Sequence record: OR413585.1
Length of the DNA: 64,000 bases
Direction: 5' to 3' (one strand)
In this document: piece after piece, positions 1 to 64,000 of the stretch
Layout of the letters: every line of letters starts with the position of its first letter
How positions within the stretch are numbered: the first letter of the stretch is position 1
The notes under the pieces: generated by a model
Seen by the model: only the letters and a program-made list of their open reading frames with translations
Told to the model about the DNA's origin: nothing
Database searches by the model: none
Translations under genes and position numbers: made by a program

Positions 1-906
1 ATGGCACTCGAAAACGCTTACAGCGGTAATCCCTTTAATGCACTTGACCTTACTCGCACCAAGGCAGACCTGGAATTAGCCCGTAAACTTAACCAAACTG
101 TCTCACAGTCCGATGAAGTTCATTACGTTGTTGAGACCGCTGATGTAAAACCGTTTCCTTTGCCGATTGTTATCGGCGACGACGTTTATGTATACGCAGC
201 CACGTTTACCACGCTGGATAAGACCAACGAGCTAAAAATACGAAACCCAGTCGAACACGCATTGCGTCTCGACCAGGCTCGCTGGGAATTGGTGTGGAAA
301 CGGAGTAATGGTAAGCTTGCTGCACTGATGGCACAGATGCCCTACCACCATGAGATTTTCAGCAAATGGGTGTCGGATGCGATTACCCACACGTTTGCAC
401 TTGCTCCATATCAAAGTGGGCAAATCAAAGCGTTGGCTGCACTGTTCTCTGTGGGACAGTTCTATAATCACGTCGAAGATGATGTGAAAGCTTTACGTTT
501 GCAGCAGATGCTGGAGCAACAATTAGGCTTACCTGCGGAACTGTTTGAATCAGTGACAGGCCACACAGAATATCTTTTCCCGCGTAATATCGCAGAATTC
601 GTCGAAATGGTGCAGGCTGCAGATATCACTCCGCGGGTGCGTGACCTGAGCATTCTGTCTCTGCAGCAGATGTTGAATACCAGCTTCTTCGGGGTGAGCT
701 ATGAAAAACAACTCGCTACTAGCGCCATCGAATATCCGCCTAGTCTCTTCGTTATGATTAAGGCTTGTCTGGATAATAACATGTTTAACCGCAGTCGGTT
801 AGGTGGGATTGTGAAGAAGTCAGACACCGCTAAGAAACGCGATAAGTTTGAATTCACCTACAACCTTCTGATGAATCAAAACACCAAACCACTGAACATC
901 AAGTAA
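1..906 (+). CDS. Probable virion structural protein (301 aa)
   Basis: Intact ORF; first of three genes upstream of the terminase, a position occupied by virion genes in phiKZ/SPN3US-like phages (synteny inference). Confidence 0.5.
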   Translation: MALENAYSGNPFNALDLTRTKADLELARKLNQTVSQSDEVHYVVETADVKPFPLPIVIGDDVYVYAATFTTLDKTNELKIRNPVEHALRLDQARWELVWKRSNGKLAALMAQMPYHHEIFSKWVSDAITHTFALAPYQSGQIKALAALFSVGQFYNHVEDDVKALRLQQMLEQQLGLPAELFESVTGHTEYLFPRNIAEFVEMVQAADITPRVRDLSILSLQQMLNTSFFGVSYEKQLATSAIEYPPSLFVMIKACLDNNMFNRSRLGGIVKKSDTAKKRDKFEFTYNLLMNQNTKPLNIK

Positions 907-916
907 GAGGCCCACT

Positions 917-3430
917 ATGGAGAACTGGCTGGTCGCTCACGCCGTTAAAAATGCGTGGCAGCGTCCGTACCTCGATGGGGTGTTGAACATTGCGCCTTTT
1001 CGATTAACTGAAAAGACCGGAGCGATCGGGTTTTTCAAGCACGGGCGTAATCCGATTCCTTTACCGGGCGAGGGGTGGTGGCACGCGTTTGTAATTGACA
1101 AGCTCCACCTCAACTACGGCAACTTGAGTATCCCTCCTGAGCGCTGGAAGAAACTTACTACGTGTGTAAATAACTTCCATGCGTGGATGCAGGTGTACAA
1201 CGAAGATGGGACAATTATCCCGTCGAACTCTGTGTATTTCTGGCGGACACTCTCTGGTCAGATTTACATGGCGATTCCGCAAACGGAACGCTACAAGTGG
1301 TTAGACGACGCGCCGTGTTATCTACGCATTTATGCTGGTAATGATGGCGGCGAAAACGCTCCTGTTGTTAAACCGACGTTCATCGAACCGTATAATCCGC
1401 CGAACCCACAACAGATCCAGATCGTCTTAGACCGTTATAATCTGTTGAAAGGCCAGAAAATCGGCTATGTCGATTTCTGGGTAAACGGAAAGATGATTGC
1501 TGATCCTAAGCCCGCGGATATCAAAGCATGGGATGATGTTGAAATTCGTGTCGACGGCCGCATTCGTCGTGTAATTGAATACCGTTGTGGGGATTTGCAA
1601 ACGTTCTACTCAACGCTTGACCAAACACGAAAATACCTGCTGCACATTCCAAAAGGGGATGGCATTTGGATTTTCAACAACGACTGTGAAATTCAGTTGT
1701 TGTGGAAAGGCGAAGGGCGTTACTACCACCGCCACCGTCATCAGGCCGTGCGTCAATTGACGTGGAACGATATATCGATTCCGTCGATGCGGATTTCGAA
1801 ATACCGCACCGCTTTCACTAACCCAATGAATGATATCGACGAACTAACGATTCGTTTATTGATACGTGACGATTTCCTTGACCTGAAGCCGTTGTATAAC
1901 TCCACCCACACACATGACCTCTATCGTCTTAGTGACGAGCAGATCATCGGTGCGATGGTGGGGGCAAACTCCAACGTACCAGAGTGGACCGCAGCAGCGC
2001 TCGAGGAATCGGCAGCGAATCGGTTAGCGGCAGCCAAACTCCGGAACATCACACGCGATCTCTGCACTGATGCGTACGGCTACAATGCCGCCGCACGTTA
2101 CAGTGCCGACACTCCACAGCGTCTGGAACTTACATCCGGTGGCTATCGCGGTACTTTGCCCGACTTACTGGCAACGCTGTCAACTGTATACGAGTACGAT
2201 GCCGATGGGTTGCTGTTAGAACATCACCGTAATGCAGGCTACGATGTTTACATCCCTCGCAATCCAGAAGCACGAATCATCGAGGCTATTGCGGGTGAAG
2301 TCTCGGATGCGGTGAAGATCGTTGACAACGCTCCTGACTTTGAAATTGAGCCAGGTTCAAACGTTGGGCTGTGGATTCGAATGGTCATCGGGGAAGTTCC
2401 AACCAACGACTACTACAAAGCCGAGGAAGGAACGGATTATACTCGCGACGGAAATAAAATCACCTGGACCGTAGATCGGACACGACGTCACCCGACAGTG
2501 ATTTACGACGACTTCCATCTGTTCTTCGAAGTGGATGTTAAGGTGTCGGAAGGTCAGATACGTATTCCGATTGTAGCACGCAACCAAGACGGGCAGCAGC
2601 GCACGCTGTGGCTACCGATGGAAACGGTTGAAGTGTGGTTGAACAACCACCCACTGGTGCACGGTATCGATTACCACACCCGCTGGCCGGAAATTGTGGT
2701 GGTTTGTAAAGCGTGGATGGCGGACGGGGATACAAATAAAGTCTCAGTGCGTTGTCGTGGCGTGACCGGTGAACTCCGTATTCCTAAACACGGTTTCGTG
2801 TCAAGCGGACTGCTGTCTAATAACAGCCAGTTTGATTGCCGTGACGACAAAGTGATTCGTGTCGTGGGTGGCGGTTCACTGCTATTGCGTGACGAAGTCG
2901 TGTTCCGTGAAGACAACACTGTAGGTGTTGACATCGTGCAAGACGGGTTCCCATACTCGGTCGACGATCCGACTATTCCGTTGCGGACGCTGGTAAGCGG
3001 CGATACGTACGACTTGCGCGACACTGCCCGTGATTTGGACACACGCGTCGAGGCTTACCTGTCTAACTGGTTCCCGACACCTCCGCCGGTTAACCCGGTA
3101 CCGTTGCCGTATCTGTATCACCTCTATTCGCCAACCCTGAACAAAATCTTGTGGGACTACTTGCAAGGTATTCTGATTCTGCGGGAAGACGATCCGGAGT
3201 ATCGTATCTCGACGTCACAGCTGGATGACATCATGGAGCGTTATAAAGACCTCCTGCCGTTTGACCCGGCCTATATCGGTTACGATAAAGCGTTTGTGAA
3301 ACTGCATCCGCATGTGAAGTACGAAACGGTAGAAATCAACGAACTTGGCTTTGCCTTCTTAGACCGCGTCAATGAACGTTATCTGAATGGCGAAGTGCAG
3401 CTTAATCAGTATCTGATAATCAAGGGTTAA
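917..3430 (+). CDS. Probable virion structural protein (837 aa)
   Basis: Long ORF with AGAGG RBS; size and position match the virion gene two upstream of the terminase in phiKZ-like phages. Confidence 0.55.
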   Translation: MENWLVAHAVKNAWQRPYLDGVLNIAPFRLTEKTGAIGFFKHGRNPIPLPGEGWWHAFVIDKLHLNYGNLSIPPERWKKLTTCVNNFHAWMQVYNEDGTIIPSNSVYFWRTLSGQIYMAIPQTERYKWLDDAPCYLRIYAGNDGGENAPVVKPTFIEPYNPPNPQQIQIVLDRYNLLKGQKIGYVDFWVNGKMIADPKPADIKAWDDVEIRVDGRIRRVIEYRCGDLQTFYSTLDQTRKYLLHIPKGDGIWIFNNDCEIQLLWKGEGRYYHRHRHQAVRQLTWNDISIPSMRISKYRTAFTNPMNDIDELTIRLLIRDDFLDLKPLYNSTHTHDLYRLSDEQIIGAMVGANSNVPEWTAAALEESAANRLAAAKLRNITRDLCTDAYGYNAAARYSADTPQRLELTSGGYRGTLPDLLATLSTVYEYDADGLLLEHHRNAGYDVYIPRNPEARIIEAIAGEVSDAVKIVDNAPDFEIEPGSNVGLWIRMVIGEVPTNDYYKAEEGTDYTRDGNKITWTVDRTRRHPTVIYDDFHLFFEVDVKVSEGQIRIPIVARNQDGQQRTLWLPMETVEVWLNNHPLVHGIDYHTRWPEIVVVCKAWMADGDTNKVSVRCRGVTGELRIPKHGFVSSGLLSNNSQFDCRDDKVIRVVGGGSLLLRDEVVFREDNTVGVDIVQDGFPYSVDDPTIPLRTLVSGDTYDLRDTARDLDTRVEAYLSNWFPTPPPVNPVPLPYLYHLYSPTLNKILWDYLQGILILREDDPEYRISTSQLDDIMERYKDLLPFDPAYIGYDKAFVKLHPHVKYETVEINELGFAFLDRVNERYLNGEVQLNQYLIIKG

Positions 3431-3432
3431 TC

Positions 3433-5076
3433 ATGGCGAAGATTGCGTCCAAATTAATCGACAAGGATCGCGGGTTCGAAGTCTGGGACCCGAGTGAATT
3501 GTACGAACCAAACAAACCAACAGGTTACGTACCTAACCCACGTGACCTTATCGTGAACGACATGACCTCCGGCTTTGACCGCGTGGTTAGCGTAAACTAT
3601 TCGGTACCGTCGTGGGAAACAGAACCGTTCGGTGGCGTTGGTGTAGCAAACCAAGACGGGCGTCTTAATGGTCACTACCCACTACGCTCTGACAGATATC
3701 GCGTCTACGTGGACAGCACCAAACTTCCACCGACGATGGTTATCGATGATGCCGTCACTTTCAACGGTCCCGATATCGACGGTGTGCGTATCCTGCGTGG
3801 GTCATCTGTAAACGATGATGCGGAAATCCTGTCTGGTTATTACAAAGACGGGGTTCTGAAAAAGAACTATCTGCCGGTGCAGACTATCAGTGCGGCTGAC
3901 GCAGAAACTGTGGTGAAACAAGCGATTCCTGGGAGCTGTCTGGCTGAAGTCAGTAACGGTGAAGAGTGTACTTTCCTGGTTTACTCTGACACCGGTAACG
4001 TTGTTCAGATCGCCCACGGTCACATCATCAAGACCAATCTGGTGATGGCGCAAGAGACTCCGTCTCGCACTGTGCTAGGTATTAAACTGGTTTCACCGTT
4101 CCTGGTAGACGACAATGGTACTACGCTGACGCTGCCGATTAACATCCCGCTGGAATCTATTCCGCTGTGGTGTGACATCCAGTACAGCGACGGAACCAAA
4201 CGCCTACCTATCGATGGTTCGCGTGTGAAGTTTAACGGTCTGCGTAACTCTGGTGCACATGACACGTTTTACATCGCTTCAAACGCCGGTAATGAGTTAC
4301 CTTGCCAGTTAAGTTATCAGTTGGCTCGCGGTGAAACCTACGGTGGTACTGACATTGTTAAAGATACAATTGTCAAAGACTACACCGCTGTAACCGAAAC
4401 AGTCGATGGTGCTTATTCCATGAAGCTGTTTGTGGTTCCGCGTTGGTTGGATGCGAACCGTGGTTATCGTCTGTCGTTCCTGCTGTACAACCTGACACGC
4501 GGCCAAGTCTACGACGCGACCGCAAACATCCAGTACACCACAGGGACTACATTCGACCCACTGTTGATGGGTGTGAAACAGCGTCTGAATGTGCAGGTGG
4601 ATATCAGCAAAGTAAATCCACAATTCCGCGCATTCATCCAGGCGCAGTCTTTCGCCATCACGTTAGTGAACCCAGGTAACGAGTTGAATACCAACTTCCT
4701 TATCGAATACCTGCCTGATGGGCTGGTCTACGGTAATGAAATTTGGGCGGAGTTCAAATACTCTAACGTCAACTACTCCACGCTGAACCTTCGTTGTGGT
4801 TGTGCCTCTAAAGCCGAGTGGCTTAAAGCGTTGTACGAGCCGATTTATCCGCTCTACGATCGTCGTAATGAATCTGAGGCTCCCGAGCCTACACACTTTG
4901 AGGTGCATGTCGGTGGTAAGGTTTACACCCACAGCATCGATGAGTGGTTAAATGAGCAAACGGTAGATTATCGTATCGCTCTGGACGATTCGTTAGTTAT
5001 TCGCTGGATTCGTCGCACTCCTACGGATACGCTTAACCTCGCGGCTACGCCAATGCTGGCGCACCACATCGAGTAA
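3433..5076 (+). CDS. Probable virion structural protein (547 aa)
   Basis: Long ORF 2 nt after the previous stop; sequence looks beta-rich; immediately upstream of the terminase. Confidence 0.55.
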   Translation: MAKIASKLIDKDRGFEVWDPSELYEPNKPTGYVPNPRDLIVNDMTSGFDRVVSVNYSVPSWETEPFGGVGVANQDGRLNGHYPLRSDRYRVYVDSTKLPPTMVIDDAVTFNGPDIDGVRILRGSSVNDDAEILSGYYKDGVLKKNYLPVQTISAADAETVVKQAIPGSCLAEVSNGEECTFLVYSDTGNVVQIAHGHIIKTNLVMAQETPSRTVLGIKLVSPFLVDDNGTTLTLPINIPLESIPLWCDIQYSDGTKRLPIDGSRVKFNGLRNSGAHDTFYIASNAGNELPCQLSYQLARGETYGGTDIVKDTIVKDYTAVTETVDGAYSMKLFVVPRWLDANRGYRLSFLLYNLTRGQVYDATANIQYTTGTTFDPLLMGVKQRLNVQVDISKVNPQFRAFIQAQSFAITLVNPGNELNTNFLIEYLPDGLVYGNEIWAEFKYSNVNYSTLNLRCGCASKAEWLKALYEPIYPLYDRRNESEAPEPTHFEVHVGGKVYTHSIDEWLNEQTVDYRIALDDSLVIRWIRRTPTDTLNLAATPMLAHHIE

Positions 5077-5084
5077 CAAACCTT

Positions 5085-5108
5085 CCTCCACCCCTTCGGG
5101 GGTGGAGG
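5085..5108 (+). promoter_or_regulatory. UUCG hairpin without U-tract, directly before the terminase RBS
   Basis: CCTCCACCCC-TTCG-GGGGTGGAGG (10-bp stem) followed by TATGGAGATTGTATG. Confidence 0.55.
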
Positions 5109-5120
5109 TATGGAGATTGT

Positions 5121-7232
5121 ATGATACTGCGAAAAAACGATTGGCGACACTATCCGGGGGCGATTGTTGACGATGTCACACCAAACGTGCACTTCCTTCA
5201 ATTCGCCACAACACTACAAGGATTAGGTGTCCAGCATTGGTACGTCCACCTGGCATTACACAATCCCGAACTCCGTGGTGTTGATCCGTTTAGCCCAGAT
5301 TTAACACTCGAACAAAAAGCGATGATTGTTACGGAGTGTGCGGAAAACCCATGGTACTTCTTCCGTGAGTGTGTCCGGGTCCCTGCGGATGGTGTAAAGA
5401 ACGGGATGCCGTTTCGTCTAGACCGCGGTAACTTTTCGATGTATTGGATTTTCTTCAACAACATCGACGCCGCTATCGAGTTTCTCCGTCAGCATGGTAA
5501 GACTGTCGGGATGTCCGCATTGCTATTGTGGCTGATGCGCTTCCTGGAGAACTCACGTACGATTCTTATCACGAAGGGTCCTGCCCTTCGTGAAGAAACT
5601 ATCAACAAAATGAAACAACTGCGTAACGCGTTACCGGATTATCTCTGGCCTCATCACCCGGACGATCCTGATAACCGTGAGACATTTGCATGTCTAGCGC
5701 AGGGTAACAAACTTATCACCGGCATCGGTCAAAACGATAAGGAAGCTGCGAACGGGGTAGGCCGTGGACTCACAGCCGGACGCCTGTTCTCGGATGAAGG
5801 ACCGTTTACCAACAACATCCACCATATCCTCCCTGCTGCACTAGCATCGGGTACCGCGGCGCGTCGTATTAACGAAGCCGAAGGTGTTCCATACGGCAAC
5901 GTCTTCGCAACAACGCCTGGGGATTTGGCGACAGAAGAAGGCGAGTACATGTACAGCCTGATGACGTCGGGGATTTCGTGGGATGAACGGTATATCGACA
6001 TTCCGACTCGTGCACAACTGATTGACATGATTCGCAAAGGCTCTACTGCGAAGATTCCACGTATCATGTTCTACGTGAAATACAACCACCGCCAACTCGG
6101 TACCACGGACGAAGAACTCGCAGATATGATTGCGAACGCCCCAGGTACACCAGACCAAATCCGCCGTGACTTCGGTGGTGAATGGACAACCGGTGGTTAC
6201 AACAAACCGTTCTCAGGCGATGATGCAAGACGTATGAACGCCTCGCGTATTCGGGCAGCACAGAAAATTATCTCTGCTTCCAACTACGTAACGGATTGGT
6301 ATTACACTGAAGAGCAGATGCTGGTTAAAATGCAAGACCGCCACATCATCGGTTTGGATACTTCCGAAGCCGTGGGGCGGGACGCCATTGCCATGTCAAT
6401 CGTCAACTCTGTCACTGCCGAATATGCCGGCAAGCTCACCGTGAACGAAACAAACGTCATCGGGTTTGCGATTCACTTAGCAGACTTCATGATCGAATAT
6501 CCGAACACGGTACTCATTCTGGAACGACGGTCTACCGGCTCCTCGGTAGCAGATGCCATTATACTGCAGCTGCAATCTAAGGTTCGCGATTTGCATCGTC
6601 GTTTGTACGTGAAAGTGACCCAGGATTACTCAAGGAACGATGAACTTTACAAAGAGTTCCATCGTGGCCCTGTGGGCAGTCCAGAGCGCTTCTGGGACAA
6701 ATTCCGTAAATACATCGGTTTCTCAACCGACCAGGATAAACGCCGTAAGTTGTATGGTGAAGTATTTACCACGGCGTTGCGTCTTTCTGCGGACTTACTG
6801 CGGTCAGGCGAATTGATCGACCAAATCCTCGGTCTCGTCGAACGAAACGGGCGCATAGACCACCGTGCATCCGGTCACGATGACCTGGTAATATCCTGGC
6901 TTCTGGCAATGTGGTTACTTCTGTTCGGCAACAACTTAGGCCACTACGGTATAAGTAACAGCCGACTGATGATGCGCAACCGCAATATGCTCGGGGGCAT
7001 GGCAGGTGAATTCGATGAAGAGGCTGCAGTCGAGGAAGAAGAAAAGCAACAACAACTGATGGGGCAAATTGAAACGATGATTAGGCAGAGTCAAGTTGTA
7101 GCCGATCCGGTACAACAGCTCATGTACAAGAATCGTATTCAAGCGCTCGTCTCTCAACTCAACACTGACGTTCGTAACGTCGCATCGATGGAAAGCTTGA
7201 AAGAGCTAATCCAACGACAGAGGATGAAGTGA
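5121..7232 (+). CDS. terL: Terminase large subunit
   Basis: ECAENPWYFFRE N-terminal motif, Walker A-like LRQHGKT, Walker B LFSDEG, RNase H-like nuclease motifs IIGLDTS and HDDLVIS. Confidence 0.9.
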   Translation: MILRKNDWRHYPGAIVDDVTPNVHFLQFATTLQGLGVQHWYVHLALHNPELRGVDPFSPDLTLEQKAMIVTECAENPWYFFRECVRVPADGVKNGMPFRLDRGNFSMYWIFFNNIDAAIEFLRQHGKTVGMSALLLWLMRFLENSRTILITKGPALREETINKMKQLRNALPDYLWPHHPDDPDNRETFACLAQGNKLITGIGQNDKEAANGVGRGLTAGRLFSDEGPFTNNIHHILPAALASGTAARRINEAEGVPYGNVFATTPGDLATEEGEYMYSLMTSGISWDERYIDIPTRAQLIDMIRKGSTAKIPRIMFYVKYNHRQLGTTDEELADMIANAPGTPDQIRRDFGGEWTTGGYNKPFSGDDARRMNASRIRAAQKIISASNYVTDWYYTEEQMLVKMQDRHIIGLDTSEAVGRDAIAMSIVNSVTAEYAGKLTVNETNVIGFAIHLADFMIEYPNTVLILERRSTGSSVADAIILQLQSKVRDLHRRLYVKVTQDYSRNDELYKEFHRGPVGSPERFWDKFRKYIGFSTDQDKRRKLYGEVFTTALRLSADLLRSGELIDQILGLVERNGRIDHRASGHDDLVISWLLAMWLLLFGNNLGHYGISNSRLMMRNRNMLGGMAGEFDEEAAVEEEEKQQQLMGQIETMIRQSQVVADPVQQLMYKNRIQALVSQLNTDVRNVASMESLKELIQRQRMK

Positions 7233-7471
7233 TGACTCAACTCTACTACGCAATCGTGCTGGTAATGTGGATTTGCCTATACTTTGGCTTACGCCACACC
7301 ATCGAAGTAATACGCATACACGCACAAAGCCACGATGTCTGCACACGCACAATGCGGCTCGGACAGATTATCTGTAGCTTTGGCGTATTGCTTATCGGTG
7401 GGCTATCGACCGCGGGGCTACACGTTGTGTATACCCTACATCAAGTTGCCGTATCGGGAGCACTCGCCTGA
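7229..7471 (+). CDS. Small membrane protein with two hydrophobic segments
   Basis: 80-aa ORF overlapping the terminase stop (GTGA); hydrophobic stretches YYAIVLVMWICLYFGL and IICSFGVLLIGGLSTAGL. Confidence 0.55.
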   Translation: MMTQLYYAIVLVMWICLYFGLRHTIEVIRIHAQSHDVCTRTMRLGQIICSFGVLLIGGLSTAGLHVVYTLHQVAVSGALA

Positions 7472-7501
7472 ATCAACTTTAACTCGAAAAAATACGACGT
7501 A

Positions 7502-7540
7502 GCCACCTCTCCGAAACTGGAGAGGTGGCATTTTATTTTA
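7502..7540. terminator. Bidirectional intrinsic terminator
   Basis: GCCACCTCTCC-GAAACT-GGAGAGGTGGC between convergent genes, with an A-rich left flank and T-rich right flank. Confidence 0.75.
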
Positions 7541-8914
7541 TTTCTGCAAAGAGCGGATCAAGAAGTACAACAGTAACGCATTACGTAAGGCAGCCAGAGC
7601 GGCTTCATGGCGGATGTGTGTTTCCCGTGCGGCCAGTTTCTCAATCCGTTCACGTAACGATAACACGTATGGGTTAGGGGACTTCGAAGCCTGGTACAAC
7701 GAACGCATACGCAGTAGAACCGTACTCGCATCGTTAAAGTTCAGACGAGAGGTAACAATTTCATCGAACGCGTGCGATAGCGTGTCCTCCATGATAGCGT
7801 TAATCTCATCACGCTTTTTGCCAAGCGGTAGACTTGCAATATACGCCAGCAAAGTTTTCAGTGCCGCGGGAGATGCTTTGGGTACTAGCTCCAACACCAC
7901 TTTTGCCAATTGCTCTTTGTAGAGATTGTTGATGTCGTAAGACGCATCGAACAAATTCTGCTTAGCGATATCCAGCGCACCCACTTTGTCACGGATAATC
8001 GATTCACCGTCTAACTCAATTCGGGTTGACTGCGTAATTACACGGCTGTTATCACGACGCACTTTGTCCAATACCGCGTAATAGTCCTTCACAGTTTGTT
8101 TGGTACGGGTGTTCAGGTCGGTGATAAAACGCAATACCAGGTCTGGCGTATCGAAGCGTTTAACCGCATCGTAGTTTGGGTACTCTGGGGAACAGAAGTA
8201 TTCTGAACGCTCCTGCATGTGCAAGCCCCAGTTACCTAAACGTCGAATATCGAACTTTAACGACAGCATTGAATACGCAGCGTCGGCGGCGGCCATGTCG
8301 ACCGGCTTGGGGAAGAAGTGGTAATATATACTGGAGTAGAATTTGAATTGCAGAAGCGTTACTAACGATACAGCCGCGGCGTGGATTTCACGATCGGCGA
8401 ATTTCGACATCATTCGATGTAGAGTATACACCGTAGAGAGGTTATACGGATCACCCGCCACTGCCCAGTCGGTGTTAATCGTGCCCGATTCTTTAATCAT
8501 CTCGAACAGATAGTCTTCGTCGACTTTCAAGACATCTTCAAAAAAGCGGTTACGGTCAGAATCGTAGAAACGAATGGTGTGGACGCCTAATAGATTAGAC
8601 CCTAGCCACTCCACATTGCCTTCACGTTTAAGGATGTTGTCTACGTGAAGCTGAATTTGCTTTGCAAAACGACGATCGATGACGACATGTTTAAAACATT
8701 CGTCAAACACTTTACGTAATCGGTCATTCTTCATGGCTTCTGCAGCAACCACCAAACCCATCGGGACGTAGCCGCCAAAACCATAGTCGTAATACAAGCC
8801 CGTAGAATACGTGTCATCGTCGAAGAATGGGTCACGTCCGAATGATTCGACGGCAACCTTCACTCCGGTATCGCGATAACAACCGGTACTGAAATCATAA
8901 ACCAGTTCAGACAT
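7538..8914 (-). CDS. Probable head protein with N-terminal propeptide (458 aa)
   Basis: Long minus-strand ORF; N-terminus carries A-V-E and A-A-E, matching the A-X-E prohead protease sites of SPN3US-type phages. Confidence 0.5.
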   Translation of the reverse strand: MSELVYDFSTGCYRDTGVKVAVESFGRDPFFDDDTYSTGLYYDYGFGGYVPMGLVVAAEAMKNDRLRKVFDECFKHVVIDRRFAKQIQLHVDNILKREGNVEWLGSNLLGVHTIRFYDSDRNRFFEDVLKVDEDYLFEMIKESGTINTDWAVAGDPYNLSTVYTLHRMMSKFADREIHAAAVSLVTLLQFKFYSSIYYHFFPKPVDMAAADAAYSMLSLKFDIRRLGNWGLHMQERSEYFCSPEYPNYDAVKRFDTPDLVLRFITDLNTRTKQTVKDYYAVLDKVRRDNSRVITQSTRIELDGESIIRDKVGALDIAKQNLFDASYDINNLYKEQLAKVVLELVPKASPAALKTLLAYIASLPLGKKRDEINAIMEDTLSHAFDEIVTSRLNFNDASTVLLRMRSLYQASKSPNPYVLSLRERIEKLAARETHIRHEAALAALRNALLLYFLIRSLQK

Positions 8915-8929
8915 GGCACTAAACCTCTA

Positions 8930-8938
8930 AAAATTTAC
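8930..8938 (+). promoter_or_regulatory. Candidate middle-type promoter motif AAAATTTAC
   Basis: Same 9-mer at 8930, 12363 and 35120, each ending 44-54 nt upstream of a start codon; fits the phiKZ middle-promoter consensus AAanntTAC. Confidence 0.5.
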
Positions 8939-8986
8939 GGATATATGTTATCATACTGAGAGTATACCTGAAGGAGATTTTACCCA

Positions 8987-10120
8987 ATGATGAACTATGA
9001 ACGTAAGCACGCGTGGCAAGAAAAGCTGCGCACTGGGCAGATACATTCTGCTCAACAAGTGAAGATGTGGGTGTTGCCACACGGCGTCATCTGCGAAATG
9101 GTCCAGGTCGGAGGATTACCTATTCTTCGAAATGGCAAATACGATTCGATGAACACGGTACTCGCGCGCTTGCTAGCTGATGCAGGTATAATGGGTACCG
9201 TGATTTTATATTCAACCGCAACGATTCCTCAGAACCTTTCTCGCTGGTTAACACATTGGCTTTCCAATGACCCTAGCGAGGACGATCCGTGGCTACGTTC
9301 GATGACAGTGACAACAATGGGTCAACGGCCGACGAAACCCCTCCCATTCCAGGTCAATGTAATTGAACCAGCTATTCTGGAAGCGGGTGAAGTGTTTGAA
9401 GCAATCAAACATCGATCTCGCGATGTTAGCATCAGTCAGTTTCTTATCGAAGCGAATGATGTGACTTACCGGCTAGAGCCTGTACGACGTATGGACGCTC
9501 GTATCGTCGACTGCACAGAGTTCGGTTATGTCTTGCGTACACAGGGCAACCATACCTTCCTGGCATCGATGCTTTCTCGCCGCGTGCAGGGACAATTAGC
9601 ACACTACAAAGTGTCCCCTGCTGACCTCGTCGGTACCGACGTTAAGGTCGAATACACAATGTTTACCGAAGGGAATCGACTGTGTAATTTTAAGTCTCCG
9701 GTAGTCTATCGGAGTAAGGCACTTGATGCCTTAGGCGACCAGAATGTCCCGACATACGATGGCCCCTATCCGTTTAAATCGCAAGCATCTGCAAACCGTG
9801 CGCTCCTTACGGTAACTCGGTGTAAACGCGCAGCGATCACACGGACCGACGGGGAAATTTATGGTAAGGACACTGAGTCTGACGCAAAACTCTTTTCGTT
9901 CCGGCGTGGTGTGAAACCTGGATTGTATGCCGCGACGTTTGAAAAGGGGGATGACGTCGAGTTCTGGCAGTTCGACAGCGATTTTGCAGTAGATGCGATT
10001 GACCCAGATGCGTTAGTGAGTGTCATCACAGACCAAATCTTTTACGCGACGGGTATGAGCCTGCTGGAAATCTTTTTAATGTACGATGCCAGAGTACCTT
10101 CACAGTCAGTCAAAACGTAA
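8987..10120 (+). CDS. Hypothetical protein (377 aa)
   Basis: ORF with AAGGAG RBS; no motif recognised. Confidence 0.75.
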   Translation: MMNYERKHAWQEKLRTGQIHSAQQVKMWVLPHGVICEMVQVGGLPILRNGKYDSMNTVLARLLADAGIMGTVILYSTATIPQNLSRWLTHWLSNDPSEDDPWLRSMTVTTMGQRPTKPLPFQVNVIEPAILEAGEVFEAIKHRSRDVSISQFLIEANDVTYRLEPVRRMDARIVDCTEFGYVLRTQGNHTFLASMLSRRVQGQLAHYKVSPADLVGTDVKVEYTMFTEGNRLCNFKSPVVYRSKALDALGDQNVPTYDGPYPFKSQASANRALLTVTRCKRAAITRTDGEIYGKDTESDAKLFSFRRGVKPGLYAATFEKGDDVEFWQFDSDFAVDAIDPDALVSVITDQIFYATGMSLLEIFLMYDARVPSQSVKT

Positions 10121-10130
10121 GGAGCCTCCT

Positions 10131-10640
10131 ATGTTTACTGCGCCAACCGTGCAGGTGGGGCAAGGTCTTAACCTGGTGGTACATGACCAGCGGTTAATCG
10201 ACCTCTGCGACACAAGCATAATTACTGCGATGATGGACCATAACCCTTTAGGTGACTACGGAAATACCAGCGAGATTTTGGCTGTTGCTGCCGTCCTCCG
10301 TCGTATTTACGGTCAAATAACCATCGTAGATCTCTGTAACTTCATTGACAACCACAGAGATTTAACTAAAGGGTTGGTCGCACTTACTCAAGATGGTGTG
10401 TCAAGTTTTGACAGTTCTCTTGGTAATTTCCTAGACATCGGTTCCGGGTTCGACTCCGGGCTAATGTTCATCACTCGTGAACGCTACGTCGCCGTCTGGG
10501 AATTTCTGCAACGCATGGGTGTGCATGTTCCTGCAAAGATCATGCATTACCAAACTTACGACCTGAATATTTTCGGGGAGCCAGGGTTATGGATAAAACC
10601 AGTACACCTTGGCCTTGATGGCTACACCATCAAGTGTTAA
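10131..10640 (+). CDS. Hypothetical protein (169 aa)
   Basis: Start moved from 10086 to the ATG at 10131, which follows AAGGAG; ends just before a terminator. Confidence 0.7.
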   Translation: MFTAPTVQVGQGLNLVVHDQRLIDLCDTSIITAMMDHNPLGDYGNTSEILAVAAVLRRIYGQITIVDLCNFIDNHRDLTKGLVALTQDGVSSFDSSLGNFLDIGSGFDSGLMFITRERYVAVWEFLQRMGVHVPAKIMHYQTYDLNIFGEPGLWIKPVHLGLDGYTIKC

Positions 10641-10647
10641 GTCACTA

Positions 10648-10698
10648 GGCGTACTCTCTTCGGGGAGTACGCCAATCTTATTTTTTTTTTATTTTTTT
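10648..10698 (+). terminator. Intrinsic terminator
   Basis: GGCGTACTCTC-TTCG-GGGAGTACGCC followed by a long T run. Confidence 0.85.
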
Positions 10699-11233
10699 GG
10701 TTACTTTTTAACCAACCGGTTAAAGGGGTCTGGGAAGCATCAGAAAACGATTAGGTGGTATCGACGTAGGGTAGCTCGTTTTTGGCAGTTTATCGTTTTC
10801 TAGGGTCGGTTACGTGCGTTTTAGAGGGGGTTATGTATCGAGACAGAGAATTTATTTTTGTCGAGGCGAGGAAATTCAGGGAATGGGGATTCAGGATTGT
10901 ATGTTTTTTAACCAGTTATTAAAAACGCTCTAGAAAGCGCTAGAACGAGATTTAACTCAGACCCAGTACACTTGGGTTCCCTATACCGGAAAATCGCGCC
11001 AGCGGGCCGCTGAGAGCGCGAGAGTGCCATTCCCGTTTCGGTTCCGAGGTGACGGTCGCGGCCGGCGACGACGATCACACGTTGGGTAGCACTTCGTGCC
11101 ATGTCTGAGTGAAAACTGGATCGTTCTGTAACCGACACACACTGTCGGTTACTTACGAGTTCTTTGGGTTGTTTAACTCGCTCTAAAATCCCCCTTAGGG
11201 GATAATTTAATCTAATTCTCAAAATTTCTTTTT

Positions 11234-11490
11234 AAAACAATCACTTAGATTGTTTTTTAGATTGATCCTGTGGATCGGGTCGAAGACCCTTTCCTTATAC
11301 GCGTGCGCGTGCGCACACCCGTATCCTCCAGGATCTTTTAAAAGATATATAATAATATTAAATATAATAATACCTTTAGGTATTATATTTAATTATTATA
11401 ATTATTTATATAAATAAATATATTAATATATTAAGATCTTAAAACGCGTGCAGGCGCGCGCGTGATCCTTATTAAGAGATCGTGATCGGA
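11234..11490. other. Candidate replication origin or packaging site: AT-rich palindrome cluster
   Basis: About 110 bp of almost pure A/T made of stacked palindromes, flanked by ACGCGTGC on both sides; 7 GATC sites between 11264 and 11487. Confidence 0.45.
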
Positions 11491-12400
11491 CGGAAGTCCT
11501 AGTTTGGGTACCCTGTGTATTTTTTACGTGGTTTCCCTATCGTGTGTTCAGACCACCACTCGATGTCCAAAACCCATAGCTTCGGTGGTCGCCTCCCTGG
11601 TCGGTAGACTCTGACAAGTCGACCCACAACACCAACCCGTCCGGGGACGGATTTTTATTCCAACGACAAGCTCCACGAAAATCCCCGCAGAGGGACTCAC
11701 CGCTGTGTGACTCACCGGCTCCTGGACGCCTACGCCTCGAGCCGGTAATTTTTTGATTACGTGAGTTTGTTGTTATATGCGAATAGCGATTGACCGCGCC
11801 AATGGTCCAATCACTTTTAAACCCTGTACGCTAGGGCTCCAAGTCCTGGGACTGATACCCAGGACGCTTTTTCGAAAATACCTACCGTGGTGTCTTCGAC
11901 AAAGCGCAATCTAACACTGCGTGATTTATTATGTTCTGGAAAACTTTCGCCGTGGAACAGAACCGGTGAGCGTCGGCGGGGATTCCGACAATCACCACCC
12001 ATTCAGGTACTCGGTAAATAACCGACCTGCCGACGGTGCTACGTCGGGCGTAGTTCGGTTTGCGAGAGTGTCGAGAAAGTCGACTGCGCACCCATGACAA
12101 AATCCGAGTTGACCGTGGCAGCGCCAGAGGACTGGGCAGCGGAGAGACGTCGTTGAACTTACCTCCGATAGTTATCGCTGATTCCGCTCTGGCGTCGGGC
12201 CAAAACTGATTCGAATTCGGCGTTGCGTCGAAAAGGGGTCTGCGTGTAGAACCGCAGACTTGGGGGATAACTCCGATGAGGAGGTTGGTCCATATCTTGC
12301 CGGCTCGGAACAGACGAGAGGGGTGGGTACTCCCGTTGTGAAACGCCAGTACCTGGCTGATTAAAATTTACAGATTCTGCGTGAGGTATGATAAACCAAA
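11490..12400 (+). ncRNA. Putative structured non-coding RNA block (one large or several small RNAs)
   Basis: No credible ORF; more than ten hairpins, GAAA/GTGA loops, and three stems followed by T tracts. Strand inferred from the T tracts. Confidence 0.4.
12362..12391 (+). promoter_or_regulatory. Candidate promoter (TAAAATTTAC ... GGTATGAT)
   Basis: Middle-type motif plus TATG upstream of the GGAG RBS of the 12415 gene. Confidence 0.45.
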
Positions 12401-12414
12401 CGGAGAATTAAACC

Positions 12415-12990
12415 ATGAACTTGTATCGCATCGGGTTTTACCGAAACGAGATGCCTGAATCGGTTTTGGTTGTCTTAGCCGAAAACGAGGAGCAGGCCAA
12501 ATCCTTCTGGCCGGTTAGCGCAGAGCGTCCAGCGGTTGCGTGCTGCTACGACGGCGCTGTGTCTACCCCGATGGTTACGCCTGGGGTGGTTCTGAAGCAA
12601 GGCCGTTGGGATGATTATTCCCATCCTGGTTTGGAATTTGTTTCCGAATCCGCCAGACACACCTGGAATCTTACCACGGGTAAAACCAGAGTGTATTTCG
12701 GCCACCAAGCCAAGCAACCGTCGCTCATCAAGCTGTACCTGGTTTACAGCGACGTCGCTACCGAAGACTATGTCGACGCCGGAATCATCGTCGGGGCAAC
12801 AACCCCCGAGGCGGCATTCGCACATTGGGACGGCGATAAACCCGGAATCGTTTCGGTTTGTGAGCTACCACTTGAAGCCGGTTTGGTTACGAACATCAAG
12901 TGTGAGCAAGGCCAGGAGCTGACTTGGATGCGCCAGGATTACCTGACGGAAACGACATTCGAGTACACACCGAGGAAGGTGACCCAATGA
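12415..12990 (+). CDS. Hypothetical protein with two copies of a small domain
   Basis: GGAG RBS; MNLYRIG..VVLAENEEQA and IKLYLVY..IIVGATTPEAA resemble each other and the 13714 protein. Confidence 0.7.
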   Translation: MNLYRIGFYRNEMPESVLVVLAENEEQAKSFWPVSAERPAVACCYDGAVSTPMVTPGVVLKQGRWDDYSHPGLEFVSESARHTWNLTTGKTRVYFGHQAKQPSLIKLYLVYSDVATEDYVDAGIIVGATTPEAAFAHWDGDKPGIVSVCELPLEAGLVTNIKCEQGQELTWMRQDYLTETTFEYTPRKVTQ

Positions 12991-13478
12991 CGACGATAGC
13001 GTTCGATGGAAAAGTCTTAGCTGCTGACGGCCAGTTAACCCGTGGGTCGAATATCTGCAACCTGAATACCCAGAAGTTATTCATCTGCCCTTCTGACGAG
13101 GAATGGTGGATTACTGGTGAACGGATTGTGGCGTTCGGAGTAAGCGGCGACATCACAGGACAATTGGCCCTGCTGGAAACTGTCCGCTTGAGACCTGGTT
13201 ACAAGGGGTTAACGCAAAGCTCGCAGTTACCTGCGAAGATGGATTTTACTTTCCTGATGCTTCTGGCCTCAGGGAAAGCGATAGTCGGTGGGAAGCGTGA
13301 AGACGACGTGACGTTGTGGTGGAGTGAAGCCACACCACCTCTGGCAACCGGAAGTGGTTACGAGTATGCGTTGGGTGCGATGAAGATGGGCGCGAATGCG
13401 GTTCGTGCTGTTGAGATTGCGTCCGAATGCGATATCTACACCGGTGGTGAGATTAGCACTTACGAATTACGGAGGTGA
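12987..13478 (+). CDS. HslV/proteasome-beta-like Ntn-hydrolase protease (163 aa)
   Basis: Start moved to the ATGA overlap at 12987, giving M-TTIAFDGKVLAADGQ; later ATGSGYEYA and IASECDIYTGG match HslV motifs. Confidence 0.75.
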   Translation: MTTIAFDGKVLAADGQLTRGSNICNLNTQKLFICPSDEEWWITGERIVAFGVSGDITGQLALLETVRLRPGYKGLTQSSQLPAKMDFTFLMLLASGKAIVGGKREDDVTLWWSEATPPLATGSGYEYALGAMKMGANAVRAVEIASECDIYTGGEISTYELRR

Positions 13479-13571
13479 ATCATGCGGGAGTCAGAAGCAC
13501 GCAAGCTTGACCCCATCAATCGCCTGCGATAACGGGGTAGCGCATCCGTATAAACACGTTTAAAGAATTCT

Positions 13572-13647
13572 AGGAAAGTGACGCAATTGGTAGCGTACCG
13601 GTCTCCAAAACCGGCTGTTTAGAGTTCGAGTCTCTACTTTCCTGCCA
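13572..13647 (+). tRNA. trnW: tRNA-Trp (CCA)
   Basis: Complete 76-nt cloverleaf: AGGAAAG/CTTTCCT acceptor, CCGGT-CTCCAAA-ACCGG anticodon arm, TAGAG-TTCGAGT-CTCTA T arm, encoded CCA end. Confidence 0.93.
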
Positions 13648-13713
13648 CATTTAGCCAACAAGCCCATGATTCAAAGCAGAGTGACACCGAATGTCTAACT
13701 GCGGAGAATAATC

Positions 13714-13956
13714 ATGAACTTGTATTTGCTAGAACGAACTGACGATATCGGGTATGATGAATTTGATTCCATAATCGTGGCGGCTCCTACGGAGCAAGCC
13801 GCGTGTGCAATTCCTCCCGACCGTGGTCATTGGATGGACTGCCGCTGGTTACCGAAAGAGCGCTGGGATGAAGGGCTTACCCTGACCGTTACTCTTATCG
13901 GTACTACGCATTATCCTGCTGGGACCGTCGTTCATGAATCGTTCAATGCTGGCTAA
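13714..13956 (+). CDS. Hypothetical protein (80 aa), single-domain paralog of the 12415 protein
   Basis: GGAG RBS; MNLYLLE..IIVAAPTEQAA; followed by an AGTGGGC-TTCG-GCCCACT hairpin. Confidence 0.7.
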   Translation: MNLYLLERTDDIGYDEFDSIIVAAPTEQAACAIPPDRGHWMDCRWLPKERWDEGLTLTVTLIGTTHYPAGTVVHESFNAG

Positions 13957-13974
13957 ACAGTGGGCTTCGGCCCA

Positions 13975-15000
13975 CTAACCCTATTCGAGCCGTGATACTT
14001 ACTCAGATTGTGCGGGTTGATGTCCCGCATGAGCCGGTAGCAGCTCAGACCTACGGTAAGCCGATAAATCCGTAGCAGCCAGGTACACAAAGCACCAGGT
14101 CGCTTGTACAGGATGCTGGGTATCTGACCGGTCATAACCTCATTCGATACGAGACACGTTTATGCATGAAATACTCCAGTACATCAGGATGTTGATTTCC
14201 AACGTCCAGTTCTGGGTATTCAATCATGTTTGGTTTACAGGCGATGGGTTTTCCCGCAAGGGCCCCACTTACAGACTGGCGTCTCCACGACAACCGTCCC
14301 TAGGGGACAGGCAAGCACCGGCCCATTAAGCCGCTACGCTACGCCTGTAAATCCACAATCTGATAACCGAATGGGATTGAGTTCCCAGTGTTAGGGTGAC
14401 TGTGTGTCACCGTAGGCGCGGTACCTCATACGGCCGGAACGCCACGAATGTACGTGATAGCGGGTGGTGCTTGGAGGCGCTAAGACCTGACCTTGCGGCC
14501 AGGCTCAGAAGAAGAAGTCCATCACCCGCATTCAGAAATGAATTTAGGTTAATTATTATTTATGGAAGTGATGAAATCGTTTACGTGATAACTTAGTAGT
14601 ATGCAACGAACAATACCAGAGTGACTTTACGAGGTTACTGTGGTATATGTCGGTGCTCCGGGCAACGTGTTGCCGCAGATAAGCCCGAGGGAGCTGAGTG
14701 CACTAACACACGCCGGGATGCACCGGCACCTTACAATGGGAGCGCTGTCACCATCAGTGATGACAGGAGTGAAGGATTCGTACCTCACTCGACTGGGCGG
14801 AAGCCTGGGCGTTCCCCCATCTTCACATCATGGCCGGCTTGCCGGTTCAACGTAGACGTCTCGTAAGAGATTTCCAGTCAGGTAACTGATAACACACCTA
14901 AGCGTCGACCTTGGACGTATGGTGTCTGGTTAAGTCCCCCGAAACGGAAACCAGTAGGGGTGTGGTACGTTGAGTGTAACTATCATGATGCCATGAACAA
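13975..15000 (+). ncRNA. Putative structured non-coding RNA(s)
   Basis: ORF-poor; nested long stems (14232-14353, 14460-14529, 14613-14646) and GNRA loops (GCAA, GTAA). Confidence 0.45.
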
Positions 15001-15001
15001 T

Positions 15002-15071
15002 GGCTTTGTAGCTCAGGTAGGTAGAGCAACCTCTTCGAGGAAGGTCGCCGGTTCGAGTCCGGTCAAAGCAA
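15002..15071 (+). ncRNA. tRNA-like element with truncated anticodon arm
   Basis: GCTTTG/CAAAGC acceptor, GCTC/GAGC D arm and GCCGG-TTCGAGT-CCGGT T arm are normal, but the anticodon arm is only 13 nt (ACCTC-TTC-GAGGA); no CCA. Confidence 0.6.
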
Positions 15072-15150
15072 GAGCAGCGAAGTTAGAGGAATTAACACCC
15101 GACTCATAATCGGATATTTCGACGGTTCGAATCCGTCCGTTTGCTCGCCC
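15072..15150 (+). tRNA. Atypical tRNA with CAT anticodon (Met- or Ile2-like)
   Basis: CCGA-CTCATAA-TCGG anticodon arm, GACGG-TTCGAAT-CCGTC T arm, GTTA/TAAC D stem; 8-bp bulged acceptor stem, no U8, no encoded CCA. Confidence 0.55.
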
Positions 15151-15155
15151 CATTT

Positions 15156-15484
15156 GTGTTATCCTTATCCCGAAGGCATTCGAAATAAGACGCGTATCCA
15201 CACACGGGTCAAGGGTAACACGAACCACTTCCGCGGTCACCGTGTCCATTGCCGCCTACCTGCATGGGCTGTCCTCCGACACGGTGACTTCGGGCCAACT
15301 TACAGGCCAGGGCCGTTTGGGTTTTTCTTACGCATCCATCCAGAGCCACCTCGCGCCCTAGTCTGTATACCCCTTTTCTGTTCCTGGTTTGCCAACTAAA
15401 TCAATTAAGCCTGGTGCGTTGCCCTGGGAACAGAAAAACTTATTCGGTTACACACCGAACCCACCCACGAGGGATATGTCGTGG
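15156..15484 (+). ncRNA. Array of consecutive ~55-65-nt hairpins
   Basis: 11-bp stems at 15156/15211, 15236/15278 and 15374/15427, an interrupted stem at ~15301-15366, and two small hairpins. Confidence 0.45.
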
Positions 15485-15525
15485 ACTACCAATAGAAGCA
15501 GCAATAGTAGTAAGAAGGAAGCAAC

Positions 15526-16347
15526 ATGTTTACAGTTAAACGTGTAATTGATGGTGACCGCATTATTACCGAACATGAAAAAGTTCGTATCGGTGACCGT
15601 AAGTCTCGTGTATTCCGCGAGGCATTAAAAATGCTCGAGAACGAGCGCTTCGACATCGTTGTCGATGATGAAAAGTTAGCCCTTAATCCGGGGTTAAAAC
15701 GCGTTGCCCCTGATGTGCCTGATCCGAACACCATGCACCCGTCCGATTATTACAGTTGGCTAACCCGAATGCTTAAAGATCAGGAAGCTGCCCATTTATA
15801 CCTGAAACAGCTTTTCCCGAATCTGGTTATTCCTGATTTGGACGACGTTGCGTTGTTTAACTGCGATGGACGTGGCTTTATCAGCTATGTGCTGGGTGAA
15901 AAAAGTGATGCTGTTCTGGTACTGGACACAAATTCCCGTATACCAGATGCTGTGGCTAGCATACGTGGTGAAATCATCGGTTACGGTACTCCCCCAGAGA
16001 AATTAGGCTGGTACAAACCATCTCCTGATAGCGACATGGCGATCATTGTCTACACTCAGGAAGAACTGCAACAAGTCGAATTAGAGCCTGGTCCATCTAT
16101 CGAGTTCAGTGATGTCCAGGAGCAGTCGCAGTGGATTAACGGTGAGTCTGTTGTTACTGTTTTAAAAGGCGCTCGCCCTGGCGACCGGTCAGTCGATGAA
16201 CTGATTGGCGCAATGTGCATCGAAGAAGAATCTGGATACGATCCTGATAACCAGATCAGTACCGGTGCGTTGTACGAACTGTTTTATAAAGGCGACGAAG
16301 TCTACGTGGTTAACTCTCACGGTAAGACTACCGACGTCCTTCGCTGA
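15526..16347 (+). CDS. Hypothetical protein (273 aa)
   Basis: AAGGA RBS, intact ORF. Confidence 0.75.
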   Translation: MFTVKRVIDGDRIITEHEKVRIGDRKSRVFREALKMLENERFDIVVDDEKLALNPGLKRVAPDVPDPNTMHPSDYYSWLTRMLKDQEAAHLYLKQLFPNLVIPDLDDVALFNCDGRGFISYVLGEKSDAVLVLDTNSRIPDAVASIRGEIIGYGTPPEKLGWYKPSPDSDMAIIVYTQEELQQVELEPGPSIEFSDVQEQSQWINGESVVTVLKGARPGDRSVDELIGAMCIEEESGYDPDNQISTGALYELFYKGDEVYVVNSHGKTTDVLR

Positions 16348-16437
16348 ATTAGCTAACGCCCAGTAGCTATGTTCCTGACGATTAGCCCTCGTCTGACCTT
16401 GTAAGACCTTGTAGATTTACATGCCAACACCAGGGAA

Positions 16438-16480
16438 GTCCTCACTCTTCGGAGTGAGGACAACTCTTTTATTTTTTTTT
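16438..16480 (+). terminator. Intrinsic terminator
   Basis: GTCCTCACTC-TTCG-GAGTGAGGAC followed by a T-rich tail. Confidence 0.8.
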
Positions 16481-16497
16481 GTATCCCAAATATTCAC

Positions 16498-16512
16498 AGA
16501 TAGATATTACCT
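16498..16512 (+). promoter_or_regulatory. Candidate early promoter/operator AGATAGATATTACCT
   Basis: Variant of a 15-mer repeated at 19464, 27372, 27468, 35928, 37344 and 41087; resembles the phiKZ early motif TATATTAC. Confidence 0.55.
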
Positions 16513-16571
16513 AAGTGAGATGAGAAAGCCTCATCTGAATTCCCCCAACTCGACTATAAAAGGTAAGCATC

Positions 16572-17519
16572 ATGTACAGATCAAGTAATCCTAGTGCTAT
16601 TGAAGGATTAAACCAGGATGGCTTCAGCCTCGCAGAAGCAACCCGCATTCGACCTTTCTTACCTCGCAGATTCTTCCCTTTCGGTTCGTTATACAGAACG
16701 AATTTCGACGCTTGGGAAGCGATACGTGCTGTAAAAGATGCACTACAGTACAAGAACTTCGAATTCCGATTTGTTTTCAAATGGGGCAACGGCGAATTGC
16801 TCCACCACTTCGGATTCCAACAGAACGAGTTCATTGAGTATACCTCACCTACGTACCACACCAGGTTCTTAAGTATCGAATTCGTTCGCCATTTCGGCGA
16901 TGCACTCTTTACGGAACGGGCTACAGATGAAAACCACGGACGTAGGCTGATGTTAACGAACGGCGCACTGCGCATCAAGATGAATCGTTTACGGGAAGCG
17001 TATAACCAGCTTATCAATCCTGAACCGGTAATGTTTCCAACTGTAGCTGATTTGAACATTACACCGCTCCAGTTACCTGTGGATGTGGATAGACCGATTC
17101 TGGCAATCCACGCTCTCCAGGCAGGCTATGCAAACTGGTATAAAGAGCACAGTCTCCCGAACACCAGATTGAACATCGCACCGTTTGAGTTGTGCCTGTT
17201 CTTAACGTTACGCAAACAACTCGAGCCAGAAAACTTAGACTTACGTTATCTGGCTAAAACAGATAGCGGTAGTTACTACCCAACGACCTGGATGCTGGCG
17301 GCTGTACTACCCGGCGGTGAAATTATCGGTAACCCAGTCACCGATGTTCAACAGTTACCATCACCGTTAGCACCACCGAAAGATTCAATCTATCCGTACG
17401 CTTCGTGGTACGCGAGCAGTATTGGCGTGAGATGGTTAATGTTACACGTTCCTGAAGAGGTCTATAATTTATTCCCGCATGAGCAATGGCTCCGTGCGTA
17501 TGAAAATCGGTTTGGTTAG
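16572..17519 (+). CDS. Hypothetical protein (315 aa)
   Basis: AAGG RBS, intact ORF between a promoter motif and a terminator. Confidence 0.75.
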   Translation: MYRSSNPSAIEGLNQDGFSLAEATRIRPFLPRRFFPFGSLYRTNFDAWEAIRAVKDALQYKNFEFRFVFKWGNGELLHHFGFQQNEFIEYTSPTYHTRFLSIEFVRHFGDALFTERATDENHGRRLMLTNGALRIKMNRLREAYNQLINPEPVMFPTVADLNITPLQLPVDVDRPILAIHALQAGYANWYKEHSLPNTRLNIAPFELCLFLTLRKQLEPENLDLRYLAKTDSGSYYPTTWMLAAVLPGGEIIGNPVTDVQQLPSPLAPPKDSIYPYASWYASSIGVRWLMLHVPEEVYNLFPHEQWLRAYENRFG

Positions 17520-17533
17520 TAGTCGATGCTTTT

Positions 17534-17562
17534 GAGGGAACTTCGGTTCCCTCTTTTTTTTT
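17534..17562 (+). terminator. Intrinsic terminator
   Basis: GAGGGAAC-TTCG-GTTCCCTC followed by a T run. Confidence 0.85.
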
Positions 17563-17605
17563 CTTTTTTCACGACTGCCTCAGAATCTTATAGGAGGAAG
17601 TTACC

Positions 17606-18022
17606 ATGATTACGCAGTGCTACTACCAGACGCAAGATTTATTTAAAGCATTGGAAGAAAATAAGCTACCCACGACTTTAAGACCGCAGTGCAGTTATTC
17701 AAGAATGCTTGCAAGTGAGGTCTTTCCGGTGCTAATGCAGTTGCCTCAATTCCAACCGTGGCTCGACTCGCTAGATGTGGTAGATGTTGTGGCTATCTAC
17801 ACTGGGTCAGACACACCAACAATAAATACAAGCGAGTGTTTATCCCGTAGCGAATCGTCGGCGATAAATGAAATGCCGCAGCTAATGCCTTCTTTATTCG
17901 ATTCGATGTGCGCTGCAGTTATGCAGAAACGACTACCTTATGAGGAAGTATTCGCCATTGTGTTAGACAGCATCCACGCAATGAATTATAAACACTATAA
18001 AACCCTCGGAACCTTACACTGA
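17606..18022 (+). CDS. Hypothetical protein (138 aa)
   Basis: AGGAGG RBS, intact ORF. Confidence 0.75.
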   Translation: MITQCYYQTQDLFKALEENKLPTTLRPQCSYSRMLASEVFPVLMQLPQFQPWLDSLDVVDVVAIYTGSDTPTINTSECLSRSESSAINEMPQLMPSLFDSMCAAVMQKRLPYEEVFAIVLDSIHAMNYKHYKTLGTLH

Positions 18023-18089
18023 CTTTTTTACGGCAGGCACCTATCTTGTAGGGAGTCTGTGCTGTAATAGATTCCAAAGGAGATGCTCG

Positions 18090-18479
18090 ATGAAAAACAA
18101 ACTGCGTCCGCTGGACGTGATTATGGCGCATCCGGATACCCTCAAGAAAATTAAAGTGGTCAATGAACTTGACCGTGGTCTCCTGGATACTATTCAATGG
18201 GGTTTTACTTTCCACCCCGATGAAGAGAACAACACGCGTCAATTAGATGTCTGCGACGGCGTAGAAATTGATTGGTCTTCTAACGAAGGCTTTGATGATG
18301 TCGTCGATTATGTTAAACAGGCCACCGTTCCTCCTGTGTTCCCAGTAGCGGGTTTAGCGGAACACACAATTTCTCTCCGCCGACTGGTTAACGCTCAACC
18401 AGAAATCGTGCGTGAAGGCGAGGCGTGGACGTCAGGCATTACCCATCATCTTAAGGATGTGCTGGGTGTTGCCGGTTAA
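18090..18479 (+). CDS. Hypothetical protein (129 aa)
   Basis: AAGGAG RBS, intact ORF. Confidence 0.75.
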   Translation: MKNKLRPLDVIMAHPDTLKKIKVVNELDRGLLDTIQWGFTFHPDEENNTRQLDVCDGVEIDWSSNEGFDDVVDYVKQATVPPVFPVAGLAEHTISLRRLVNAQPEIVREGEAWTSGITHHLKDVLGVAG

Positions 18480-18489
18480 AAAAGAAGAA

Positions 18490-18530
18490 GTACCTCTACT
18501 CACGTAGAGGTACGGAATCTTTCTTTTTTG
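18490..18530. terminator. Bidirectional terminator
   Basis: GTACCTCTAC-TCAC-GTAGAGGTAC between convergent genes, with an A-rich left flank and T-rich right flank. Confidence 0.7.
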
Positions 18531-19343
18531 TTACGACTTGAAGCGACCACCGTTCATGTAGTTCCAACGGTTTCCGATGTTGTCGTTGTGAACCAAGCAA
18601 CGTTGCATTTTCGGCAAGGTGTCTTCGAACATTTGACCCGCGTCCGAGTAACCTTCAATAACGTTTCTGAAGGCACCGAACTCCATACCATTTTCCAGTT
18701 TACCAGAATCCATGTCGAAGATCATGGTGTTGTAGATATATTGCTTAACAGCCATAACTGCCAGCTCACCTACAACCGGATAGAAGGCCGGCTTGATTTC
18801 GTTCATCTCCTGGGACAGTTCGTACTTCACCACGAGTTTGGTAGAGTAAACGAACATGCCTGGGTCTTTGATACGGATGGTATTCGGGCCGAGTACCTCG
18901 ACCTCTGGTGAGGCGATACGTGGCATCGCCGACTGACTATCAACCACTTGCTGGGTGGATGCTAATACGCCAGAGGTGGCACCGTCCAGATATGAACCTG
19001 CGGGAGGCATGGTGTACGCCTGTCCGGCAACGGGTGTTACAGAAATGTGGGCATCCAGAATAGGACGACCGCCTGTTTTGATGTCGTCGAGATAATACAC
19101 GCGACTGAAATAATCTTGCGTGTCGTTATCCCAAGGGACACCTTGCAAATCTACTTCTTGATACTGCCCCATTCTGGAGATTTCAGGGACCAGAATCTCA
19201 CGAATAACACGTTGTTGGATTTCGTTATCTACAGAGCTTGCAATTCCCAGTAACTTGAGGTTTTCTGGAACAAAAGCCGCCTGTAGAATCGGGGCAGGAA
19301 TATGCTGTCTGATTTTACGCAGACAGTAGTCGATAACATTCAT
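18531..19343 (-). CDS. Hypothetical protein, possibly virion-associated (270 aa)
   Basis: Start moved from 19595 to the ATG at 19343 (MNVIDYCL), preceded by AGGAG on the minus strand; this removes the overlap with the 19507 gene. Confidence 0.65.
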   Translation of the reverse strand: MNVIDYCLRKIRQHIPAPILQAAFVPENLKLLGIASSVDNEIQQRVIREILVPEISRMGQYQEVDLQGVPWDNDTQDYFSRVYYLDDIKTGGRPILDAHISVTPVAGQAYTMPPAGSYLDGATSGVLASTQQVVDSQSAMPRIASPEVEVLGPNTIRIKDPGMFVYSTKLVVKYELSQEMNEIKPAFYPVVGELAVMAVKQYIYNTMIFDMDSGKLENGMEFGAFRNVIEGYSDAGQMFEDTLPKMQRCLVHNDNIGNRWNYMNGGRFKS

Positions 19344-19463
19344 TCTAAGGCTCCTATGAAGCTCGTAGGACAACTCATACCATCGGGTAATGCTATCCCA
19401 TTGCCTGACATTAAAATACGTTTTACGACCTTTATGTGCGCACCATACTCGAAGAAATTTTGC

Positions 19464-19476
19464 ATAGATATTATCT
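19464..19476 (+). promoter_or_regulatory. Candidate early promoter/operator ATAGATATTATCT
   Basis: Repeat motif 30 nt upstream of the 19507 operon. Confidence 0.55.
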
Positions 19477-19506
19477 TCGTGAATTATCCTTAAGGAGCAT
19501 TTCTCG

Positions 19507-19827
19507 ATGACGCGCATGTTCTTTAATTTCTCTCCAGGGACAAATGAACAGATTGTGCCTGCGGACATGTTACTGTGCGCGATACAAGAAGTCATTTATC
19601 CCGGCACGCATGAGTTTCCACGCGAGTGGACACGCATTGCCGAAAGTTATTTTGGCACGGAAGCGTGGTTTGTTATTTCGGCGTTGGGCCGAAACCATAG
19701 CTATCCCTTTCATTACAAAAATGGAGTTGTGCAAACGTGGTCAGAATATACCTCGAACCAGCTGCGGTTCATTCTAGCTTCTGGGGGCCTGTCGATGCTT
19801 CCCAGTACGCTACCGCTCTGCGGATGA
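19507..19827 (+). CDS. Hypothetical protein (106 aa)
   Basis: AAGGAG RBS; first gene of a coupled operon. Confidence 0.7.
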   Translation: MTRMFFNFSPGTNEQIVPADMLLCAIQEVIYPGTHEFPREWTRIAESYFGTEAWFVISALGRNHSYPFHYKNGVVQTWSEYTSNQLRFILASGGLSMLPSTLPLCG

Positions 19828-20387
19828 GCCAAAAAGAACGCGAGATGTTAACTGTACAACTGTTACACACTGCGCTCGAAGATATCTTTTACTCCGTTCC
19901 GGAAATGCCTAATGCACGTATGGAACCTTTGCTGGAACCTTATACTGACGCTTTTAATCTCACGATGATGTTGGTGGCTGACCAGATCATACTTCCACCG
20001 AAAACAGTTCCTGTGGAACGTACACACGTTTCCAGTGGCGGTTTGGGTACTCCGGTTAATAAGACGAAAGAGACCGTAGCGATTTTACGTTCTACCGAAT
20101 ATCTTATCGGATTAGCATTCGAAGACTGTTACAACAGTTTCCTGGACAGTATCCATGCGCTTGTGGAGAATGCTGTGAAAGCCGCCAAACACCCGTTTAA
20201 TCGTTATGCGACGATTAAACTGGAACCACACATAACCCGTCGTGGGCAGGTGCAATCTCTGGAGTTACAAATTGGAGAAGACATCAGATTCATCCACTAC
20301 CGCCAATGCTTCCCAAACAAACGATATCGTCCGTCTGGTACTGATCGATCACATTGCCTCGACGGCATACGTCAGGATATTGAATGA
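19824..20387 (+). CDS. Hypothetical protein (187 aa)
   Basis: Start moved to the ATGA overlap with the previous stop. Confidence 0.65.
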   Translation: MSQKEREMLTVQLLHTALEDIFYSVPEMPNARMEPLLEPYTDAFNLTMMLVADQIILPPKTVPVERTHVSSGGLGTPVNKTKETVAILRSTEYLIGLAFEDCYNSFLDSIHALVENAVKAAKHPFNRYATIKLEPHITRRGQVQSLELQIGEDIRFIHYRQCFPNKRYRPSGTDRSHCLDGIRQDIE

Positions 20388-20709
20388 CCCTAGCGACATC
20401 ATGTTCAGCATGTATGATGTTAACACGGGGTTGAAGCATATCATTCTCTGTATGCTCGAATACATGATTCCGACATTTACAGAACACGGTGCGTGGGACA
20501 CAGAAACAGTCTCACTGATTGTTAGGTGTTATCGTCCCAGAAGTCATTCGCGGGAAATCCACACCATCGCGTCACACGTTCATCGTGCTATCTGTGAGGA
20601 AATGGGCATTCCTCCGAAAGGGTATCGGTATCATTATAATCAAGCAGACAGAATTCTCCGTTTCATTCCACGTAAGGTAACAGATGTCTATGATGACGGT
20701 TTATACTGA
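20242..20709 (+). CDS. Hypothetical protein (start uncertain; 20380 or 20401 more likely)
   Basis: Open frame within the operon; the called start overlaps the previous gene heavily. Confidence 0.5.
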   Translation: MGRCNLWSYKLEKTSDSSTTANASQTNDIVRLVLIDHIASTAYVRILNDPSDIMFSMYDVNTGLKHIILCMLEYMIPTFTEHGAWDTETVSLIVRCYRPRSHSREIHTIASHVHRAICEEMGIPPKGYRYHYNQADRILRFIPRKVTDVYDDGLY

Positions 20710-21091
20710 GTTCGTGCGATTGACTTGCCGACTCACCGCACTCGTCAAAGAGAATCTCGGCATCGATTACCAGGATGCTGCGGTAGAGCTTGACGACTAT
20801 ATCGAGCAAATTGTTCGGTTGCACGTTCTGCGGAAAAAATATGGCGTTATCGATAGCATGATACGCCAGTTCTTTATGGAGTATGTTCACGATAACCCAA
20901 TCATTACTCCAACCACGTCGGCAAAATACTGGGCTCTTTGTCGATTTGAGTTGTTGATACGGGACACCGATTGCATCTGGCAAGCAATCGACGAGGACAT
21001 GACTTATTTACCACAATCCGACTTTCTCCTCTGGCATGTAGGAGACGGTGTCTGGAAAATGTTAACTACAGGGGTTACTTACAATGATTGA
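20684..21091 (+). CDS. Hypothetical protein (135 aa)
   Basis: Overlapping ORF in the operon, preceded by AAGGT. Confidence 0.65.
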   Translation: MSMMTVYTEFVRLTCRLTALVKENLGIDYQDAAVELDDYIEQIVRLHVLRKKYGVIDSMIRQFFMEYVHDNPIITPTTSAKYWALCRFELLIRDTDCIWQAIDEDMTYLPQSDFLLWHVGDGVWKMLTTGVTYND

Positions 21092-21593
21092 GCGATCTCA
21101 TTTTTATATCCCCGGCTATCAGTTATTGGCTGGGCCGTTAACGGAGTTTTCGCCAAACGATGTGCTCCGCGAAGTGAATGACGATTTGAACTCGATAATC
21201 AATACCGCCATGAGCTTCGTGGAACGTGGAACCATTGGTAGTGAGTTAAAGTTTATGATGAACAATACCTTTGGGTTTGTTTCTCGTACACTGAATGCGC
21301 ACGGCATTGTGTTGGAAAATGAGCAAGTAATCACTTACGGCACCGCAATTCAAAACATCGGTCGTGCGTATATGACCGCCGTATCGCAGTCTCCTTATTG
21401 GTTTACTCACTACGGTCGTTGGGTCGGTGCACAATACACAACGCGCAATCCGGCGGATGTCGAATTCTTATTAGACTATAACGGTGGTGATAAATTCCCA
21501 CAGTTTGCCAGCCAAGAAGCGTACGAGCGAATCACCCCACAACTTCTGCCTGTTATCGATTTGCTTATCGGTAATCTCGGAGGTCGTGTATGA
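21084..21593 (+). CDS. Hypothetical protein (169 aa)
   Basis: Overlaps the previous stop; AGGGG RBS. Confidence 0.7.
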   Translation: MIERSHFYIPGYQLLAGPLTEFSPNDVLREVNDDLNSIINTAMSFVERGTIGSELKFMMNNTFGFVSRTLNAHGIVLENEQVITYGTAIQNIGRAYMTAVSQSPYWFTHYGRWVGAQYTTRNPADVEFLLDYNGGDKFPQFASQEAYERITPQLLPVIDLLIGNLGGRV

Positions 21594-22078
21594 GCGTTCT
21601 GTTTGATGTGGCGGATATTGCGAACCAATATAGCGCGACTCGGTTTTACGAGCATGTTCGTGAAGCGGCATTGCGTGTACTGGAAGCCAGTAACCTGGAG
21701 ATTGATGAAACACAGATACGTGATTTTTATCAACGTTTTGCGTTTGCGTATATCATCGGTGTGAAAACTCGTGACCCTTCGACGATGGTTGATTTGTTAC
21801 AGGAAGACACGCTTGAACCTCTGGGCAATTGGGAGTTGGTGTCCGATGGTCTGTCCGTTGACCAGTTCGCTAAGGAAACGTCTGTCGATACGACGTTTCT
21901 GGCAGCACAAGGTTCGCCCGAACAACATCAAGCCGCCTTCGGCGCTGCGGTAAGTTTGCTGGCCGAAGAGTTAACAAACTTAACTGGTTTTGCTGGGCTG
22001 ATAGAGTCGCTGTATCCGGGGCGATATCAAACGTATGTGGGTGATAGTTTTAACGATGTGGTGTTAATCTGCGAATGA
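21590..22078 (+). CDS. Hypothetical protein (162 aa)
   Basis: ATGA coupling, GGAGG RBS. Confidence 0.72.
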   Translation: MSVLFDVADIANQYSATRFYEHVREAALRVLEASNLEIDETQIRDFYQRFAFAYIIGVKTRDPSTMVDLLQEDTLEPLGNWELVSDGLSVDQFAKETSVDTTFLAAQGSPEQHQAAFGAAVSLLAEELTNLTGFAGLIESLYPGRYQTYVGDSFNDVVLICE

Positions 22079-22506
22079 AACTGTACATGACCATAGGCGA
22101 AGTCTTCAAATATGAGTCGTTGTTGGCACGGGCCGAGATTGCTGATACTAGCGAGATCGAGCCCGCTGTCGCTTATTTGTTTCTGGCCAGTTACGCCGAA
22201 TTAACGGTACGTTCTATTGTTAATGGGCTAGGTAAGGGTAAGAACTTTCTTACTTTTATTCCCCCAGACCCTGCGTTGATACTGGAACAGTTGCGCGGGC
22301 TGTGGGGTACTGAAAAGGTGCTGCCTCTAAACTGCTACAGCATGAGCAGTGGGATTAAGGATGATGTTCGGTTCTATGAAATCCTTTCCGTGATAGAACG
22401 TGTGTGGGGCATGGCTGGCTTGACTCCAGAAGACGGAGCAAAAAAGACAAAGGTTTCACTCCTTATGAATGAAATTGGCAACGCACTCATCTGTGTTGAA
22501 TGTTAA
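22075..22506 (+). CDS. Hypothetical protein (143 aa)
   Basis: ATGA coupling. Confidence 0.65.
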   Translation: MKLYMTIGEVFKYESLLARAEIADTSEIEPAVAYLFLASYAELTVRSIVNGLGKGKNFLTFIPPDPALILEQLRGLWGTEKVLPLNCYSMSSGIKDDVRFYEILSVIERVWGMAGLTPEDGAKKTKVSLLMNEIGNALICVEC

Positions 22507-22515
22507 GGAGTACGA

Positions 22516-23115
22516 ATGATCTACAAGGTGATCGCCAACCACTTGATTAATGTGGACTTGGGGGTCGTGGGGTATCTTCCGGACGGTAAGCGGTTTTTGG
22601 ATTTGGTGGTTGACACCGTGGTCCGCCTACCGCGTATCACCGTGGAGATACCCGTAAAAGAATTGGACCAGGACGAGATACACGAACTTATACGTGAAAC
22701 GCTGACTAGCTATACGTACGAGTTTCGCTGCATGTTGCCTCGCACCGACCTTACGTTCTTGCACGACTTCTTTACGTTACTGACTGACGAGTACCGTCGG
22801 TGGAAGTTTAATGTTGCAATGGAAGCCAGCACTGTGTCACATTTTAACGGGCTGACACCATTGTTAGATTTAGCGTTGATGTACAAAGAGCAAGACAGTT
22901 CACACTGGGCTACGCTCAAGCACTACACGTTGGATCTAATGGCGACCGCCGTAACGGAGGCAGTTATGGCGCATTATGTTGAGCCGGTGAAGATGTTCTT
23001 AGAGGCGCATAATGGCGCTATCCGTACGTTGGTTCTCAAGGTGGACTTCCCGAAAACACCAGTGACCAATGCTTTGGATATGAGGCTGCTTATTGATGTT
23101 CCTGAGGAGGAATAA
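22516..23115 (+). CDS. Hypothetical protein (199 aa)
   Basis: AAGGAG RBS. Confidence 0.72.
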   Translation: MIYKVIANHLINVDLGVVGYLPDGKRFLDLVVDTVVRLPRITVEIPVKELDQDEIHELIRETLTSYTYEFRCMLPRTDLTFLHDFFTLLTDEYRRWKFNVAMEASTVSHFNGLTPLLDLALMYKEQDSSHWATLKHYTLDLMATAVTEAVMAHYVEPVKMFLEAHNGAIRTLVLKVDFPKTPVTNALDMRLLIDVPEEE

Positions 23116-23525
23116 TGTTCGATTTACGCACACTGGTCGCTGGGCAAAAAGTTAACATTGTTTACGACACCCCTTTGAAAGGGCAAGAGACGCGTGTAAT
23201 TATTCTGGCAACCGGCGTTGGCTACGAGATGGCCAAAAGTTATATGGATGTGATGGCGGAGCAGAAGAATATCTACTCGTCAATCGTTTCCCAGCCAGAA
23301 GATAATGTGAACAAATACACGTATCTGATTTTCAAAGGTGTTGACGGCAAACCAAAAGTTGCTGCCGATGCCTGGATTCGTGATGTTCAGATTATCGAAA
23401 ACACGAAGGTGCGCTTCACCGTCACCCTGGATAACAAACAGGAGATTGACGACCTTAAACGTGCCCTGGCTGCCAATGGTTTCAATGACGTCGATTTTGA
23501 AATCGTTGAGAGTATTGCCGGTTAA
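23115..23525 (+). CDS. Hypothetical protein (136 aa)
   Basis: TAATG coupling, GAGGAGG RBS. Confidence 0.75.
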   Translation: MFDLRTLVAGQKVNIVYDTPLKGQETRVIILATGVGYEMAKSYMDVMAEQKNIYSSIVSQPEDNVNKYTYLIFKGVDGKPKVAADAWIRDVQIIENTKVRFTVTLDNKQEIDDLKRALAANGFNDVDFEIVESIAG

Positions 23526-23528
23526 AGT

Positions 23529-23562
23529 AAGCCCACTCTTCGGAGTGGGTTATTTTTTTTTC
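23529..23562 (+). terminator. Intrinsic terminator
   Basis: AAGCCCACTC-TTCG-GAGTGGGTT followed by a T run. Confidence 0.82.
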
Positions 23563-23617
23563 TTTTTTCACGTATCCCGCAAGTCTTATAGCTGAGTAAA
23601 AAACCAAGGGGCCAGAC

Positions 23618-25897
23618 GTGGACTACAATTCACCATTTCGTCTTAGTCAAGACGAGTATCATCGCGACATTGACGTTATCGATGCGTACTACGAACAACT
23701 GGCGCTCTACATTCATACCGTCACCAACGGGAAATATTCTTTGGAGTTCTGTCGACAGCAGGTCGAAGAAATGTTCCAACCTGGTGGTGAGTTAGTACAC
23801 GAATTCCCCGTGTGTAAGATGTGGGTGCGCAATCAAAAGACCGGCGATCGCGAAGAAAAATACACCACGGTAGATAAACTGTTCCGTACAGTGATTGATA
23901 AGCAGATTATTTCTGCACCGTCGTTGACTTTCTATTTGCCGGAACATGTCAAGCGCTCTAAGCTTGCTGAATTTACCGCAGAGAACGTGCGTAAGCGTGC
24001 GGTTGTTAAGAAAGAGATGTACGCAGCAGGTGCTGCGGGTAATGAAGTTCTGCGTATTAACAAAAAGAACGAACAGAACGCTGTTAAGACGTTGAACAAC
24101 GGGATGTCGGGTGCATTCTCATCACCGTACACGGTAATCTTTAACCAGTCTTCGCACTCTGTATTGACGTCAACCTGCCGTACGGCTACATCGTTCGGTA
24201 ACGCGGGCAACGAACGTCTACTGGGCGGTAATCGTCACTACGACACGCCGTCCCGTGTTATCGACCACTTACTGTCTATTGGTACACTGACTAACTTTGC
24301 GGAGTTCAAGAGGTGTATGGAACTCTATAACCTCCACTACCCAACAGTGGACGAGGTTATGGAAGTGGTTATGTACTCTGCAGAGTTTTACTTCCGTAAC
24401 GACGAAGGGCTGGGGTTCATTCGTCACTACGTCGGTAATTGTAGCCCGCTGGTACGTGCAGCGTTTGTCTACATGGGTGACTTCTACCACCTGGCGAAAT
24501 ACAACGATGAATTCATGCGCGGATTTATCGGTGCGCTGATTGCCGAGGAGATGGAAGACGAGATCACCGATTGGGATGCTGCTGAGCGCTCTATCGACGG
24601 TGACATGCAGATCATTATCTCGCAGTTCCGTACTGATATCGTGCCGTTAGGTAAGTCGTTCTCTGACGTTAAACTCAAAGACGAAAACACGAACAAAGCG
24701 GAACCGTGGGATAAGCAGGAAAAATACAAAGAGCTGATTCGCTCAGCTGTGTATCTGCAGAAAACCATCGGTAAGTACGCGTGCTTGATTCGTAATATCC
24801 TGACTACCAAAAACCTGCCGATTAACATTGCCAGGATGCCTGACGTAGTTCGTCGTGTCGGTGTGGTATCTGATACCGACTCCACGATGATGACTGCACA
24901 GTGGTGGGCACAGTGGTATACCGGTCAACATTACGGTCGTGAAGCTACGCGCGTATCGGATGCGATGATTTATATTGCAACCCAGCACTTACGTCATCTG
25001 ATGGCGAGTATGTCGGCGAACATCGGTGTGGCGAAAGAGCGTCTGTTTTTGTACGCAATGAAGAACGAATTTAAGTTCGACTCCTTTGCGTTAACCACAA
25101 AAGCAAAACACTACTTCTCCATCATCACTGGCCAGGAAGGACAATTGAAGTCCGACCCTGAGTTAGAAGTTAAAGGTGTGTCTTTACGTACGTCGAACAT
25201 ACCGCCTGTGGTCATGAAAGAGTTCAAACGCACGATTAAAGAACTCTGTGAGATTGTAGCGCGCGGCGATAAGATTAAGATTCTGCCTCTGCTGGAAAAG
25301 GTTGCTGCAATTGAGCACGTTGTGGTGGACTCTATTCGTGCTGGTAAAGCAGGCTACCTGAAAACAACCAACGTCAAAGACCGTAGTGCGTACTCTGAAG
25401 ATGATGAAAAGAGCTACCACTACCACCGCATGTACAACGCCATCTTTGGACCGAAGTACGGCTACCTGGACGAACCGCCTTATGACGCCGTGAAACTTCC
25501 GGTAAACCTGGAGAACAAAACAGCCGTTAAAGAGTGGCTGGAAAACATTAAAGACCCGATGATTAAGACCACTGCAACACGGTGGTTCGAAGAGAACAAC
25601 TATCGCACCTATCGTACTCTGATACTGCCAGAGTTCTTGGTGGAAAACTTCGGTATTCCTCCGGAGCTGATTGATGCTGCAGACACACGTCGAAGCGCAT
25701 TCTCCACAGTAGAACCTTACTATCACATCCTGGAATGTCTGGGTGTCTTCATGATGGACAAGAACAGAACTCGTCTGCTTTCGGATTACTACGGCGAGTC
25801 CGTAGACTCGGTCAAGGAAGAATTAGGTAGCGGCGAGTACGTTAAGAAATCTGAACGTGATGGAGAGGAAGAGGATGGGGAAGAAGCGGAGGAGTAA
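23618..25897 (+). CDS. Split B-family DNA polymerase, C-terminal (fingers/palm/thumb) subunit
   Basis: Motif B-like QNAVKTLNNGMSG and motif C-like VVSDTDS; lacks exonuclease motifs and motif A, which lie in the 54382-56166 gene. Confidence 0.85.
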   Translation: MDYNSPFRLSQDEYHRDIDVIDAYYEQLALYIHTVTNGKYSLEFCRQQVEEMFQPGGELVHEFPVCKMWVRNQKTGDREEKYTTVDKLFRTVIDKQIISAPSLTFYLPEHVKRSKLAEFTAENVRKRAVVKKEMYAAGAAGNEVLRINKKNEQNAVKTLNNGMSGAFSSPYTVIFNQSSHSVLTSTCRTATSFGNAGNERLLGGNRHYDTPSRVIDHLLSIGTLTNFAEFKRCMELYNLHYPTVDEVMEVVMYSAEFYFRNDEGLGFIRHYVGNCSPLVRAAFVYMGDFYHLAKYNDEFMRGFIGALIAEEMEDEITDWDAAERSIDGDMQIIISQFRTDIVPLGKSFSDVKLKDENTNKAEPWDKQEKYKELIRSAVYLQKTIGKYACLIRNILTTKNLPINIARMPDVVRRVGVVSDTDSTMMTAQWWAQWYTGQHYGREATRVSDAMIYIATQHLRHLMASMSANIGVAKERLFLYAMKNEFKFDSFALTTKAKHYFSIITGQEGQLKSDPELEVKGVSLRTSNIPPVVMKEFKRTIKELCEIVARGDKIKILPLLEKVAAIEHVVVDSIRAGKAGYLKTTNVKDRSAYSEDDEKSYHYHRMYNAIFGPKYGYLDEPPYDAVKLPVNLENKTAVKEWLENIKDPMIKTTATRWFEENNYRTYRTLILPEFLVENFGIPPELIDAADTRRSAFSTVEPYYHILECLGVFMMDKNRTRLLSDYYGESVDSVKEELGSGEYVKKSERDGEEEDGEEAEE

Positions 25898-25953
25898 GAA
25901 TAAGTCACGATCGTGTGTACCACAAACAATAACCGTTACGGGGGTGGAAGGGT

Positions 25954-26154
25954 ATGTATCGAAATAGTGGGAAGTCCACAGAGATGATAACCGCAATCCG
26001 TCGCGACCTCGAAGAACGGGGTTGCGTGGATATTGAGTTACATCAGGCAGGCGAAACGGTGCATATCACGGCATTGGATGCCAAACGGAAACGTAGTATC
26101 ACTGTGTGGGGTAAACCATACGCAAGTGACTTCACGGAGACGATAAAATACTAG
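25954..26154 (+). CDS. Hypothetical protein (66 aa)
   Basis: GGAAGG RBS; short ORF before a terminator. Confidence 0.55.
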   Translation: MYRNSGKSTEMITAIRRDLEERGCVDIELHQAGETVHITALDAKRKRSITVWGKPYASDFTETIKY

Positions 26155-26175
26155 ACAGACAAAAAATAAAAAAAG

Positions 26176-26205
26176 AACTACACACCGAAGTGTGTAGTTT
26201 TTGTA
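26176..26205. terminator. Bidirectional terminator
   Basis: AACTACACAC-CGAA-GTGTGTAGTT (UUCG loop on the minus strand), with a long A run left and a T run right. Confidence 0.8.
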
Positions 26206-26251
26206 TATAGTATGAATACTCGAAAGAGTGTTCGCGAGGAGAGAGTAAGTC

Positions 26252-27319
26252 TTATTTTTCTTCTAGCTCTGTCGTCAACGGGATAATCAAATCCCGTTGG
26301 ATAAAGTTATAGAAGGATTTGGTCAGACGTGTGAGGACTTTAGAGTCCACATAACGCGCCAAATCAACCAACATCGTACGTTTATGCTTTTCCATATTCC
26401 CCTGGTTGTATTGAAGACAAAACAGTGCCCAGTACCAGTTCACCATGTTCTGGTGCCAGGTGTTCTGCAGCGTTTGACCTGGTTCTCGAAAGACAATCAG
26501 TTCCAGTGCTGTGTGGCCTTCTTCATCAGGGTGTTGGAAGAACAATGGGATGTTGTTTAAGACTTGTCCCGGTAACGGGTTGGCAGCCAGTAGTTTACTA
26601 CGGATGCCTTTTGCGTGCTTCACAGCTAAAGCTTGAAGCGGCGGAACAGGAATGACACGTAATGTTTCATCCGGTTCAATCTCTTTCCCGAAGGCTATCG
26701 CACGATGTATATTTACAAAGGCGATATCCATGTAGCTCGGCAACATGCGAGAGATCACATGTCGTTGGAGATACACAGGTGTGGCAATAGGTTCGGTACC
26801 GCGACTGTAGTGCTGCTGACCTTTGACATATTGCCAAAGCAAAGCAACCAGGTTGATTTCGATCACCGTAACACCTCGGGGCCGTCCGTCACCGAACTTC
26901 CAATTGAGGTTGGTATACTCATGGTAGAGGTAACGGGCGGGGGTGTAGTCGCGGAACGAAAGGTCTGGATTTACTGGGCGGGCTACGAGAGAGATTACCT
27001 CATCTTGGCCCTGGATAAACTTGCTATTAAAGATTTGACCGTACTCACCAACAGACGTCAAGCGTAAGGCGTTACCGATCTGAACAAGTTTGCGACGGCA
27101 AGCCCATTCGATGTCTTCGTACTCTGGTTCACCGGCATAGCCGATGGCAGACAACACCTCTTGCAACAAATGGCCATTACCAGCACTGCGATTAAGCTGT
27201 TCGTAGTAGTTGCGTATACGCTGGCTGTTGTTTTTTACGTGAGCCGCTAATGTTATAGCGGAGGGGTCCGTGTTGTGACCCTTTATGGCCACTTGGTTTA
27301 ACTCGGCTTGGCTGAACAT
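26252..27319 (-). CDS. Conserved hypothetical, probably virion protein (355 aa)
   Basis: Start moved to the ATG at 27319 after AAGGAG; TATG lies just upstream on the minus strand; divergent from chimallin. Confidence 0.65.
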   Translation of the reverse strand: MFSQAELNQVAIKGHNTDPSAITLAAHVKNNSQRIRNYYEQLNRSAGNGHLLQEVLSAIGYAGEPEYEDIEWACRRKLVQIGNALRLTSVGEYGQIFNSKFIQGQDEVISLVARPVNPDLSFRDYTPARYLYHEYTNLNWKFGDGRPRGVTVIEINLVALLWQYVKGQQHYSRGTEPIATPVYLQRHVISRMLPSYMDIAFVNIHRAIAFGKEIEPDETLRVIPVPPLQALAVKHAKGIRSKLLAANPLPGQVLNNIPLFFQHPDEEGHTALELIVFREPGQTLQNTWHQNMVNWYWALFCLQYNQGNMEKHKRTMLVDLARYVDSKVLTRLTKSFYNFIQRDLIIPLTTELEEK

Positions 27320-27371
27320 GGCAGACTCCTTAGATTCCACATAGGAAGTCAGTCACAGTCAAAAATATCTC

Positions 27372-27479
27372 AGATTGATATTATCTATGTGACAGTTCCT
27401 GAGAAATGTCTGGACTATGTGCCTTGTAAGTAAGCGACGGCGTACTTGCATTCCATGAAATTACAGGCAGATATTATCT
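27372..27479 (+). promoter_or_regulatory. Tandem candidate early promoters upstream of chimallin
   Basis: AGATTGATATTATCT (27372) and CAGATATTATCT (27468). Confidence 0.55.
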
Positions 27480-27525
27480 CTGCGAACCGAACTATGATTG
27501 CAATCACTATTAAGGAATATTTAAA

Positions 27526-29379
27526 ATGGTAAAAATCGTTGACTCTAACAACAACGCTCAGCAGAACAACACTCAGACTCAAGACACCGCACCACTGGGC
27601 GGTCTGGGCAACGAGACTGTAAAAGTGCAAACTGCTGTGCCGGGTACTTCTACTGTCAGCCAATTCGATAACGCATTTGGCATCCGCAACATCAGCACCT
27701 ATGCAATGCACTTCGTCAACCTCCTGGACGAGCTGAAGAAAAGCAACGAATACCTCAACGCATTCCGCTGGGGTACCATCGCCGGCGTGGGTAACGAAAT
27801 GGGTTCCGCGGCGTATGTCGCAGGCCAATGGCAGGGCCACTGGCTGTATGGTATCATCTTCTTTGAACGCGGTCAGTCTCTGCGTCTGAAAGAAACTACC
27901 AACAACGGCCAGGAAGACTACTACACCATCACTGAACTGTTCAACAAAGACGTGCTGGCAGTAGTACAGAAAAACATCATGGAAGCGCATGGTCTGACCA
28001 ATGCGAACTTCATGATCATCAACTCCGTACCAGACCTGGGTAAAGTTCTGGATGCTGAGTGGGCACGTACTCTGATGGGTCAGATGATGATGGGCATCTT
28101 CGGTCGTATCGCAGGCTACCTGGGTACGCTGAACCTGCGTAAGCATGACCGTTATCAGGCTGCAGTAATGCCGCTGGAAGATGGTGCGGTTGTGGATGCT
28201 AACGGCCACGCACAACGTGCTGATTTCGCAATCACCGTTGAGCACAGCCCAAGCAACGTATCCGACGCCACTCCGACTCTGCTGGACACCAATCAGGTAC
28301 AGGTGTATCCGCGTGTATCCGGTACTGGTTTCGTCAACATGCGTTTCACCGGTCAGAAGCCTGTCGTTAACGGCGTCTACGACCTGAAACAGCTGCAGGC
28401 TGAAATCGTAGTAAGTCTGGTCGATTCTCAAACTGAAGGTGCAATGGCACCGTATGAACGTCAACTGCTGCTGCTGGCTGCATTTGCAGAAATCGCGGCA
28501 ATCGGTGGCTGGCGTGACCTGTTTGTGAAACGTCTGAACAAACAAGATCGCAAGTTCTCCCGTGTGGCAGAATACCTGTCCTGGGGTGCTGACGCTCGTC
28601 CTGATGTATCCAAAATCGACGGTAGCCGTGAAGCTATCGAAGGTTGCCTGGATATGTTCGCACCGCGTGAAGCAGCACTGGTAGTTAGCCATCGTGCCGG
28701 TAACGGTCTGGGTGGTCTGTCTACTATGCTGTCTGAAATTGCGGTCGGTTACGACAACTCTCTGAAACAGCTGCTCGCTATTCTGAATTCCATGTCCCCG
28801 CGTGATCAGAACGGCGAAGTTGTTGCAGCGACCAGCTTCACTGCAGTATTTGCTTCTGCACTGAAAGCACAGCTGGGCGATGCCTTCAATGGTACCATCC
28901 ATTGCAGCCACATCGTGAAAGCAGCCGTACCGACTGTTTCCGGTGTTTACACCGGTACTGCACAGAAACGTAGCTTCCAGGATATGGACCTGATTTCCGT
29001 TGTTACCAAACTGGGTGATAACGCGAACGACGTCTATAGCTACCTGAACGCACAGTCCTACAGCCACCGTGAACTGAACGAGCGTCAACAGCGTATCTAC
29101 ATGCTGAAACTGGCCGCTTCTCTGTTCGCATCCAAAGCACCGCAAGCTACCGGTGAATCTCTGGATATGGCTATCAACCCGATCTTCGGTAAATGCCTGC
29201 TGGACTTCGTCCGTAACAACTGCACCTGGTCTATGACTGGTGTAAATGCCTACAACACGATGGCGACCTCTCTGTTCTTCAACAACGGTGGGGAAGACTT
29301 CACGCTGTCTGGCAACGGCCTGTCTGCAAGCGGTTCCGATTTCGGTCTGGGCGTGTCTCTGAGCAACTTCAAACTGTAA
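27526..29379 (+). CDS. chmA: Chimallin, major phage-nucleus shell protein (617 aa)
   Basis: Size, Q/N/T-rich disordered N-terminus, GHAQRADFAIT resembling chimallin GNPIRADIVVT, strong high-expression codon bias, and position directly upstream of nvRNAP beta'-N. Confidence 0.78.
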   Translation: MVKIVDSNNNAQQNNTQTQDTAPLGGLGNETVKVQTAVPGTSTVSQFDNAFGIRNISTYAMHFVNLLDELKKSNEYLNAFRWGTIAGVGNEMGSAAYVAGQWQGHWLYGIIFFERGQSLRLKETTNNGQEDYYTITELFNKDVLAVVQKNIMEAHGLTNANFMIINSVPDLGKVLDAEWARTLMGQMMMGIFGRIAGYLGTLNLRKHDRYQAAVMPLEDGAVVDANGHAQRADFAITVEHSPSNVSDATPTLLDTNQVQVYPRVSGTGFVNMRFTGQKPVVNGVYDLKQLQAEIVVSLVDSQTEGAMAPYERQLLLLAAFAEIAAIGGWRDLFVKRLNKQDRKFSRVAEYLSWGADARPDVSKIDGSREAIEGCLDMFAPREAALVVSHRAGNGLGGLSTMLSEIAVGYDNSLKQLLAILNSMSPRDQNGEVVAATSFTAVFASALKAQLGDAFNGTIHCSHIVKAAVPTVSGVYTGTAQKRSFQDMDLISVVTKLGDNANDVYSYLNAQSYSHRELNERQQRIYMLKLAASLFASKAPQATGESLDMAINPIFGKCLLDFVRNNCTWSMTGVNAYNTMATSLFFNNGGEDFTLSGNGLSASGSDFGLGVSLSNFKL

Positions 29380-29408
29380 TCGAATCGGTTACTGAGTAGT
29401 TAGGAAAC

Positions 29409-29446
29409 GGACGGGGGCTAACGCCTCCGTCCTTCCCTCTTTTTTT
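29409..29446 (+). terminator. Intrinsic terminator
   Basis: GGACGGGGGC-TAAC-GCCTCCGTCC followed by a pyrimidine/T run. Confidence 0.7.
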
Positions 29447-29461
29447 GTTGAGGTTGACAGA

Positions 29462-30829
29462 GTGAGAAAGGTACCAAAATTCTACGGAATATCCGGCCGG
29501 TTGGTTAGTCAGGATAACTATTTGTCCGATTTGCAAATAGAAGCTGCTGCCAAAGGTATTAAACCACCCACTATTATTAACGATGTCGCCGTTAACGGGG
29601 ATGCGATCGAGGTTGCTGAACTTATCGATCGCATGGTACAGAACAGAATCGTTGACGAAGAACTGAACTCTGCACCGATTTGTAGTTTGGATTGTCCGGC
29701 ACCGATCGCGCATCGTTACAATCTCGGTTGTAAGTGTCCGACGTGTGGCTATGTTGTAACTGAACATCGAATTGAATCCGATGTCTGGTTACGTGCACCC
29801 GATGAAATGGGTAACTTCGTCAACCCACGATTCTGGGCAATGTTCAATGCTTTCTTTAATAGCAAGTTGAAGAAGTTTGAACGTAACAAGGTCACTATCG
29901 AACGCGGTAATGACTTGATGATGTGGATGATTGACCCGTATTACCGTATAGAAGAACCAGACGGTAAACGCGCACATGCTGTGAAACGTGTATTGGAAGA
30001 ACATGGTTTCGTTCGTGGCTTGCGCAATCTGGTTGATAACCACGTTAGTATCTTTAACATCCTTACCACGCCAGAAGCCTGGAAGGAAATCTTCGCACCT
30101 AATCGGCATAACGCCGCTGAAGGTGAACGCTTACGTTTACAATGGAAGGAGCTATTCGAAACGCAACGTCACGCATTCTTCCCAAGACATTTACCGCTAA
30201 TCTCCTCTAAACTTATCGTTACTGAGGAAGGTCGTCGTGGTGTCATGGTAGACCCAGTGTTCACGGGTGCTATTGATGCGGTGAAAAATATCGCGTTGCT
30301 CTATACGCGGCGTAAAGCGATCGAACCACGTTTTCTGATTAGTCGCGCTTTGAAGGCGAACCGTCAGTTAACGTACTTCCACATGGACTTCCGTCGTGAG
30401 TCTATGGAAGGTAAACCGGGTGACTATCGTGCGAAATTGGGTTCTACCCATATCCCGTTCGGTGGTCGTGCAACCATCTCACCTATCTCAGAACCACACG
30501 ATGCCTGGAAGTTAAAAGCACCGTGGCGTTGGATGGTTGGGTTGATGTCGACCCACATCGAGAACAAACTGCTACGACGGGGTTATTCGTCACGGCAGTG
30601 TGAACGTATCGTTGCGAAAGCGGCAATGCAGTATGACCCGCTTGTAGACGAAATCTTTAAAGAACTGATTCGTGAATCCCCAGGCGGTCTTGGGATCATG
30701 GTCATACCGTTACGTAACCCAACGCTGGTACAGTTGTCTATTCAAACGCTGTACATCGATGAAGTTGTTACCGATGTTAACCAGTGTTCGCTGCGTATCT
30801 CTGACCGTGTGATCAAGATGGCTAACGGT
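29462..30829 (+). CDS. Non-virion RNA polymerase beta' N-terminal subunit, exon 1
   Basis: Zn-ribbon CKCPTCG, GGRATISP and LRNPTL motifs; the exon ends at ..MANG just before the catalytic DFDGD. Confidence 0.85.
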
Positions 30830-31185
30830 TCGAAAAGAGCCCCATCGGACGGGAAACCTCTGATGCGTATTCTCCTGAAATGCTGGGAAACCCTAAAGCG
30901 TATCTACCAGAAATGGGGACGAAAGTCTGAAACAACAGATACGATGACCTACGCTAAACAATACTGCTAAGGGTTGTGTTGATGGGTAATCAGCAGCGAA
31001 GCCTCGTGAGAGGAACGTTCAACGACTATCGCTGAAATGCGAGTAGGGGTCCTAGTGGACTTCGAAGTGGGAGAACACCTAAGGCGAAAGCTATGGTGAA
31101 GATATAGTCTGTGCCTTATCGAGAGATAAGGAGGGTGTCTTAGCACACCTGCTGTATACGGAAACGGTATACGGTGGACAAACAG
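30830..31185 (+). mobile_element. Group I intron (IA-like, 356 nt, no homing endonuclease ORF)
   Basis: P1 GGT|TC-GAAAA-GAGCC with U.G pair; P AAATGCTGGGAA; Q AATCAGCAGC; R GTTCAACGACTAT; S AAGATATAGTCT; P3 TTCTCC/GGAGAA; P7.1 and P7.2 hairpins; terminal G. Splicing restores the frame N-G-D-F-D-G-D. Confidence 0.9.
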
Positions 31186-31413
31186 GATTTTGATGGTGAC
31201 CAGTTCCAGGTACGTTTGCCAGTCGATGAAACTGAGATGAAGTTGGCGCTCCAATTCCGTCCGGATAACGGCTTTATGTCTTCTACTGATGTGGACCGCG
31301 TAGAACACGGCATGGTTTTACATAACGAGCTAATCAGTATGCAGAACCAGTTCCTTATTGAAGCAGATGAGGATGATGAAGAAGGCATTCCGTTGGAAGC
31401 GGTGATGGGCTAA
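31186..31413 (+). CDS. Non-virion RNA polymerase beta' N-terminal subunit, exon 2
   Basis: Begins DFDGDQ (catalytic aspartate triad); joined product is 531 aa. Confidence 0.85.
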   Translation, partial: DFDGDQFQVRLPVDETEMKLALQFRPDNGFMSSTDVDRVEHGMVLHNELISMQNQFLIEADEDDEEGIPLEAVMG

Positions 31414-31426
31414 TAGGAGTATTGTA

Positions 31427-32008
31427 ATGTGGCTACAAGGTAGCACGGTGTGGACGAAACAGACCGAAGGTAGCGGGGCACTCAGCGTATTCAAAGAATC
31501 GTTTTCGCTGTCTAGCCTGGCACCCGATCTCGTTGACCGTGTAAAAGAACATTGTCAGGACTTAATCTCACTGGAGCGTTTCCGTGAAACATTCAGTACC
31601 GCACGTAAATTACGTTATAGCGATGCGGTAGAGATGGTAAGACAGATCGAAGAGTTGGGTGAATTCCAGTTCGCCAATGCTGCTTTACAGCCATTCCTCG
31701 TTGCCATGCCGGAATATCGTAAGTTGTATAATGACGGTATGGCGACTGGTTATGAGAACGGCTTTTCGCGGTTGGATGTGTTCAAAGGCAATGCGTATAT
31801 GCGTACCGATGACCACTTCCGCGAAGCAACATCGGGCATTTCGACGAAGTACGATGAAGATAAGATTTGGCAATGGGCTACCAATGAAGATCGTGCAGTA
31901 CGACTGAGTCGAATCGATAAAGTGGATATTCAACTTAACTGGGCACGCATGTCAGCTTTCGACTGGGAAGATGGTGATCCCTGTTCGGAACTTGGCGCGA
32001 CGTGTTAA
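31427..32008 (+). CDS. Conserved hypothetical protein (193 aa)
   Basis: AGGAG RBS, intact ORF. Confidence 0.75.
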   Translation: MWLQGSTVWTKQTEGSGALSVFKESFSLSSLAPDLVDRVKEHCQDLISLERFRETFSTARKLRYSDAVEMVRQIEELGEFQFANAALQPFLVAMPEYRKLYNDGMATGYENGFSRLDVFKGNAYMRTDDHFREATSGISTKYDEDKIWQWATNEDRAVRLSRIDKVDIQLNWARMSAFDWEDGDPCSELGATC

Positions 32009-32015
32009 AAAAGAT

Positions 32016-32040
32016 GGGGCTTCGGCCCCTCTTTTTTTCT
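32016..32040 (+). terminator. Intrinsic terminator (possibly bidirectional)
   Basis: GGGGC-TTCG-GCCCC with an A run upstream and a T run downstream. Confidence 0.75.
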
Positions 32041-32090
32041 TCACTGGGGGCTGTATGCAGCATCCTACCTTGAATTTGACAGGAGCTAAC

Positions 32091-32477
32091 ATGATTGCGG
32101 TAGGAACCTTATCCACACGTGGCTGGGCACGTACACCCCAGGAAAAGGCGCGTGAGCTGATGAACCATTACACCGAGTCTGGCTATAGCCAATCGGTGGT
32201 TTATCGTGGGAACATTAAATCACTTGCGTATACGCAAGCTGTGTTTGCACAAGATCCCGACGGGATGGTTGCCCAGATTAAAATGGATTTGGAGAACCTC
32301 TACGGGAACGTATTTCCTGCTGGCGTTGAAGTTGAAACCAGCTGGGAGTTTTTAAAAGATTCAGATGTGCGTTACCGCATCTTCATTAGTGTCCGTGTGC
32401 AAGAAGTTGTAGACGGTGAATGGTACGATGTTGAGCGGTACGTGGATACCGAGTCGAGTGCGATTGAGGATATGTAA
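32091..32477 (+). CDS. Hypothetical protein, possibly T4 gp25-like baseplate wedge protein (128 aa)
   Basis: Start moved to the ATG after AGGAG; TATG at 32054; IKMDLENLYGNVFPAGVEVE..YRIFISVRV pattern is reminiscent of the gp25 fold (weak). Confidence 0.45.
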   Translation: MIAVGTLSTRGWARTPQEKARELMNHYTESGYSQSVVYRGNIKSLAYTQAVFAQDPDGMVAQIKMDLENLYGNVFPAGVEVETSWEFLKDSDVRYRIFISVRVQEVVDGEWYDVERYVDTESSAIEDM

Positions 32478-33151
32478 TGAGCCAGGAACCTACATTTAAC
32501 GGTGTACCGTTAAGTCAGATGAATGAGCAGATGCGCTTTGAGTATAACAAACTCAAAGAGATTGAAAACGATTTGGCGGAAAGCCAGAACGTCTGTAGTG
32601 TCTTCACCGAAGCACAGTTCCGTCGCCAGGGCTTACCACTGCTGTCCGGGATGCTTGATGGTACTTTTAACGAAGAGACCTGGACGGCTTACGTAGGAAG
32701 TCCATTTGTACCCCTACAGATTGTGGACGATGCTGATAACAGCAAACTGCTATTTACCATCCCTGCTCTGTTGAACACCGGTCGCTCGTTAATCACCGTT
32801 GACGGCGAACCCTCCCTCTCCGATGAGACTGAGTACATCCGTCGTCAGGTTGATGTGATTGCAACCGTCGGTGAAACCCAGATGTACAAGATGATCGATT
32901 ACACCTTAACCGGGATCGAAAATATGTCTCTGGCTGAAAATTCAGTTCGTGCGAAGTACATTATTGACTTGCTGAACTGGATTTTCCGACGCTACGGTGT
33001 GGGTGGTCAATTGCCATATCCGGAAGGGTTGGTTGAATACGTCGATAAAATTACCGGCGGTAAAAACACGGCGACAGCTGCAGAGACTTCGGTGCAAGCC
33101 CCAGCTCAAACGCAGCCAATCGTAGGGATCGGTGATGGAGAAGATTACTAA
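32477..33151 (+). CDS. Conserved hypothetical protein (224 aa)
   Basis: TAATG coupling, GAGG RBS. Confidence 0.72.
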   Translation: MSQEPTFNGVPLSQMNEQMRFEYNKLKEIENDLAESQNVCSVFTEAQFRRQGLPLLSGMLDGTFNEETWTAYVGSPFVPLQIVDDADNSKLLFTIPALLNTGRSLITVDGEPSLSDETEYIRRQVDVIATVGETQMYKMIDYTLTGIENMSLAENSVRAKYIIDLLNWIFRRYGVGGQLPYPEGLVEYVDKITGGKNTATAAETSVQAPAQTQPIVGIGDGEDY

Positions 33152-34283
33152 ACCTCCTAAGAAACCAGAAGGCGTTAAGCGCCTTTTGAACACTAACGAT
33201 ATCCATTTGTTGCATAAACGTGTGCCTACTTGGCACATCGTGGATGTGATACGTGAGGTACTCATTAGCTGCGAAAATACGCTTGATGCCTTTTATATAG
33301 CAGGGGATTTATTTGATGATTCCCGACATCTTCGCCAGGAAGATTCTCAAGAAGCTGTGGGCTTCTTGACGTGGTTGCTCCAGTGGTCTAAGGCCACTAA
33401 TACCGCAGTTCGCATCGTTGAGGGAACACCGTCCCATGACCATGGCCAGTCCAAAATAGTTGAGTCGCTGAACATCAGTATAGGCGCAGACTGTTTGTAT
33501 TTGGCAGGGATCGGGATATTTTACGATCCGGCTCTCGATGCGATGGTAGGTTGGGTGCAGGACGAATATAAAGCTGCTGGCGTCGATGAAATTAATGCTG
33601 CTGCCACTGAGGCAGAAATGGCAGAACTGATGGCGACACGAGGCTTGGAGAAGTTAGACTTTATCTTCATGCACGGCTGCTTCCAGTTTCAACTCCCTGT
33701 CGAGTCCCCTCGTTCTTTCCACGAGGAGTTCTGGTTGCCGAGAGTCAAGCACCTGATATTTATCGGGCATGACCATCGACCCAAGGAATTAGACAAGATA
33801 AGAGTTGTAGGTAGTCCTGAGCGACTATCTCAAGGTGAAGAGGAGGACAAAGGCGTAGCTCTTGTCGATTTCACCGATACGGTTGCCAGGGATTATTTCC
33901 TGGTTAATCCACGCGCGTGCCCGCAGAAAAAGATTCGGGCACAGGAAGACTTTGATGCGCAGTTAGCAGCTTGTCTTTCTGCATTAGAATACATCGACAA
34001 TCATCCCTCGTCCGCTATTGGGCGATTTGAGGTCGAGTATTACGCAGGCTCACCGATGGCCGAATACGTCAGTCGGTGGAAAAAAGAATACACGTTCCAC
34101 ATTTCTGGAGAGCGTGTGCGCTCCTCTGAAGAGGAGGAGTTGTTAGTGAAGAGTTTTTCGAACGAAGCCCCAGTGTACGAAAAACCTACTCCTGAGAACT
34201 TCGAACGGTTGGTTCTCGAAGAGCTAACATCAGTGAAGTACGACCCTGATGTTGTTACTGCAATCATTAGGAAAATAGAATGA
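33132..34283 (+). CDS. Mre11/SbcD-like metallophosphoesterase nuclease
   Basis: Calcineurin-like motifs NDIHL, AGDLFD, GTPSHD, FMHG and IGHDH. Confidence 0.8.
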   Translation: MMEKITKPPKKPEGVKRLLNTNDIHLLHKRVPTWHIVDVIREVLISCENTLDAFYIAGDLFDDSRHLRQEDSQEAVGFLTWLLQWSKATNTAVRIVEGTPSHDHGQSKIVESLNISIGADCLYLAGIGIFYDPALDAMVGWVQDEYKAAGVDEINAAATEAEMAELMATRGLEKLDFIFMHGCFQFQLPVESPRSFHEEFWLPRVKHLIFIGHDHRPKELDKIRVVGSPERLSQGEEEDKGVALVDFTDTVARDYFLVNPRACPQKKIRAQEDFDAQLAACLSALEYIDNHPSSAIGRFEVEYYAGSPMAEYVSRWKKEYTFHISGERVRSSEEEELLVKSFSNEAPVYEKPTPENFERLVLEELTSVKYDPDVVTAIIRKIE

Positions 34284-35116
34284 ATCCAATCAGTGTTGAT
34301 CGCACTTTCGGGTTCTATTCAGTGTCAATCGCCAGTTCGCTGGCGTTTGAAGGTCTGCTGCATACCGGCGAATACGCCGACTGGAAAGGCGAATTGCCTA
34401 TCCATTCCTATCAGGAAATATACCTGAATCTCCGGACATTGTTCCGTAACGCCTTCTATGCGTTTGAAGAGAATAGAGAACGGTTAACACCCGACGTGAT
34501 GCTAACATCGATTGAAGAAGATATTAATAATCTTACGGCTACCGCGAGAGCGGTAGCCCCTTCGGTGTTATGCGTTCCGTACCTTTGTAGCTATCGTAGC
34601 GCTAACAAAGTGTTTCCCGAAGCCTCGTTCAAAAACATTGCAGGCGGTCAGGATAAGATGACGCCAAACCAGCTGCACTATAATGCGCTGGAACACGACA
34701 CCTTAAAAATGTACGGTGAGAAACACGAAAATGACTTCCGTCAATTCGATGTTTTCCCAGAGGGTAGCCGCGACACACTGTTACTGACCCACATGCCAGC
34801 TGATCTCCTGGCACGTAAAGATTTCCCTAAACTGGGTTTGTTGGAATCACACACCGGTAAAGTGAAAACACAACTGGAGTGGTACACCAAACTTAACGGG
34901 AAACCCCAACATATTCCGTTTAACAAAGCGTTCCTGACGTTGTTTGGCGACGGGATAATGTTTTCACCCCTCGATCGCAAAACGCGTGGGGTGGTGTTAA
35001 AAACCGCAGAGAAGTACAGCTGGAAACAGGATACCACAATGGACCGTATTTATAACTGTCTAAAACTGGTGAATGAGCCATTTGTAATTGAACTGCTCCG
35101 CAGGCTTATGAAGTAA
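34280..35116 (+). CDS. Conserved hypothetical protein (278 aa)
   Basis: ATGA coupling to the nuclease gene; core-block position. Confidence 0.7.
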   Translation: MNPISVDRTFGFYSVSIASSLAFEGLLHTGEYADWKGELPIHSYQEIYLNLRTLFRNAFYAFEENRERLTPDVMLTSIEEDINNLTATARAVAPSVLCVPYLCSYRSANKVFPEASFKNIAGGQDKMTPNQLHYNALEHDTLKMYGEKHENDFRQFDVFPEGSRDTLLLTHMPADLLARKDFPKLGLLESHTGKVKTQLEWYTKLNGKPQHIPFNKAFLTLFGDGIMFSPLDRKTRGVVLKTAEKYSWKQDTTMDRIYNCLKLVNEPFVIELLRRLMK

Positions 35117-35181
35117 GTTAAAATTTACGTTAGTGGGACATCATGTGTGAACCACTAGACTGCTTTTCCGAAAAGGATGAA

Positions 35182-35841
35182 ATGATGATTAACCAAGAAA
35201 TTTTCAAAGACAAATGGCTTTACCCGCAGACCGAACCGGATCAGCAAAACCGTACGCGTAAACTCAACATCGAACCGAATGATTTCAACGGCGATGTTGA
35301 AACTATGAAGTTTAGCTACTCCTTTGGTAAGGGCGAAGGTCTCTATTTCTCTGCGCCGATTACGGTTTGCCGTACCATTATCGAAGCTCTGCAGGATTGT
35401 CTGCGTAAGAGCGAAAAGAGTATGCTGAAGTTTACTAACGAAAACGGCAACAAACCGCCCGTTAGTCTGATTGTTGGCCGTGAAGACAACCTGGTACCGT
35501 TCATCGCTATTGCCGGTGAAATCCAGGGCGTTGGTGCCCGCCAGAAGAAGTTCTACTTCTCCTACCCGAAAGGTTTCCGTATTTTCCGCGACGGTCAGCA
35601 GGTTTCTGATTTAGAACTTGCCGAGCGCTGCGCACGTGCGTTTATCACTAACTTCGAGAAGTTCTTACAGAACCTGGAAGAGAAATATAAGCCGCGTGAA
35701 TTCCAGCAAGGTGGTGGTAGCTTCGGTCGTGGTGGATATGGTGGTGGCCAGGGTGGTGGTCAGCGTAGCGGCGGCGGTTATCAACAGCAGCAACAATCTG
35801 CACCTCCAGCAACCACTGATTCTTACGACGAATTCCTCTAA
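35182..35841 (+). CDS. ChmC-like nucleic-acid-binding protein with Gly/Gln-rich tail
   Basis: Start moved to the ATG after AAGGA; C-terminal GGGSFGRGGYGGGQGGG..QQQQQ..DSYDEFL; directly upstream of the sigma-like gene, as for ChmC (synteny). Confidence 0.55.
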   Translation: MMINQEIFKDKWLYPQTEPDQQNRTRKLNIEPNDFNGDVETMKFSYSFGKGEGLYFSAPITVCRTIIEALQDCLRKSEKSMLKFTNENGNKPPVSLIVGREDNLVPFIAIAGEIQGVGARQKKFYFSYPKGFRIFRDGQQVSDLELAERCARAFITNFEKFLQNLEEKYKPREFQQGGGSFGRGGYGGGQGGGQRSGGGYQQQQQSAPPATTDSYDEFL

Positions 35842-35860
35842 GAAACAAAATAAAAAATAC

Positions 35861-35880
35861 GCCCAAGGGAAACCTTGGGC
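35861..35880. terminator. Hairpin, probably a minus-strand terminator or processing site
   Basis: GCCCAAGG-GAAA-CCTTGGGC preceded by an A-rich run. Confidence 0.55.
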
Positions 35881-35927
35881 TATTAACGCTTATGCGTGGT
35901 CCTGCAACACACACTGTAAGAAGATTT

Positions 35928-35942
35928 AGATAGATATTATCT
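35928..35942 (+). promoter_or_regulatory. Candidate early promoter/operator AGATAGATATTATCT
   Basis: Exact 15-mer also at 37344 and 41087. Confidence 0.6.
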
Positions 35943-35976
35943 CAGTGCAATCGACTATTCGCGGAGTTCAACTATA

Positions 35977-37611
35977 ATGAAAATTATGAAGATTAAAGAC
36001 CGGATGACAATCGAGCATCATGGTCAAGAGGTCACATTTATTGGCTTACGTTATCGGAAGGATAACAACGCACCCGACTACATCACTGTTAAAGGTAAAC
36101 AGATTGCACGCGACAACATTCTCTTCATGGAATTACAACGCGTGTGGGATTATTTAACGCCAGACGAACAAGATGAACTGTTCATGGCGTATCTGATGCT
36201 GGACGAGCTGGCAAACGAATCGACGGAAACGCAGCGTAAGCACATGCCGAAGATTGTGCAGACGATTGCGAAGTTCCACAAGGCCGAAGTGTATCGTAAG
36301 CTGTATCCCATCGATAAGCTGTGGATTCCGCAGAACATGGAAGATACGCACGATGAAATGAACAGTAATTATCCGGAAGCGATGACGTACATTCGTCCGG
36401 ACTATTACGAGTTGTTGATACTGGTCCTGATGATTAAACCGTATATTCCGGTGTTCCTCACCATGGGGACGTTCCCGATAGGTAAGAACTTGCCAATCGA
36501 AACACATCGGAAAATGGTGTACAATCTGACATACTGTCTGGAGATGCTTCAAGACACAGAAGTCATGTCTTTACCTGCTATTCCGAAACTGCGTGGGTTC
36601 CTACAGACAGTGATGGAAAAGGTAGAAAAAGAACTGGCAAACAAAGGTACGAACAGCACCAGTTTGTCGGTACTGGCTACGGTGCGGGGCTATGGCACGG
36701 ATATGATGGAAGATTATATCCTGGCGTATGCTATTATTAAATTGTTGGCTGTCCGTGAAGTCGGTGGTGAATTACCGGTTGAAATCATGGTTAACAACAA
36801 TATCGTCACCGGCATGTATTTTCTGGTTAAACAAGAGATTGAAACAGGTTTTGCAAACAAAATCTCTAACCAGCCGGTGCTGTTAAAAGCGCATCCGGAA
36901 AGTGTGGTATTCAATGGCGAAAAGGGTAAGATAAACGCCATGGATTTGGTGCAGGCGCGTTCTCCTGCACAGATGAAAGAATACGTCCGTACCGAGTACG
37001 TATTTAAAGAATACCGCTCTTTCTTGAAAACAATGCGTCTGGATAATGCCGCTCCAGCAGATGTTAAGTTATTGATTGATTCGCAACTGGCAACACATGA
37101 CGGTCCTGTCTATACGTTGCACGAATGGTTAGTCGCGTTAGCACTCCATCGTAGCGTGCATTATAAGACGTATACTGAATGTGGACCAGAAGCGTTTCGC
37201 TACGGTATGGCGTTGGCGCAGGCAACTTATCTCAATTATGGAATGTACGACGTTGCGCAACTGTTAAGTTGCAATATGGTGCGTTCTGAGATGTCTGCCG
37301 GTTATGCAGCCGACCCAATTCGATCTGAACTCAAAGCAGATTTAGATAGATATTATCTTCAGGAGTATCGCAACCCGCGTAATCTCGAACCGCAATCTAC
37401 ACCACGGGAATCACTGACCTTGTTACACAAGGATCACATCAACCCGTATCTGTTCCATCTCAGGGCTACACCAGAAGCAGCTGCGCTGCTGAAGTGTGAG
37501 ACGGATCAGCCAAACTATATACCTCACTTGTCACTGCACAATAGCCTGGCGGAGTTTATGGTGTTGAATGCACGTCGCAAGTTAGAAGAAGTTGAATGGT
37601 TTAATTCTTAA
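35977..37611 (+). CDS. Probable nvRNAP promoter-specificity (sigma-like, phiKZ gp68-type) subunit
   Basis: 544 aa; assigned by size and position in the conserved block before the PicA-like, beta and beta' genes. Confidence 0.55.
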   Translation: MKIMKIKDRMTIEHHGQEVTFIGLRYRKDNNAPDYITVKGKQIARDNILFMELQRVWDYLTPDEQDELFMAYLMLDELANESTETQRKHMPKIVQTIAKFHKAEVYRKLYPIDKLWIPQNMEDTHDEMNSNYPEAMTYIRPDYYELLILVLMIKPYIPVFLTMGTFPIGKNLPIETHRKMVYNLTYCLEMLQDTEVMSLPAIPKLRGFLQTVMEKVEKELANKGTNSTSLSVLATVRGYGTDMMEDYILAYAIIKLLAVREVGGELPVEIMVNNNIVTGMYFLVKQEIETGFANKISNQPVLLKAHPESVVFNGEKGKINAMDLVQARSPAQMKEYVRTEYVFKEYRSFLKTMRLDNAAPADVKLLIDSQLATHDGPVYTLHEWLVALALHRSVHYKTYTECGPEAFRYGMALAQATYLNYGMYDVAQLLSCNMVRSEMSAGYAADPIRSELKADLDRYYLQEYRNPRNLEPQSTPRESLTLLHKDHINPYLFHLRATPEAAALLKCETDQPNYIPHLSLHNSLAEFMVLNARRKLEEVEWFNS

Positions 37612-37623
37612 GGAGTATTTAAA

Positions 37624-39324
37624 ATGCAGCTTGTAAATCTACTGATGTATCCGGTCTACGATGTTCCAGAGCAAGTTCGTCGCCGCATCGGCTTTAACGC
37701 ATCGACGGGTGCACTGGATGACTTAGCAGCAGCGGTTGAACTGGGCGGGGAAAAAGCTGTGGGAACACAGCAGTATCAAGAAGCATTATCTGCCATCGTG
37801 GGCTTCGATGGCACCCAGAATGGTTTTGAGCGTCCATTCATCAACGTGTCCGATGATGACAATCGTCCTGTACAGTTCCAATGGGAATCACGTGATACCG
37901 GTATCTTTAACTTCGTGGCGGTGTTTATTGCTAAACCTCTGAATGCAACACGCACTCAGGAAACACAATACATCGTCTCCGGTTATACCAGTCAGGCAGA
38001 AACCAGCCTGGGTAGCTTGCTGCCGGACGATATGGTGTTGTACATTAACGACATCTACGGCTTACAGGCAACGTATACACACGATGCCCTGGGCGGCAAA
38101 ACATTGAACCCAGACTCATTCCGTCTACTGGATAACTACGTTTTATCGAAAGCGCTGTCTGTTGAAGGTCAAACAGAAAGTACGGTAGATATCATTTCGA
38201 TCGCGAAAGCAGCGGATATGGTAAAACGTATTGAAATGAACAGCGGTGAGAAGTTCGTCCCAACGAGCGACTCTGTACTGTCCGCAACCAGTAGCTCTGC
38301 ACCACAGTTGATGGTATCCCAACTCCAGCGTCCAGAAAACTACGTATCTGCCATCAGTAATGCGTATCTGGCAAGCTCTGGGGTAGATACCGAACTCGGT
38401 AGCGTGGAAAGCTTCTTTGCAGGTAATAACTCCATCGGCGTTGAATCTGAATTGAAGCAACGTGGTGTTATCCGTAACTACAGCAACCACGAACTGATTG
38501 CTGCGATGCGTCAAGCACTCCAGAACGGGATGTCTGATGTATCTGGCGGCTGGAAAGCAACCAGTAAGGCGACGTTCCGTTTGGCTGATTTGCGTAATGC
38601 GATTGTCAACCCAATGCGGTTGGATGAATGTATCCGTGAATCGCTGGCACTGGCAAGTCGCCGTGGGTTGGGTGCAGGGCTGGTTAACCAAACCGACCAC
38701 TGGATTGGACGTAATGGCTTCTCCACGCAGGGTAGTCTAGTTGCGTATGATCTGGCTATGTCTATCGGGCCGATTATGTCACGTAACCTGATTGGTGAAG
38801 TGAGCTTTGTCTTTGATAACCGCAACACAGATATCATGATAGAGCCTACGCTGGAAGTTATTCCTAACTCAGTCAGCAGCATCACGCACCATCAGTTACC
38901 TGCTGCATTAGGTCGTCGTTTCTTGCAGAACATGAAAGAAGCGATGGTTCAGGTTACTAAACATAACCATATTCGCTGCCACATGCTGGTCACCGCATTG
39001 TTGGGGACCGTTACTCGTATTGAAATCCGTGTCGACGACGAACCGCTGGAATATTACACCTACGCGTCGTTTATGCAATTCCGTCTCCATACCGGCAACA
39101 CCACCGATCTCAAATACGTTGGTGAGCTGGCACAGAACACCGCAACGCTGTTGAAAGCCGTGGAAGAAGGTTATACAGAATTCGAGAAAGGCCAAGGCCG
39201 GGGTCGAATGCTATCTAACATTCCAACTAACACAGGTGGCTTAGATCCTCTTGGAGGTCTTGACCTGGGTGGTGGCTTAGGCGGTATAGGCGGAAACGGA
39301 CTCGGCAACGGTCTCATTGATTAA
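37624..39324 (+). CDS. Probable PicA/Imp1-like nuclear import factor (phiKZ gp69-type)
   Basis: 566 aa; synteny directly after the sigma-like gene; AAGGAG RBS; Gly/Leu-rich tail. Confidence 0.5.
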   Translation: MQLVNLLMYPVYDVPEQVRRRIGFNASTGALDDLAAAVELGGEKAVGTQQYQEALSAIVGFDGTQNGFERPFINVSDDDNRPVQFQWESRDTGIFNFVAVFIAKPLNATRTQETQYIVSGYTSQAETSLGSLLPDDMVLYINDIYGLQATYTHDALGGKTLNPDSFRLLDNYVLSKALSVEGQTESTVDIISIAKAADMVKRIEMNSGEKFVPTSDSVLSATSSSAPQLMVSQLQRPENYVSAISNAYLASSGVDTELGSVESFFAGNNSIGVESELKQRGVIRNYSNHELIAAMRQALQNGMSDVSGGWKATSKATFRLADLRNAIVNPMRLDECIRESLALASRRGLGAGLVNQTDHWIGRNGFSTQGSLVAYDLAMSIGPIMSRNLIGEVSFVFDNRNTDIMIEPTLEVIPNSVSSITHHQLPAALGRRFLQNMKEAMVQVTKHNHIRCHMLVTALLGTVTRIEIRVDDEPLEYYTYASFMQFRLHTGNTTDLKYVGELAQNTATLLKAVEEGYTEFEKGQGRGRMLSNIPTNTGGLDPLGGLDLGGGLGGIGGNGLGNGLID

Positions 39325-39336
39325 GGATTATTAACC

Positions 39337-40704
39337 ATGAAATTGATTGAATTCTACCGTTCGTTTCTGACCTCGCTCGGATACGGATTCGAAGGTGACA
39401 TGCTGACTATCGATGATGGTCATCCGGCAATGTTCACCTACAACAAAGTGAAGCGCCGCTTGGTGCTTCCAACTGCAGCGATGATTAAGCGTGGGTTGGA
39501 AGATGACGAAGGTAGTGAATGTCATGCGTTCCACCCACTGTGTGAATCGGTACTGGCTGGCGAATCTGGAACGATTCGTTTCCTGAAGAAAGCCATCAAC
39601 GCGAACCTCTTCCTGAAAAGCTTCGAGTTAATCGATGCGATTTTGGAAACAGCAGCCGAAGGAAAAAATATCCGTCTGGCAGCGTACAAGAAGTTTTTAA
39701 GCGATGTGGTTTGTGCTGACCTGAAAGATCCAACGATGGATAAGAAACTGGTTCAGAGCTGGCACGCAGTGAAGAACTACGTTTACGGGTTGCTGGAAGA
39801 AGATAAAAAGACAAAGATCACCAGTATCTTCATCTCCAGCGATATGACCATTGAAGGTATCAAATATATCCGTGTGGCGAACTACAAACACATGTTTGAA
39901 GAAGAGTCACTGGATGGTACGGCAACATTCTTCGGTGCCAAGCTCCAGCGTAAGCAGGATAAGGTCATTATCTTTAACCTGCTAACTGCAGTGTTTGGTT
40001 GGTATCCTTCGGTTACGGGTTCTAACGATCCGCGTCCGTACTTCGGTTCTTTGGCACGCGGTTGGGCACAATACGTGACCAACTACAATCAAGTGGTTCG
40101 TGGTCTGCGTGACCACACTCCACTGCGTCCGTTAGAAGAAGAATGGATTGGCCAACTGGATAACATGAGCGTTTATGATAACGTTATCCAAACTCTGCCG
40201 TATAATACCGGCCCACGCACCGATCAGGCAACAGACACCACCGCAACGGATTTCCGTATCGGGCGTACACCTGCCGGCACAAAGCCGGTCGTTGCTTTAG
40301 CTTCTCAACAAGCTCCGCAGGAAAATCTTGATCTCAACGATCCGGTAAACTATTTCCGTGCGAAGAAAGCGCAACAGGCGTCTTCAGCTAATAGCTTCAA
40401 TGCGTTAGCACCGAAGATTCAGGAAGCGCTGCGTGAGAACAACGGCCATTTACCGAAAGGGACAATTAAAGAACTGTCTCTCGGTGAAGCGCTGCGTGGT
40501 AATGCGGTGACGAAAGAAAGTGGCCTGGGTTCTGGTTTGCTGGGAAGTAGTAATAATCTCTTGGGGGGTAGCACGCAGTTGGGCGGCGGTAGCACCAACC
40601 TCTTAGGAGGGAGCAGTGACGTGTTAGGTGGTCTGGGTGGTTTAGGTGGCGGAAGTAGCAGCAGTTTAGGCAACCTACCATTCTCATCAGCTAATTTACG
40701 TTAA
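39337..40704 (+). CDS. Conserved core protein (phiKZ gp70-type by synteny) with long Gly/Leu/Ser tail
   Basis: 455 aa ORF with AAGGA RBS; follows the PicA-like gene. Confidence 0.55.
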   Translation: MKLIEFYRSFLTSLGYGFEGDMLTIDDGHPAMFTYNKVKRRLVLPTAAMIKRGLEDDEGSECHAFHPLCESVLAGESGTIRFLKKAINANLFLKSFELIDAILETAAEGKNIRLAAYKKFLSDVVCADLKDPTMDKKLVQSWHAVKNYVYGLLEEDKKTKITSIFISSDMTIEGIKYIRVANYKHMFEEESLDGTATFFGAKLQRKQDKVIIFNLLTAVFGWYPSVTGSNDPRPYFGSLARGWAQYVTNYNQVVRGLRDHTPLRPLEEEWIGQLDNMSVYDNVIQTLPYNTGPRTDQATDTTATDFRIGRTPAGTKPVVALASQQAPQENLDLNDPVNYFRAKKAQQASSANSFNALAPKIQEALRENNGHLPKGTIKELSLGEALRGNAVTKESGLGSGLLGSSNNLLGGSTQLGGGSTNLLGGSSDVLGGLGGLGGGSSSSLGNLPFSSANLR

Positions 40705-40711
40705 GCGTTAG

Positions 40712-40745
40712 AAAGAAGGGACTGGGCGTCCCTTCTTTTTTTCAA
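40712..40745. terminator. Bidirectional terminator
   Basis: AAAGAAGGGAC-TGGGC-GTCCCTTCTTT between convergent genes. Confidence 0.75.
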
Positions 40746-41065
40746 GATTCTACGATAGTCGATAAGATGTTACTTACCACACCGACACTAGGAACCAATA
40801 AGGTCCTTATCTCTGGCGTGAAATCAAACGGAGTAGAAATTCCGTTCATTAACATCATCGGATAAATAATACTATTATCGTACTGTTTGAGACGACAGTA
40901 CGCGTAGAAACTGTGTACCTCTGGGTAGGCATATTTTGGGTCAACAACTTCTTCTGTAGTATCTGGGTGTTTGCGAAGGAAGTCTGTATAGTCATGCAAC
41001 ACCTTATACTTGGTCGAATCAGGCGAAGGTATTATTTCGGATAAGGTAGCAAATTTATCTAGCAT
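40742..41065 (-). CDS. Small LysM/T4 gp53-like baseplate protein (107 aa)
   Basis: AAGGAG RBS; YPMMLMNGISTPFDF..LLVP resembles the LysM-type wedge/gpX signature (by eye). Confidence 0.45.
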   Translation of the reverse strand: MLDKFATLSEIIPSPDSTKYKVLHDYTDFLRKHPDTTEEVVDPKYAYPEVHSFYAYCRLKQYDNSIIYPMMLMNGISTPFDFTPEIRTLLVPSVGVVSNILSTIVES

Positions 41066-41086
41066 CGTCTCTCCTTAAAATAAAAC

Positions 41087-41101
41087 AGATAGATATTATC
41101 T
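41087..41101 (+). promoter_or_regulatory. Candidate early promoter/operator AGATAGATATTATCT
   Basis: Exact 15-mer 30 nt upstream of the nvRNAP beta gene. Confidence 0.6.
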
Positions 41102-41131
41102 TACCGAGGTAACCAAAAGGAGCATTTACGA

Positions 41132-43369
41132 ATGAAAACACCAGTCGAACTCATGTCAAGCGTTGCTGACCGTGAGGTGAATATCACTGGCGTATCTGGG
41201 GCACGTGCCTCAATGGTGGGTGGACATATGAAGTCGGCGGTACCACTGGACAATCCAGATCCGACTATCCATTTTACCGGCGCTGATGTGAACTACCACG
41301 ATTATTGTTTTAACGATATCGTGGAAGACAGTGGTACCGTGTGCAGTTACACAACCAAAGAAGGTGTTACTCGTGCAGCTGTTTTTGCACGCTATGGTCG
41401 TGAAGGGGATCACGATCCGCTCCAACATGTTATCTTCTTCACGCGCGCAGATTTAACCAACCAGCGCAAAGTGATGATTGATGTAATCGATATCAAGTAT
41501 TACACCAACCACGATAACATTTTCTCGTCTAAGAAAGAGGCTACTGGGAAACTTCAGGCGTTGCTGCGCGGGCAGACTCAGCACCTGGAAAAAGATGAAA
41601 TGCTTACCGTGCTGCCGGCACAGAAAGACGGTGAGTTTGTCGATGGGGTCAACCTGCACACCGTGACAATGTCGCACCCGGACATTATCGAGGACTCGTA
41701 CACCATCTCCGAAACTGCAGCGAAGGCGATGCACGCTTATGGTTTGCGTGCAATTGACTTTACCCTGCGCGACGACGAGTACCTGCTTGACACGTATGGG
41801 ACAACGGGTATTGATGGCGTTCGTCGACCACAGTACCTGCCCAATAAAGGACAGGCAATTCGTGATGATGGGTTGGTTATAGCCGCGCGTCGTTTCGATA
41901 AGCTGTGGGCGGCTATTGACTCGCACGTGGGCGAAACACAACATATCTCTCCGCACTTCGACCGTTGTGAGTATGTTGACGCTGACCCTGAGCATTACAA
42001 AGCGCGTCAGGCTGGCGACTTTGAAAAGATGGAACGTACTGGTTCTCGTGTCGTTGATATTCAGGTATGGCGGGACGAAACCAAATGCGATCGTGGTGTT
42101 AACAATATCGCATGTACCGAAGAGAACAAACGCGAGTTAGATCACTACGCGAACGCTTTGAAACGTTTTTACAATGATATCGTGCGGTTCTATTTTGCGA
42201 TGTCCAAGGACAAGAATATTGTCTGGTCACCGAAAGCGTTTGAGATTCTTGACAAGGCGTTCTGTTCTGAGACGTATGAAGTCTATAACGACTTCCGTGA
42301 AGAGATTGGTCGTGAATACGATGAAGCCATGCGTAAAGGTGAGTATAACCGTTCTGCTGATAAGAACGTGTTGAACAAACTCGCGCAGCCGGTTCAGCGT
42401 GGTCTCTGGGACCCAATTGGTAGCTACACGATACGCATCGTGGTACGTTATCCAATCCCAGTTACCGTCTCATCGAAAATCACCGACCGTTCAGGTACAA
42501 AAGGTATCGTGGGCGCAGTGCGGCCTGATGAAGAAATGCCGATTAACGAGTTCGGAGAACGTGTGCATGTCATTCGTTCCATGAACGCCGTAATTCGTCG
42601 TTCGACTTATGCTGCGCTGTTCCACATGTATTGGTCTGCTGCATCCGAGCAGTTGAAGATGCGGTTGAAACCATTACTTGCCGCCAACCAGGTTGATGAA
42701 GCCTGGGAAATCCTGATGGACTATATCGATCGCTATAACCCACGCTGGACATTCTATCTCAATGCCAGTCACCCGGATACTGGGTCACGTCTGGAACTCT
42801 TTAAAGAGATTTACGACTTCACGATTCGTATCTGGCTTCCCCACGAATTGAATGCCACCCAGGTAGAAATCTGCCGCGCTCTAGGCGAGTATGCACCACG
42901 CAAGTCTAAGCTACTGATTACTAACTATCAGGGTGAGAAAGAGTGGACGAAGAACCAGTTCTACGTCGGCATGGTAGAGACTCTGCGCCTGGATAAAACC
43001 GGTCGTGAGTTCTCCAGTATCTCGTCGATGTACACGAACTATTTGGGTTGTATTGATGCATCCAACCAAGGACGTGGTTCATATCCGATTAACCTGAAAG
43101 GGTTGAAGTGGGGTGGTCCTTCCGAGCAGCGTCTTACCGACGGCTTTGGTCCGGGCAACTTCCCCGAAACTCATGACCGCGCTAATAACCCTGCGGTACA
43201 CCGTGCGATCGTAACGGGGTTGTATAACTCGCCAACACCAACCAATCCGGGGGTGCTGGTCGATCGTAAGAAACTACCAATGGGTGATTCGCAGATTGAC
43301 AGGATGATACGTAACATCCATCGCTGTGAAGGTTTTGAATTAGTGCGTCCAATTCGGGAGGATAAATAA
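41132..43369 (+). CDS. Non-virion RNA polymerase beta subunit, C-terminal part
   Basis: GARASMVGGHMKSAV, IIEDSYTIS and SSKITDRSGTKGIVG motifs; no intron visible. Confidence 0.85.
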   Translation: MKTPVELMSSVADREVNITGVSGARASMVGGHMKSAVPLDNPDPTIHFTGADVNYHDYCFNDIVEDSGTVCSYTTKEGVTRAAVFARYGREGDHDPLQHVIFFTRADLTNQRKVMIDVIDIKYYTNHDNIFSSKKEATGKLQALLRGQTQHLEKDEMLTVLPAQKDGEFVDGVNLHTVTMSHPDIIEDSYTISETAAKAMHAYGLRAIDFTLRDDEYLLDTYGTTGIDGVRRPQYLPNKGQAIRDDGLVIAARRFDKLWAAIDSHVGETQHISPHFDRCEYVDADPEHYKARQAGDFEKMERTGSRVVDIQVWRDETKCDRGVNNIACTEENKRELDHYANALKRFYNDIVRFYFAMSKDKNIVWSPKAFEILDKAFCSETYEVYNDFREEIGREYDEAMRKGEYNRSADKNVLNKLAQPVQRGLWDPIGSYTIRIVVRYPIPVTVSSKITDRSGTKGIVGAVRPDEEMPINEFGERVHVIRSMNAVIRRSTYAALFHMYWSAASEQLKMRLKPLLAANQVDEAWEILMDYIDRYNPRWTFYLNASHPDTGSRLELFKEIYDFTIRIWLPHELNATQVEICRALGEYAPRKSKLLITNYQGEKEWTKNQFYVGMVETLRLDKTGREFSSISSMYTNYLGCIDASNQGRGSYPINLKGLKWGGPSEQRLTDGFGPGNFPETHDRANNPAVHRAIVTGLYNSPTPTNPGVLVDRKKLPMGDSQIDRMIRNIHRCEGFELVRPIREDK

Positions 43370-45474
43370 TGGCGGGTCGTTCTGTACACGTACGTGATTT
43401 GCGTATGCTTAACTCTGATCAGGTGTGGAAACTACGCGGGCGTTATTACGTGACATTCGACGATGGTAAGTCGTTGGAAATGTCTAGTCGCCACATCAAA
43501 CTCAGCTGGCCGTATTGGGGTGTGTCGCGTCTGTATCCGCAGGTGCCCACTCCATCGACCATGGCGTATCGTCCAGGTCAGGTAGCAACAGATGACCTGC
43601 ATCTGGACTTTATGTCGGAAGCAGCGGTACTGGCCCGTAAAGCAGGTGTCGACCTTGCTGAAACGCGTTATATCCTGAGTCAACATGTCTACGCCGATGC
43701 GTTCAACATGACAGTGAAGAACTTGCTGTCGTATTGTACGACAATCGACTTTGATACGATGATGGAGATCTACGACCACCCGAACTTCGAACTCATCCGT
43801 CAGTGGGAAGTGCAATACCCTACTGGCTACGATGAAGATGGTCAGGATATGGTTGAAGAAGCGTACAAGCTTATCGAGAAAATCTTCAAAGACCCTGCGC
43901 TACGGTATAACCCGGTCGTGATGTCGGTACTGGACGGTACTGTGAAGATGAACCAGGTACTGCAAGCCTTCGTGCGTGGTAAAACGTCAGAAATTGACTC
44001 ACGTGTATACACCAATCAGGTGTGGGAAGGCTTCTTTACCGGAATGCACTCGGTTATTTCGCGTTTGAAAGAATCCGGTGCAACATCACGTTCCCACTTG
44101 TACAACACTGACAAGATTGCCGAAGCAGAATACGCCTCACGTAAACTGCAGTTGGCAGCAAACGTACTGATGTATTTCACGTACGACGACTGCGGTACAA
44201 CTCACGCACACCGCTACACGTTTAAGGATACGCAGCTGGATGAGCGTGCCTATAAAGCGATGGTGGGGATGCGTTATCGTTTAGAAGGCGATAATGGTCC
44301 GTGGTTGAGATTTGAGAAAGGTGGATACGCAGACCTGGTTGGTAAACCGCTGGTCTTCCGTAGTGCAATGACCTGTAAAGAGATGGCGAATCAGTCCATC
44401 TGTGCGACCTGCATGGGGGATTTGATTTATAACCTCTCTGAAGGCACGTCACCGGGTCACCTGGCATCCACTTCCATCTCAGAAAAGGGTACACAGGGAA
44501 TTCTCTCCACCAAGCACCTTGACTTCTTGCGTTATCTGCTCAACCTGGTACTCACACCGAGAATGCGTGAGTACATGACCGAATACAAACATAACTCTCT
44601 GAAAGGGTTGTGCTTGCTACCAAAACCACAGCGTGGTAATTGGTCAGAATACGAGTTGGTTGTTACCGATAAAGTTTATTCGGAGCTGAGCCAGATTGCG
44701 TACCATGAAGATCTCGATGCAATTGATGAAACGGCATTGCCGGAAATCACCGACTTGACATTCCAGCGTCGTTTAGAAGATGGGCAAATCATCGCTGCAG
44801 ATTCTATCGATGTGCGAATGGGTGTTTGTGGGAACTTCTCTAAACCGTTCTTGCATTACTTCTTGAAACAACGTGCGAACATTCGTATCGAGAAGAAGAC
44901 GGTTCAGATTCCTTTGAAAGGATGGAACCCGAAACACCCGGTACTGGTATACACCAACCGTTCTGAATCGATGGCGGAATTCGTGGCAGGGTTAGAAACC
45001 AAGCTACGTTCAATAGCAGCCGATAAGAACGAAGACATTGTGGAAATCATCAACACAGCATCGACTGTGAAGTTGAACAAGAAACAAGGTCGTGTGAAAC
45101 CGGTAACGTTGGTTGAAATGGGTGGTGCTACAGAGAAACAGTGTACTTATGCGTTGATGGACACGTTTAAGTATATCCAGCGTAAGCTGAGCGGTATACC
45201 GATGACGCACATTGCGATTATGTTGGCGATATCTCGTGTAGAGTCACCAACCAATCCGTTCCCGGCAGTAGGATTTGACAGTGAGGATTCTACTAATGCC
45301 ACCGGGAAACGGTTTGTCGATCACAACACGCTCATTAGTTTGCGCTCGGCAATTCCGATGTTGTTGTTTGAAGGACAGCAGGGGAACATCGATCGCGTTG
45401 GTTTTTATACCGAGTACAAAATCCCGGCATCGTTGTACGATGACCTAGGAGCCGCTGTGGTAATTGAGTTGTAA
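43369..45474 (+). CDS. Non-virion RNA polymerase beta' C-terminal subunit
   Basis: DDCGT, FRSAMTC..ICATCMG Zn site, and SISEKGTQGILSTKH trigger-loop region. Confidence 0.85.
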   Translation: MAGRSVHVRDLRMLNSDQVWKLRGRYYVTFDDGKSLEMSSRHIKLSWPYWGVSRLYPQVPTPSTMAYRPGQVATDDLHLDFMSEAAVLARKAGVDLAETRYILSQHVYADAFNMTVKNLLSYCTTIDFDTMMEIYDHPNFELIRQWEVQYPTGYDEDGQDMVEEAYKLIEKIFKDPALRYNPVVMSVLDGTVKMNQVLQAFVRGKTSEIDSRVYTNQVWEGFFTGMHSVISRLKESGATSRSHLYNTDKIAEAEYASRKLQLAANVLMYFTYDDCGTTHAHRYTFKDTQLDERAYKAMVGMRYRLEGDNGPWLRFEKGGYADLVGKPLVFRSAMTCKEMANQSICATCMGDLIYNLSEGTSPGHLASTSISEKGTQGILSTKHLDFLRYLLNLVLTPRMREYMTEYKHNSLKGLCLLPKPQRGNWSEYELVVTDKVYSELSQIAYHEDLDAIDETALPEITDLTFQRRLEDGQIIAADSIDVRMGVCGNFSKPFLHYFLKQRANIRIEKKTVQIPLKGWNPKHPVLVYTNRSESMAEFVAGLETKLRSIAADKNEDIVEIINTASTVKLNKKQGRVKPVTLVEMGGATEKQCTYALMDTFKYIQRKLSGIPMTHIAIMLAISRVESPTNPFPAVGFDSEDSTNATGKRFVDHNTLISLRSAIPMLLFEGQQGNIDRVGFYTEYKIPASLYDDLGAAVVIEL

Positions 45475-45477
45475 ACC

Positions 45478-45504
45478 GAGGGGCCTTGCGCCCCTCTTTT
45501 TTTG
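45478..45504 (+). terminator. Intrinsic terminator
   Basis: GAGGGGC-CTTGC-GCCCCTC followed by a T run. Confidence 0.75.
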
Positions 45505-45520
45505 TGCGAAGAGGGGCAGC

Positions 45521-48265
45521 ATGGTAGAAATTCAAATGACTTACACGAGTATGGGGGTACGGGTTGAAGTCCCCATCCGCCAGGCTGAAAGGGCCATACT
45601 CGCGTGGGCCGAAGAGAATATGCACGCCCCAAAGATGGGCAAGCAACATGGACGAATAACCACGGAACGCGGCGATGCGTACTACGCCCACATTCCGTCT
45701 TTAAGGACATTCATTTTCCATAAAGTGTTCGCTGAGAAGATTAAACATATCCTCCAACGGGCAGCAATTGAATACGCTTTTCAGTACAAGCTTACAGAGC
45801 ACCATCCCGAACGTGCAGAACCTTATAAGTGCACGTTTGATAATTACGGATTCAAGATGGAAGAGACAGACCCAGAGTCGCGTTTCTATTATCAGAATGA
45901 AGTCGTAGCCGCCGCAACAGATCCATCGCGTTCACAAACGGTTTTCGCGATACAAACAGGAAGAGGAAAAGCTCTCGCGCATGGTACGCGTGTGCGTGTA
46001 CCGGGTGGTTGGAAGAACATTGAGGATATACAGCTAGGTGATTACGTTACGGGGCGTGATGGAAAACCAGCAATGGTCTCTGGAGTGTTCCCACAGGGTG
46101 TGGTTGACCTGTATCAGGTGACGTTTTGGGATGGTAGGAGTGTTGACGTATGTGGCGAGCACTTGTGGCAAAGCTACTACGTTAATACCACCGAGAATCG
46201 TCGCTGGGGTGTACGTGATACCCTAGAGATGAAACGTTTAATTTCGATGCCTAATCCACGGGTATACATCCCATTACCAGAACCAGAGGAAATGCCAGCT
46301 AAGGATTTTGTCATTCATCCGTATTTGCTCGGTATCCTCTTGGGTGATGGCTCCCTATCGATGCCGGGCGTTTTATACACCAAAGGCGATGTGGAGATTC
46401 GTGACCGTGTTGCTGAGGTCATGCCCGCTGGACATACAATCCATGATTCGTCGTACAGCGATGGGATAACGAAGTGCATCTCTTGTCCCGGTGGTGTTAA
46501 CCTTGTCCGCAGAGAGCTTGAGCGGTTAGGGTTAATCGGCTGCAGGTCTTGGGAAAAGTTCATACCTGGAGATTACTTCGAAACGTCCATCGAACAACGG
46601 TGGGAGTTGTTGCGTGGCTTGATGGATACTGACGGTACTGTGGATAAGGATGGTGGTACGCCTTCTTTCTGTTCCACCAGTAAAGAATTGGCTTTAGGTG
46701 TTCAGGAACTTGTGCGGTCTTTAGGAGGGATTGCAACACTACGCGAGAAACGTCCGTTCTTCACACACAACGGCGAACGTCGTGAAGGTCGTTTGGCTTA
46801 TAACGTCTCCATCCGCCACAAAACACCATCGAAACTGTTCCATCTTCCAAGGAAGAAAGAACTGTGTCGTGATAACGGACAATACACCGATATACTGAAA
46901 CTCCGTGTTAAGTCTATCGAACCCATTGGTCGTGATCTTGCCACGTGTATTCGTGTCGAGAACGACGATGCGTTGTTTGTGGTGGACAAGTGGATCGTTA
47001 CGCACAACACCAAGACCTGTATGAAGTCGATGGTTAAACGGGGAACCCGTACCGCATTGATTCACCGTCCGTCATACGTTCCCAAATGGCTGTTTGACGT
47101 CTGTGATGATGAAACAGGACTTCGTATACTTCGTGACGAGGTGTTAGTTTGTACAGGCGTACAGGCGATTTACGACGCGTTGGAGATGGGTAAGTCGGGA
47201 GAGCTAGATAGACGCGGTATTAAGGTAATAATCCTCCCCACGGTCTCTCTACAGCGTTTCCTGAAGGAGTACATTAACACTGCTGCGACTAACCCTGTGG
47301 ACCTGGATACGTTTTATGATGTTCTGGGTGTGGGTCTGGTGGCGATGGATGAGGTGCACGAGCATTTTCACCTCGTTTACATGGCTGGTATAATGTTGAA
47401 CCCGCCGGCATCGATAGAGATGTCTGCAACTCTTAAACCGGGTAGCAGTAAAGCCTTTATCGCGGAGCGGTATTTAGAACGTTTCCCAATGGAGTACCGA
47501 ATCAGTATTCCAATCATTCCGGTGGTTGACGTGAAAGCGTTGTACTATCGACTGGATGATAAGAAGTTCGCGTGGTGGGCGTCGAAGATGACGCCGTATA
47601 ACCACAAACTCTTCGAAGGGAAGCTGATTAAAGAGAACTTGCATTTAGAATACGCGAACATGATCTGGGATGTGGTTGAGAAATCGTTCCTTAAACGGTA
47701 TCAACCCGGCCAGAAGTGTTTGCTGCTATTTGCCACGGTTGCAATGTGTGAGTTCTTTACCGAGTATGTGAAAGATAAGTTATCGCGTGACCCTGTATTC
47801 CATCCACTCATGGTGGCGAAATATAATGCAGGCGATTCGTATGACGACTTTATCCAAGCAGACTTCTCTATCTCCACACCGGGGAAAGCGGGGACTGCGG
47901 TCGATAAACCTGGGTTGGTGCACATGTACATCTCAACCCCGGTAGAAGACCAGCAACTGAACGAACAGATGGCCGGTCGTCCACGTAAGATTCTCCACAA
48001 CGAGTGGGGTGAAATAGACCCAACGGTGTGGTTATTCCATGCGTATAACGTACCGAAGCATTGCAATTACTTGAATGCCCGCCAGAAATCACTCAAGGAT
48101 GTCGTATTGTCGTTCCGTATCGCGACATCCCCCTACGTTGTAAGGAAATCACATGCTCACTCCGCCGCGTCCAGCAGAGCCACTGCCGCCCTACATCGGA
48201 ATGACTTTAGCAAGTTTTCTCGAAAACATTCTAAAGGCGTATCCCGGCGTAGAAGACGTCGCTAA
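45521..48265 (+). CDS. SF2 DExH helicase containing an intein (914-aa precursor, 568 aa spliced)
   Basis: Start moved to the ATG after GAGGGG; Walker A QTGRGK|T split by the intein; DEVH, MSAT and QMAGRPR motifs. Confidence 0.85.
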   Translation: MVEIQMTYTSMGVRVEVPIRQAERAILAWAEENMHAPKMGKQHGRITTERGDAYYAHIPSLRTFIFHKVFAEKIKHILQRAAIEYAFQYKLTEHHPERAEPYKCTFDNYGFKMEETDPESRFYYQNEVVAAATDPSRSQTVFAIQTGRGKALAHGTRVRVPGGWKNIEDIQLGDYVTGRDGKPAMVSGVFPQGVVDLYQVTFWDGRSVDVCGEHLWQSYYVNTTENRRWGVRDTLEMKRLISMPNPRVYIPLPEPEEMPAKDFVIHPYLLGILLGDGSLSMPGVLYTKGDVEIRDRVAEVMPAGHTIHDSSYSDGITKCISCPGGVNLVRRELERLGLIGCRSWEKFIPGDYFETSIEQRWELLRGLMDTDGTVDKDGGTPSFCSTSKELALGVQELVRSLGGIATLREKRPFFTHNGERREGRLAYNVSIRHKTPSKLFHLPRKKELCRDNGQYTDILKLRVKSIEPIGRDLATCIRVENDDALFVVDKWIVTHNTKTCMKSMVKRGTRTALIHRPSYVPKWLFDVCDDETGLRILRDEVLVCTGVQAIYDALEMGKSGELDRRGIKVIILPTVSLQRFLKEYINTAATNPVDLDTFYDVLGVGLVAMDEVHEHFHLVYMAGIMLNPPASIEMSATLKPGSSKAFIAERYLERFPMEYRISIPIIPVVDVKALYYRLDDKKFAWWASKMTPYNHKLFEGKLIKENLHLEYANMIWDVVEKSFLKRYQPGQKCLLLFATVAMCEFFTEYVKDKLSRDPVFHPLMVAKYNAGDSYDDFIQADFSISTPGKAGTAVDKPGLVHMYISTPVEDQQLNEQMAGRPRKILHNEWGEIDPTVWLFHAYNVPKHCNYLNARQKSLKDVVLSFRIATSPYVVRKSHAHSAASSRATAALHRNDFSKFSRKHSKGVSRRRRRR
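45971..47008 (+). mobile_element. Class 3 intein with LAGLIDADG homing endonuclease (346 aa)
   Basis: Starts with Ala (ALAHG); block B CGEHLW; block F ATCIRV; ends VTHN followed by Thr; LLGILLGDG and LRGLMDTDG motifs. Confidence 0.88.
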
Positions 48266-48536
48266 GAAACTCTGCACCGACGCCACTATCAACCAGGCGT
48301 TTCATTACTACATGGTCACTGAACATTACAGCGGCCTGTTCCTTAACCAACGCGGGTTGACGTATTACGTCACCCGCACGTCAAGTATCCGTAACACTTC
48401 GTCGTACGAGTTATATACGTACGTGTTGTGGAATGAGAACCCGGCCGGTAGTGTCGATCAGAATCCAAAGATGGCTTATCGTCTTTACTCTGAAAAATGG
48501 CACGATTGGGTGACTGTTCCACACGATGCAAGTTAA
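48153..48536 (+). CDS. Hypothetical protein (127 aa)
   Basis: AAGGA RBS; overlaps the helicase 3' end by 113 nt. Confidence 0.6.
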   Translation: MLTPPRPAEPLPPYIGMTLASFLENILKAYPGVEDVAKKLCTDATINQAFHYYMVTEHYSGLFLNQRGLTYYVTRTSSIRNTSSYELYTYVLWNENPAGSVDQNPKMAYRLYSEKWHDWVTVPHDAS

Positions 48537-48596
48537 TCACGTTTTGGGTGTATATTGTGTATACACCCAACCCCTAATTGCAAAAGGATTATTACG

Positions 48597-49217
48597 ATGA
48601 GTCGTCGCAAAAAGAAACCCGCTTATAACCCACGTAAAGACGCACGCGATTTCGTCAAAGCGATGATGCAGTCTGTGTTGAAAAAACAAGCTGTGTTTAT
48701 CGAAAGTACCGAATTCCTGTCAGGCAAAATTGATCGGGAGCGTGAAGTAACTGAAGCCATTGCGCACGAAGAGCTGAAAGCTTTCACGTTGAAAGCGCTG
48801 GATGAAGCACAAGCAGCATTCCTCGGCATGTGCCAACAAGGCAAAGAGCTGTTCGGTAAACTGATTGTTGAGGCAGATGCTAAGGCTGTGCCGGTGTTTG
48901 ACATGCTGAACGATAACAGCAAAACCTGGAAAGAGGTTAAAGACCAGTTCCACGTCGACCACACCGAGCTGTCTTTGATTGACCAGCGGGCGAATATGCT
49001 CGCGATGGATATCCAGGGCACCAGTATCGAAATCTTCTCTACGTATAACGCGAAAGTGAAGTTCGTGAAGCAGGCGCTGAATAACGGGCATACCGTGGAA
49101 CAAGCCGAAGTTCTGTTGGCCGAAGCTCTGGCTAATAATTCGAAAGAACTCCCTAAAAACGCCATCGTCGATCACAACGACGTTGTAGTAGAAACCGAGG
49201 AAGCGGCTAATGTCTGA
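48597..49217 (+). CDS. Hypothetical protein (206 aa)
   Basis: Start moved to the ATG after AAAGGA; basic N-terminus MSRRKKKP. Confidence 0.7.
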   Translation: MSRRKKKPAYNPRKDARDFVKAMMQSVLKKQAVFIESTEFLSGKIDREREVTEAIAHEELKAFTLKALDEAQAAFLGMCQQGKELFGKLIVEADAKAVPVFDMLNDNSKTWKEVKDQFHVDHTELSLIDQRANMLAMDIQGTSIEIFSTYNAKVKFVKQALNNGHTVEQAEVLLAEALANNSKELPKNAIVDHNDVVVETEEAANV

Positions 49218-51180
49218 GATCCAAGATCAGCGTCCGGGTAATGCCCGTCGCCCTAATCCCGACCAGCCAGCCCCTGTGGCGGCTGCTACCCAACAAGAGA
49301 TGATTCTTCCGACCGTGCCTGATGACGCGACCTCGGATGCAATCATCATGGCTATTAAACAAGCCAATCCCGATTTTTCTTTTGCCCGTGCAGAAGAAGT
49401 TTATCACCAACACTATCATCGTCCTGAGCCTAAGCTTGAGCGTCCGACGTTTGTAGAAGAGGCGTTGCCTGAACCTGCTGCGCCTGTACCACCGGCACCT
49501 CAGACTTTTGCTGAACAGGTGCAGGAGCACCTACATCGTGCCCCGGAACCGGTAGTAGAGAAAGCGCCTGCGGTAGAACCTGCTCCGCAGCCAAAAGCTC
49601 CGGAAGCGGTTGCACCGGCCCAGCCGGCTGTAAAAGAAATGGAAGATGCAGCACCGAAGGTTCCGGAACAACAACAGGTGCGTGAGATTAACTTCGGTAA
49701 TACCCATTTAGCTGAAACTGCCGAAATGGGTGAAGACGAAGCTGATCGTATTCTGACACAGTCGAAGATGTTGATTGGTCTGAAACAAGACCCTAACATC
49801 ATTGCAGACTCCCTGCAAAAGTTCCTCGGTAATATTAAACGTTCACCGAAAGACGGCCGGCTGCTATTCGAAAGCCCTGAACAGCAACAGGTATACGACG
49901 ACATCTATCGTGCTTTGAACATGACCCCGCCACGTCTACAGGACGGCGTACCAGCATTCGCGGGTGCACTGGACCGTGGCGACACCGCTTGGGAACAGCG
50001 TGTGATGTTGCCGGACGGTAAGGCATCTGGTGCTATTGCACCGCGTGACAATATGCACACTGGCGCGCTGGCTGCTTTGCGCCGTGTACGTAAGTCGGGT
50101 ATTCCGAATATGGTTTGGTTGCCGGCCACAGGTATCTACGTGGGCTTCCGCGCACCGCATGAACGTGACCTTTGTGACTTCGACATGCGCCTCACACTGG
50201 AAACTGCGACCATCGGTATGCAGACCTACGGTTTGATGCTGTCGTCGTCTTCTGGTGTGTACATGCGTCACATGGTTGAATTCGCACTTCAGTTTGTTAC
50301 TGAAGCAACCATCGACTGCGCGGGTAACGATCTGCGTACTGTGCTGTTGGATACCATTGATCTGGCTGACTACTGGCTGGTAATTCTGGGTCCGCTGCAA
50401 GCGAAATGGCCGTCTGGTATTCCATGGACGCTGATGTGCGGTGAGGACGGTTGTACTCAGCAGGAAGATGTGAAGCTGAATATCGCGCGTTGTATCCGTT
50501 TCGGTTCCGGTCTGTTTAGCGACCTGCAGAAACAACTGTGGGCACGTCAACGCGGTACTGAGCGTCCTGTGATTTCCATTGCTGAACAGCGCGAATATAT
50601 CGCGGCGCATCAGGTTGACCCATCCTCGGTATTTGAATACCACGACGTGCGTGTTGAATTTGGCCGTTCTACCCTGGGTAGCTTCTTTGACTCCACTGAG
50701 AAGTGGATTGAAGATGTTAACGCGTCAACTACGGCAGCGCTGTCTGAATTTGCTACCGAGCGTGAACGTGAATCCCATATGCGTTTAACTGCAGAAGCCC
50801 GTCGCTTAACGCGTTACGCTCACATGGTGAAATCTATCACCGTTAATGAGCAACGTGAAGTAAACGGTGAAATGCAGGTTATCCCACAAACTGAAACCGA
50901 CACAGCGAAAATCGTTGAGATGCTGGAAGAGCTGTCTTCCGACCGTATCTACGTTGGTCAGTTTGAAAACGCGATTGCTGAATACAACGAACGTACACGT
51001 TTAGCGGTATTCGGTTACATGGGTAAACGCTGCCCGGCGTGTGGTAAAACACACGGCGAGAAAGACGGTCTGTATCGCGGTATTGTTACCATCAGTCCGG
51101 ACAGGGTTTTTTTCGTGCTCTCTCGAGTGGTGTCCGAGATTCAGAAATTCTTGCTGGATCAATACGCCGATATTGGCTAG
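49210..51180 (+). CDS. Probable tail/baseplate assembly chaperone, T4 gp26-like (656 aa)
   Basis: Pro/Ala/Glu-rich N-terminus; DYWLVILGP..CGEDGC and C-terminal CPACG..FF resemble gp26-family proteins (by eye); slippery T-TTT-TTC at 51108. Confidence 0.5.
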   Translation: MSEIQDQRPGNARRPNPDQPAPVAAATQQEMILPTVPDDATSDAIIMAIKQANPDFSFARAEEVYHQHYHRPEPKLERPTFVEEALPEPAAPVPPAPQTFAEQVQEHLHRAPEPVVEKAPAVEPAPQPKAPEAVAPAQPAVKEMEDAAPKVPEQQQVREINFGNTHLAETAEMGEDEADRILTQSKMLIGLKQDPNIIADSLQKFLGNIKRSPKDGRLLFESPEQQQVYDDIYRALNMTPPRLQDGVPAFAGALDRGDTAWEQRVMLPDGKASGAIAPRDNMHTGALAALRRVRKSGIPNMVWLPATGIYVGFRAPHERDLCDFDMRLTLETATIGMQTYGLMLSSSSGVYMRHMVEFALQFVTEATIDCAGNDLRTVLLDTIDLADYWLVILGPLQAKWPSGIPWTLMCGEDGCTQQEDVKLNIARCIRFGSGLFSDLQKQLWARQRGTERPVISIAEQREYIAAHQVDPSSVFEYHDVRVEFGRSTLGSFFDSTEKWIEDVNASTTAALSEFATERERESHMRLTAEARRLTRYAHMVKSITVNEQREVNGEMQVIPQTETDTAKIVEMLEELSSDRIYVGQFENAIAEYNERTRLAVFGYMGKRCPACGKTHGEKDGLYRGIVTISPDRVFFVLSRVVSEIQKFLLDQYADIG

Positions 51181-51224
51181 ACCAGGAAGACGTTCCGTCC
51201 GAGCAAATCATTACAACGCTCAAG

Positions 51225-51596
51225 ATGGATACCACCTCTCTCTTCAAGCAGCGTAGCACACGTCCTATTACGTATCAGGAAGCCCATAACGAGCTTCTGG
51301 AAGCGTATGACCGTACACTGGCTCTTAATACCGGCGACCATCAGGTAGGGTTGTCGGATTTTGAAAACCCGGTATATGGTAGTCTTTACGATATCTGGTA
51401 CGCCACTTACTTACGTGAAGAGGTCGGTGAAAACTACCGGATGTCGATAGACGAGTTCCTCGACCGCCCCCGCTGGCAGATACTGCTGATGCTCGACAAT
51501 ATCCGTCGTCGCAAAGCGATTATCGCCAAAGCCGGCGAGCAGGTGGCAGGTGAACGTGCGTTAAAGGAGCTGGAGAAAGATCTGACGGGACATTAA
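51225..51596 (+). CDS. T4 gp51/gpT-like chaperone domain; probably expressed as a -1 frameshift fusion
   Basis: YRMSIDEFLDRPRWQILLML pattern; no clear RBS; frame open from 51048 through the slippery site. Confidence 0.55.
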   Translation: MDTTSLFKQRSTRPITYQEAHNELLEAYDRTLALNTGDHQVGLSDFENPVYGSLYDIWYATYLREEVGENYRMSIDEFLDRPRWQILLMLDNIRRRKAIIAKAGEQVAGERALKELEKDLTGH

Positions 51597-51604
51597 TAGA
51601 AATT

Positions 51605-51635
51605 CGGGGCTTCGGCCCCGTTTTCTTTTTTTTAT
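51605..51635 (+). terminator. Intrinsic terminator
   Basis: CGGGGC-TTCG-GCCCCG followed by a T run. Confidence 0.8.
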
Positions 51636-51649
51636 TCGCCTTGGTATGA

Positions 51650-52534
51650 ATGCCCTTTTCACTATGGAACAGAGCCATGATTGATATTTATACCGACTAT
51701 GCGGCTGTATTGACAGTCAACCGTCACGAAGGTCGTGCAGCACCGATGCTAGATTTAGTGACGCTCGGTATGGATTACGGTTACGATGTGGCGTTATCCG
51801 ATGTTTATAGCAACCCGTTGTCTGACCCCGCGGACGAAACTGTCCGTCTGGAATCCATTATCGTGAAGGTAGCGGTTGGATTAGGCAACCGCCTCGGTAT
51901 CGGACTTAATCCACAAATCGTCTTCCAGAAACCGAAAGAAACCGTACGTATCCTTCACGGTGTGTTGGAAGCCTTCGAGGAGTTCGAAGACAGTGATGCC
52001 CTTTACGGGATTGTCTCCTCTGGTGAGACACCAGAGTATATCCTGGAGAACATGTGTCGTTATGTTTACGGTGACGAAAACCTGCACTTCGAAGACCTGA
52101 TTACTGTTGTCAGCCCACGCGTGCTTACCGTGATGGAAAACTTCTTAGCGGCAGAGTCGTTGGAAAGCCAGAAACGAAACAGCGATGATGTCCGCCAAGA
52201 ACGTATCGTCACTTACTTGCGGTTGTTCCCTGAGAACCCGTCAGCGTTTGTCTTTATGAATCTGCCTGCTGAGCCAGACTTAACAGTGGTGCAACAATCG
52301 TTAGAATTTCGCGTAGAAGACATTAGCGAAATTGATTTGCTGACGATGTATGCGGTAGGTTTATCGATTATTCCTCATGCGGAGTTTGACGGGGCTTACG
52401 GTGACTTAGAAAAGAACCTTGCCTTGTTGAACGTCGACAACGTCCCGCCTGGAGAAATCATGCGGAAAGGATTGGAAGCGTTGAAAGCCATATACGCTAG
52501 TGGGGACGCGGAGGTAGATGATGAACAAGATTGA
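51650..52534 (+). CDS. Probable virion protein (294 aa; start may be 51677)
   Basis: Intact ORF after TATG; coupled to the vRNAP gene. Confidence 0.6.
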   Translation: MPFSLWNRAMIDIYTDYAAVLTVNRHEGRAAPMLDLVTLGMDYGYDVALSDVYSNPLSDPADETVRLESIIVKVAVGLGNRLGIGLNPQIVFQKPKETVRILHGVLEAFEEFEDSDALYGIVSSGETPEYILENMCRYVYGDENLHFEDLITVVSPRVLTVMENFLAAESLESQKRNSDDVRQERIVTYLRLFPENPSAFVFMNLPAEPDLTVVQQSLEFRVEDISEIDLLTMYAVGLSIIPHAEFDGAYGDLEKNLALLNVDNVPPGEIMRKGLEALKAIYASGDAEVDDEQD

Positions 52535-53816
52535 TTATCTGGTTGCTGCGTGTAAAGCAGAAGCTTGGCGTAGACTGGTGTGGCGTATTGCGGTTTTCAA
52601 CGTGGCCATCTTTAATGAAAAAGGTGAGCCGCCTGAGCAATACGACCTGAACTACATTGACGGCTTACCCCATTACTGGGAAAACGAAGAAACCAAGTGG
52701 GTGCCGATTGAAGGGTGCAAAAAAGATGAAGAGCTGTTCGTGCCGGAAGAGCAGTTTGAATTGCGTCCTGAGATGTACCCAGGTTTAGCTGGCCCCATTC
52801 CGACTACCGTGGGTCGCTATGTCTTTAACTGGATTGCTATATACTACGCTTTCGGTACCCGTCTCCCGTATCTGGCAGAGTCTCGTGACCCGCTAGCCTA
52901 CCGTAAAGAGATGTATGAGCGTTGTGTGGAATATGATGACACCGATCCAGACAACGAAGACGCGATTCGACCGTACATGATAGGACGCTTTGTAGGGGGT
53001 CTACACGAGCTTGCCCCGTTGTGTCGTGGGATAGCCCCAACCGGTACTATTAGAAGCCTTACAACGCATCCTGACGCGTATAAGGTACGTGATGCGTTGC
53101 TGTTGAAGCATAAAGACGAGCTGGATAACCCTGCGGTTATCGTTATGATTGAAAAAGCTCTCGACGAACTTGATAAAGAGTGGTTGAGTGGCGACCAGTC
53201 CGTTGAGTTCTACAGCTCGCCTAAAGCGCGTATGCGTCGCCGTAAGCTGATGCTGATGTACGGTATTCAGACCGCTTTTAAAGAAGGGGCAGATTTTACC
53301 TTAATCCCAACGAGTCTGATGGAAGTTGATCAGACCGGGATGAAGTATCTGGTAGAGAAATTCAATGATACGCGAGAAGGTTCCTTCATGCGTGGTGCAG
53401 AAACTGCCAAGGGCGGGGAGCAAGTACGTATCATCCAGATGATCTTCCAGAACCACAAAATCGTGCCTGGAGATTGCGGGACAAAACTGACACATGCACT
53501 TGTAATTAACCAGTATAACTACAAGCGTTATGTTGGCATGAACGCGATGATTAACGGTAAAGTTACCCAACTTACTGAAGAGTATTTGAAAACACAATTT
53601 GGTAAAGTTGTTCGACTCCGCCGACCCATCTTATGTCAGCAAGGTCACGTAGACTGTTGTGCGGCGTGCGCCTCTGCACACAAAGCAGAAGAGCCACGGG
53701 CAATCGCTGCGGATATCTCTTCCGGCTTCTCGAACGTTATGACCACTGCAATGGGTGCGATGCACGGTCGTGAAACCGTGGTTAAAGAGTACATCCCTAA
53801 ATTCCACATCACCTAA
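52518..53816 (+). CDS. Virion RNA polymerase beta' middle subunit
   Basis: REGSFMRGAETAKGG bridge helix, GDCGT, and LRRPILCQQGHVDCCAAC Zn site; a second beta'-type set in addition to the nvRNAP genes. Confidence 0.8.
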   Translation: MMNKIDYLVAACKAEAWRRLVWRIAVFNVAIFNEKGEPPEQYDLNYIDGLPHYWENEETKWVPIEGCKKDEELFVPEEQFELRPEMYPGLAGPIPTTVGRYVFNWIAIYYAFGTRLPYLAESRDPLAYRKEMYERCVEYDDTDPDNEDAIRPYMIGRFVGGLHELAPLCRGIAPTGTIRSLTTHPDAYKVRDALLLKHKDELDNPAVIVMIEKALDELDKEWLSGDQSVEFYSSPKARMRRRKLMLMYGIQTAFKEGADFTLIPTSLMEVDQTGMKYLVEKFNDTREGSFMRGAETAKGGEQVRIIQMIFQNHKIVPGDCGTKLTHALVINQYNYKRYVGMNAMINGKVTQLTEEYLKTQFGKVVRLRRPILCQQGHVDCCAACASAHKAEEPRAIAADISSGFSNVMTTAMGAMHGRETVVKEYIPKFHIT

Positions 53817-53829
53817 GGATTGTTTCCTC

Positions 53830-54330
53830 ATGACTAAGAAAGACACTACTACCCTTGACCCGCGTACAGAAGGCGTGGTCCGTGATAGCGCTTCTTACAG
53901 CAACGACGACCAATATCGTGTTAAACTGATCACCACGATGCTCGATGAAGCAGGTAACAATGCCGGCCCACGTAAAGCATCTGGTACCCAGGCTGAGAAA
54001 GATGCGTATAATAAGCTGCATCACTCTTTCCGTGAGCTGTTTAAACTGCGCGGTCAGGCATTCCTGGACGGTTTCTACGCCTTTGTAGAAGCGGCTAATA
54101 AGCACCGTAACGGTATTTTCTACGCACCGGCTGCTAATAACCGTATCAGTGAGAACTTCCCGAATCGTGACGAACGTGAAGTCTTCGTTATCTTTATTAA
54201 CATGCTGATTCGTTACGCACGTTGCGCCGATAAAGGCCGTTTCCGTGATACCAACGACGTTGACCGCCTGGCCCGTCGCTTGAACGACCCGGACCTGCGT
54301 TCGCTGGTTATGCACGCCTTCGGCGGCTAA
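53830..54330 (+). CDS. Hypothetical protein (166 aa)
   Basis: Start moved to the ATG after AAGGA; high-expression codon bias. Confidence 0.7.
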   Translation: MTKKDTTTLDPRTEGVVRDSASYSNDDQYRVKLITTMLDEAGNNAGPRKASGTQAEKDAYNKLHHSFRELFKLRGQAFLDGFYAFVEAANKHRNGIFYAPAANNRISENFPNRDEREVFVIFINMLIRYARCADKGRFRDTNDVDRLARRLNDPDLRSLVMHAFGG

Positions 54331-54339
54331 ATAAAAGTA

Positions 54340-54380
54340 CCTCTCTACCCTAGGGTAGAGAGGCCTTTCTTTTTTTTTGT
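54340..54380. terminator. Bidirectional terminator
   Basis: CCTCTCTACC-CTAG-GGTAGAGAGG between convergent genes. Confidence 0.78.
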
Positions 54381-54381
54381 T

Positions 54382-56166
54382 TTAGAACCCGCAGATGTAC
54401 TCCATAGGCTCTGTCACTACTTCCCCTTGCTTACGTAAGAACGTAGACAGGACAGTGTCTTTGTCCGGTAAGCAGAAGAAGTCTGTCGCTATTTCCATGG
54501 CATTAACTCGCCCAGCAGTTAAGTTGACGCCCGTGCGACGTCGAATCTCTTCACTAACCCCGTTGATGGACAGCAGTTCAATGAGTGTGGTCTCACGAGA
54601 CTGGTTCATCATGTTTGTGGCCGATGGGTAAGCCTGGGTTAAGTCCGCATCCGCAGTTTGACCACGGAACGCAGAGTAATATTCGTCAATCTCCTCCAGA
54701 ATGTTATTCAGACCGTTCTCAGCATTCATACATGCCGTCAGGGTAACAATCCAACCGTCTGTACCGATAACCTCTTCATCGTAATCGTTACGCATTGCAG
54801 ACCCTACGGAACCGATGACGTATCCTTTGTCATACAGATAATAGGTAAAGGCCACGCAGATACGTTTTGGTAGCGACGGGAAGATATCGTACATTGAGAA
54901 ACCTGCCAGAATGGATATTGCTGAAGACAGGTCGTTCGTCTTCTTATCCAGCAACACGATTAACAAGTTATCCATCATGTTGTATACGGCATATTCGGCA
55001 GGGTAGTCCCGTTGTGCTTTTATGTGCCATTGCAGGTTATCTTCATACGGCAGTCCAGGAATGTCGAGCTTGTGTAAACCGAGTTCGGTGTACAGTATGG
55101 CAGATAACTTGTACGAAGGACGTTGCCCTTCGTGGACACGCAACGAACGGAATAACACCATGGCATCCACACAGTAGAAAGACGCAGTACAGTAGAGTAC
55201 GTGCCACTGTTGTGACGGTGCTTTGGTGAGTGACTTGGATTCCGTCTTTTTGTTCGCCTGGTCTTCTTTAAACCACAGACGACGGTATTTCTCCGGCACA
55301 TCCGGATGGTTAAAGACGCCCAGTGGATCGATACCTTCTTTCTGCAAGGTTTCCAACATGCGTGAAATATCGAACTGGTGGTTCCATGCGACTAGCAAAT
55401 CAGGAAGACGCGGATGAATCTCTTCGAACATCCTGACGATGCACTGCCCTGCCGTAGCGCAGGTATAGGTGAAGATTTTATAACCACTGATAATGTCTTT
55501 GGTCTTTGTCACCTTTTCGCCAGTCTTTTTGTCTTTCTCATCGAATTCGATTTTGCTTAAGAGTTCCTGCGCTTTTTTGAGAATGACTTCTTCCGCGTTT
55601 TTACCGATGCGGTCCATGTAGTTCTTAGCACCAAAGAAATGGATTTCGTCGTCTAAGATAAATGACACGATCCACGGTTCCTTCGTGCCGTCCATTTCGT
55701 TGGTCTCCACGTCGTATACGCAAAGACGGTTAGGGCTGATGTTGTTCGGCCAGCGCTTTAAATATTTCTGTTTAATCCAGCTGGTAATCGGTAAGTCGGC
55801 CCAATAAACGTACGGGCTAGTACAGACACGACGCAGGTTCTTTTTCGGGTCAGGAAAACGTGCACCTAAACCCATCTGCAACGTCTTCGCCATCTGCGCA
55901 TCAGTAGTCCAGAGTTCTTGACATTTTCCTTTTTCTTCGAACTCTTTTTTCTCCTGGTGGTTACGATATTCTTCACGGGTAACGTACACCGGACGCTTTA
56001 AATTCTCACGCATTACCAAGCGCGGGATAAGCCTGCCATCCTTAGTATGGATGACCTCTTTGATGAGGACAAAGTCATTTTCTTTTTCTTCGTCCGTCGC
56101 ATAAGCGACGTGCTTGCACTCTTTAGCGATGACATCCTCGGGTGCGTAATAGGTATTGATTTCCAT
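54382..56166 (-). CDS. Split B-family DNA polymerase, N-terminal 3'-5' exonuclease and motif A subunit
   Basis: ExoI YDVET, ExoII AWNHQFD, ExoIII YNMMD; polymerase motif A DADLTQAYPS. Confidence 0.85.
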   Translation of the reverse strand: MEINTYYAPEDVIAKECKHVAYATDEEKENDFVLIKEVIHTKDGRLIPRLVMRENLKRPVYVTREEYRNHQEKKEFEEKGKCQELWTTDAQMAKTLQMGLGARFPDPKKNLRRVCTSPYVYWADLPITSWIKQKYLKRWPNNISPNRLCVYDVETNEMDGTKEPWIVSFILDDEIHFFGAKNYMDRIGKNAEEVILKKAQELLSKIEFDEKDKKTGEKVTKTKDIISGYKIFTYTCATAGQCIVRMFEEIHPRLPDLLVAWNHQFDISRMLETLQKEGIDPLGVFNHPDVPEKYRRLWFKEDQANKKTESKSLTKAPSQQWHVLYCTASFYCVDAMVLFRSLRVHEGQRPSYKLSAILYTELGLHKLDIPGLPYEDNLQWHIKAQRDYPAEYAVYNMMDNLLIVLLDKKTNDLSSAISILAGFSMYDIFPSLPKRICVAFTYYLYDKGYVIGSVGSAMRNDYDEEVIGTDGWIVTLTACMNAENGLNNILEEIDEYYSAFRGQTADADLTQAYPSATNMMNQSRETTLIELLSINGVSEEIRRRTGVNLTAGRVNAMEIATDFFCLPDKDTVLSTFLRKQGEVVTEPMEYICGF

Positions 56167-56236
56167 GGTCTACTCTCAAATATGGTGTCTGCTATACTGA
56201 TTTGTGGGTAACGTATTTTCTAAAAGGAACGTCTAA

Positions 56237-57586
56237 ATGGGACACTGGCAAAAGCACATAACCTCGTTGGCCGACGCGAAAGCCGTGGCCTCGGAGTCCA
56301 TCGGATTCCAAGATAAAAAGAAACTCGCCTCTTTGGCGGAAGTGGTACGTAAGTTCCGTGATGCGGGCGACTTCTCGCCAGCGGGTTATCAGAGTTCTGG
56401 TATTGCTGCCTGGGTCTTTGACAACAACGGTATTACAGTCCTGCCTCGTAACGGGTCCGACTTAGGTGTGGCGGACGTTGTGTTTGCGGGTGTGGAGCCA
56501 CCGAAGCTCGACGCGAACAACCCAATTATCGCCGACCTGCAACGCAAGATGGTGCAGGGTAACACCGACCTGGATGTCTACAGTAAGTTCTTAAAAGAGA
56601 ACGAACTGAACGGCGAGTTCGACGATAAAAAAGCGAAGCTTTCAGGCGAACTCAGCAAGGTGCCGTCCCCACTTTGGCTGACCCCGAAACTACTGACCGG
56701 TATCGAGTTAACGGATTTAGAAGTCGCGGCGATAATTCTGCATGAAGTCGGCCACGTCTATTACTATTTCCGTACCTTGATGCGTACGGTGGTAACGAAC
56801 CTGATTGCGGATGCTGCAGCGAACCGCATGATGCAAACCGAAGACCCGACAGTGCGTTTAAAAGTCGTAAAAGACGTTGAACGTATGCTGAACACCAAAG
56901 TGAATCAGCCGGAAACTATCTGCAAAGAGATGTCTAAAGAGAACATCTACATGCATCTGGTGACGGACATTCTGCTTGAGCGTCCGTTTGTTACCGGTTC
57001 GGAAGGGTTCGCTAACCGTACCTGGGAACGTGCTGCAGATGACTTCGCAGCTCGTTTTGGTGCAGCCCCGTACCTGGCGTCAGCCCTGTACAAAATCGAA
57101 ACGTCCCAATTCTATCTCTGCCGGAACGCGTCGTACATGAACTACGGTGTGCATCTGATGCTGGAAATGCTTAACGTTTCGCTGCTGATTGTGGCTTCGA
57201 CTAATCCAGTTGGCCTGTTCTTCACGACTATCTCGGTGGCGTTCGGTCTGATTGTGAACGACCCACGCAACACCATCTACGATCCGCCGCAGGAACGTTT
57301 TGAGACGATGCGTCGTAACTTAGTGGAAGAGCTGAACACCTTAAAAGGTAGCACCACGAAAGAAGCGAACGAACATCGTAAACGTATTCTGCAGGGCATT
57401 GCGTCTATCGACGAATTACTGAAAACCGTGAAAGACAAAGACAACGTCTTTAGCTTCATCATGAAAACGCTGACCCCTGGCGGTCGCCGTGAGCGCGCTG
57501 GTGTGGATTATCAGCGTACGATGGAGCGTTATCTTTCTAATGACCTGCGTGTGGCTTCTGCGAAGCTCGCCACGGTAAAGTCGTAG
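56237..57586 (+). CDS. Probable head protein with zinc-metallopeptidase motif (449 aa)
   Basis: IILHEVGH (HEXXH) plus downstream ERAADDFA; N-terminal A-S-E possible maturation site. Confidence 0.6.
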   Translation: MGHWQKHITSLADAKAVASESIGFQDKKKLASLAEVVRKFRDAGDFSPAGYQSSGIAAWVFDNNGITVLPRNGSDLGVADVVFAGVEPPKLDANNPIIADLQRKMVQGNTDLDVYSKFLKENELNGEFDDKKAKLSGELSKVPSPLWLTPKLLTGIELTDLEVAAIILHEVGHVYYYFRTLMRTVVTNLIADAAANRMMQTEDPTVRLKVVKDVERMLNTKVNQPETICKEMSKENIYMHLVTDILLERPFVTGSEGFANRTWERAADDFAARFGAAPYLASALYKIETSQFYLCRNASYMNYGVHLMLEMLNVSLLIVASTNPVGLFFTTISVAFGLIVNDPRNTIYDPPQERFETMRRNLVEELNTLKGSTTKEANEHRKRILQGIASIDELLKTVKDKDNVFSFIMKTLTPGGRRERAGVDYQRTMERYLSNDLRVASAKLATVKS

Positions 57587-57612
57587 GGGAATCTTCGTCC
57601 ACAGCACCTCGC

Positions 57613-58050
57613 GTGTTGTGGGTGATGCTGCCGTACCACTGGAAGGTGCTGTCAGCCAGTCAGATTGACCGTGACTTATACGGCGACCGTATTGGAACTG
57701 ACACACCGACCCTCGAAGCGTATGCGACGCGCGCAGAGGCGGTTAAAGCGGGTATCGAGTACGCCTGTCGAACTAATCGTTCATCGGCACCGGGGCAGCC
57801 TACCACTTCCGTACGCGTACAACAGCGCGGCAACGAGCTATTGTTGAAATCGAACGGTTACTGGAACAATATTTCGATGCAGGACAGCTTGCATCTGTAT
57901 CGGATTGATCCTAGCAAATGCTCCGAACCCTGGCAGCAAGCCTACGAAGGTTCCCCCGAATATTACACACGTGGCGTGACAGACTACGAAGAAGTCTACT
58001 TCGACACGATTCACAACCACATCAAAGAAGCCGGTCTTACCGTTTCTTAA
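57613..58050 (+). CDS. Hypothetical protein (about 141-145 aa)
   Basis: Open frame filling the gap between virion genes; start uncertain. Confidence 0.55.
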   Translation: MLWVMLPYHWKVLSASQIDRDLYGDRIGTDTPTLEAYATRAEAVKAGIEYACRTNRSSAPGQPTTSVRVQQRGNELLLKSNGYWNNISMQDSLHLYRIDPSKCSEPWQQAYEGSPEYYTRGVTDYEEVYFDTIHNHIKEAGLTVS

Positions 58051-58065
58051 GTAAGGGTACTTAAC

Positions 58066-58509
58066 ATGACGCATAAAGTTTCTTTAAATAACCTGGTACT
58101 GGATTTCAAACGTACCAACGAAGGGAAAGGTGTACACGCCCAGCGTGCTTTGACCGGTCTGGTTGCTTTCTCACTGGCGTATAACGCGGTATTGGCTGAC
58201 AATGGCCAATATGGCGCTGCAGAGGCCGCTGGGACGTTTTTACGTCCGGTAATGCGTAATATCGTCTCTGACGTTAACGAGCTGTACTGTGTTGATTTAG
58301 GCGTGATTGAGGACATGACCGTGGGTCTGTACTGCAATCGTTACTGCAACGTGTATGGCGGCGCTAAAGCTCTGGAAAGTTTCTCAGTTCGTGAGATTTT
58401 CAACCAGGCACTCGGGGAAGATATCTGGGAAACCGTCGGTCTGTGGATTAGCCGCTTTATGGAAGTGGTTGGTTTCTACATGGCAGAACTGAAAGGGCAG
58501 ATTTCATGA
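58066..58509 (+). CDS. Hypothetical, probably virion protein (147 aa)
   Basis: AAGGG RBS; coupled to the next gene. Confidence 0.65.
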   Translation: MTHKVSLNNLVLDFKRTNEGKGVHAQRALTGLVAFSLAYNAVLADNGQYGAAEAAGTFLRPVMRNIVSDVNELYCVDLGVIEDMTVGLYCNRYCNVYGGAKALESFSVREIFNQALGEDIWETVGLWISRFMEVVGFYMAELKGQIS

Positions 58510-60239
58510 GCATGGAAATGACAGGTAACGCCACCCACCCCAAATGGCGTTTGGGGGAGATCGGTGAAGTCCTGCGTTCACGTATGGCCGAGCGTATTGA
58601 TTCTGTCAACCAGCTCAATCTGTACATGCAACGCAACGAAGCCGACTTAATCTACGGCTCTCGACTGATTCTGCAAATCGACGCGATTCTTGATGAGGTG
58701 CGACGCGCGGGATTGTCGAAAGATGTCGCTGTCGCTGTTGAATCTTCTCGCCCAGGCACAATTCCCGAAGCTGTCCGCAAAATCCTGACCTCTAACTATA
58801 CCCGCACGCACCAGAAAGAGACTATTGTTGCGCTCGAATCCTGGGCAAATGCAGGTAAAGTGGGATTGGTTGTGTTAATCATGACCGCGATTATCAAAAT
58901 CATCGGTTGGATTATCAGCAACGGTAACGGGTTTGCTGGTAATGGCGAATTCGACGGCGAAGGTTACGCTGAGAAAGTCGGCGAAAAAGCAGAGAGTTTC
59001 TCCCAGACCGAAAACACTATCATCGGTCAGCTGAAAATCAGCGCAGTGAAAGATGCATACATCGAAGCCTCTAAGGGTCTGAAAGGTCGCGACCTGGAAA
59101 ACCTGAACTTGGCTATCGCGATGGCCGACGAAGTGTTTACGAACATGAACGCGGAAGAGTATCTGAACGACTTGAGCAGCGCGCTGGGTCGTTCGCCGTT
59201 CACTGAATTGTTCAAAGGTTACACTAAGAAACGCCAATCGAGCCAGCAGGTTATTCACGACCTGTTAGATACCCTGTTACAACACAACGTAACTTACGGT
59301 ATCTATCCGATTGAGGTGGGCAAAAAAGCCTGGCAGGCGTTACCGAAGTCTGCGCGTGAAGCCGGTGTGCGTATTCCGAACCTGTTGAACTTCCAACAGA
59401 TGTCGAATGTTGCCAGCGAACTTATCGGCTACTTTGGCTCCCTCCAAAGTGCCTTTAAAGCAATGATCGACCCAAGCGTTGCCGAGGGTTTTAAGAATCA
59501 GCAAGGTTCAACCACCACTCACAACGGCAAGCAGGTTAATAAGGCAGCACACGACACCGCGCTTATTTTCGGTCAGGCGTTAGCGCAGCTGAACACCACG
59601 ATGAACTTCATCATCAGCGACGTTTCCCGCAAAGGATTCGAATACGCTACTGCACCTTTGGTCGTTATCCCAGAAAACAAAGTTCGCGGTTTAGTGGGTC
59701 ATGACGATGGTGTGGACTTCGTGCCTGGTAAGGTATTGGTTAATGCACAAGCATCTGCGTTCTTGGGACGCGAGTGCTTAGAGCAAATGCGCCAAGCGGG
59801 CACGTTATCGGTTGGTGACGAACGTGAGCTGCTGGCTGTAGTGGTAACGTTAGGTAAACAAGGCTTTACCAACGACACCGCCGCGACTAACCTGAACCGC
59901 TACAGTGCACTGGATAAGGCAGTTAATAACACGATTAAAGTGTTGGAGCAGTTCCAGAAAGCAACCAAGGATAACGCTGAATACGTTAACCTGATTAGCG
60001 AAGTCATTATGAACGAGCTTAATCAACCTTCTGGTCTGCGCACCGACGGTCGTGAACTCTCGATGGTGTTATTCTCCCCAGACGGTGATGAAGACCTCTT
60101 CGTCGGCTTGCGTCGTAACCTGTCGTTGGTGCGTCGTTGTTGCGGTGCTGCCGCTACACTGCAGACGATACTGAACCTGGCCAAACGTAACCCGTTGGTG
60201 AAAGGCAATAATCGCAAAAACATGCTTGACGGCGAATAA
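58506..60239 (+). CDS. Probable head protein (577 aa)
   Basis: ATGA coupling; A-V-E-S and A-L-E-S sites followed by a hydrophobic segment, a pattern seen in processed jumbo-phage head proteins. Confidence 0.55.
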   Translation: MSMEMTGNATHPKWRLGEIGEVLRSRMAERIDSVNQLNLYMQRNEADLIYGSRLILQIDAILDEVRRAGLSKDVAVAVESSRPGTIPEAVRKILTSNYTRTHQKETIVALESWANAGKVGLVVLIMTAIIKIIGWIISNGNGFAGNGEFDGEGYAEKVGEKAESFSQTENTIIGQLKISAVKDAYIEASKGLKGRDLENLNLAIAMADEVFTNMNAEEYLNDLSSALGRSPFTELFKGYTKKRQSSQQVIHDLLDTLLQHNVTYGIYPIEVGKKAWQALPKSAREAGVRIPNLLNFQQMSNVASELIGYFGSLQSAFKAMIDPSVAEGFKNQQGSTTTHNGKQVNKAAHDTALIFGQALAQLNTTMNFIISDVSRKGFEYATAPLVVIPENKVRGLVGHDDGVDFVPGKVLVNAQASAFLGRECLEQMRQAGTLSVGDERELLAVVVTLGKQGFTNDTAATNLNRYSALDKAVNNTIKVLEQFQKATKDNAEYVNLISEVIMNELNQPSGLRTDGRELSMVLFSPDGDEDLFVGLRRNLSLVRRCCGAAATLQTILNLAKRNPLVKGNNRKNMLDGE

Positions 60240-60248
60240 AATAAAAGG

Positions 60249-60285
60249 CTACCCTCTCCTTCGGGAGAGGGTAGTGCTTTTTATT
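60249..60285. terminator. Bidirectional terminator
   Basis: CTACCCTCTCC-TTCG-GGAGAGGGTAG between convergent genes. Confidence 0.8.
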
Positions 60286-63241
60286 CTTTTTCGGTATCGT
60301 GACGGTTGTACGACAGTACGATGTCATCTTTCAAACCGATGTCGCCATTGGCTTCAATATCGAGCTTCTTACCAATTGTAGCTCGCGCTGCTTCGGTAAT
60401 GACAGTGAACAGTCGCAGGTCTTTATCTGGCCCCATGTCGTCGAGTTCAACACCGATAATGGCATCGTTAAGCGTATTGCGTAACGCATTACCGATCTCG
60501 GTTGCTGAAACGGTCAGATGTGTTGACAGATAGTCGTTAATGACTTGCGAAGTCCGTTTCCGGATTTGTGCCAGAAGCTCGCTGTTTGCTCGGTTCGCTG
60601 CCGTGAGGTAATATTTGACAGTGAACTGGTTTTCAGCAGGCAACGGTGACACAACTCCGTCTTCGGTACGTACATCGATATAACCCATCGTGGTGATAGG
60701 AACAAAGAAGCCTTCAGTTTGCTCCAACAGCAGCGGTTTCAGATTCGGTAGTACCACCGTAACGTAGTTGATGATATTGTCAATCACGCTATCAAGGTAC
60801 GCTTTAACCGCTTTCGAGGTTGCGAACTTATAACGGGCATCGAAGACAGCCATTTCACTACGGAACTTAATACTGCGCGGCTTCGCAATAATAGGCTGAC
60901 CGTTCCCGTCGAAGATTTGTTCCCCAATGTGGTGAGCGATTTCTTGTTCACCGGTCTTCGGGTCTATCTTCGGATCGCCTTTACGATGCAGGTACGTGAT
61001 TTGCAACGGTGGAACAGCATCAGGATCGTACGTGTACTCAGGTGTTACGCCATCGTCTTTGGTTTTAATAACATCCTTTTCCCAATATGCTGGAATATCC
61101 TCCTGGTAGTATTCGTAGTTGATGCTGTCCGTTACTGCACGTGCTTTTCGCCAGTAATAGGACATGGCTTTACCCAGCTCGATTTTGAAAATCTCATGAG
61201 TAATCCCAATACCATCACGCGCAGGTGGTACAATCATTGTATCCATTTCAGCACGTTCGTAATTACCGGGGTAGTAACCCGTACAGCCGTAGAACACGTT
61301 ATACTCGGTTAACAACGGTGCAGGTGTGTCCACATCCACTTCGGTGGTGATTCGGGTGTTGTTGATAATCAGCTCATCGTTACGGTCAACGTCGAGATTG
61401 GTTTTCAACAAGAATTCCCATACACGCTCCGAACCTTGACGACCCACTAAGGTGCCGTTGATGTACGCCAGCTTACCGTCTGCGTTACGCGGCGAGAAGG
61501 AAATCTGCGCAAAGACTTGGTCATCACTTAACGCCTGGTATGGCGGTTCTGATTTAGTCACAGTGCGCAGGATATAACCTTCGGCCGTTTTCTCAATCTG
61601 ATAATCTGCAGTGACAACACTCAGCTCCGTTGTCACGTTGGTGCTAACGAAACGTTTTGAGTTCAACTGCGGTTTATCGAGTTGGTAAATACGAACATCG
61701 CAAGATTTGTTGTTAATGTCCACCACGTAATGGAACGGCGTGAACAGGTAACGGTTAGTGTTACCCGCGTTAACCAAATCTTCTTTACGCATGGTCTTCG
61801 CAAGGATGGTCATCTCCGCATCGATTTGCAGACTGGTATCCGTAAAGCGATACAGCGTATCTGGCTCAATTGTCAAACGGTTGCCGTTAATACGGACCGT
61901 CGGCAGTTTCACCAGTTCATCCCAGCTAAAGTACAGCGGGGCGGTGATGGTCCCGATAGGGGAACTCACTTTAGATAACGTGGATTCCGGCATCGGCGCG
62001 GTCAGGAAGTAAGTACGCCCAGTTACGTAATCGTTCGGCTTAGACAAGGTCAGGCCGTAATCCGATACCGTGGCTTCTAACTGCTTCTCTGTTACTGGCA
62101 GTTTGCGAATCCCCACTGCATTGTTTACCACACGGTCACGCAACTCATCAAACGAAAGTTGTGTACGGCCCCCGGTGGCGTAACTGCCTTCTTCCGCAAC
62201 CAGCATTTTGATGGAGAATGATTTTAACGGGTTGATGTATCCCGCATCGTATTCACCGTTCAAGTCGCGCAATGAGAAGGTGTACTCGTCCGCCGGGAAT
62301 GCAGAAACGTCGAGGTCGAGTGGCCCGATGGTCGTATATACGTCCATGCGGATTTCACCACTTACCAGGTTCTTCGCCATGTAGATAGACGGTATCGTAC
62401 AACGAATGGACTGGTTAACGACTTGAATCAGCGCCGTAGGCGTGTTTGGATCGTAAACGTCACGACTGTGCGTGTGGTGGATTTCTGTCCAGGTGTTTGA
62501 ATTGGACGGTTTATTCCACACCCGTGCGTAGAAGAACTTGTTGGTGAACGTGCGCGTCATCACAAAAGTGTTCTGCCCCAACAACGTATCGTTCTCGTCC
62601 TTTACACTGTACTGCATCACCGGAATACGGATAGCCAGTATCTGCGACGGTGTGCTAGGAACACTTGTCAGTTCCCAGTCCAACGCGTTAGTGGTTACGG
62701 GCGATATCGGTGACTGGGTTTCGGTAATCCACAAGACCTGGAAGGCTGGATTATCAACGGTACCATACGGCAGCACTCGAATTTCGATAGGATACTGGAT
62801 GGCAAAGTTGTAACCTGAAACAGTAAAGACGGTATCCCGCGGAATCACGACTTTACGAATACCGGCCACGTTTAACGGCATCGCCTTCGCTAATAGAGAG
62901 TCGACATCTAGAAGCAGCAGTAAGGTCGCTTGTGATGGCTGGGCAAAAACATCGACGTAATCCACGTCAGACATGTGGCGGAACAGATCATCGTGAGTCT
63001 GTGCCATAGAAGGGAACATCTTCGGAATGGTGTCCCGATCGCCCTGGATAATAGTGTGACCCATCGTAATTCCGACCTCGGTCATGTAGACCACCGGGTC
63101 GGTCGGGTCACGTAGCAGGATTTGCCCGTCGGCGTCCTGCACGTCTTGGAGCTGGTTCAGCATTAATGACTGCATTGCTGACGGGTTATGTGCCATCAGC
63201 AGCAAGTCTTTCGATAATGCGTCGTACGTTTTCGTAGTCAT
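60281..63241 (-). CDS. Baseplate wedge subunit, T4 gp6/baseplate J-like (986 aa)
   Basis: TGGRTQLSFDELRDRV..PVTEKQL resembles the baseplate-J GG..ES.eelr.R..aVT motif. Confidence 0.55.
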   Translation of the reverse strand: MTTKTYDALSKDLLLMAHNPSAMQSLMLNQLQDVQDADGQILLRDPTDPVVYMTEVGITMGHTIIQGDRDTIPKMFPSMAQTHDDLFRHMSDVDYVDVFAQPSQATLLLLLDVDSLLAKAMPLNVAGIRKVVIPRDTVFTVSGYNFAIQYPIEIRVLPYGTVDNPAFQVLWITETQSPISPVTTNALDWELTSVPSTPSQILAIRIPVMQYSVKDENDTLLGQNTFVMTRTFTNKFFYARVWNKPSNSNTWTEIHHTHSRDVYDPNTPTALIQVVNQSIRCTIPSIYMAKNLVSGEIRMDVYTTIGPLDLDVSAFPADEYTFSLRDLNGEYDAGYINPLKSFSIKMLVAEEGSYATGGRTQLSFDELRDRVVNNAVGIRKLPVTEKQLEATVSDYGLTLSKPNDYVTGRTYFLTAPMPESTLSKVSSPIGTITAPLYFSWDELVKLPTVRINGNRLTIEPDTLYRFTDTSLQIDAEMTILAKTMRKEDLVNAGNTNRYLFTPFHYVVDINNKSCDVRIYQLDKPQLNSKRFVSTNVTTELSVVTADYQIEKTAEGYILRTVTKSEPPYQALSDDQVFAQISFSPRNADGKLAYINGTLVGRQGSERVWEFLLKTNLDVDRNDELIINNTRITTEVDVDTPAPLLTEYNVFYGCTGYYPGNYERAEMDTMIVPPARDGIGITHEIFKIELGKAMSYYWRKARAVTDSINYEYYQEDIPAYWEKDVIKTKDDGVTPEYTYDPDAVPPLQITYLHRKGDPKIDPKTGEQEIAHHIGEQIFDGNGQPIIAKPRSIKFRSEMAVFDARYKFATSKAVKAYLDSVIDNIINYVTVVLPNLKPLLLEQTEGFFVPITTMGYIDVRTEDGVVSPLPAENQFTVKYYLTAANRANSELLAQIRKRTSQVINDYLSTHLTVSATEIGNALRNTLNDAIIGVELDDMGPDKDLRLFTVITEAARATIGKKLDIEANGDIGLKDDIVLSYNRHDTEKE

Positions 63242-63996
63242 TACAGTAAGCCCGCTCGTTTAAGGATGAATTGGTAATCTGCCTGATAAACATACCAGGT
63301 CAGTTTACGACGCAGGGAGTCGATGTGCGGATAGCCGTAGTAGTTGAACAGCGGTAGTAGCTGTGGTGCAATCGGCACAAGCTGGTCTTCAGCAATCGGG
63401 ATAAAGTTACCCGCTGCAACACTCCCTGGTTGCGGCATCATATCCGGGTTAAACATAGACACCGTCAAGTTGAACATCTCCATGTACAATGGGTCATCGA
63501 AGCGCGCCCCGATACATTGCCAGTTGAGGTTAATTGTGGTGTCGTCATTTAATTGAGGCTTGGTGTTATCGACGTTCGCCATTTGACCGGCGTTATCGTT
63601 CATTGGCCAACAAACACACGCTGTCCAGAAACGAGTGATGTTTCCGAGCGCGTCGTATTTAAACCCGTACATCCTCGACTGGTAGTCAATGCGGCGTTGG
63701 ATGGAGTTACGCATCTTCGGTTTGAACTTACCCATCTTAATGCCGGACATATACTCCAGCCACACGCCCATCATTCGCATGATAGGGTTGCCGTATGGGT
63801 TGTTCAGCGACATCGACATACTGTACTGGTTATTGATTTCATGTGTGGAGTCAACCATACCCCACTGTTCGCGCATTAAACCTTCTTCAGACATCCAGTT
63901 ATCGACAGACTGGTCAGGCATCCCCGAGAGGCTCAGCATCTGCGTACTCAGCAATGGTATGAATGCCTGAAGATTGTCAAACATAATGTCCTTCAT
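63241..63996 (-). CDS. Tube-fold baseplate protein, T4 gp48/gp54-like; may extend beyond the window
   Basis: Coupled to the wedge gene; FKYDALGNITRFWTACVCWP resembles the tube-family 'wP' motif; start is at the window edge. Confidence 0.4.
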   Translation of the reverse strand: MKDIMFDNLQAFIPLLSTQMLSLSGMPDQSVDNWMSEEGLMREQWGMVDSTHEINNQYSMSMSLNNPYGNPIMRMMGVWLEYMSGIKMGKFKPKMRNSIQRRIDYQSRMYGFKYDALGNITRFWTACVCWPMNDNAGQMANVDNTKPQLNDDTTINLNWQCIGARFDDPLYMEMFNLTVSMFNPDMMPQPGSVAAGNFIPIAEDQLVPIAPQLLPLFNYYGYPHIDSLRRKLTWYVYQADYQFILKRAGLL

Positions 63997-64000
63997 GAAT

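What the first reader, a model, noticed from the sequence alone, without database searches (positions are those of the whole stretch)
15002..15071. tRNA mimic with a deleted anticodon
The acceptor (6 bp plus a terminal G.A), D arm, AGGTC variable loop and T arm are canonical. The anticodon arm is 13 nt instead of 17 and closes a TTC/CTTCG loop, so it cannot decode. Keeping everything except the anticodon suggests function rather than decay. Possibilities are a decoy for tRNA-binding defence proteins or synthetases, an RNase P/Z processing signal that releases neighbouring RNAs, or a Y-RNA-like scaffold (inference).
Basis: partly seen in the sequence, partly recalled or inferred. Interest (0 to 1): 0.7.

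Follow-up and report, generated by a model that had tools for sequence, protein, structure and literature searches.

The report
Conserved anticodon-less tRNA look-alike in phage
A giant Salmonella phage carries a tRNA-shaped RNA gene whose anticodon loop is only three bases, so it cannot decode. All related phages keep a non-decoding version joined to a tRNA(CAU), under selection for its fold, so it probably does something other than read codons.

Summary
Window 15002-15071 (+) scores 40.9 bits on the Rfam tRNA model. It has a 6-bp acceptor plus a G1.A72 non-pair, and a canonical D arm, AGGUC variable loop and T arm. Its anticodon arm is CCUC-UUC-GAGG, with a 3-nt loop. The window is a Salmonella jumbo phage of the SPN3US group (Seoulvirus).

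It is neither a private deletion nor a sequencing error. 34 phage records carry it. Homologues sit at the same place in every Seoulvirus and Machinavirus phage examined. They share G1.A72, A73, no encoded CCA, and direct fusion to a tRNA(CAU).

Across 17 sequences, all 187 acceptor and T-stem base-pair cells pair, and 9 of 11 pairs show compensatory double changes. The anticodon arm differs in every lineage (3-8-nt loops or long extensions). The SPN3US group lost the canonical tRNAs found in relatives' clusters (Tyr, Glu, Asp, Ile, Gln; Asn in most) but kept this unit and tRNA-Trp.

Best reading: a selected, non-decoding tRNA-like RNA. It probably descends from the tRNA-Thr of a T-even-like Thr-Ile(CAU) dimer, is made in a dimeric precursor, and is cut by RNase P. 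I favour a cis role in maturation of the partner tRNA. A trans (decoy or scaffold) role is not excluded. No direct RNA-end data exist.

The parts
14997..15003 (+). Leader motif ACAATGG, ending in G1-G2 of the mimic (U-1/G+1 context). A second copy lies at 14733-14739, in front of another cloverleaf-like RNA.
   Evidence: Most relatives keep (A)ACAAUGG or ACAAAGG in front of the homologue. SPN3US proper has a deletion running exactly between the two copies. The motif is not enriched in the window overall (11 found, 10 expected), so it is not a general promoter.
15002..15071 (+). The tRNA-like RNA ('mimic'), 70 nt, from G1 to A73. No CCA is encoded.
   Evidence: Rfam tRNA 40.9 bits. Cloverleaf MFE. 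17 homologues. 100% of 187 pair cells paired, 9 of 11 pairs with double changes.
15003..15008 (+). Acceptor 5' strand (positions 2-7), pairing with 15064-15069. G1 (15002) faces A72 (15070) and is never paired.
   Evidence: all 6 pairs covary. G1.A72 occurs in 17 of 17 homologues. It occurs in 0 of 104 canonical tRNAs of the same clusters.
15011..15027 (+). D arm (GCUC / AGGUAGGUA / GAGC). GG in the loop is kept in every lineage.
15029..15041 (+). Truncated anticodon arm: A.A non-pair, 4-bp stem 15030-15033/15037-15040, 3-nt loop UUC at 15034-15036.
   Evidence: Within the SPN3US group the loop reads UUC, UUU or AUC and position 15029 is A or G, while the stem is unchanged. In other lineages the arm is replaced by other hairpins.
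15042..15063 (+). Variable loop AGGUC (15042-15046) and T arm (15047-15063).
   Evidence: T-stem covariation. GGTTC.A..CC is invariant.
15064..15071 (+). Acceptor 3' strand CAAAGC, then the invariant unpaired A72-A73.
15072..15146 (+). Partner tRNA(CAU), anticodon at 15105-15107, fused to the mimic with no spacer. G15072 can pair with C15146, giving 8 consecutive acceptor pairs. One U is bulged in the 3' strand. No CCA is encoded.
   Evidence: Rfam tRNA 30.6 bits. Fold. Covariation in 11 relatives. Annotated tRNA-Ile2(cat) or tRNA-Met(cat) in relatives. ARAGORN misses it here.
14738..14822 (+). Context: a second cloverleaf-like RNA (7-8-bp closing stem GGGAGCG/CGUUCCC plus three hairpins) behind the other ACAATGG copy.
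   Evidence: Fold z=-2.56. 95% identical in SPAsTU and 83% in pEa29, with compensatory changes. Absent from SPN3US proper.
13572..13647 (+). Context: the only canonical tRNA of this phage, tRNA-Trp(CCA), with encoded CCA. It opens the ~1.9-kb region (13650-15525) that is poor in protein-coding genes.

Best explanation
This is a real gene for a non-decoding, tRNA-shaped RNA that selection has kept. It forms the upstream half of a two-cloverleaf unit (mimic + tRNA(CAU)) shared by all Seoulvirus and Machinavirus jumbo phages examined. It probably descends from the tRNA-Thr of a T-even-like tRNA-Thr/tRNA-Ile(CAU) pair. Shown: the 'top half' (acceptor helix, T arm, GG-containing D loop that forms the elbow) is kept by compensatory evolution, and the anticodon arm is free to change. 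Inferred: the two cloverleaves are transcribed together as a dimeric precursor. Host RNase P reads exactly the acceptor/T/elbow part. It cuts 5' of G1 and at the junction with the partner, which leaves the mimic ending at or next to A73. The always-unpaired A72-A73 serve as the short single-stranded linker, or leader, that the cut at the partner needs. My preferred function is in cis: a folded, nuclease-resistant 5' partner that keeps the unusual, CCA-less, 8-bp-acceptor tRNA(CAU) correctly folded, processed and stable. Once released, the mimic could be CCA-tailed and persist as a stable small RNA. Sub-confidences: real, selected, non-decoding RNA about 0.9; origin from a Thr-Ile(CAU) dimer about 0.5; RNase P-processed dimer about 0.6; main role in cis about 0.35-0.4. 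The overall confidence given is for the statement as a whole, including the cis role.
For: Structure and score. Not private: 34 phage records cover at least 80% of 14990-15160, nearly all at 95% identity or more, and metagenome contigs carry it too. Homologues lie directly 5' of tRNA(CAU) in every relative examined, 17 distinct sequences in two genera whose flanking protein is only 26-28% identical. Covariation: 187 of 187 cells paired, 9 of 11 pairs with double changes, covariation score 0.737 against 0.296 in shuffles, collapsing when the 3' partners are slid by 1-3 columns. Within the SPN3US group 4 of 70 columns vary, all unpaired (15029, 15034, 15036, 15058), against 33% of columns in the first 300 nt of the neighbouring gene. 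Family hallmarks: G1.A72 with A73 in 17 of 17, against 0 of 104 canonical tRNAs. There is no encoded CCA, whereas 104 of 114 ARAGORN-called tRNAs in these clusters encode it; eight of the ten exceptions are calls of the mimic or its CAU partner. The SPN3US group lacks the Tyr, Glu, Asp, Ile and Gln tRNAs (and in most members Asn) present in SPAsTU, yet keeps the mimic + CAU unit. Dimer parallel: the best non-family BLAST hits are T-even tRNA-Thr(UGU) (80.6% over 58 nt). In RB51 that gene is followed after 1 nt by tRNA-Ile(CAU). No relative's cluster holds a tRNA-Thr. The T4 Thr-Ile precursor is an RNase P substrate, and disrupting tRNA structure in T4 precursors lowers tRNA yield (PMC11143913). 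RNA-seq assemblies of a close relative contain 14838-15730 in one contig at a depth like its neighbours.
Against: No end-mapping or small-RNA data exist. The RNA-seq evidence is assembled contigs only, shows no discrete 70-nt species, and cannot exclude DNA carry-over. RNase P cleavage, CCA addition and co-transcription are all inferred. A purely cis role does not obviously require the whole elbow and an invariant G1. Other tRNAs in the same clusters mature without such a partner. AUA codons are not enriched (5.1 per 1000), so the reason for keeping the partner is itself unclear. The tRNA-Thr ancestry rests on one weak BLAST similarity (E=4e-3) plus gene order, and the type B and C homologues no longer resemble any tRNA body.
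Confidence: 0.4

Rival explanations
1. Trans-acting tRNA mimic. After release, and probably CCA addition, the RNA acts on its own. It would be a decoy, sponge or scaffold for a protein that reads the acceptor end and elbow rather than the anticodon. Candidates are a host toxin or defence enzyme that modifies or cuts tRNA 3' ends or acceptor stems, a tRNA-modifying or CCA-adding enzyme, or a phage protein.
For: The conserved parts are exactly the anticodon-independent recognition surface. The invariant G1.A72 with A73 looks like an identity mark, not a by-product. The RNA is retained while canonical tRNAs were lost. By established knowledge, a 1:72 mismatch weakens EF-Tu binding in bacterial initiator tRNA, which would keep such an RNA off the ribosome.
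Against: No partner protein is identified. Flanking genes have no recognisable function. A stoichiometric decoy against a catalytic enzyme needs high abundance, which the contig depths do not show. Strict fusion to tRNA(CAU) in all lineages is not required by a trans role.
Confidence: 0.25
2. Anticodon-independent aminoacylated RNA. The mimic is CCA-tailed and charged by a synthetase that reads only the acceptor or elbow. It then donates or sequesters an amino acid outside ribosomal decoding.
For: The acceptor, discriminator A73 and L-shape core are intact. The 1:72 mismatch would disfavour EF-Tu (established knowledge, not tested here).
Against: No known acceptor-only identity set is present. 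There is no G3.U70 (AlaRS), no long variable arm (SerRS) and no G-1:C73 on the mimic (HisRS). Acceptor pairs 2-7 vary freely between lineages, which argues against a sequence-specific synthetase contact.
Confidence: 0.05
3. Non-functional relic: a tRNA pseudogene that is decaying slowly and is carried along next to a useful tRNA.
For: It cannot decode. Its anticodon arm drifts. Annotation pipelines call it tRNA-OTHER, Asp, Ile(aat), Pro(cgg) or '???' in different genomes.
Against: Every acceptor and T-stem cell is still paired in 17 sequences, with 45 double-change cells. It is several times more conserved than the neighbouring coding gene. It is kept in lineages that deleted true tRNAs. An element immediately upstream (14733-14996) was deleted in SPN3US proper without touching it.
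Confidence: 0.07
4. Y-RNA-like scaffold (YrlA type) for a Ro60/Rsr-type protein.
For: Salmonella has Rsr and YrlA, and YrlA mimics tRNA (PMC4201824, listed).
Against: No YrlA or Y RNA match at E<=10 in 12500-16500. The only weak YrlA hits in relatives (27-29 bits against a gathering score of 69) lie downstream of the mimic, on the long-arm CAU partner and tRNA-Asn. The topology is opposite: here the acceptor is open and the anticodon arm is capped. In YrlA, to my recollection, the Ro-binding stem closes the molecule.
Confidence: 0.03
5. A decoding tRNA misread because of an assembly error or an unrecognised intron.
For: None, beyond the good tRNA body.
Against: The same 3-nt loop appears in dozens of independent assemblies and metagenomes, with natural variation (UUC, UUU, AUC). 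No relative has a consistent anticodon.
Confidence: 0.01

Closest known systems
T-even phage dimeric tRNA precursor tRNA-Thr/tRNA-Ile(CAU) (T4, RB51)
   Same: Same order (Thr-like body, then a CAU tRNA) and the same tight spacing: 1 nt in RB51, 0-1 nt here. The D arm, variable loop and T arm are similar (80.6% over 58 nt). The T4 dimer is a classic RNase P substrate.
   Different: In T-even phages both halves are decoding tRNAs with encoded CCA and a paired 1:72. Here the upstream half has no usable anticodon loop, has G1.A72, and neither half encodes CCA.
tRNA-like processing signals (plant mitochondrial t-elements; mascRNA from MALAT1)
   Same: These are cloverleaf-like RNAs that do not decode. 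They are recognised by RNase P/Z through the acceptor/T/elbow and define the ends of neighbouring RNAs. This rests on established knowledge, not on a test here.
   Different: They are eukaryotic or organellar and are not homologous. There was no Rfam mascRNA match on the mimic. Here the neighbour is itself a tRNA.
Bacterial Y RNA-like YrlA (RF02553)
   Same: A non-decoding tRNA mimic with T and D arms that occurs in Salmonella and some phages.
   Different: There is no model match. The topology is opposite: an open acceptor with a capped anticodon arm. No rsr gene was seen among the flanking genes checked.
Ordinary tRNA pseudogenes or 'tRNA-OTHER' calls in phage genomes
   Same: It is detected by tRNA models with a reduced score and cannot be assigned an anticodon. 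SPN3US annotates it tRNA-OTHER.
   Different: It is maintained by compensatory evolution across two genera and outlives true tRNAs.
Bacterial initiator tRNA acceptor end (C1xA72, G2:C71, C3:G70, A73)
   Same: It has a 1:72 non-pair followed by G2:C71 and C3:G70 (in most lineages) and A73. The initiator sequence is recalled from established knowledge, not tested here.
   Different: The mismatch is G.A, not C.A. 3:70 is U-A in type B homologues and 2:71 is A-U in one. There is no CAU anticodon, so MetRS recognition is not expected.

Membership tests
tRNA (Rfam RF00005; decoding transfer RNA) | Match to the family covariance model above the gathering score | tested here: met
   40.9 bits against 29, full length 1-71. 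Canonical tRNAs of relatives score 44-76 bits, and several mimic homologues are not detected at all.
tRNA (Rfam RF00005; decoding transfer RNA) | Seven-nucleotide anticodon loop with U33 and a purine at 37 on a 5-bp stem | tested here: not met
   3-nt loop on a 4-bp stem plus an A.A non-pair. ARAGORN makes no call. Homologues have 3-8-nt loops or long extensions and no shared anticodon.
tRNA (Rfam RF00005; decoding transfer RNA) | Seven-bp acceptor with a paired 1:72, a D arm and a T arm | tested here: inconclusive
   Six pairs plus G1.A72. The D and T arms are canonical. The 1:72 non-pair is invariant in the family and absent from 104 canonical tRNAs.
tRNA (Rfam RF00005; decoding transfer RNA) | 3' CCA (encoded or added) and aminoacylation | not testable with these tools
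   CCA is not encoded, unlike in 104 of 114 tRNA calls in the clusters. Addition and charging need experiments.
T-even-type dimeric tRNA precursor (Thr-Ile) | Two cloverleaves separated by fewer than 5 nt, with a CAU tRNA downstream | tested here: met
   A73 at 15071 and the partner from 15072/15073. The arrangement is the same in all relatives. RB51 has a 1-nt spacer.
T-even-type dimeric tRNA precursor (Thr-Ile) | Co-transcription and separation by RNase P | not testable with these tools
   The only evidence is one RNA-seq contig that spans both. The cleavage is known for T4.
T-even-type dimeric tRNA precursor (Thr-Ile) | Sequence homology of the upstream member to tRNA-Thr | tested here: inconclusive
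   The best non-family hits are T-even and prophage tRNA-Thr, at 78-81% over 55-58 nt with E=4e-3 to 2.
YrlA / bacterial Y RNA (RF02553) | Match to the family model, with a Ro-binding stem formed by the 5' and 3' ends | tested here: not met
   No hit at E<=10 in 12500-16500. The molecule's ends form an open acceptor stem.
tmRNA tRNA-like domain | Detection by ARAGORN's tmRNA search; G3.U70; a tag reading frame | tested here: not met
   No tmRNA call. Position 3:70 is C-G.
mascRNA-type tRNA-like small RNA (RF01684) | Match to the family model | tested here: not met
   No hit on the mimic.

The most novel reading that the evidence does not exclude
The mimic is a dedicated trans-acting 'anticodon-less tRNA'. 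It would be released from the dimer by RNase P, CCA-tailed, and kept off the ribosome by its G1.A72 end. It would then be used to occupy or recruit a factor that reads the tRNA acceptor end and elbow. One candidate is a host anti-phage toxin that attacks tRNA 3' ends. Another is a phage protein involved in handling tRNA in nucleus-forming jumbo phages. Together with the other cloverleaf-like RNAs of this locus, it would define a set of phage tRNA-shaped regulatory RNAs.
Probability: 0.25. Interest if true: 0.8.

Novelty: new variant of a known kind. Interest (0 to 1): 0.55.

Why it matters
Phage tRNA genes are usually discussed only as codon-supply or anti-defence spare parts. Odd tRNA calls are usually dismissed as pseudogenes. 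This element is a counter-example. Across two genera of jumbo phages, selection has kept a tRNA that cannot decode. It stayed in a lineage that discarded almost all of its true tRNAs.

If its role is in cis, it shows that one half of a dimeric tRNA precursor can survive as a pure folding and processing module. If its role is in trans, it is a compact natural tRNA decoy or scaffold with a defined, testable signature: G1.A72, A73, an intact elbow and a free-form anticodon arm.

Published descriptions of these phages count a single tRNA. The locus is therefore under-annotated.

Tried and rejected
1. A cUUCGg tetraloop cap: a recount gives a 3-nt loop, and the loop sequence varies (UUC, UUU, AUC) among close relatives.
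2. Y RNA, tmRNA and mascRNA membership: no model matches.
3. ACAATGG as a general phage promoter: not enriched, 11 found against 10 expected. It resembles the phiKZ late-promoter motif TATG(+1) (PMC7598289) and would put a start at G1, but the motif is not kept in all relatives, so I leave it as an idea.
4. Function from neighbours: Pfam gives nothing and PHROGs gives only 'unknown function' plus an HslV-like peptidase. The protein atlas gives no credible lead for the downstream gene.
5. Codon demand for the partner tRNA: AUA is 5.1 per 1000 codons and 8.9% of Ile codons, which is not obviously raised.
6. Wider distribution: two junction and anticodon-arm patterns scanned over viral contigs, and one over metagenome contigs, returned only Seoulvirus/Machinavirus-type genomes plus one false positive.
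7. Nearest host tRNA: only weak tRNA-Thr hits in E. coli genomes (E=2).
8. Expression: the single read-laying run returned assembled contigs. These show presence in RNA libraries but neither ends nor a small-RNA species.
9. Sigma-70 promoter and terminator scans of 13400-15700 are at chance level.
10. Literature: no paper in the searchable library describes the element.

Full report
**What the window is.** The 2.2 kb around the finding is 100% identical to Salmonella phage SPLA5c and 95-99% identical to about 30 other SPN3US-like jumbo phages (genus Seoulvirus). The finding lies in a ~1.9-kb stretch (13650-15525) that is poor in protein-coding genes. This stretch runs from an HslV-like peptidase gene plus tRNA-Trp (13572-13647) to a conserved gene of unknown function at 15526.

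- G1 (15002) faces A72 (15070).
- Six pairs join 15003-15008 to 15064-15069, followed by A73.
- The D arm, the AGGUC variable loop and the T arm are canonical. By inspection, the residues that usually make tRNA tertiary contacts are in place.
- The anticodon arm is 13 nt: an A.A non-pair, a 4-bp stem and a 3-nt loop UUC at 15034-15036.

The Rfam tRNA model matches full length at 40.9 bits, above the gathering score of 29 (E=3.2e-5 for the whole window), with the anticodon loop collapsed. ARAGORN does not call it. The free-energy minimum is the cloverleaf. My own idea that the cap is a cUUCGg tetraloop was wrong. The loop has three bases.

**It is not a private deletion.** 34 phage records cover at least 80% of 14990-15160, almost all at 95% identity or more. 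Independent metagenome assemblies carry the same short arm. Among close relatives only four of the 70 columns vary. All four are unpaired positions: 15029, the loop bases 15034 and 15036 (UUC, UUU, AUC), and T-loop base 15058. In the first 300 nt of the neighbouring protein gene, 33% of columns vary.

**More distant relatives keep the RNA but not the arm.** A homologue lies at the same place in every Seoulvirus and Machinavirus genome examined. These include SPAsTU, the pEa_SNUABM phages, Huxley, ChrisDB, Caitlin, pSal-SNUABM-04 and two IMG/VR genomes. In each case it sits immediately 5' of a tRNA(CAU), which is usually followed by tRNA-Asn. The flanking protein of the Machinavirus phages is only 26-28% identical to the window's.

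All 17 distinct sequences share three features:
- G1 opposite A72, then A73, then the G that begins the partner's helix;
- a canonical T arm;
- a D loop with GG.

The anticodon arm is different in each lineage.
- SPAsTU has a roughly 40-nt extension that ends in a GAAA-capped hairpin.
- pSal-04 has a 6-bp stem with a 5-nt loop.
- Huxley and pEa6 have long irregular inserts.
- The 'type B' Erwinia phages have 5-6-bp stems with 4-8-nt loops.

ARAGORN assigns Ile(aat), Pro(cgg) or '???' to three of them and nothing to the rest. Rfam scores fall from 42 bits to undetectable. No lineage has an intact decoding tRNA at this position.

**Selection on structure.** I counted the six acceptor pairs (2-7 with 66-71) and five T-stem pairs on the 17-sequence alignment. 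All 187 cells form standard pairs. Nine of the 11 pairs show changes on both sides, in 45 cells. The covariation score is 0.737, against 0.296±0.033 in shuffles (0 of 500 shuffles reach it). Sliding the 3' partners by 1-3 columns drops pairing to 26-49%.

The G1.A72 non-pair is a family hallmark. It occurs in 17 of 17 mimics and in none of 104 canonical tRNAs from the same clusters. The lack of encoded CCA is another. 104 of 114 ARAGORN-called tRNAs in these loci encode CCA. Eight of the ten exceptions are calls of the mimic or its CAU partner.

**Retention while true tRNAs were lost.** SPAsTU carries Tyr, Glu, Asp, Ile, Gln and Asn tRNAs in this region. In the window the block holding the first five is missing at the 14731/14733 junction. 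tRNA-Asn survives in only a few SPN3US-like genomes. The mimic + tRNA(CAU) unit is present in all of them. SPN3US proper has a further deletion of 14733-14996, running exactly between two ACAATGG copies. That deletion stops at the mimic's first base.

**The partner.** 15072-15146 scores 30.6 bits as tRNA, with the loop CUCAUAA. Its helices covary in 11 relatives. Its anticodon arm is nearly invariant across genera. It can form eight consecutive acceptor pairs, including G15072 with C15146, and in Seoulvirus it has one bulged base. Some Erwinia phages add a covarying long variable arm. Relatives annotate it as tRNA-Ile2(cat) or tRNA-Met(cat).

**Likely origin.** Outside the family, the best matches to the mimic are T-even phage tRNA-Thr(UGU) genes (80.6% over 58 nt, E=4e-3) and prophage tRNA-Thr in E. 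coli. In RB51, tRNA-Thr is followed after one nucleotide by tRNA-Ile(CAU). This is the classic T4 Thr-Ile dimeric precursor cut by RNase P (PMC11143913). No tRNA-Thr occurs in any relative's cluster. I infer, with moderate confidence, that the mimic is the former Thr half of such a dimer.

**Mechanism.** These points are shown: the RNA is structurally constrained, cannot decode, is fused to a tRNA(CAU), and lacks CCA. The rest is inferred. The conserved parts are what RNase P and the CCA-adding enzyme read on tRNA (established knowledge). The unit would be made as a dimeric precursor and cut at G1 and at the junction. The unpaired A72-A73 would give the flexible leader that the second cut needs.

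I favour a cis role, as a folded 5' partner that secures maturation and stability of the unusual partner tRNA. My reasons are that the fusion is invariant and that structural damage to T4 tRNA precursors lowers tRNA yield. A trans role as a decoy or scaffold for an acceptor- or elbow-reading factor is the main rival. It would better explain the invariant G1.A72. A decoy for anticodon nucleases is unlikely, and a Y-RNA-like role is not supported.

**Expression.** RNA-seq assemblies from a roughly 97%-identical phage include 14838-15730 in one contig, at a depth similar to neighbouring genes. These are contigs, so they show neither ends nor a small RNA, and DNA carry-over cannot be excluded.

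**Novelty.** GenBank records label the element tRNA-OTHER (SPN3US) or tRNA-Asp (Proteus phage 7). Papers on these phages report one tRNA. I found no description of it in the searchable literature. It is a new variant of a known kind (tRNA-like RNAs, phage dimeric tRNA units). On present data it is limited to one clade of jumbo phages that infect enterobacteria and close relatives.

Noticed in passing
window 15072-15146: The partner tRNA(CAU) is itself unusual. It can form eight consecutive acceptor pairs including G(-1):C73, has a bulged U in the 3' strand, encodes no CCA, and has an anticodon arm that is nearly invariant across genera. ARAGORN misses it here. In pEa4, pEa6, ChrisDB and pEa9 it has gained a covarying ~22-nt long variable arm.
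   Followed up: partly
window 14738-14822: A second cloverleaf-like RNA: a 7-8-bp closing stem GGGAGCG/CGUUCCC and three hairpins, one capped GGAA. It has the same ACAATGG leader. Fold z=-2.56. It is 95% identical in SPAsTU, shows compensatory changes in pEa29, and is deleted in SPN3US proper.
   Followed up: partly
L005 about 2340-2416 and L008 about 2320-2405 (Machinavirus loci): Another unannotated tRNA-like element lies just 5' of the mimic. It has acceptor GUUUCCU/GGGAAAC, a T arm with GGUUCAACUCC, an encoded ACCA, and an oversized anticodon-arm loop.
   Followed up: no
window 14296-14533: A block conserved at 70-79% identity in every Seoulvirus and Machinavirus locus compared, inside the gene-poor region. 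Only short ORFs overlap it (14230-14394, 14396-14596), and the second of these has no family match. It could be a small gene or another RNA.
   Followed up: no
window 13719-13952: Assembled RNA-seq depth is about 40 times that of the surroundings in one run (132,452 against about 3,000). It coincides with the 80-aa ORF 13714-13956 (phrog_5444, unknown function).
   Followed up: no
window 30810-31131: A group I intron match (RF00028, 67.9 bits) overlaps the 3' end of ORF 29462-30970. The flanking ORFs have no Pfam match.
   Followed up: partly
window 14733-14739 and 14997-15003: Two direct ACAATGG copies bracket the segment that is missing in SPN3US, Lh1B, EC001, SPLA3, JN03, SEGD1 and SaP7. 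The first copy also marks the point where relatives carry their tRNA cassette. This suggests a recombination hotspot for cassette gain and loss.
   Followed up: partly
loci L003-L019 (relatives' tRNA clusters): All canonical tRNAs in these jumbo-phage clusters encode their 3' CCA (104 of 114 calls). The ten exceptions are eight mimic or CAU-partner calls, the tRNA-Asn of pEa29, and one tRNA cut by a locus end.
   Followed up: yes

Follow-up and report, generated by a model that had tools for sequence, protein, structure and literature searches.

Tandem RNA hairpins behind the tRNA-like elements of Salmonella phage SPLA5c form a conserved array and a candidate cassette of structured small RNAs

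A row of hairpins encoded directly behind two tRNA-like elements was analyzed in Salmonella phage SPLA5c (genus Seoulvirus; an SPN3US-like jumbo phage), the source of the window, i.e., of the whole 64-kb stretch of DNA under study. The array (15153–15484, + strand) consists of four long hairpins, U1–U4 (64–72 nt), and two short ones, U5 and U6. Its units are structured as + strand RNA, are maintained by selection as separate modules, and, in the case of U1–U4, persist in related phages that lack the downstream gene. We see about an even chance that U1–U4, together with U5, constitute a polycistronic cassette whose structured small RNAs are processed alongside the tRNAs.

The region 13000–16400 of the window matched SPLA5c without a difference and at identical coordinates, and was 94–97% identical to SPN3US and its Seoulvirus relatives. 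The array belongs to an ORF-poor stretch (13957–15525), upstream of which a small conserved ORF (13714–13956) was found; tRNA-Trp (13572–13647) was the sole tRNA identified by ARAGORN in the 64 kb. A search of the SPN3US genome revealed a single copy of the array, and a search for related loci with the neighboring 315-aa protein returned SPN3US only. A conserved 240-nt RNA and a cloverleaf-like element are also located upstream of the array. SPN3US and the related Erwinia phage Asesino are both known to form a phage nucleus (PMC13282480). The hypothetical ORFs annotated across the array, gp263 of SPN3US (on the opposite strand) and gp20/gp21 of Asesino, are probably spurious; a protein-coding function was rejected, as stop-free stretches occurred in differing frames and on differing strands among the relatives.

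U1 (15153–15224, + strand, 72 nt) folds with an outer helix of 14–16 bp, in which GTGTTATCCTT (15156–15166) pairs with AAGGGTAACAC (15211–15221) with one G.U pair; it further contains a GAA/UUC hairpin, small and conserved, and an interior (UCCC...GG(G)UC) that is likewise conserved, and CCACU is located 3' of the unit. U2 (15230–15294, + strand, 65 nt), recovered both by folding and by the inverted-repeat scan, has a 16-bp outer helix with a perfect core (GTCACCGTGTC, 15236–15246, with GACACGGTGAC, 15278–15288), an asymmetric internal loop (CAUU/CCUCC), an apical 5-bp stem, and a CCUGCA loop, and is followed by CCAACU. Nested helices (TACAGGC...GTCTGTA) around a conserved GGUUUUUCU...CCAGAGCC interior make up U3 (15301–15367, + strand, 67 nt). 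U4 (15374–15437, + strand, 64 nt) has an outer helix of 14 bp, including the perfect stem of TTTTCTGTTCC (15374–15384) with GGAACAGAAAA (15427–15437), and a conserved apical region, GCCAACU...GCCUGGUGYGUUG. The short hairpin U5 (15443–15459, + strand; UUCGGU-UACAC-ACCGAA) is followed by CCCAC, and U6 (15465–15484, + strand) is a 6-bp hairpin with an invariant GGGA within its GGGAWAWG loop. Across all units and lineages the outer helices were 12–19 bp long; the closing helix of a module usually has UU at its start and AA at its end, and each module is tRNA-sized.

This architecture agrees in most respects with the preliminary description of the region. All four long stems that it listed were present, those of U2 and U4 with perfect cores and that of U1 with one G.U pair, and the two small hairpins that it placed behind the long units were recovered at 15443–15459 and 15465–15484. 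Its view of similar-sized units held as well; its size of about 53–66 nt was too low, because U-A and G.U extensions at the helix bases lengthen the units to 72, 65, 67, and 64 nt, respectively. The C-rich interiors it noted correspond to a mild bias (113 C and 86 G in 380 nt). The units were mutually unrelated in sequence: the direct-repeat search of 14990–15530 detected only the T-arm of the two tRNA-like elements, in accordance with the earlier statement that the array is not CRISPR.

The folding of the region exceeded that expected by chance. The + strand fold of 380 nt had an energy of −132.2 kcal/mol versus −106.3 ± 5.5 kcal/mol for shuffled sequences (z = −4.73; none of 100 shuffles was as good), and the − strand fold was no better than its own shuffles (z = −1.22). 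Perfect inverted repeats of at least 11 bp with a spacing of 15–70 nt occurred three times in the 64 kb, two of these being U2 and U4. Among the pairs kept across U1–U3, G.U cells numbered 52 and A.C cells 5; this excess indicates that the selected molecule is the RNA of the + strand, which also encodes the tRNAs and the genes on either side.

Covariation was evaluated for each unit from 4–11 distinct sequences, all belonging to one phage clade. In U1, 94.7% of the cells were paired, six pairs had changed on both sides, and the covariation score was reached by none of 500 shuffles. In U2, the paired cells amounted to 98.1% (about 40% in slid controls), 11 of 16 pairs had changed on both sides, and again no shuffle of 500 matched; invariant columns made up 16 of 30 in the interior of this unit versus 5 of 32 in its stem. 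U3, for which only four sequences were available, had 92.4% of its cells paired and three pairs changed on both sides, and micro-covariation was visible in a metagenomic variant (L020). In the case of U4, the sequence-only alignment across genera led RNAalifold to predict no pairs, and conservation was measured by base-anchored helix counts instead: an ungapped outer helix of 12–19 bp was present in all 10 homologues, 5–10 positions differed on both sides between lineages, and the core GCCUGGUG was kept. U6 had 97.6% of the cells paired, with five of six pairs changed on both sides and a score attained by none of 500 shuffles. The stem of U5 occurred in three Seoulvirus lineages as GGU/ACC, GAC/GUC, and GGC/(A)CC. 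Comparison of stems and loops among the relatives, the check proposed for the array at the outset, thus revealed covarying stems and nearly constant internal loops.

The 332-nt array was 100% identical among SPLA5c, SPN3US, and Proteus phage 7. In the same comparison, 99–108 of the 822 positions of gene 15526–16347 differed (about 88% identity), as did 109 of the 948 positions of gene 16572–17519. Other non-coding parts of the stretch were 96.6–98% identical, i.e., above the genes, with the array as the extreme; the identity of the array is therefore partly a general property of the locus. As judged from these alignments, the array is under purifying selection.

Two tRNA-like elements precede the array, as the preliminary description had recognized: the Rfam tRNA model scored 40.9 bits for element 1 (15002–15071, + strand), which is degenerate, and 30.6 bits (at 15074–15145) for element 2 (15074–15152, + strand), though ARAGORN rejected both. 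Element 1 is conserved in phage SPAsTU (L003:3242–3278 and from 3304 onward), upstream of a real tRNA-Asn. Element 2 has a CUCAUAA anticodon-type loop, and its homologue in pEa_SNUABM_29 and Asesino is annotated as tRNA-Ile2/Met(CAU); inspection of the sequence shows that its acceptor and D arms are without pairing, and its 3' end, CCA (15150–15152), directly abuts U1. According to local BLAST, the tRNA-like pair of SPAsTU lies upstream of tRNA-Asn, which indicates that the SPN3US-type phages have precisely lost this tRNA, so that U1 now abuts element 2. Nearly all tRNAs that the relatives carry at the locus have been lost from SPN3US-type phages.

The relatives have a homologous stretch with up to 13 annotated tRNAs, and tRNA-Asn was the last of them in all 13 relatives examined. 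On its 3' side, each of the 13 contains 235–550 nt in which nothing is annotated or the annotation is dubious, and which fold as a similar row of hairpins. The orientation of the array is always that of the tRNAs, and in every genus examined it lies right behind the last tRNA or tRNA-like element. Gaps within the tRNA arrays of the relatives are filled by unannotated tRNA-like and cloverleaf-like RNAs.

The junctions between the hairpins resemble those between tRNAs. All annotated tRNAs of the related clusters encode CCA, after which 2–6 nt of A, C, or U precede the next tRNA. The hairpin units have the same punctuation (stem, CC(A), 1–3 nt of A, C, or U, next stem), the linkers being short, G-free, and mostly CC(A) first; examples are ...CGAA|CCACU|UCCG... 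and ...CGGG|CCAACU|UACAG... in the window and ...AGAA|CCAAA|U... and ...GGUA|CCAU|C... in Machinavirus. Exceptions were found after U1 in SPAsTU (CCC), pEa29 (ACCU), and Stratton (CACA), as well as in the window after U3 (UACCCC) and U4 (ACUUA). CC was located 3' of 33 of the 48 distinct long hairpins versus 21% of random positions, and CCA of 21 of the 48 versus 9%, the hairpins in both counts being phylogenetically related; since it is partly inherited and not universal, the enrichment is suggestive only. No T-loop-like element capping the unit helices was detected.

The units, recognizable from genus to genus by their conserved interiors, differ in their distribution. U1 was found 3' of the last tRNA in all four genera (Seoulvirus, Machinavirus, Erskinevirus, and Wellingtonvirus). 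U2 (UUGCCGCCUACCUGCAUGGGCUG) occurred in Seoulvirus and Machinavirus, and SPAsTU and Erskinevirus have another unit of the U2 type (GUUAGUCUCCAGRC). U3 (GGUUUUUCU...CCAGAGCC) was shared by Seoulvirus and Wellingtonvirus and identified in pEa_SNUABM_29 and in the Wellingtonvirus phages Kwan and pEa_SNUABM_11, and U4 (GCCUGGUG) was present in Seoulvirus, Machinavirus, and Erskinevirus. U5 was confined to Seoulvirus and absent from Machinavirus; U6, with its GGGAWAWG loop, was restricted to Seoulvirus and Machinavirus, none being seen in Erskinevirus or Wellingtonvirus arrays. The order of units was U1-U2-U4-U6 in Machinavirus, U1-U2b-U4 followed by a terminator in Erskinevirus, and U1'-U2c-U3 followed by further units and a terminator-like stem in Wellingtonvirus; SPAsTU has another unit in place of U3. 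Units are thus gained, lost, and swapped singly, which is consistent with autonomous modules rather than one large fold. The claim that the + strand carries independent structured RNA units as a modular array, which shares one transcription unit with the tRNA-like elements, is borne out. A degenerate U1 motif scan of IMG/VR and JGI metagenomes retrieved close relatives of SPN3US and Asesino only, and blastn with the most divergent array, that of Kwan, retrieved Wellingtonvirus only. The hairpin family therefore appears, as far as the databases show, to be confined to the SPN3US-like clade.

Behind the array, an A-rich unstructured leader (15485–15525, + strand) contains the Shine–Dalgarno sequence GAAGGA (15514–15519) of gene 15526; its motif CAAUAGAAGCAGCAAYAG...AGGA is conserved in Seoulvirus and Machinavirus. 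This gene (15526–16347, + strand), an ORF in the same transcription unit as the array, encodes a protein of 273 aa, for which we found no Pfam match, no relative in the PDB, and only Atlas matches below the lead threshold; it belongs to PHROG 17697/1453, of the category of unknown function. The gene is absent from Erskinevirus and Wellingtonvirus (Asesino, Kwan). The terminator scan found no terminator-like site on the + strand within 15146–15525, excluding the units as intrinsic terminators, and called an intrinsic terminator closing the transcription unit at 16438–16461 (+ strand). In Asesino, a terminator (L006:4396–4419) is located directly after the hairpin array and shares the CACUCUUCGGAGUG core with that at 16438–16461. 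In Kwan and pEa_SNUABM_11, a G+C stem with a T-rich tail was recognized by eye after the array and was not called by the scan. Because U1–U4 are kept in phages without the downstream gene and the array ends there at a terminator or terminator-like stem, U1–U4 are to be assigned to the tRNA operon rather than to the gene. U6 is probably a part of the leader of gene 15526 and not of the trailer cassette, since neither it nor the A-rich leader was found where the gene is absent.

Contigs from RNA libraries of a phage about 97% identical covered 14592/14630–15736 as one piece, including the tRNA-like pair, the array, and the 5' part of gene 15526. These data demonstrate presence and contiguity, not ends, local depth, or processing; depth in assembled contigs is flat by construction. 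Over the array it was equal to that of the 5' part of gene 15526 and of low-expressed neighbors, 20–100-fold below gene 16572, and thus gives no sign of an abundant stable species. Standard RNA libraries are known to lose small structured RNAs.

None of the 4227 models of Rfam 15 matched the array of the window at gathering or permissive thresholds, and none matched the arrays of SPAsTU, Caitlin, Asesino, and Kwan at E up to 0.5. Within 15146–15525 the tRNA model had no match at E up to 5, and ARAGORN found no tRNA. U1–U4 are not tRNAs: they are single long hairpins with no cloverleaf match by Rfam or ARAGORN. Host mimicry was not evident either: blastn with the array as query gave no match in any of the complete E. 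coli genomes. A CsrB-like sponge was rejected for the array as a whole, as a conserved GGA in the loop was found in U6 and not in U1–U4. We found no description of the array in the literature on phiKZ, 201phi2-1, and phiKZ-type transcriptomes or in jumbo-phage reviews; for phiKZ-type phages, this literature holds only a few non-coding RNA candidates, without functions. The families of the array match no described RNA family, while the kind itself, small non-tRNA RNAs of phage tRNA clusters, is known.

In the reading we favor, U1–U4, with U5, are modules in the 3' trailer of an operon of tRNAs or tRNA-like elements. The + strand transcript that contains the tRNA-like elements includes them and, in this phage, continues through gene 15526 to the terminator at 16438–16461. 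From the junction grammar we infer maturation by tRNA-processing nucleases: the host enzymes would cut the unit junctions, with RNase P presumably cleaving at the 5' base of each helix, by analogy with hairpin-plus-RCCA and pre-4.5S-type substrates, and RNase E and exonucleases trimming the 3' side. Stable hairpin RNAs of about 65–75 nt would be released. The loops that have stayed invariant, internal or apical (CCUGCAUGGGCUG in U2, GCCUGGUG in U4, and GGUUUUUCU...CCAGAGCC in U3), may be the functional surfaces of these RNAs and could bind a protein or RNA in trans; no binding partner or target of the units was identified.

The polycistronic small-RNA cassette envisaged in the preliminary description fits the covariation, the gain and loss of single units, and the tRNA-style punctuation; the guide or antisense and the anti-Shine–Dalgarno functions attached to it found no support. 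No target was found for a guide or antisense role. CCUCC, read as anti-Shine–Dalgarno, occurs once, with about 0.7 occurrences expected by chance according to our own estimate, and is a loosely conserved pyrimidine run. Release by RNase III-type stems is possible; nothing specific favors it, and the junction grammar points at least equally to RNase P and RNase E.

A bolder version of this reading is more speculative, and we regard it as unlikely: SPN3US-like nucleus-forming jumbo phages would encode a class of hairpin RNAs not described before, of tRNA size and with a CC(A) tail, that occupy 'tRNA slots' in the tRNA operon, are matured by the tRNA-processing machinery, and act in trans as acceptor-end or minihelix mimics or as loop-specific decoys, forming a dedicated non-coding 'RNA island' with the upstream 240-nt RNA and the cloverleaf-like element. 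Such mimics or decoys could possibly titrate a host factor or a defense nuclease attacking tRNA 3' ends, or bind a phage protein.

Rather less likely than the cassette, in our judgment, is a purely cis-acting array, in which the hairpins would serve as nuclease sites (RNase III in the helices, RNase E in the linkers) and as exonuclease or 5'-end barriers, separating and protecting the tRNA part and the downstream part, with no function in trans. The position of the array exactly between the tRNA-like elements and the mRNA is in line with this, as are the layout of U2, in which an asymmetric internal loop separates a lower from an upper stem as is typical of T7 RNase III signals, and the G-free, single-stranded linkers, three of which read ACUU and are compatible with the preference of RNase E. 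The contig depth over the array, no higher than that of the downstream gene, also counts for it. However, a barrier needs only a stable helix, yet the interior of U2 was its best conserved part (16 of 30 invariant columns versus 5 of 32 in the stem); evolution has kept four to six distinct units one behind the other; and phages that have no downstream gene to protect still retain the array, in front of a terminator hairpin. The conservation of the loops and the number of distinct units thus speak against cis-acting elements, and the modest contig depth speaks for them. It is quite improbable that the whole stretch is a regulatory 5' UTR of gene 15526 (a leader, a riboswitch-like sensor, or a translational control element). 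Physically it is a 5' UTR here, since no + strand terminator separates the array from the gene and one RNA-seq contig spans the array into the gene, and the leader and U6, in the loop of which GGGA is invariant, are restricted to phages that have the gene. But U1, U2-type, and U4-type units in Erskinevirus and U1' and U3 in Wellingtonvirus occur without the gene, followed by a terminator called by the scan in the former and by a terminator-like stem seen by eye in the latter; the array stays attached to the last tRNA and not to the gene, and no cis-regulatory family of Rfam matched. The preliminary description had allowed for a mere 5' UTR of this gene with unconserved stems, which is contradicted by the covariation of the stems and the retention of U1–U4 without the gene.

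Two further explanations are highly improbable. The units could be tRNA genes in decay, or remnants left behind neutrally as the tRNA cluster shrank, given that SPN3US-type phages have lost nearly all tRNAs of the locus, including the precise loss of tRNA-Asn, and that the units are tRNA-sized with tRNA-like spacing; however, the same units follow tRNA-Asn in relatives with full tRNA sets and so are not decay products, the heavy compensatory change and the 100% identity beside genes diverging by 12% indicate selection, and no tRNA signal was obtained at E up to 5. Just as improbably, the inverted repeats would act in DNA, be it as palindromes bound by a protein, as cruciforms, or as a signal for replication origin or packaging. 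The window has few perfect 11-bp inverted repeats, two of which are located here, but the ratio of G.U to A.C cells (52 versus 5) makes sense only for + strand RNA, the − strand fold is not better than shuffles (z = −1.22), and the orientation always follows the tRNAs.

One of the closest counterparts of the cassette is found in phage T4, the tRNA region of which yields RNAC and RNAD, RNAs with an unknown biological role (PMC3014915; PMC9697503). Like these RNAs ('species 1 and 2'), the array encodes non-tRNA small RNA candidates in or at the end of the tRNA cluster of a lytic phage, on the same strand and cotranscribed in the same transcription unit. The T4 RNAs are about 120–140 nt long. T4 has two of them, whereas here four to six shorter tandem hairpins with CC(A) punctuation are found in a nucleus-forming jumbo phage; no sequence relation is to be expected.

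The substrates of RNase P include hairpin model RNAs, pre-4.5S RNA, and the phage RNAs M3 and C4, and the enzyme makes use of an RCCA contact (PMC11143913). Its non-tRNA substrates (minihelix, pre-4.5S, phi80 M3, and the P1/P7 C4 antisense RNA) have a long closing helix, as do the units of the array, and an unpaired (R)CC(A/C) tail, of which the CC behind 33 of the 48 long hairpins is suggestive; the helices at the putative cleavage sites of the array, 12–19 bp, reach the length of about 12 bp or more of RNase P hairpin substrates, and the units are located directly behind the preceding tRNA-type 3' end. The array differs from these substrates in that not every unit carries a CCA tail, the helices mostly start with a U-A pair, a T-loop is lacking, and the Rfam models of these RNAs had no match.

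Functional or end-defining RNAs arising from a shared precursor as by-products of tRNA maturation include the E. coli 3'ETS-leuZ, the products of mitochondrial tRNA punctuation, and MALAT1/mascRNA. Plant t-elements are a further case (PMC1920247). Small RNAs from tRNA-operon spacers and trailers are single short unstructured or tRNA-like pieces, whereas the array consists of serial long hairpins with conserved loops. The RNase III signals of T7 (R0.3, R0.5, R1.1, and others) are hairpins of about 60 nt between cistrons, with a lower stem, an internal loop, and an upper stem. They are similar to the U2 fold in layout and belong to a phage polycistronic transcript; however, they are spread between protein genes, whereas the array units are in tandem behind tRNAs and have loops more conserved than stems. 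Finally, as in CsrA-controlled leaders, U6 has an invariant GGA in its loop, and a second GGA is present in the Shine–Dalgarno sequence about 35 nt downstream. Two GGA sites are the classic CsrA arrangement, and U6 with the A-rich leader is possibly such a GGA-hairpin-plus-Shine–Dalgarno pair of the kind bound by CsrA; since only U6 has the conserved loop GGA and U1–U4 are without it, a Csr-type sponge is ruled out for the whole array.

Knowledge of non-coding RNA in nucleus-forming jumbo phages is scant. The array adds at least five structured RNA families with strong comparative support, perfectly conserved beside fast-evolving genes and none of them in Rfam. SPN3US-type phages have kept it after losing nearly all tRNAs of the locus, which argues for a role of the array that the tRNAs do not fill. 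If its units are released as small RNAs, they would show the recruitment of tRNA-processing enzymes to make non-tRNA products, and would provide a tractable system for the purpose of the small RNAs of phage tRNA clusters, a question unanswered since RNAC and RNAD of T4.

The tRNA region opens with a structured RNA block of approximately 240 nt (14300–14535). No other part of the locus is as widely conserved, with matches throughout the compared relatives. RNAalifold analysis of seven phages predicted 57 base pairs in this block, 17 of them with compensatory changes; the strings GGUGCUUGGAG and GAAGAAGUCCAUCA were among those strongly conserved within it. No match to the block was found in Rfam. 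Adaptor read-through was detected inside the block, at position 14476, in contigs assembled from RNA runs of an approximately 97% identical phage, which suggests an abundant discrete RNA end at this position.

Immediately downstream, an AT-rich stretch (14531–14600) contained a sigma-70-like match, TTCAGA-17-TATTAT. This match means little by itself because SPN3US-like phages use their own RNA polymerases. The RNA-library contigs covering the tRNA-like pair and the hairpin array start at 14592–14630, just downstream of this stretch, which may be where the transcription unit begins.

A 264-nt segment (14733–14996) was common to the window and SPFM-type phages and absent from SPN3US, SEGD1, and JN03; one of the RNA-library contigs, X13, skips it. 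The first 87 nt of the segment comprise a cloverleaf-like element (14738–14820), a 79-nt three-way junction called by neither ARAGORN nor Rfam. It has the closing stem GGGAGCG/CGUUCCC, arms of 5–6 bp, and one GGAA tetraloop, and is followed by CCCA. The element was 95% identical to its counterpart in SPAsTU (L003:3111–3197) and 91% identical to that in Asesino (L006:3538–3621); the latter exactly occupies the slot separating tRNA-Ile from tRNA-His.

The pair of non-canonical tRNA-like RNAs was kept across genera, being located at 15002–15152 in the window, at L003:3242–3417 in SPAsTU, and at L005:3343–3480 and L013:2270–2432 in the loci of other relatives. The second element carries a CUCAUAA anticodon-type loop. 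Its acceptor stem is a perfect 7-bp helix in Caitlin, a long extra arm is present in ChrisDB and pEa4, and the acceptor and D arms are broken in the window. tRNA-Asn, the next gene after the pair in relatives, was precisely deleted in SPN3US-type phages.

Further downstream, the intergenic region 16348–16571, including the terminator (16438–16461), had 97.8% identity to SPN3US versus approximately 88% for both flanking genes. Adaptor read-through in the RNA-library contigs placed an RNA 5′ end at approximately 16562, just ahead of the gene starting at 16572, which had by far the highest depth among the contig-covered parts. Elsewhere in the window, a group I catalytic intron (30810–31131) was identified by a full-length match to the Rfam model RF00028 (67.9 bits).

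Hypothetical CDSs have been annotated over structured RNAs both in the window (15013–15249, minus strand) and in Asesino (L006:4142–4546). SPN3US gp263 lies on the strand opposite to the tRNA-like pair and the first long hairpin of the array (15153–15224), Asesino gp20/gp21 are annotated across the terminator of that phage as well as its hairpin array, and in Machina the overlap comes from the long start of gp19; all of these annotations are probably spurious.

Follow-up and report, generated by a model that had tools for sequence, protein, structure and literature searches.

The DNA analysed here, a stretch of 64,000 nucleotides (the window), derives from the Salmonella phage SPLA5c, a relative of SPN3US, and carries a large open reading frame (ORF) that is followed, in the -1 frame relative to it, by a small annotated ORF (Table 1). 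As judged from full-length homology to phiKZ gp77, RAY gp267, and Goslar gp081 and from conserved synteny, the large ORF is core gene cg18 of the Chimalliviridae (phiKZ gp77 family). Some 68 core genes, many of them without known function, define these nucleus-forming jumbo phages, which are under intensive study. The table of core genes that includes cg18 is found in the supplement of PMC10299810, and PMC11849849 lists the phiKZ homolog among the early-expressed genes. Homologs of gp78, gp79, and gp80 keep synteny with cg18 across the compared phages, and the neighbours of the gene pair encode a helicase, a hypothetical protein, a head protein homolog, and a virion RNA polymerase subunit. The large protein matched 212 phage records (tblastn), and all 13 large proteins that were compared matched phrog_8054/4585, both of which are PHROGs without a named function. 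It had no match in Pfam, in a PDB sequence search, or in any named PHROG, which leaves the label 'chaperone' that a first-pass annotation had given to it unproven. No terminator-like or promoter-like site was found between the two ORFs, and one terminator is common to both.

Table 1 Features of the cg18 locus in the SPLA5c window
Feature	Position	Strand	Remark
Zero-frame ORF, 656 aa (cg18)	49210..51180	+	Homolog of SPN3US gp39, phiKZ gp77, RAY gp267, Goslar gp081
Run of seven T (51107-51113) followed by C, with in-register heptamer T_TTT_TTC (51108-51114)	51107..51114	+	Spans the codons of Phe634 and Phe635
-1-frame reading after a slip, 160 codons and stop	51114..51596	+	Open frame; family-wide alignment
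Overlap of 66 nt, read in two frames	51115..51180	+	Zero frame: last 21 residues and stop; -1 frame: start of the extension
Inverted repeat TCTCG-N9-CGAGA	51121..51139	+	6 nt after the heptamer; possible, unsupported stimulator
44 nt annotated as intergenic	51181..51224	+	Evolves as -1-frame codons
Annotated ORF, 123 aa	51225..51596	+	SPN3US gp40 homolog, phrog_7580; conserved core of the extension; -1 frame relative to the 656-aa ORF
Intrinsic-terminator-like hairpin with T tail	51605..51633	+	Closes the two-ORF unit

The first-pass annotation had also proposed that a programmed -1 frameshift joins the two ORFs. Direct reading of the letters recovers the zero-frame codons AGG GTT TTT TTC from 51103 and, within them, the claimed heptamer T_TTT_TTC, in a register that lets both tRNAs re-pair; the -1 frame runs uninterrupted from 51048 to 51596, again as claimed. 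Among the homopolymers of at least seven bases between 9 and 58 kb of the window, the T run at 51107 is the only one inside an annotated CDS, the remaining 12 being intergenic and mostly terminator tails. In-register T_TTT_TTY occurs once in the 46 CDS (41.4 kb) of the window, at 51108, and of the 20 Phe-Phe pairs encoded there, the pair at the site alone begins with TTT, which the 19 others never do. The heptamer belongs to the class H_HH.U_UU.Y, members of which rank among the most efficient -1 motifs in E. coli, where U_UU.C ranks second and U_UU.U third among the tetramers in proneness to shift (PMC4066793).

According to the mechanism proposed here, most ribosomes on cg18 would end in the zero frame and release the 656-aa protein, while a fraction would slip back one base at the heptamer, where two tRNA-Phe paired with UUU-UUC would re-pair with UUU-UUU. 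Slipped ribosomes would read 160 further codons in the -1 frame up to the stop at 51594-51596 and yield an isoform of 795 aa, the length given in the first-pass annotation, which the arithmetic bears out (635 zero-frame plus 160 -1-frame codons). In this isoform, an extension encoded by the overlap, the 44-nt 'gap', and the annotated 123-aa ORF would take the place of the 21 terminal residues of the short protein, which account for most of a predicted C-terminal helix.

Conservation of the site and of the -1 frame

The comparison set, drawn from independent isolates and metagenomes, comprised 45 distinct homologous junctions, which cover many genera of the Chimalliviridae, including phiKZ, 201phi2-1, RAY, and RSL2, at protein identities of ~20-100%. 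In all searches, alignments, and models, the two frames were treated separately. In-register T_TTT_TTY is kept in 41 of these junctions, and the other four keep T_TTY, so that the tetramer is present in all 45; the four lineages with T_TTY alone have just five to six T's and imperfect P-site re-pairing. The codon before the Phe-Phe pair always ends in T, although its residue varies (V, L, T, G, S, Y, H). Part of the T richness is explained by the Phe-Phe pair itself, which is nearly invariant in the large protein. The frame relation is -1 throughout the set, every junction has an open -1 frame of 150-181 codons behind the site, and in many junctions the -1 frame closes merely 2-18 nt upstream of the site.

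Nearly invariant Phe-Phe would also be expected if there were no recoding at all. The T run would then be kept solely for these two residues, the zero-frame helix or an RNA element would account for the conservation of the overlap, and the downstream ORF would be made independently, either by initiation, at the ATG of 51225 in Seoulvirus and at other or non-canonical codons in the remaining phages, or by termination-reinitiation. Gene callers do report starts for the downstream ORF in every genome, and phage Stratton has TTG at the position of 51225. The ATG at 51225 in Seoulvirus makes some independent synthesis of the small protein possible in this genus. However, the start codon varies in both position and kind. 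Depending on the phage, 6 to 255 nt separate the site from the nearest downstream ATG, GTG, or TTG, and the upper value is that of phiKZ. In Erwinia and Cronobacter phages, the ATG at 51225 is replaced by CTT, CTC, CTG, or TTG, and protein homology runs through this position where CTT, CTC, or CTG stands in its place. The first-pass annotation had noted that the ORF at 51225 lacks a clear ribosome-binding site, and among 47 annotated starts, its ATG indeed pairs most weakly with the anti-SD (+0.5 kcal/mol versus a median of -6.1).

A further argument against independent synthesis is that the sequence ahead of any start shows conservation at the protein level in the -1 frame. The gap has a length of 44 nt in all ten phages of the enterobacterial clade that were compared and evolves as -1-frame codons, with substitution rates of 0.37, 0.28, and 0.62 by codon position, even though many homologs have no start codon at the position of 51225. 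A -1-frame motif, [FY][GW][LYI], is conserved across the zero-frame stop, and the -1-frame translations from all 16 phages examined match phrog_12109 and align family-wide. The nucleotides of the overlap are nearly invariant in five genera, and the identity of synonymous codons is 0.74-0.86 there versus ~0.53 in the rest of the gene. Conservation at the junction hence goes beyond the needs of the protein, and the downstream ORF, preceded by a coding region, has no conserved initiation signal of its own. Together with the invariable T before Phe-Phe and the constant frame relation, these findings render a locus without recoding highly improbable.

A sequencing error, or a recent frameshift mutation in the homopolymer, that had split a single gene would mimic such a layout. 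Homopolymers are prone to error, and several SPFM records are visibly error-rich here, aligning in 29-33 pieces. This origin is nevertheless effectively refuted, as the two-frame layout is shared by the 45 junctions across independent isolates, metagenomes, and the whole range of protein identities, and the 71-nt junction aligns ungapped in >50 records. Moreover, the zero-frame tail of the large protein is conserved and modelled by AF2 as a confident helix, and neither 52 clusters nor the best 150 out of 1299 representatives contained a naturally fused, in-frame single ORF. The lack of an in-frame fusion in this set fits selection for two isoforms.

Probable slippage by the ribosome or by the polymerase

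The main rival to ribosomal frameshifting is transcriptional slippage, in which the multisubunit RNA polymerase of the phage would stutter on the T run and a fraction of the mRNAs, differing in length by one base, would give rise to the same long isoform by ordinary translation. Because the protein product is identical, a conserved frame relation is compatible with either mechanism. Slippage of the polymerase would agree with the runs of seven to eight T's in 34 of the 45 junctions and with the exclusion of T runs of at least seven bases from all other CDS in the window, and UUUUUUU is under-represented in E. coli genes, possibly through such slippage (PMC4066793). Yet the other 11 junctions have only five to six T's, where poor polymerase slippage is expected. 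These short-run junctions, which are the four imperfect ones and those of the AGT/CAT TTT TTC type, still form an in-register ribosomal heptamer or tetramer, and in all 45 junctions the run stands in X_XXY_YYZ register. We consider transcriptional slippage unlikely.

The best explanation of the locus and, in our view, probably the correct one is ribosomal -1 frameshifting, with isoforms of 656 aa and 795 aa as its products. We infer that slippage takes place, that the ribosome is responsible for it, and that each of the two isoforms is required. The core proposal of the first-pass annotation is strongly supported by family-wide conservation, because the site, the frame relation, and -1-frame coding upstream of any start are all conserved in this manner. 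The device would be ancestral to the Chimalliviridae and would have been kept throughout the family.

The same annotation had suggested a hairpin as stimulator. A 5-bp inverted repeat is present behind a 6-nt spacer (51115-51120), but it shows no covariation and its fold is no better than that of shuffled sequences. The repeat is absent from the minimum-energy fold of the downstream 70 nt (z = -0.09 versus shuffles), and single folds of the downstream region in 12 phages have energies equal to those of shuffles. Alifold and a pair count for the named structure revealed no compensatory changes, and in phage Wellington the pairing is disrupted. A conserved stimulatory role of the hairpin, while still possible, thus finds no support in alifold, the pair count, or the 12 single folds. 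As there is no convincing stimulatory structure, the efficiency of the frameshift may be modest.

A conserved frameshift in the tail assembly chaperone genes of long-tailed phages, including lambda gpG/gpGT, was reportedly described by Xu et al. in 2004, and the first-pass annotation had drawn a parallel to lambda. This parallel holds for the layout: in both cases two ORFs overlap, a -1 slip near the 3' end of the first ORF yields, or at cg18 would yield, a minor extended and a major short isoform, and the arrangement is conserved in distant phages despite sequence divergence. It fails for gene position and for homology to chaperone families. Lambda-type pairs are flanked by the tail tube and tape measure genes, whereas the SPLA5c pair is not; the upstream ORF has 656 aa here versus ~140 there, and the heptamer is a T run. 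No homology of the gene pair to chaperone families was apparent, as there was no Pfam match and the matching PHROGs are without function. By neither position nor homology, then, is the cg18 pair a tail chaperone of the lambda G/GT type.

The E/E' genes of phage P2 shift at a T-run heptamer. Gene 10A/10B of phage T7 shifts at G_GUU_UUC (PMC5009743). Like the proposed event, both shift by -1 on U-rich heptamers that tRNA-Phe reads, operate in enterobacterial hosts near the end of an ORF, and give an extended isoform; T7 also shares the lack of a classical nearby stimulator. They concern capsid and tail chaperone genes, whereas another gene family is involved here, and they differ from the SPLA5c-type site in that the latter is kept over a whole phage family with hosts from Pseudomonas to Vibrio and Ralstonia. 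U_UU.U_UU.C is among the heptamers used by IS elements (PMC4066793). OrfAB of the IS3/IS911 type and E. coli dnaX share the canonical X_XXY_YYZ motif with cg18, but their shift is aided by defined stimulators, namely an SD-like element upstream of the site and a hairpin or pseudoknot downstream of it; none of these is demonstrable at the cg18 site. In dnaX, moreover, the shifted frame ends at once, whereas the -1 frame of cg18 runs for 160 codons.

Remote likeness to T4 hub proteins and possible implications for the family

The two parts of the long product had been likened in the first-pass annotation to T4 gp26-type and gp51-type proteins. These are not two different types but paralogs of one Pfam family: the PF12322 (T4_baseplate) HMM scores 216 bits for T4 gp26 and 178 bits for gp51 (sequences for the profile comparison taken from NC_000866). 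At E <= 1, PF12322 matched none of 13 large proteins and none of 16 -1-frame products. Comparison of the large protein with T4 gp26/gp51 by hhalign gave weak probabilities of 26%, 1%, and 9%, and the same type of comparison revealed no likeness for the -1-frame product. The AF2 model of residues 150-656 of the large protein has a pLDDT of 84.4. In a Foldseek search of BFVD, the model of the C-terminal 500 aa of cg18 retrieved T4-type 'baseplate hub assembly' proteins (E 5e-4 to 4e-2, target TM ~0.5), and a fold search of the large-protein model against the PDB gave no match. The -1-frame product modelled alone reached a pLDDT of 49, too poor for a fold search. For the large protein, the suggested likeness is at most a remote one in fold with a weak profile match, and for the downstream part no likeness to gp51 was seen.

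T4 gp26 and gp51 are non-virion proteins, like cg18. They differ from it in that cg18 is twice as long, in that its phiKZ homolog counts as early-expressed, and in that no frameshift takes part in the expression of gp26 and gp51; the T4 record annotates an internal 26' product. One cg18 homolog carries the annotation 'baseplate hub assembly'. The Chimalliviridae possess a T4-like hub (bioRxiv 10.64898/2026.04.21.720040). It is tempting to join all of these threads and to propose an obligatory, family-wide device with a fixed isoform ratio, in which the long form would be an unrecognised extra core protein and cg18 a distant counterpart of T4 gp26/gp51, i.e., an independently evolved, frameshift-dosed hub-assembly chaperone analogous to lambda G/GT. 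Taken as a whole, this reading is speculative and rather unlikely to hold in every part.

In the searchable literature, including SPN3US genetics and proteomics, phiKZ antisense, core-genome, and Goslar structure studies as well as a Tn-seq preprint, we found no description of the site, no mention of a frameshift, and no function for the two genes. If ribosomal frameshifting at cg18 is confirmed, all annotated genomes of the family would mis-describe this locus and miss the longer protein. The recorded starts of the downstream ORF, which is absent from the core-gene list, would be arbitrary, and tagging, depleting, or expressing 'gp77' or 'gp76.4' alone would miss or disturb the long isoform. 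The event would join the short list of phage recoding events other than those in tail chaperone and capsid genes, as a deeply conserved and apparently structure-independent frameshift on a U run in phages with hosts from Pseudomonas to Vibrio. For the nucleus-forming jumbo phages themselves, it would mean that one core gene gives rise to two proteins that differ in their C-terminal module.

Slippery site and annotation of the locus

The gene for the 656-aa large protein of Salmonella phage SPLA5c contains the zero-frame codons AGG GTT TTT TTC, and the heptamer T_TTT_TTC lies there in register, enclosed by a run of seven T's, as the first-pass annotation had read. The -1 frame was indeed found free of stops and includes the 123-aa downstream ORF, and the proposed length of the long form, 795 residues, is correct (635 zero-frame plus 160 -1-frame codons). 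The 5-bp inverted repeat is likewise present, 6 nt past the heptamer, and the downstream ATG lacks a clear ribosome-binding site, its anti-SD pairing being the weakest among 47 annotated starts (+0.5 versus a median of -6.1 kcal/mol).

The site stands out within this genome. Among 13 homopolymers of at least 7 bases (window 9000-58000), its T run is the sole one within a CDS; the other 12, eleven T runs and one A7, lie between genes, most of them as terminator tails. In-register T_TTT_TTY occurs once in 41.4 kb of coding sequence, at the site itself, which is also the only one of 20 Phe-Phe pairs to start with TTT (TTC-TTC 9, TTC-TTT 10). Long T runs appear to be avoided in coding sequence. 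Slippery heptamers of other types also occur in register: a small hypothetical gene contains one A_AAA_AAG, and the DNA polymerase gene contains two copies of T_TTA_AAG.

The region shares 100% identity with SPLA5c (OR413585, genus Seoulvirus) and 98% with SPN3US, where the two ORFs correspond to gp39 (656 aa) and gp40 (123 aa). All records examined present them as separate hypothetical proteins, none with a frameshift annotation. Both share one terminator, and no terminator-like or promoter-like site was found between them. The large protein is the product of core gene cg18 of the Chimalliviridae (Goslar gp081, PhiKZ gp077, RAY gp267), entered as hypothetical in a core-gene table that does not hold the downstream ORF (supplement, PMC10299810).

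Elsewhere in the window, the ORF annotated 'terminase large subunit' is homologous to the SPN3US DNA helicase (568 aa) and longer by about 346 residues; matches of this extra part to Pfam LAGLIDADG_3, Hom_end_hint and Hom_end indicate a putative intein with homing endonuclease, absent from SPN3US. Between two CDS annotated 'RNA polymerase beta subunit', both with almost no SD at their starts, lie 266 nt without annotation, and 29633-31413 may represent one gene that has been split or interrupted.

Coordinates of features in the window
Feature	Position	Strand	Remark
Small hypothetical gene	22075-22506	+	
A_AAA_AAG	22440-22446		in register
'RNA polymerase beta subunit', first CDS	29633-30970	+	
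'RNA polymerase beta subunit', second CDS	31237-31413	+	
'Terminase large subunit'	45521-48265	+	914 aa
Large protein (cg18)	49210-51180	+	656 aa
-1 frame without stop	51048-51596		
T7 run	51107-51113		
T_TTT_TTC (the site)	51108-51114		in register
Inverted repeat TCTCG-N9-CGAGA	51121-51139		
Downstream ORF	51225-51596	+	123 aa, -1 frame
Terminator common to both ORFs	51605-51633		
DNA polymerase gene	54382-56166	-	T_TTA_AAG twice

Conservation of the junction and mechanism of the proposed slippage

Among the homologs of the large protein, found in 212 phage records, are phiKZ gp77, 201phi2-1 gp136 and RAY gp267. Our census of junctions, i.e., the site regions of individual homologs, comprised 45 distinct sequences, drawn from phages in GenBank and contigs in IMG/VR, with protein identities to the window from 100% to about 20%. 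It covered Seoulvirus, Erskinevirus, Machinavirus, Wellingtonvirus, Derbicusvirus, Phikzvirus, Serwervirus, Agricanvirus, Chiangmaivirus, Moabitevirus, Siatvirus, Eowynvirus, Iapetusvirus, the Vibrio/Photobacterium Gorgonvirinae and metagenomic lineages. Salmonella phage SPFM records were left out. In these (e.g., LR535901, LR535904, LR535906, LR535908, LR535911, LR535912, LR535917) alignment of the locus to the window breaks into 29-33 pieces and gene calls are fragmented, which looks like an effect of error-rich assemblies and not of biology.

The conservation anticipated for heptamer and open -1 frame was borne out across this range. T_TTT_TTY occurs in the same register in 41 of the 45 junctions (TTTTTTC 27, TTTTTTT 14), and the remaining four (pVa-21, PA1C and two 201phi2-1-like contigs) retain the tetramer T_TTY. 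The residue preceding Phe-Phe varies (V, L, T, G, S, Y or H), with T as third codon base in all 41. Past the site, every junction has 150-181 codons of -1 frame without a stop; in many, a stop closes this frame just 2-18 nt before the site. The +1 frame is short in 11 of 13 junctions checked (exceptions pVa-21 and RSL2). The 71 nt around the site gave ungapped blastn matches in >50 records from five genera. In Erwinia phage PhiEaH1 (NC_023610, 1-1400) the cg18 homolog straddles the point where the linear record begins and lacks annotation there; it carries GGT TTT TTT in register, with a -1 frame open for 172 codons.

Heptamers of the type H_HH.U_UU.Y belong to the most efficient -1 motifs in Escherichia coli, and the tetramers U_UU.C and U_UU.U rank directly behind A_AA.G (PMC4066793). 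These efficient classes take in all 45 junctions, the four imperfect ones too. Transcriptional slippage on the T run could yield the same protein in genomes with seven or eight T's. However, 11 junctions have only 5-6 T's and yet stay in ribosomal register, for which reason a ribosomal slip would be the more economical explanation family-wide. For the ribosomal slip, no convincing stimulator was found by covariation, RNAalifold or shuffled folds: the inverted repeat proposed as a hairpin exists but never covaries and is disrupted in Wellington, RNAalifold gave no coherent structure at the junctions, and in 12 phages the 70 nt past the site showed no gain in folding over shuffled sequences (z -2.0 to +0.9). 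Dual coding sufficiently explains the near-invariant nucleotides past the site.

Coding in the -1 frame and probable retention of two forms

All ten enterobacterial-clade phages aligned have 44 nt between the zero-frame stop and the codon that corresponds to 51225. This codon is ATG in Seoulvirus only, TTG in Stratton, and CTT, CTC or CTG in pEa8, ChrisDB, Machina, Wellington, CR5, Phobos and EarlPhillipIV; the residues that follow are conserved in all ten. Because the nearest ATG, GTG or TTG lies 6 to 255 nt downstream of the site depending on the phage (255 nt in phiKZ), annotated starts are scattered. As judged from these alignments, the downstream ORF is without a conserved start.

Both frames were kept apart in searches and models. 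Taken alone from site to stop, the -1-frame translations are alignable family-wide, 16 of 16 tested matched phrog_12109, and a [FY][GW][LYI] motif lies exactly across the zero-frame stop. The 44 "intergenic" bases have -1-frame codon periodicity of change (0.37, 0.28, 0.62). Synonymous-codon identity, about 0.53 within the gene (range 0.40-0.66), is 0.74-0.86 from site to stop, as would be expected for two-frame reading.

A search with the large protein gave 52 clusters (389-708 aa), none of them a single-ORF relative, and none of the best 150 of 1299 relatives in a profile search of 1.84 billion representatives had a C-terminal extension the size of the downstream product. The two-frame layout therefore seems to be maintained and not resolved by fusion. 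This, together with a conserved zero-frame C-terminal helix modelled with confidence (model residues 481-504, site at 485-486), argues that short and long form may both matter. The long protein is a predicted product, all evidence for it being comparative.

Nature of the proteins and meaning of the proposed frameshift

The phiKZ homolog of the large protein is among early-expressed proteins (PMC11849849). No homolog in phiKZ or 201phi2-1 has a virion-protein label, and the text of the Goslar virion-structure preprint makes no mention of gp81. Pfam, PDB sequences and named PHROGs gave no match. An AF2 model of residues 150-656 (pLDDT 84, pTM 0.85) had no structural neighbour in the PDB (best E = 0.21); in BFVD, beyond its own family, it matched 'baseplate hub assembly' proteins of T4 type, 250-285 aa long (E 5e-4 to 4e-2, target TM about 0.5), and one homolog is annotated so on the same basis. 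In phage T4 (NC_000866, 7803-9229), gp26 and gp51 are two non-structural hub assembly factors and paralogs, since each matches Pfam PF12322 over its whole length and the two share 25% identity; an internal product, 26', is also annotated.

The first-pass annotation had likened the two parts of the long form to gp26 and gp51. For the large protein, profile comparisons with gp26/gp51 were weak (probabilities 26%, 1%, 9%) and do not establish family membership; for the -1-frame product they were null, and its gp51 likeness is not supported. A distant fold relationship of the large protein to gp26/gp51 remains a lead, plausible because Chimalliviridae have a T4-like hub. The parallel drawn with the lambda gpG/gpGT tail chaperones extends to layout alone, as neither position nor homology marks the locus as of that type.

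In the searchable literature, which does not take in most subscription journals, no frameshift was found described for this locus or for other genes of the Chimalliviridae. The proposed mechanism itself is of textbook type, a -1 heptamer; the novelty lies in the gene, in how widely conservation extends and in the consequence for core-gene annotation.
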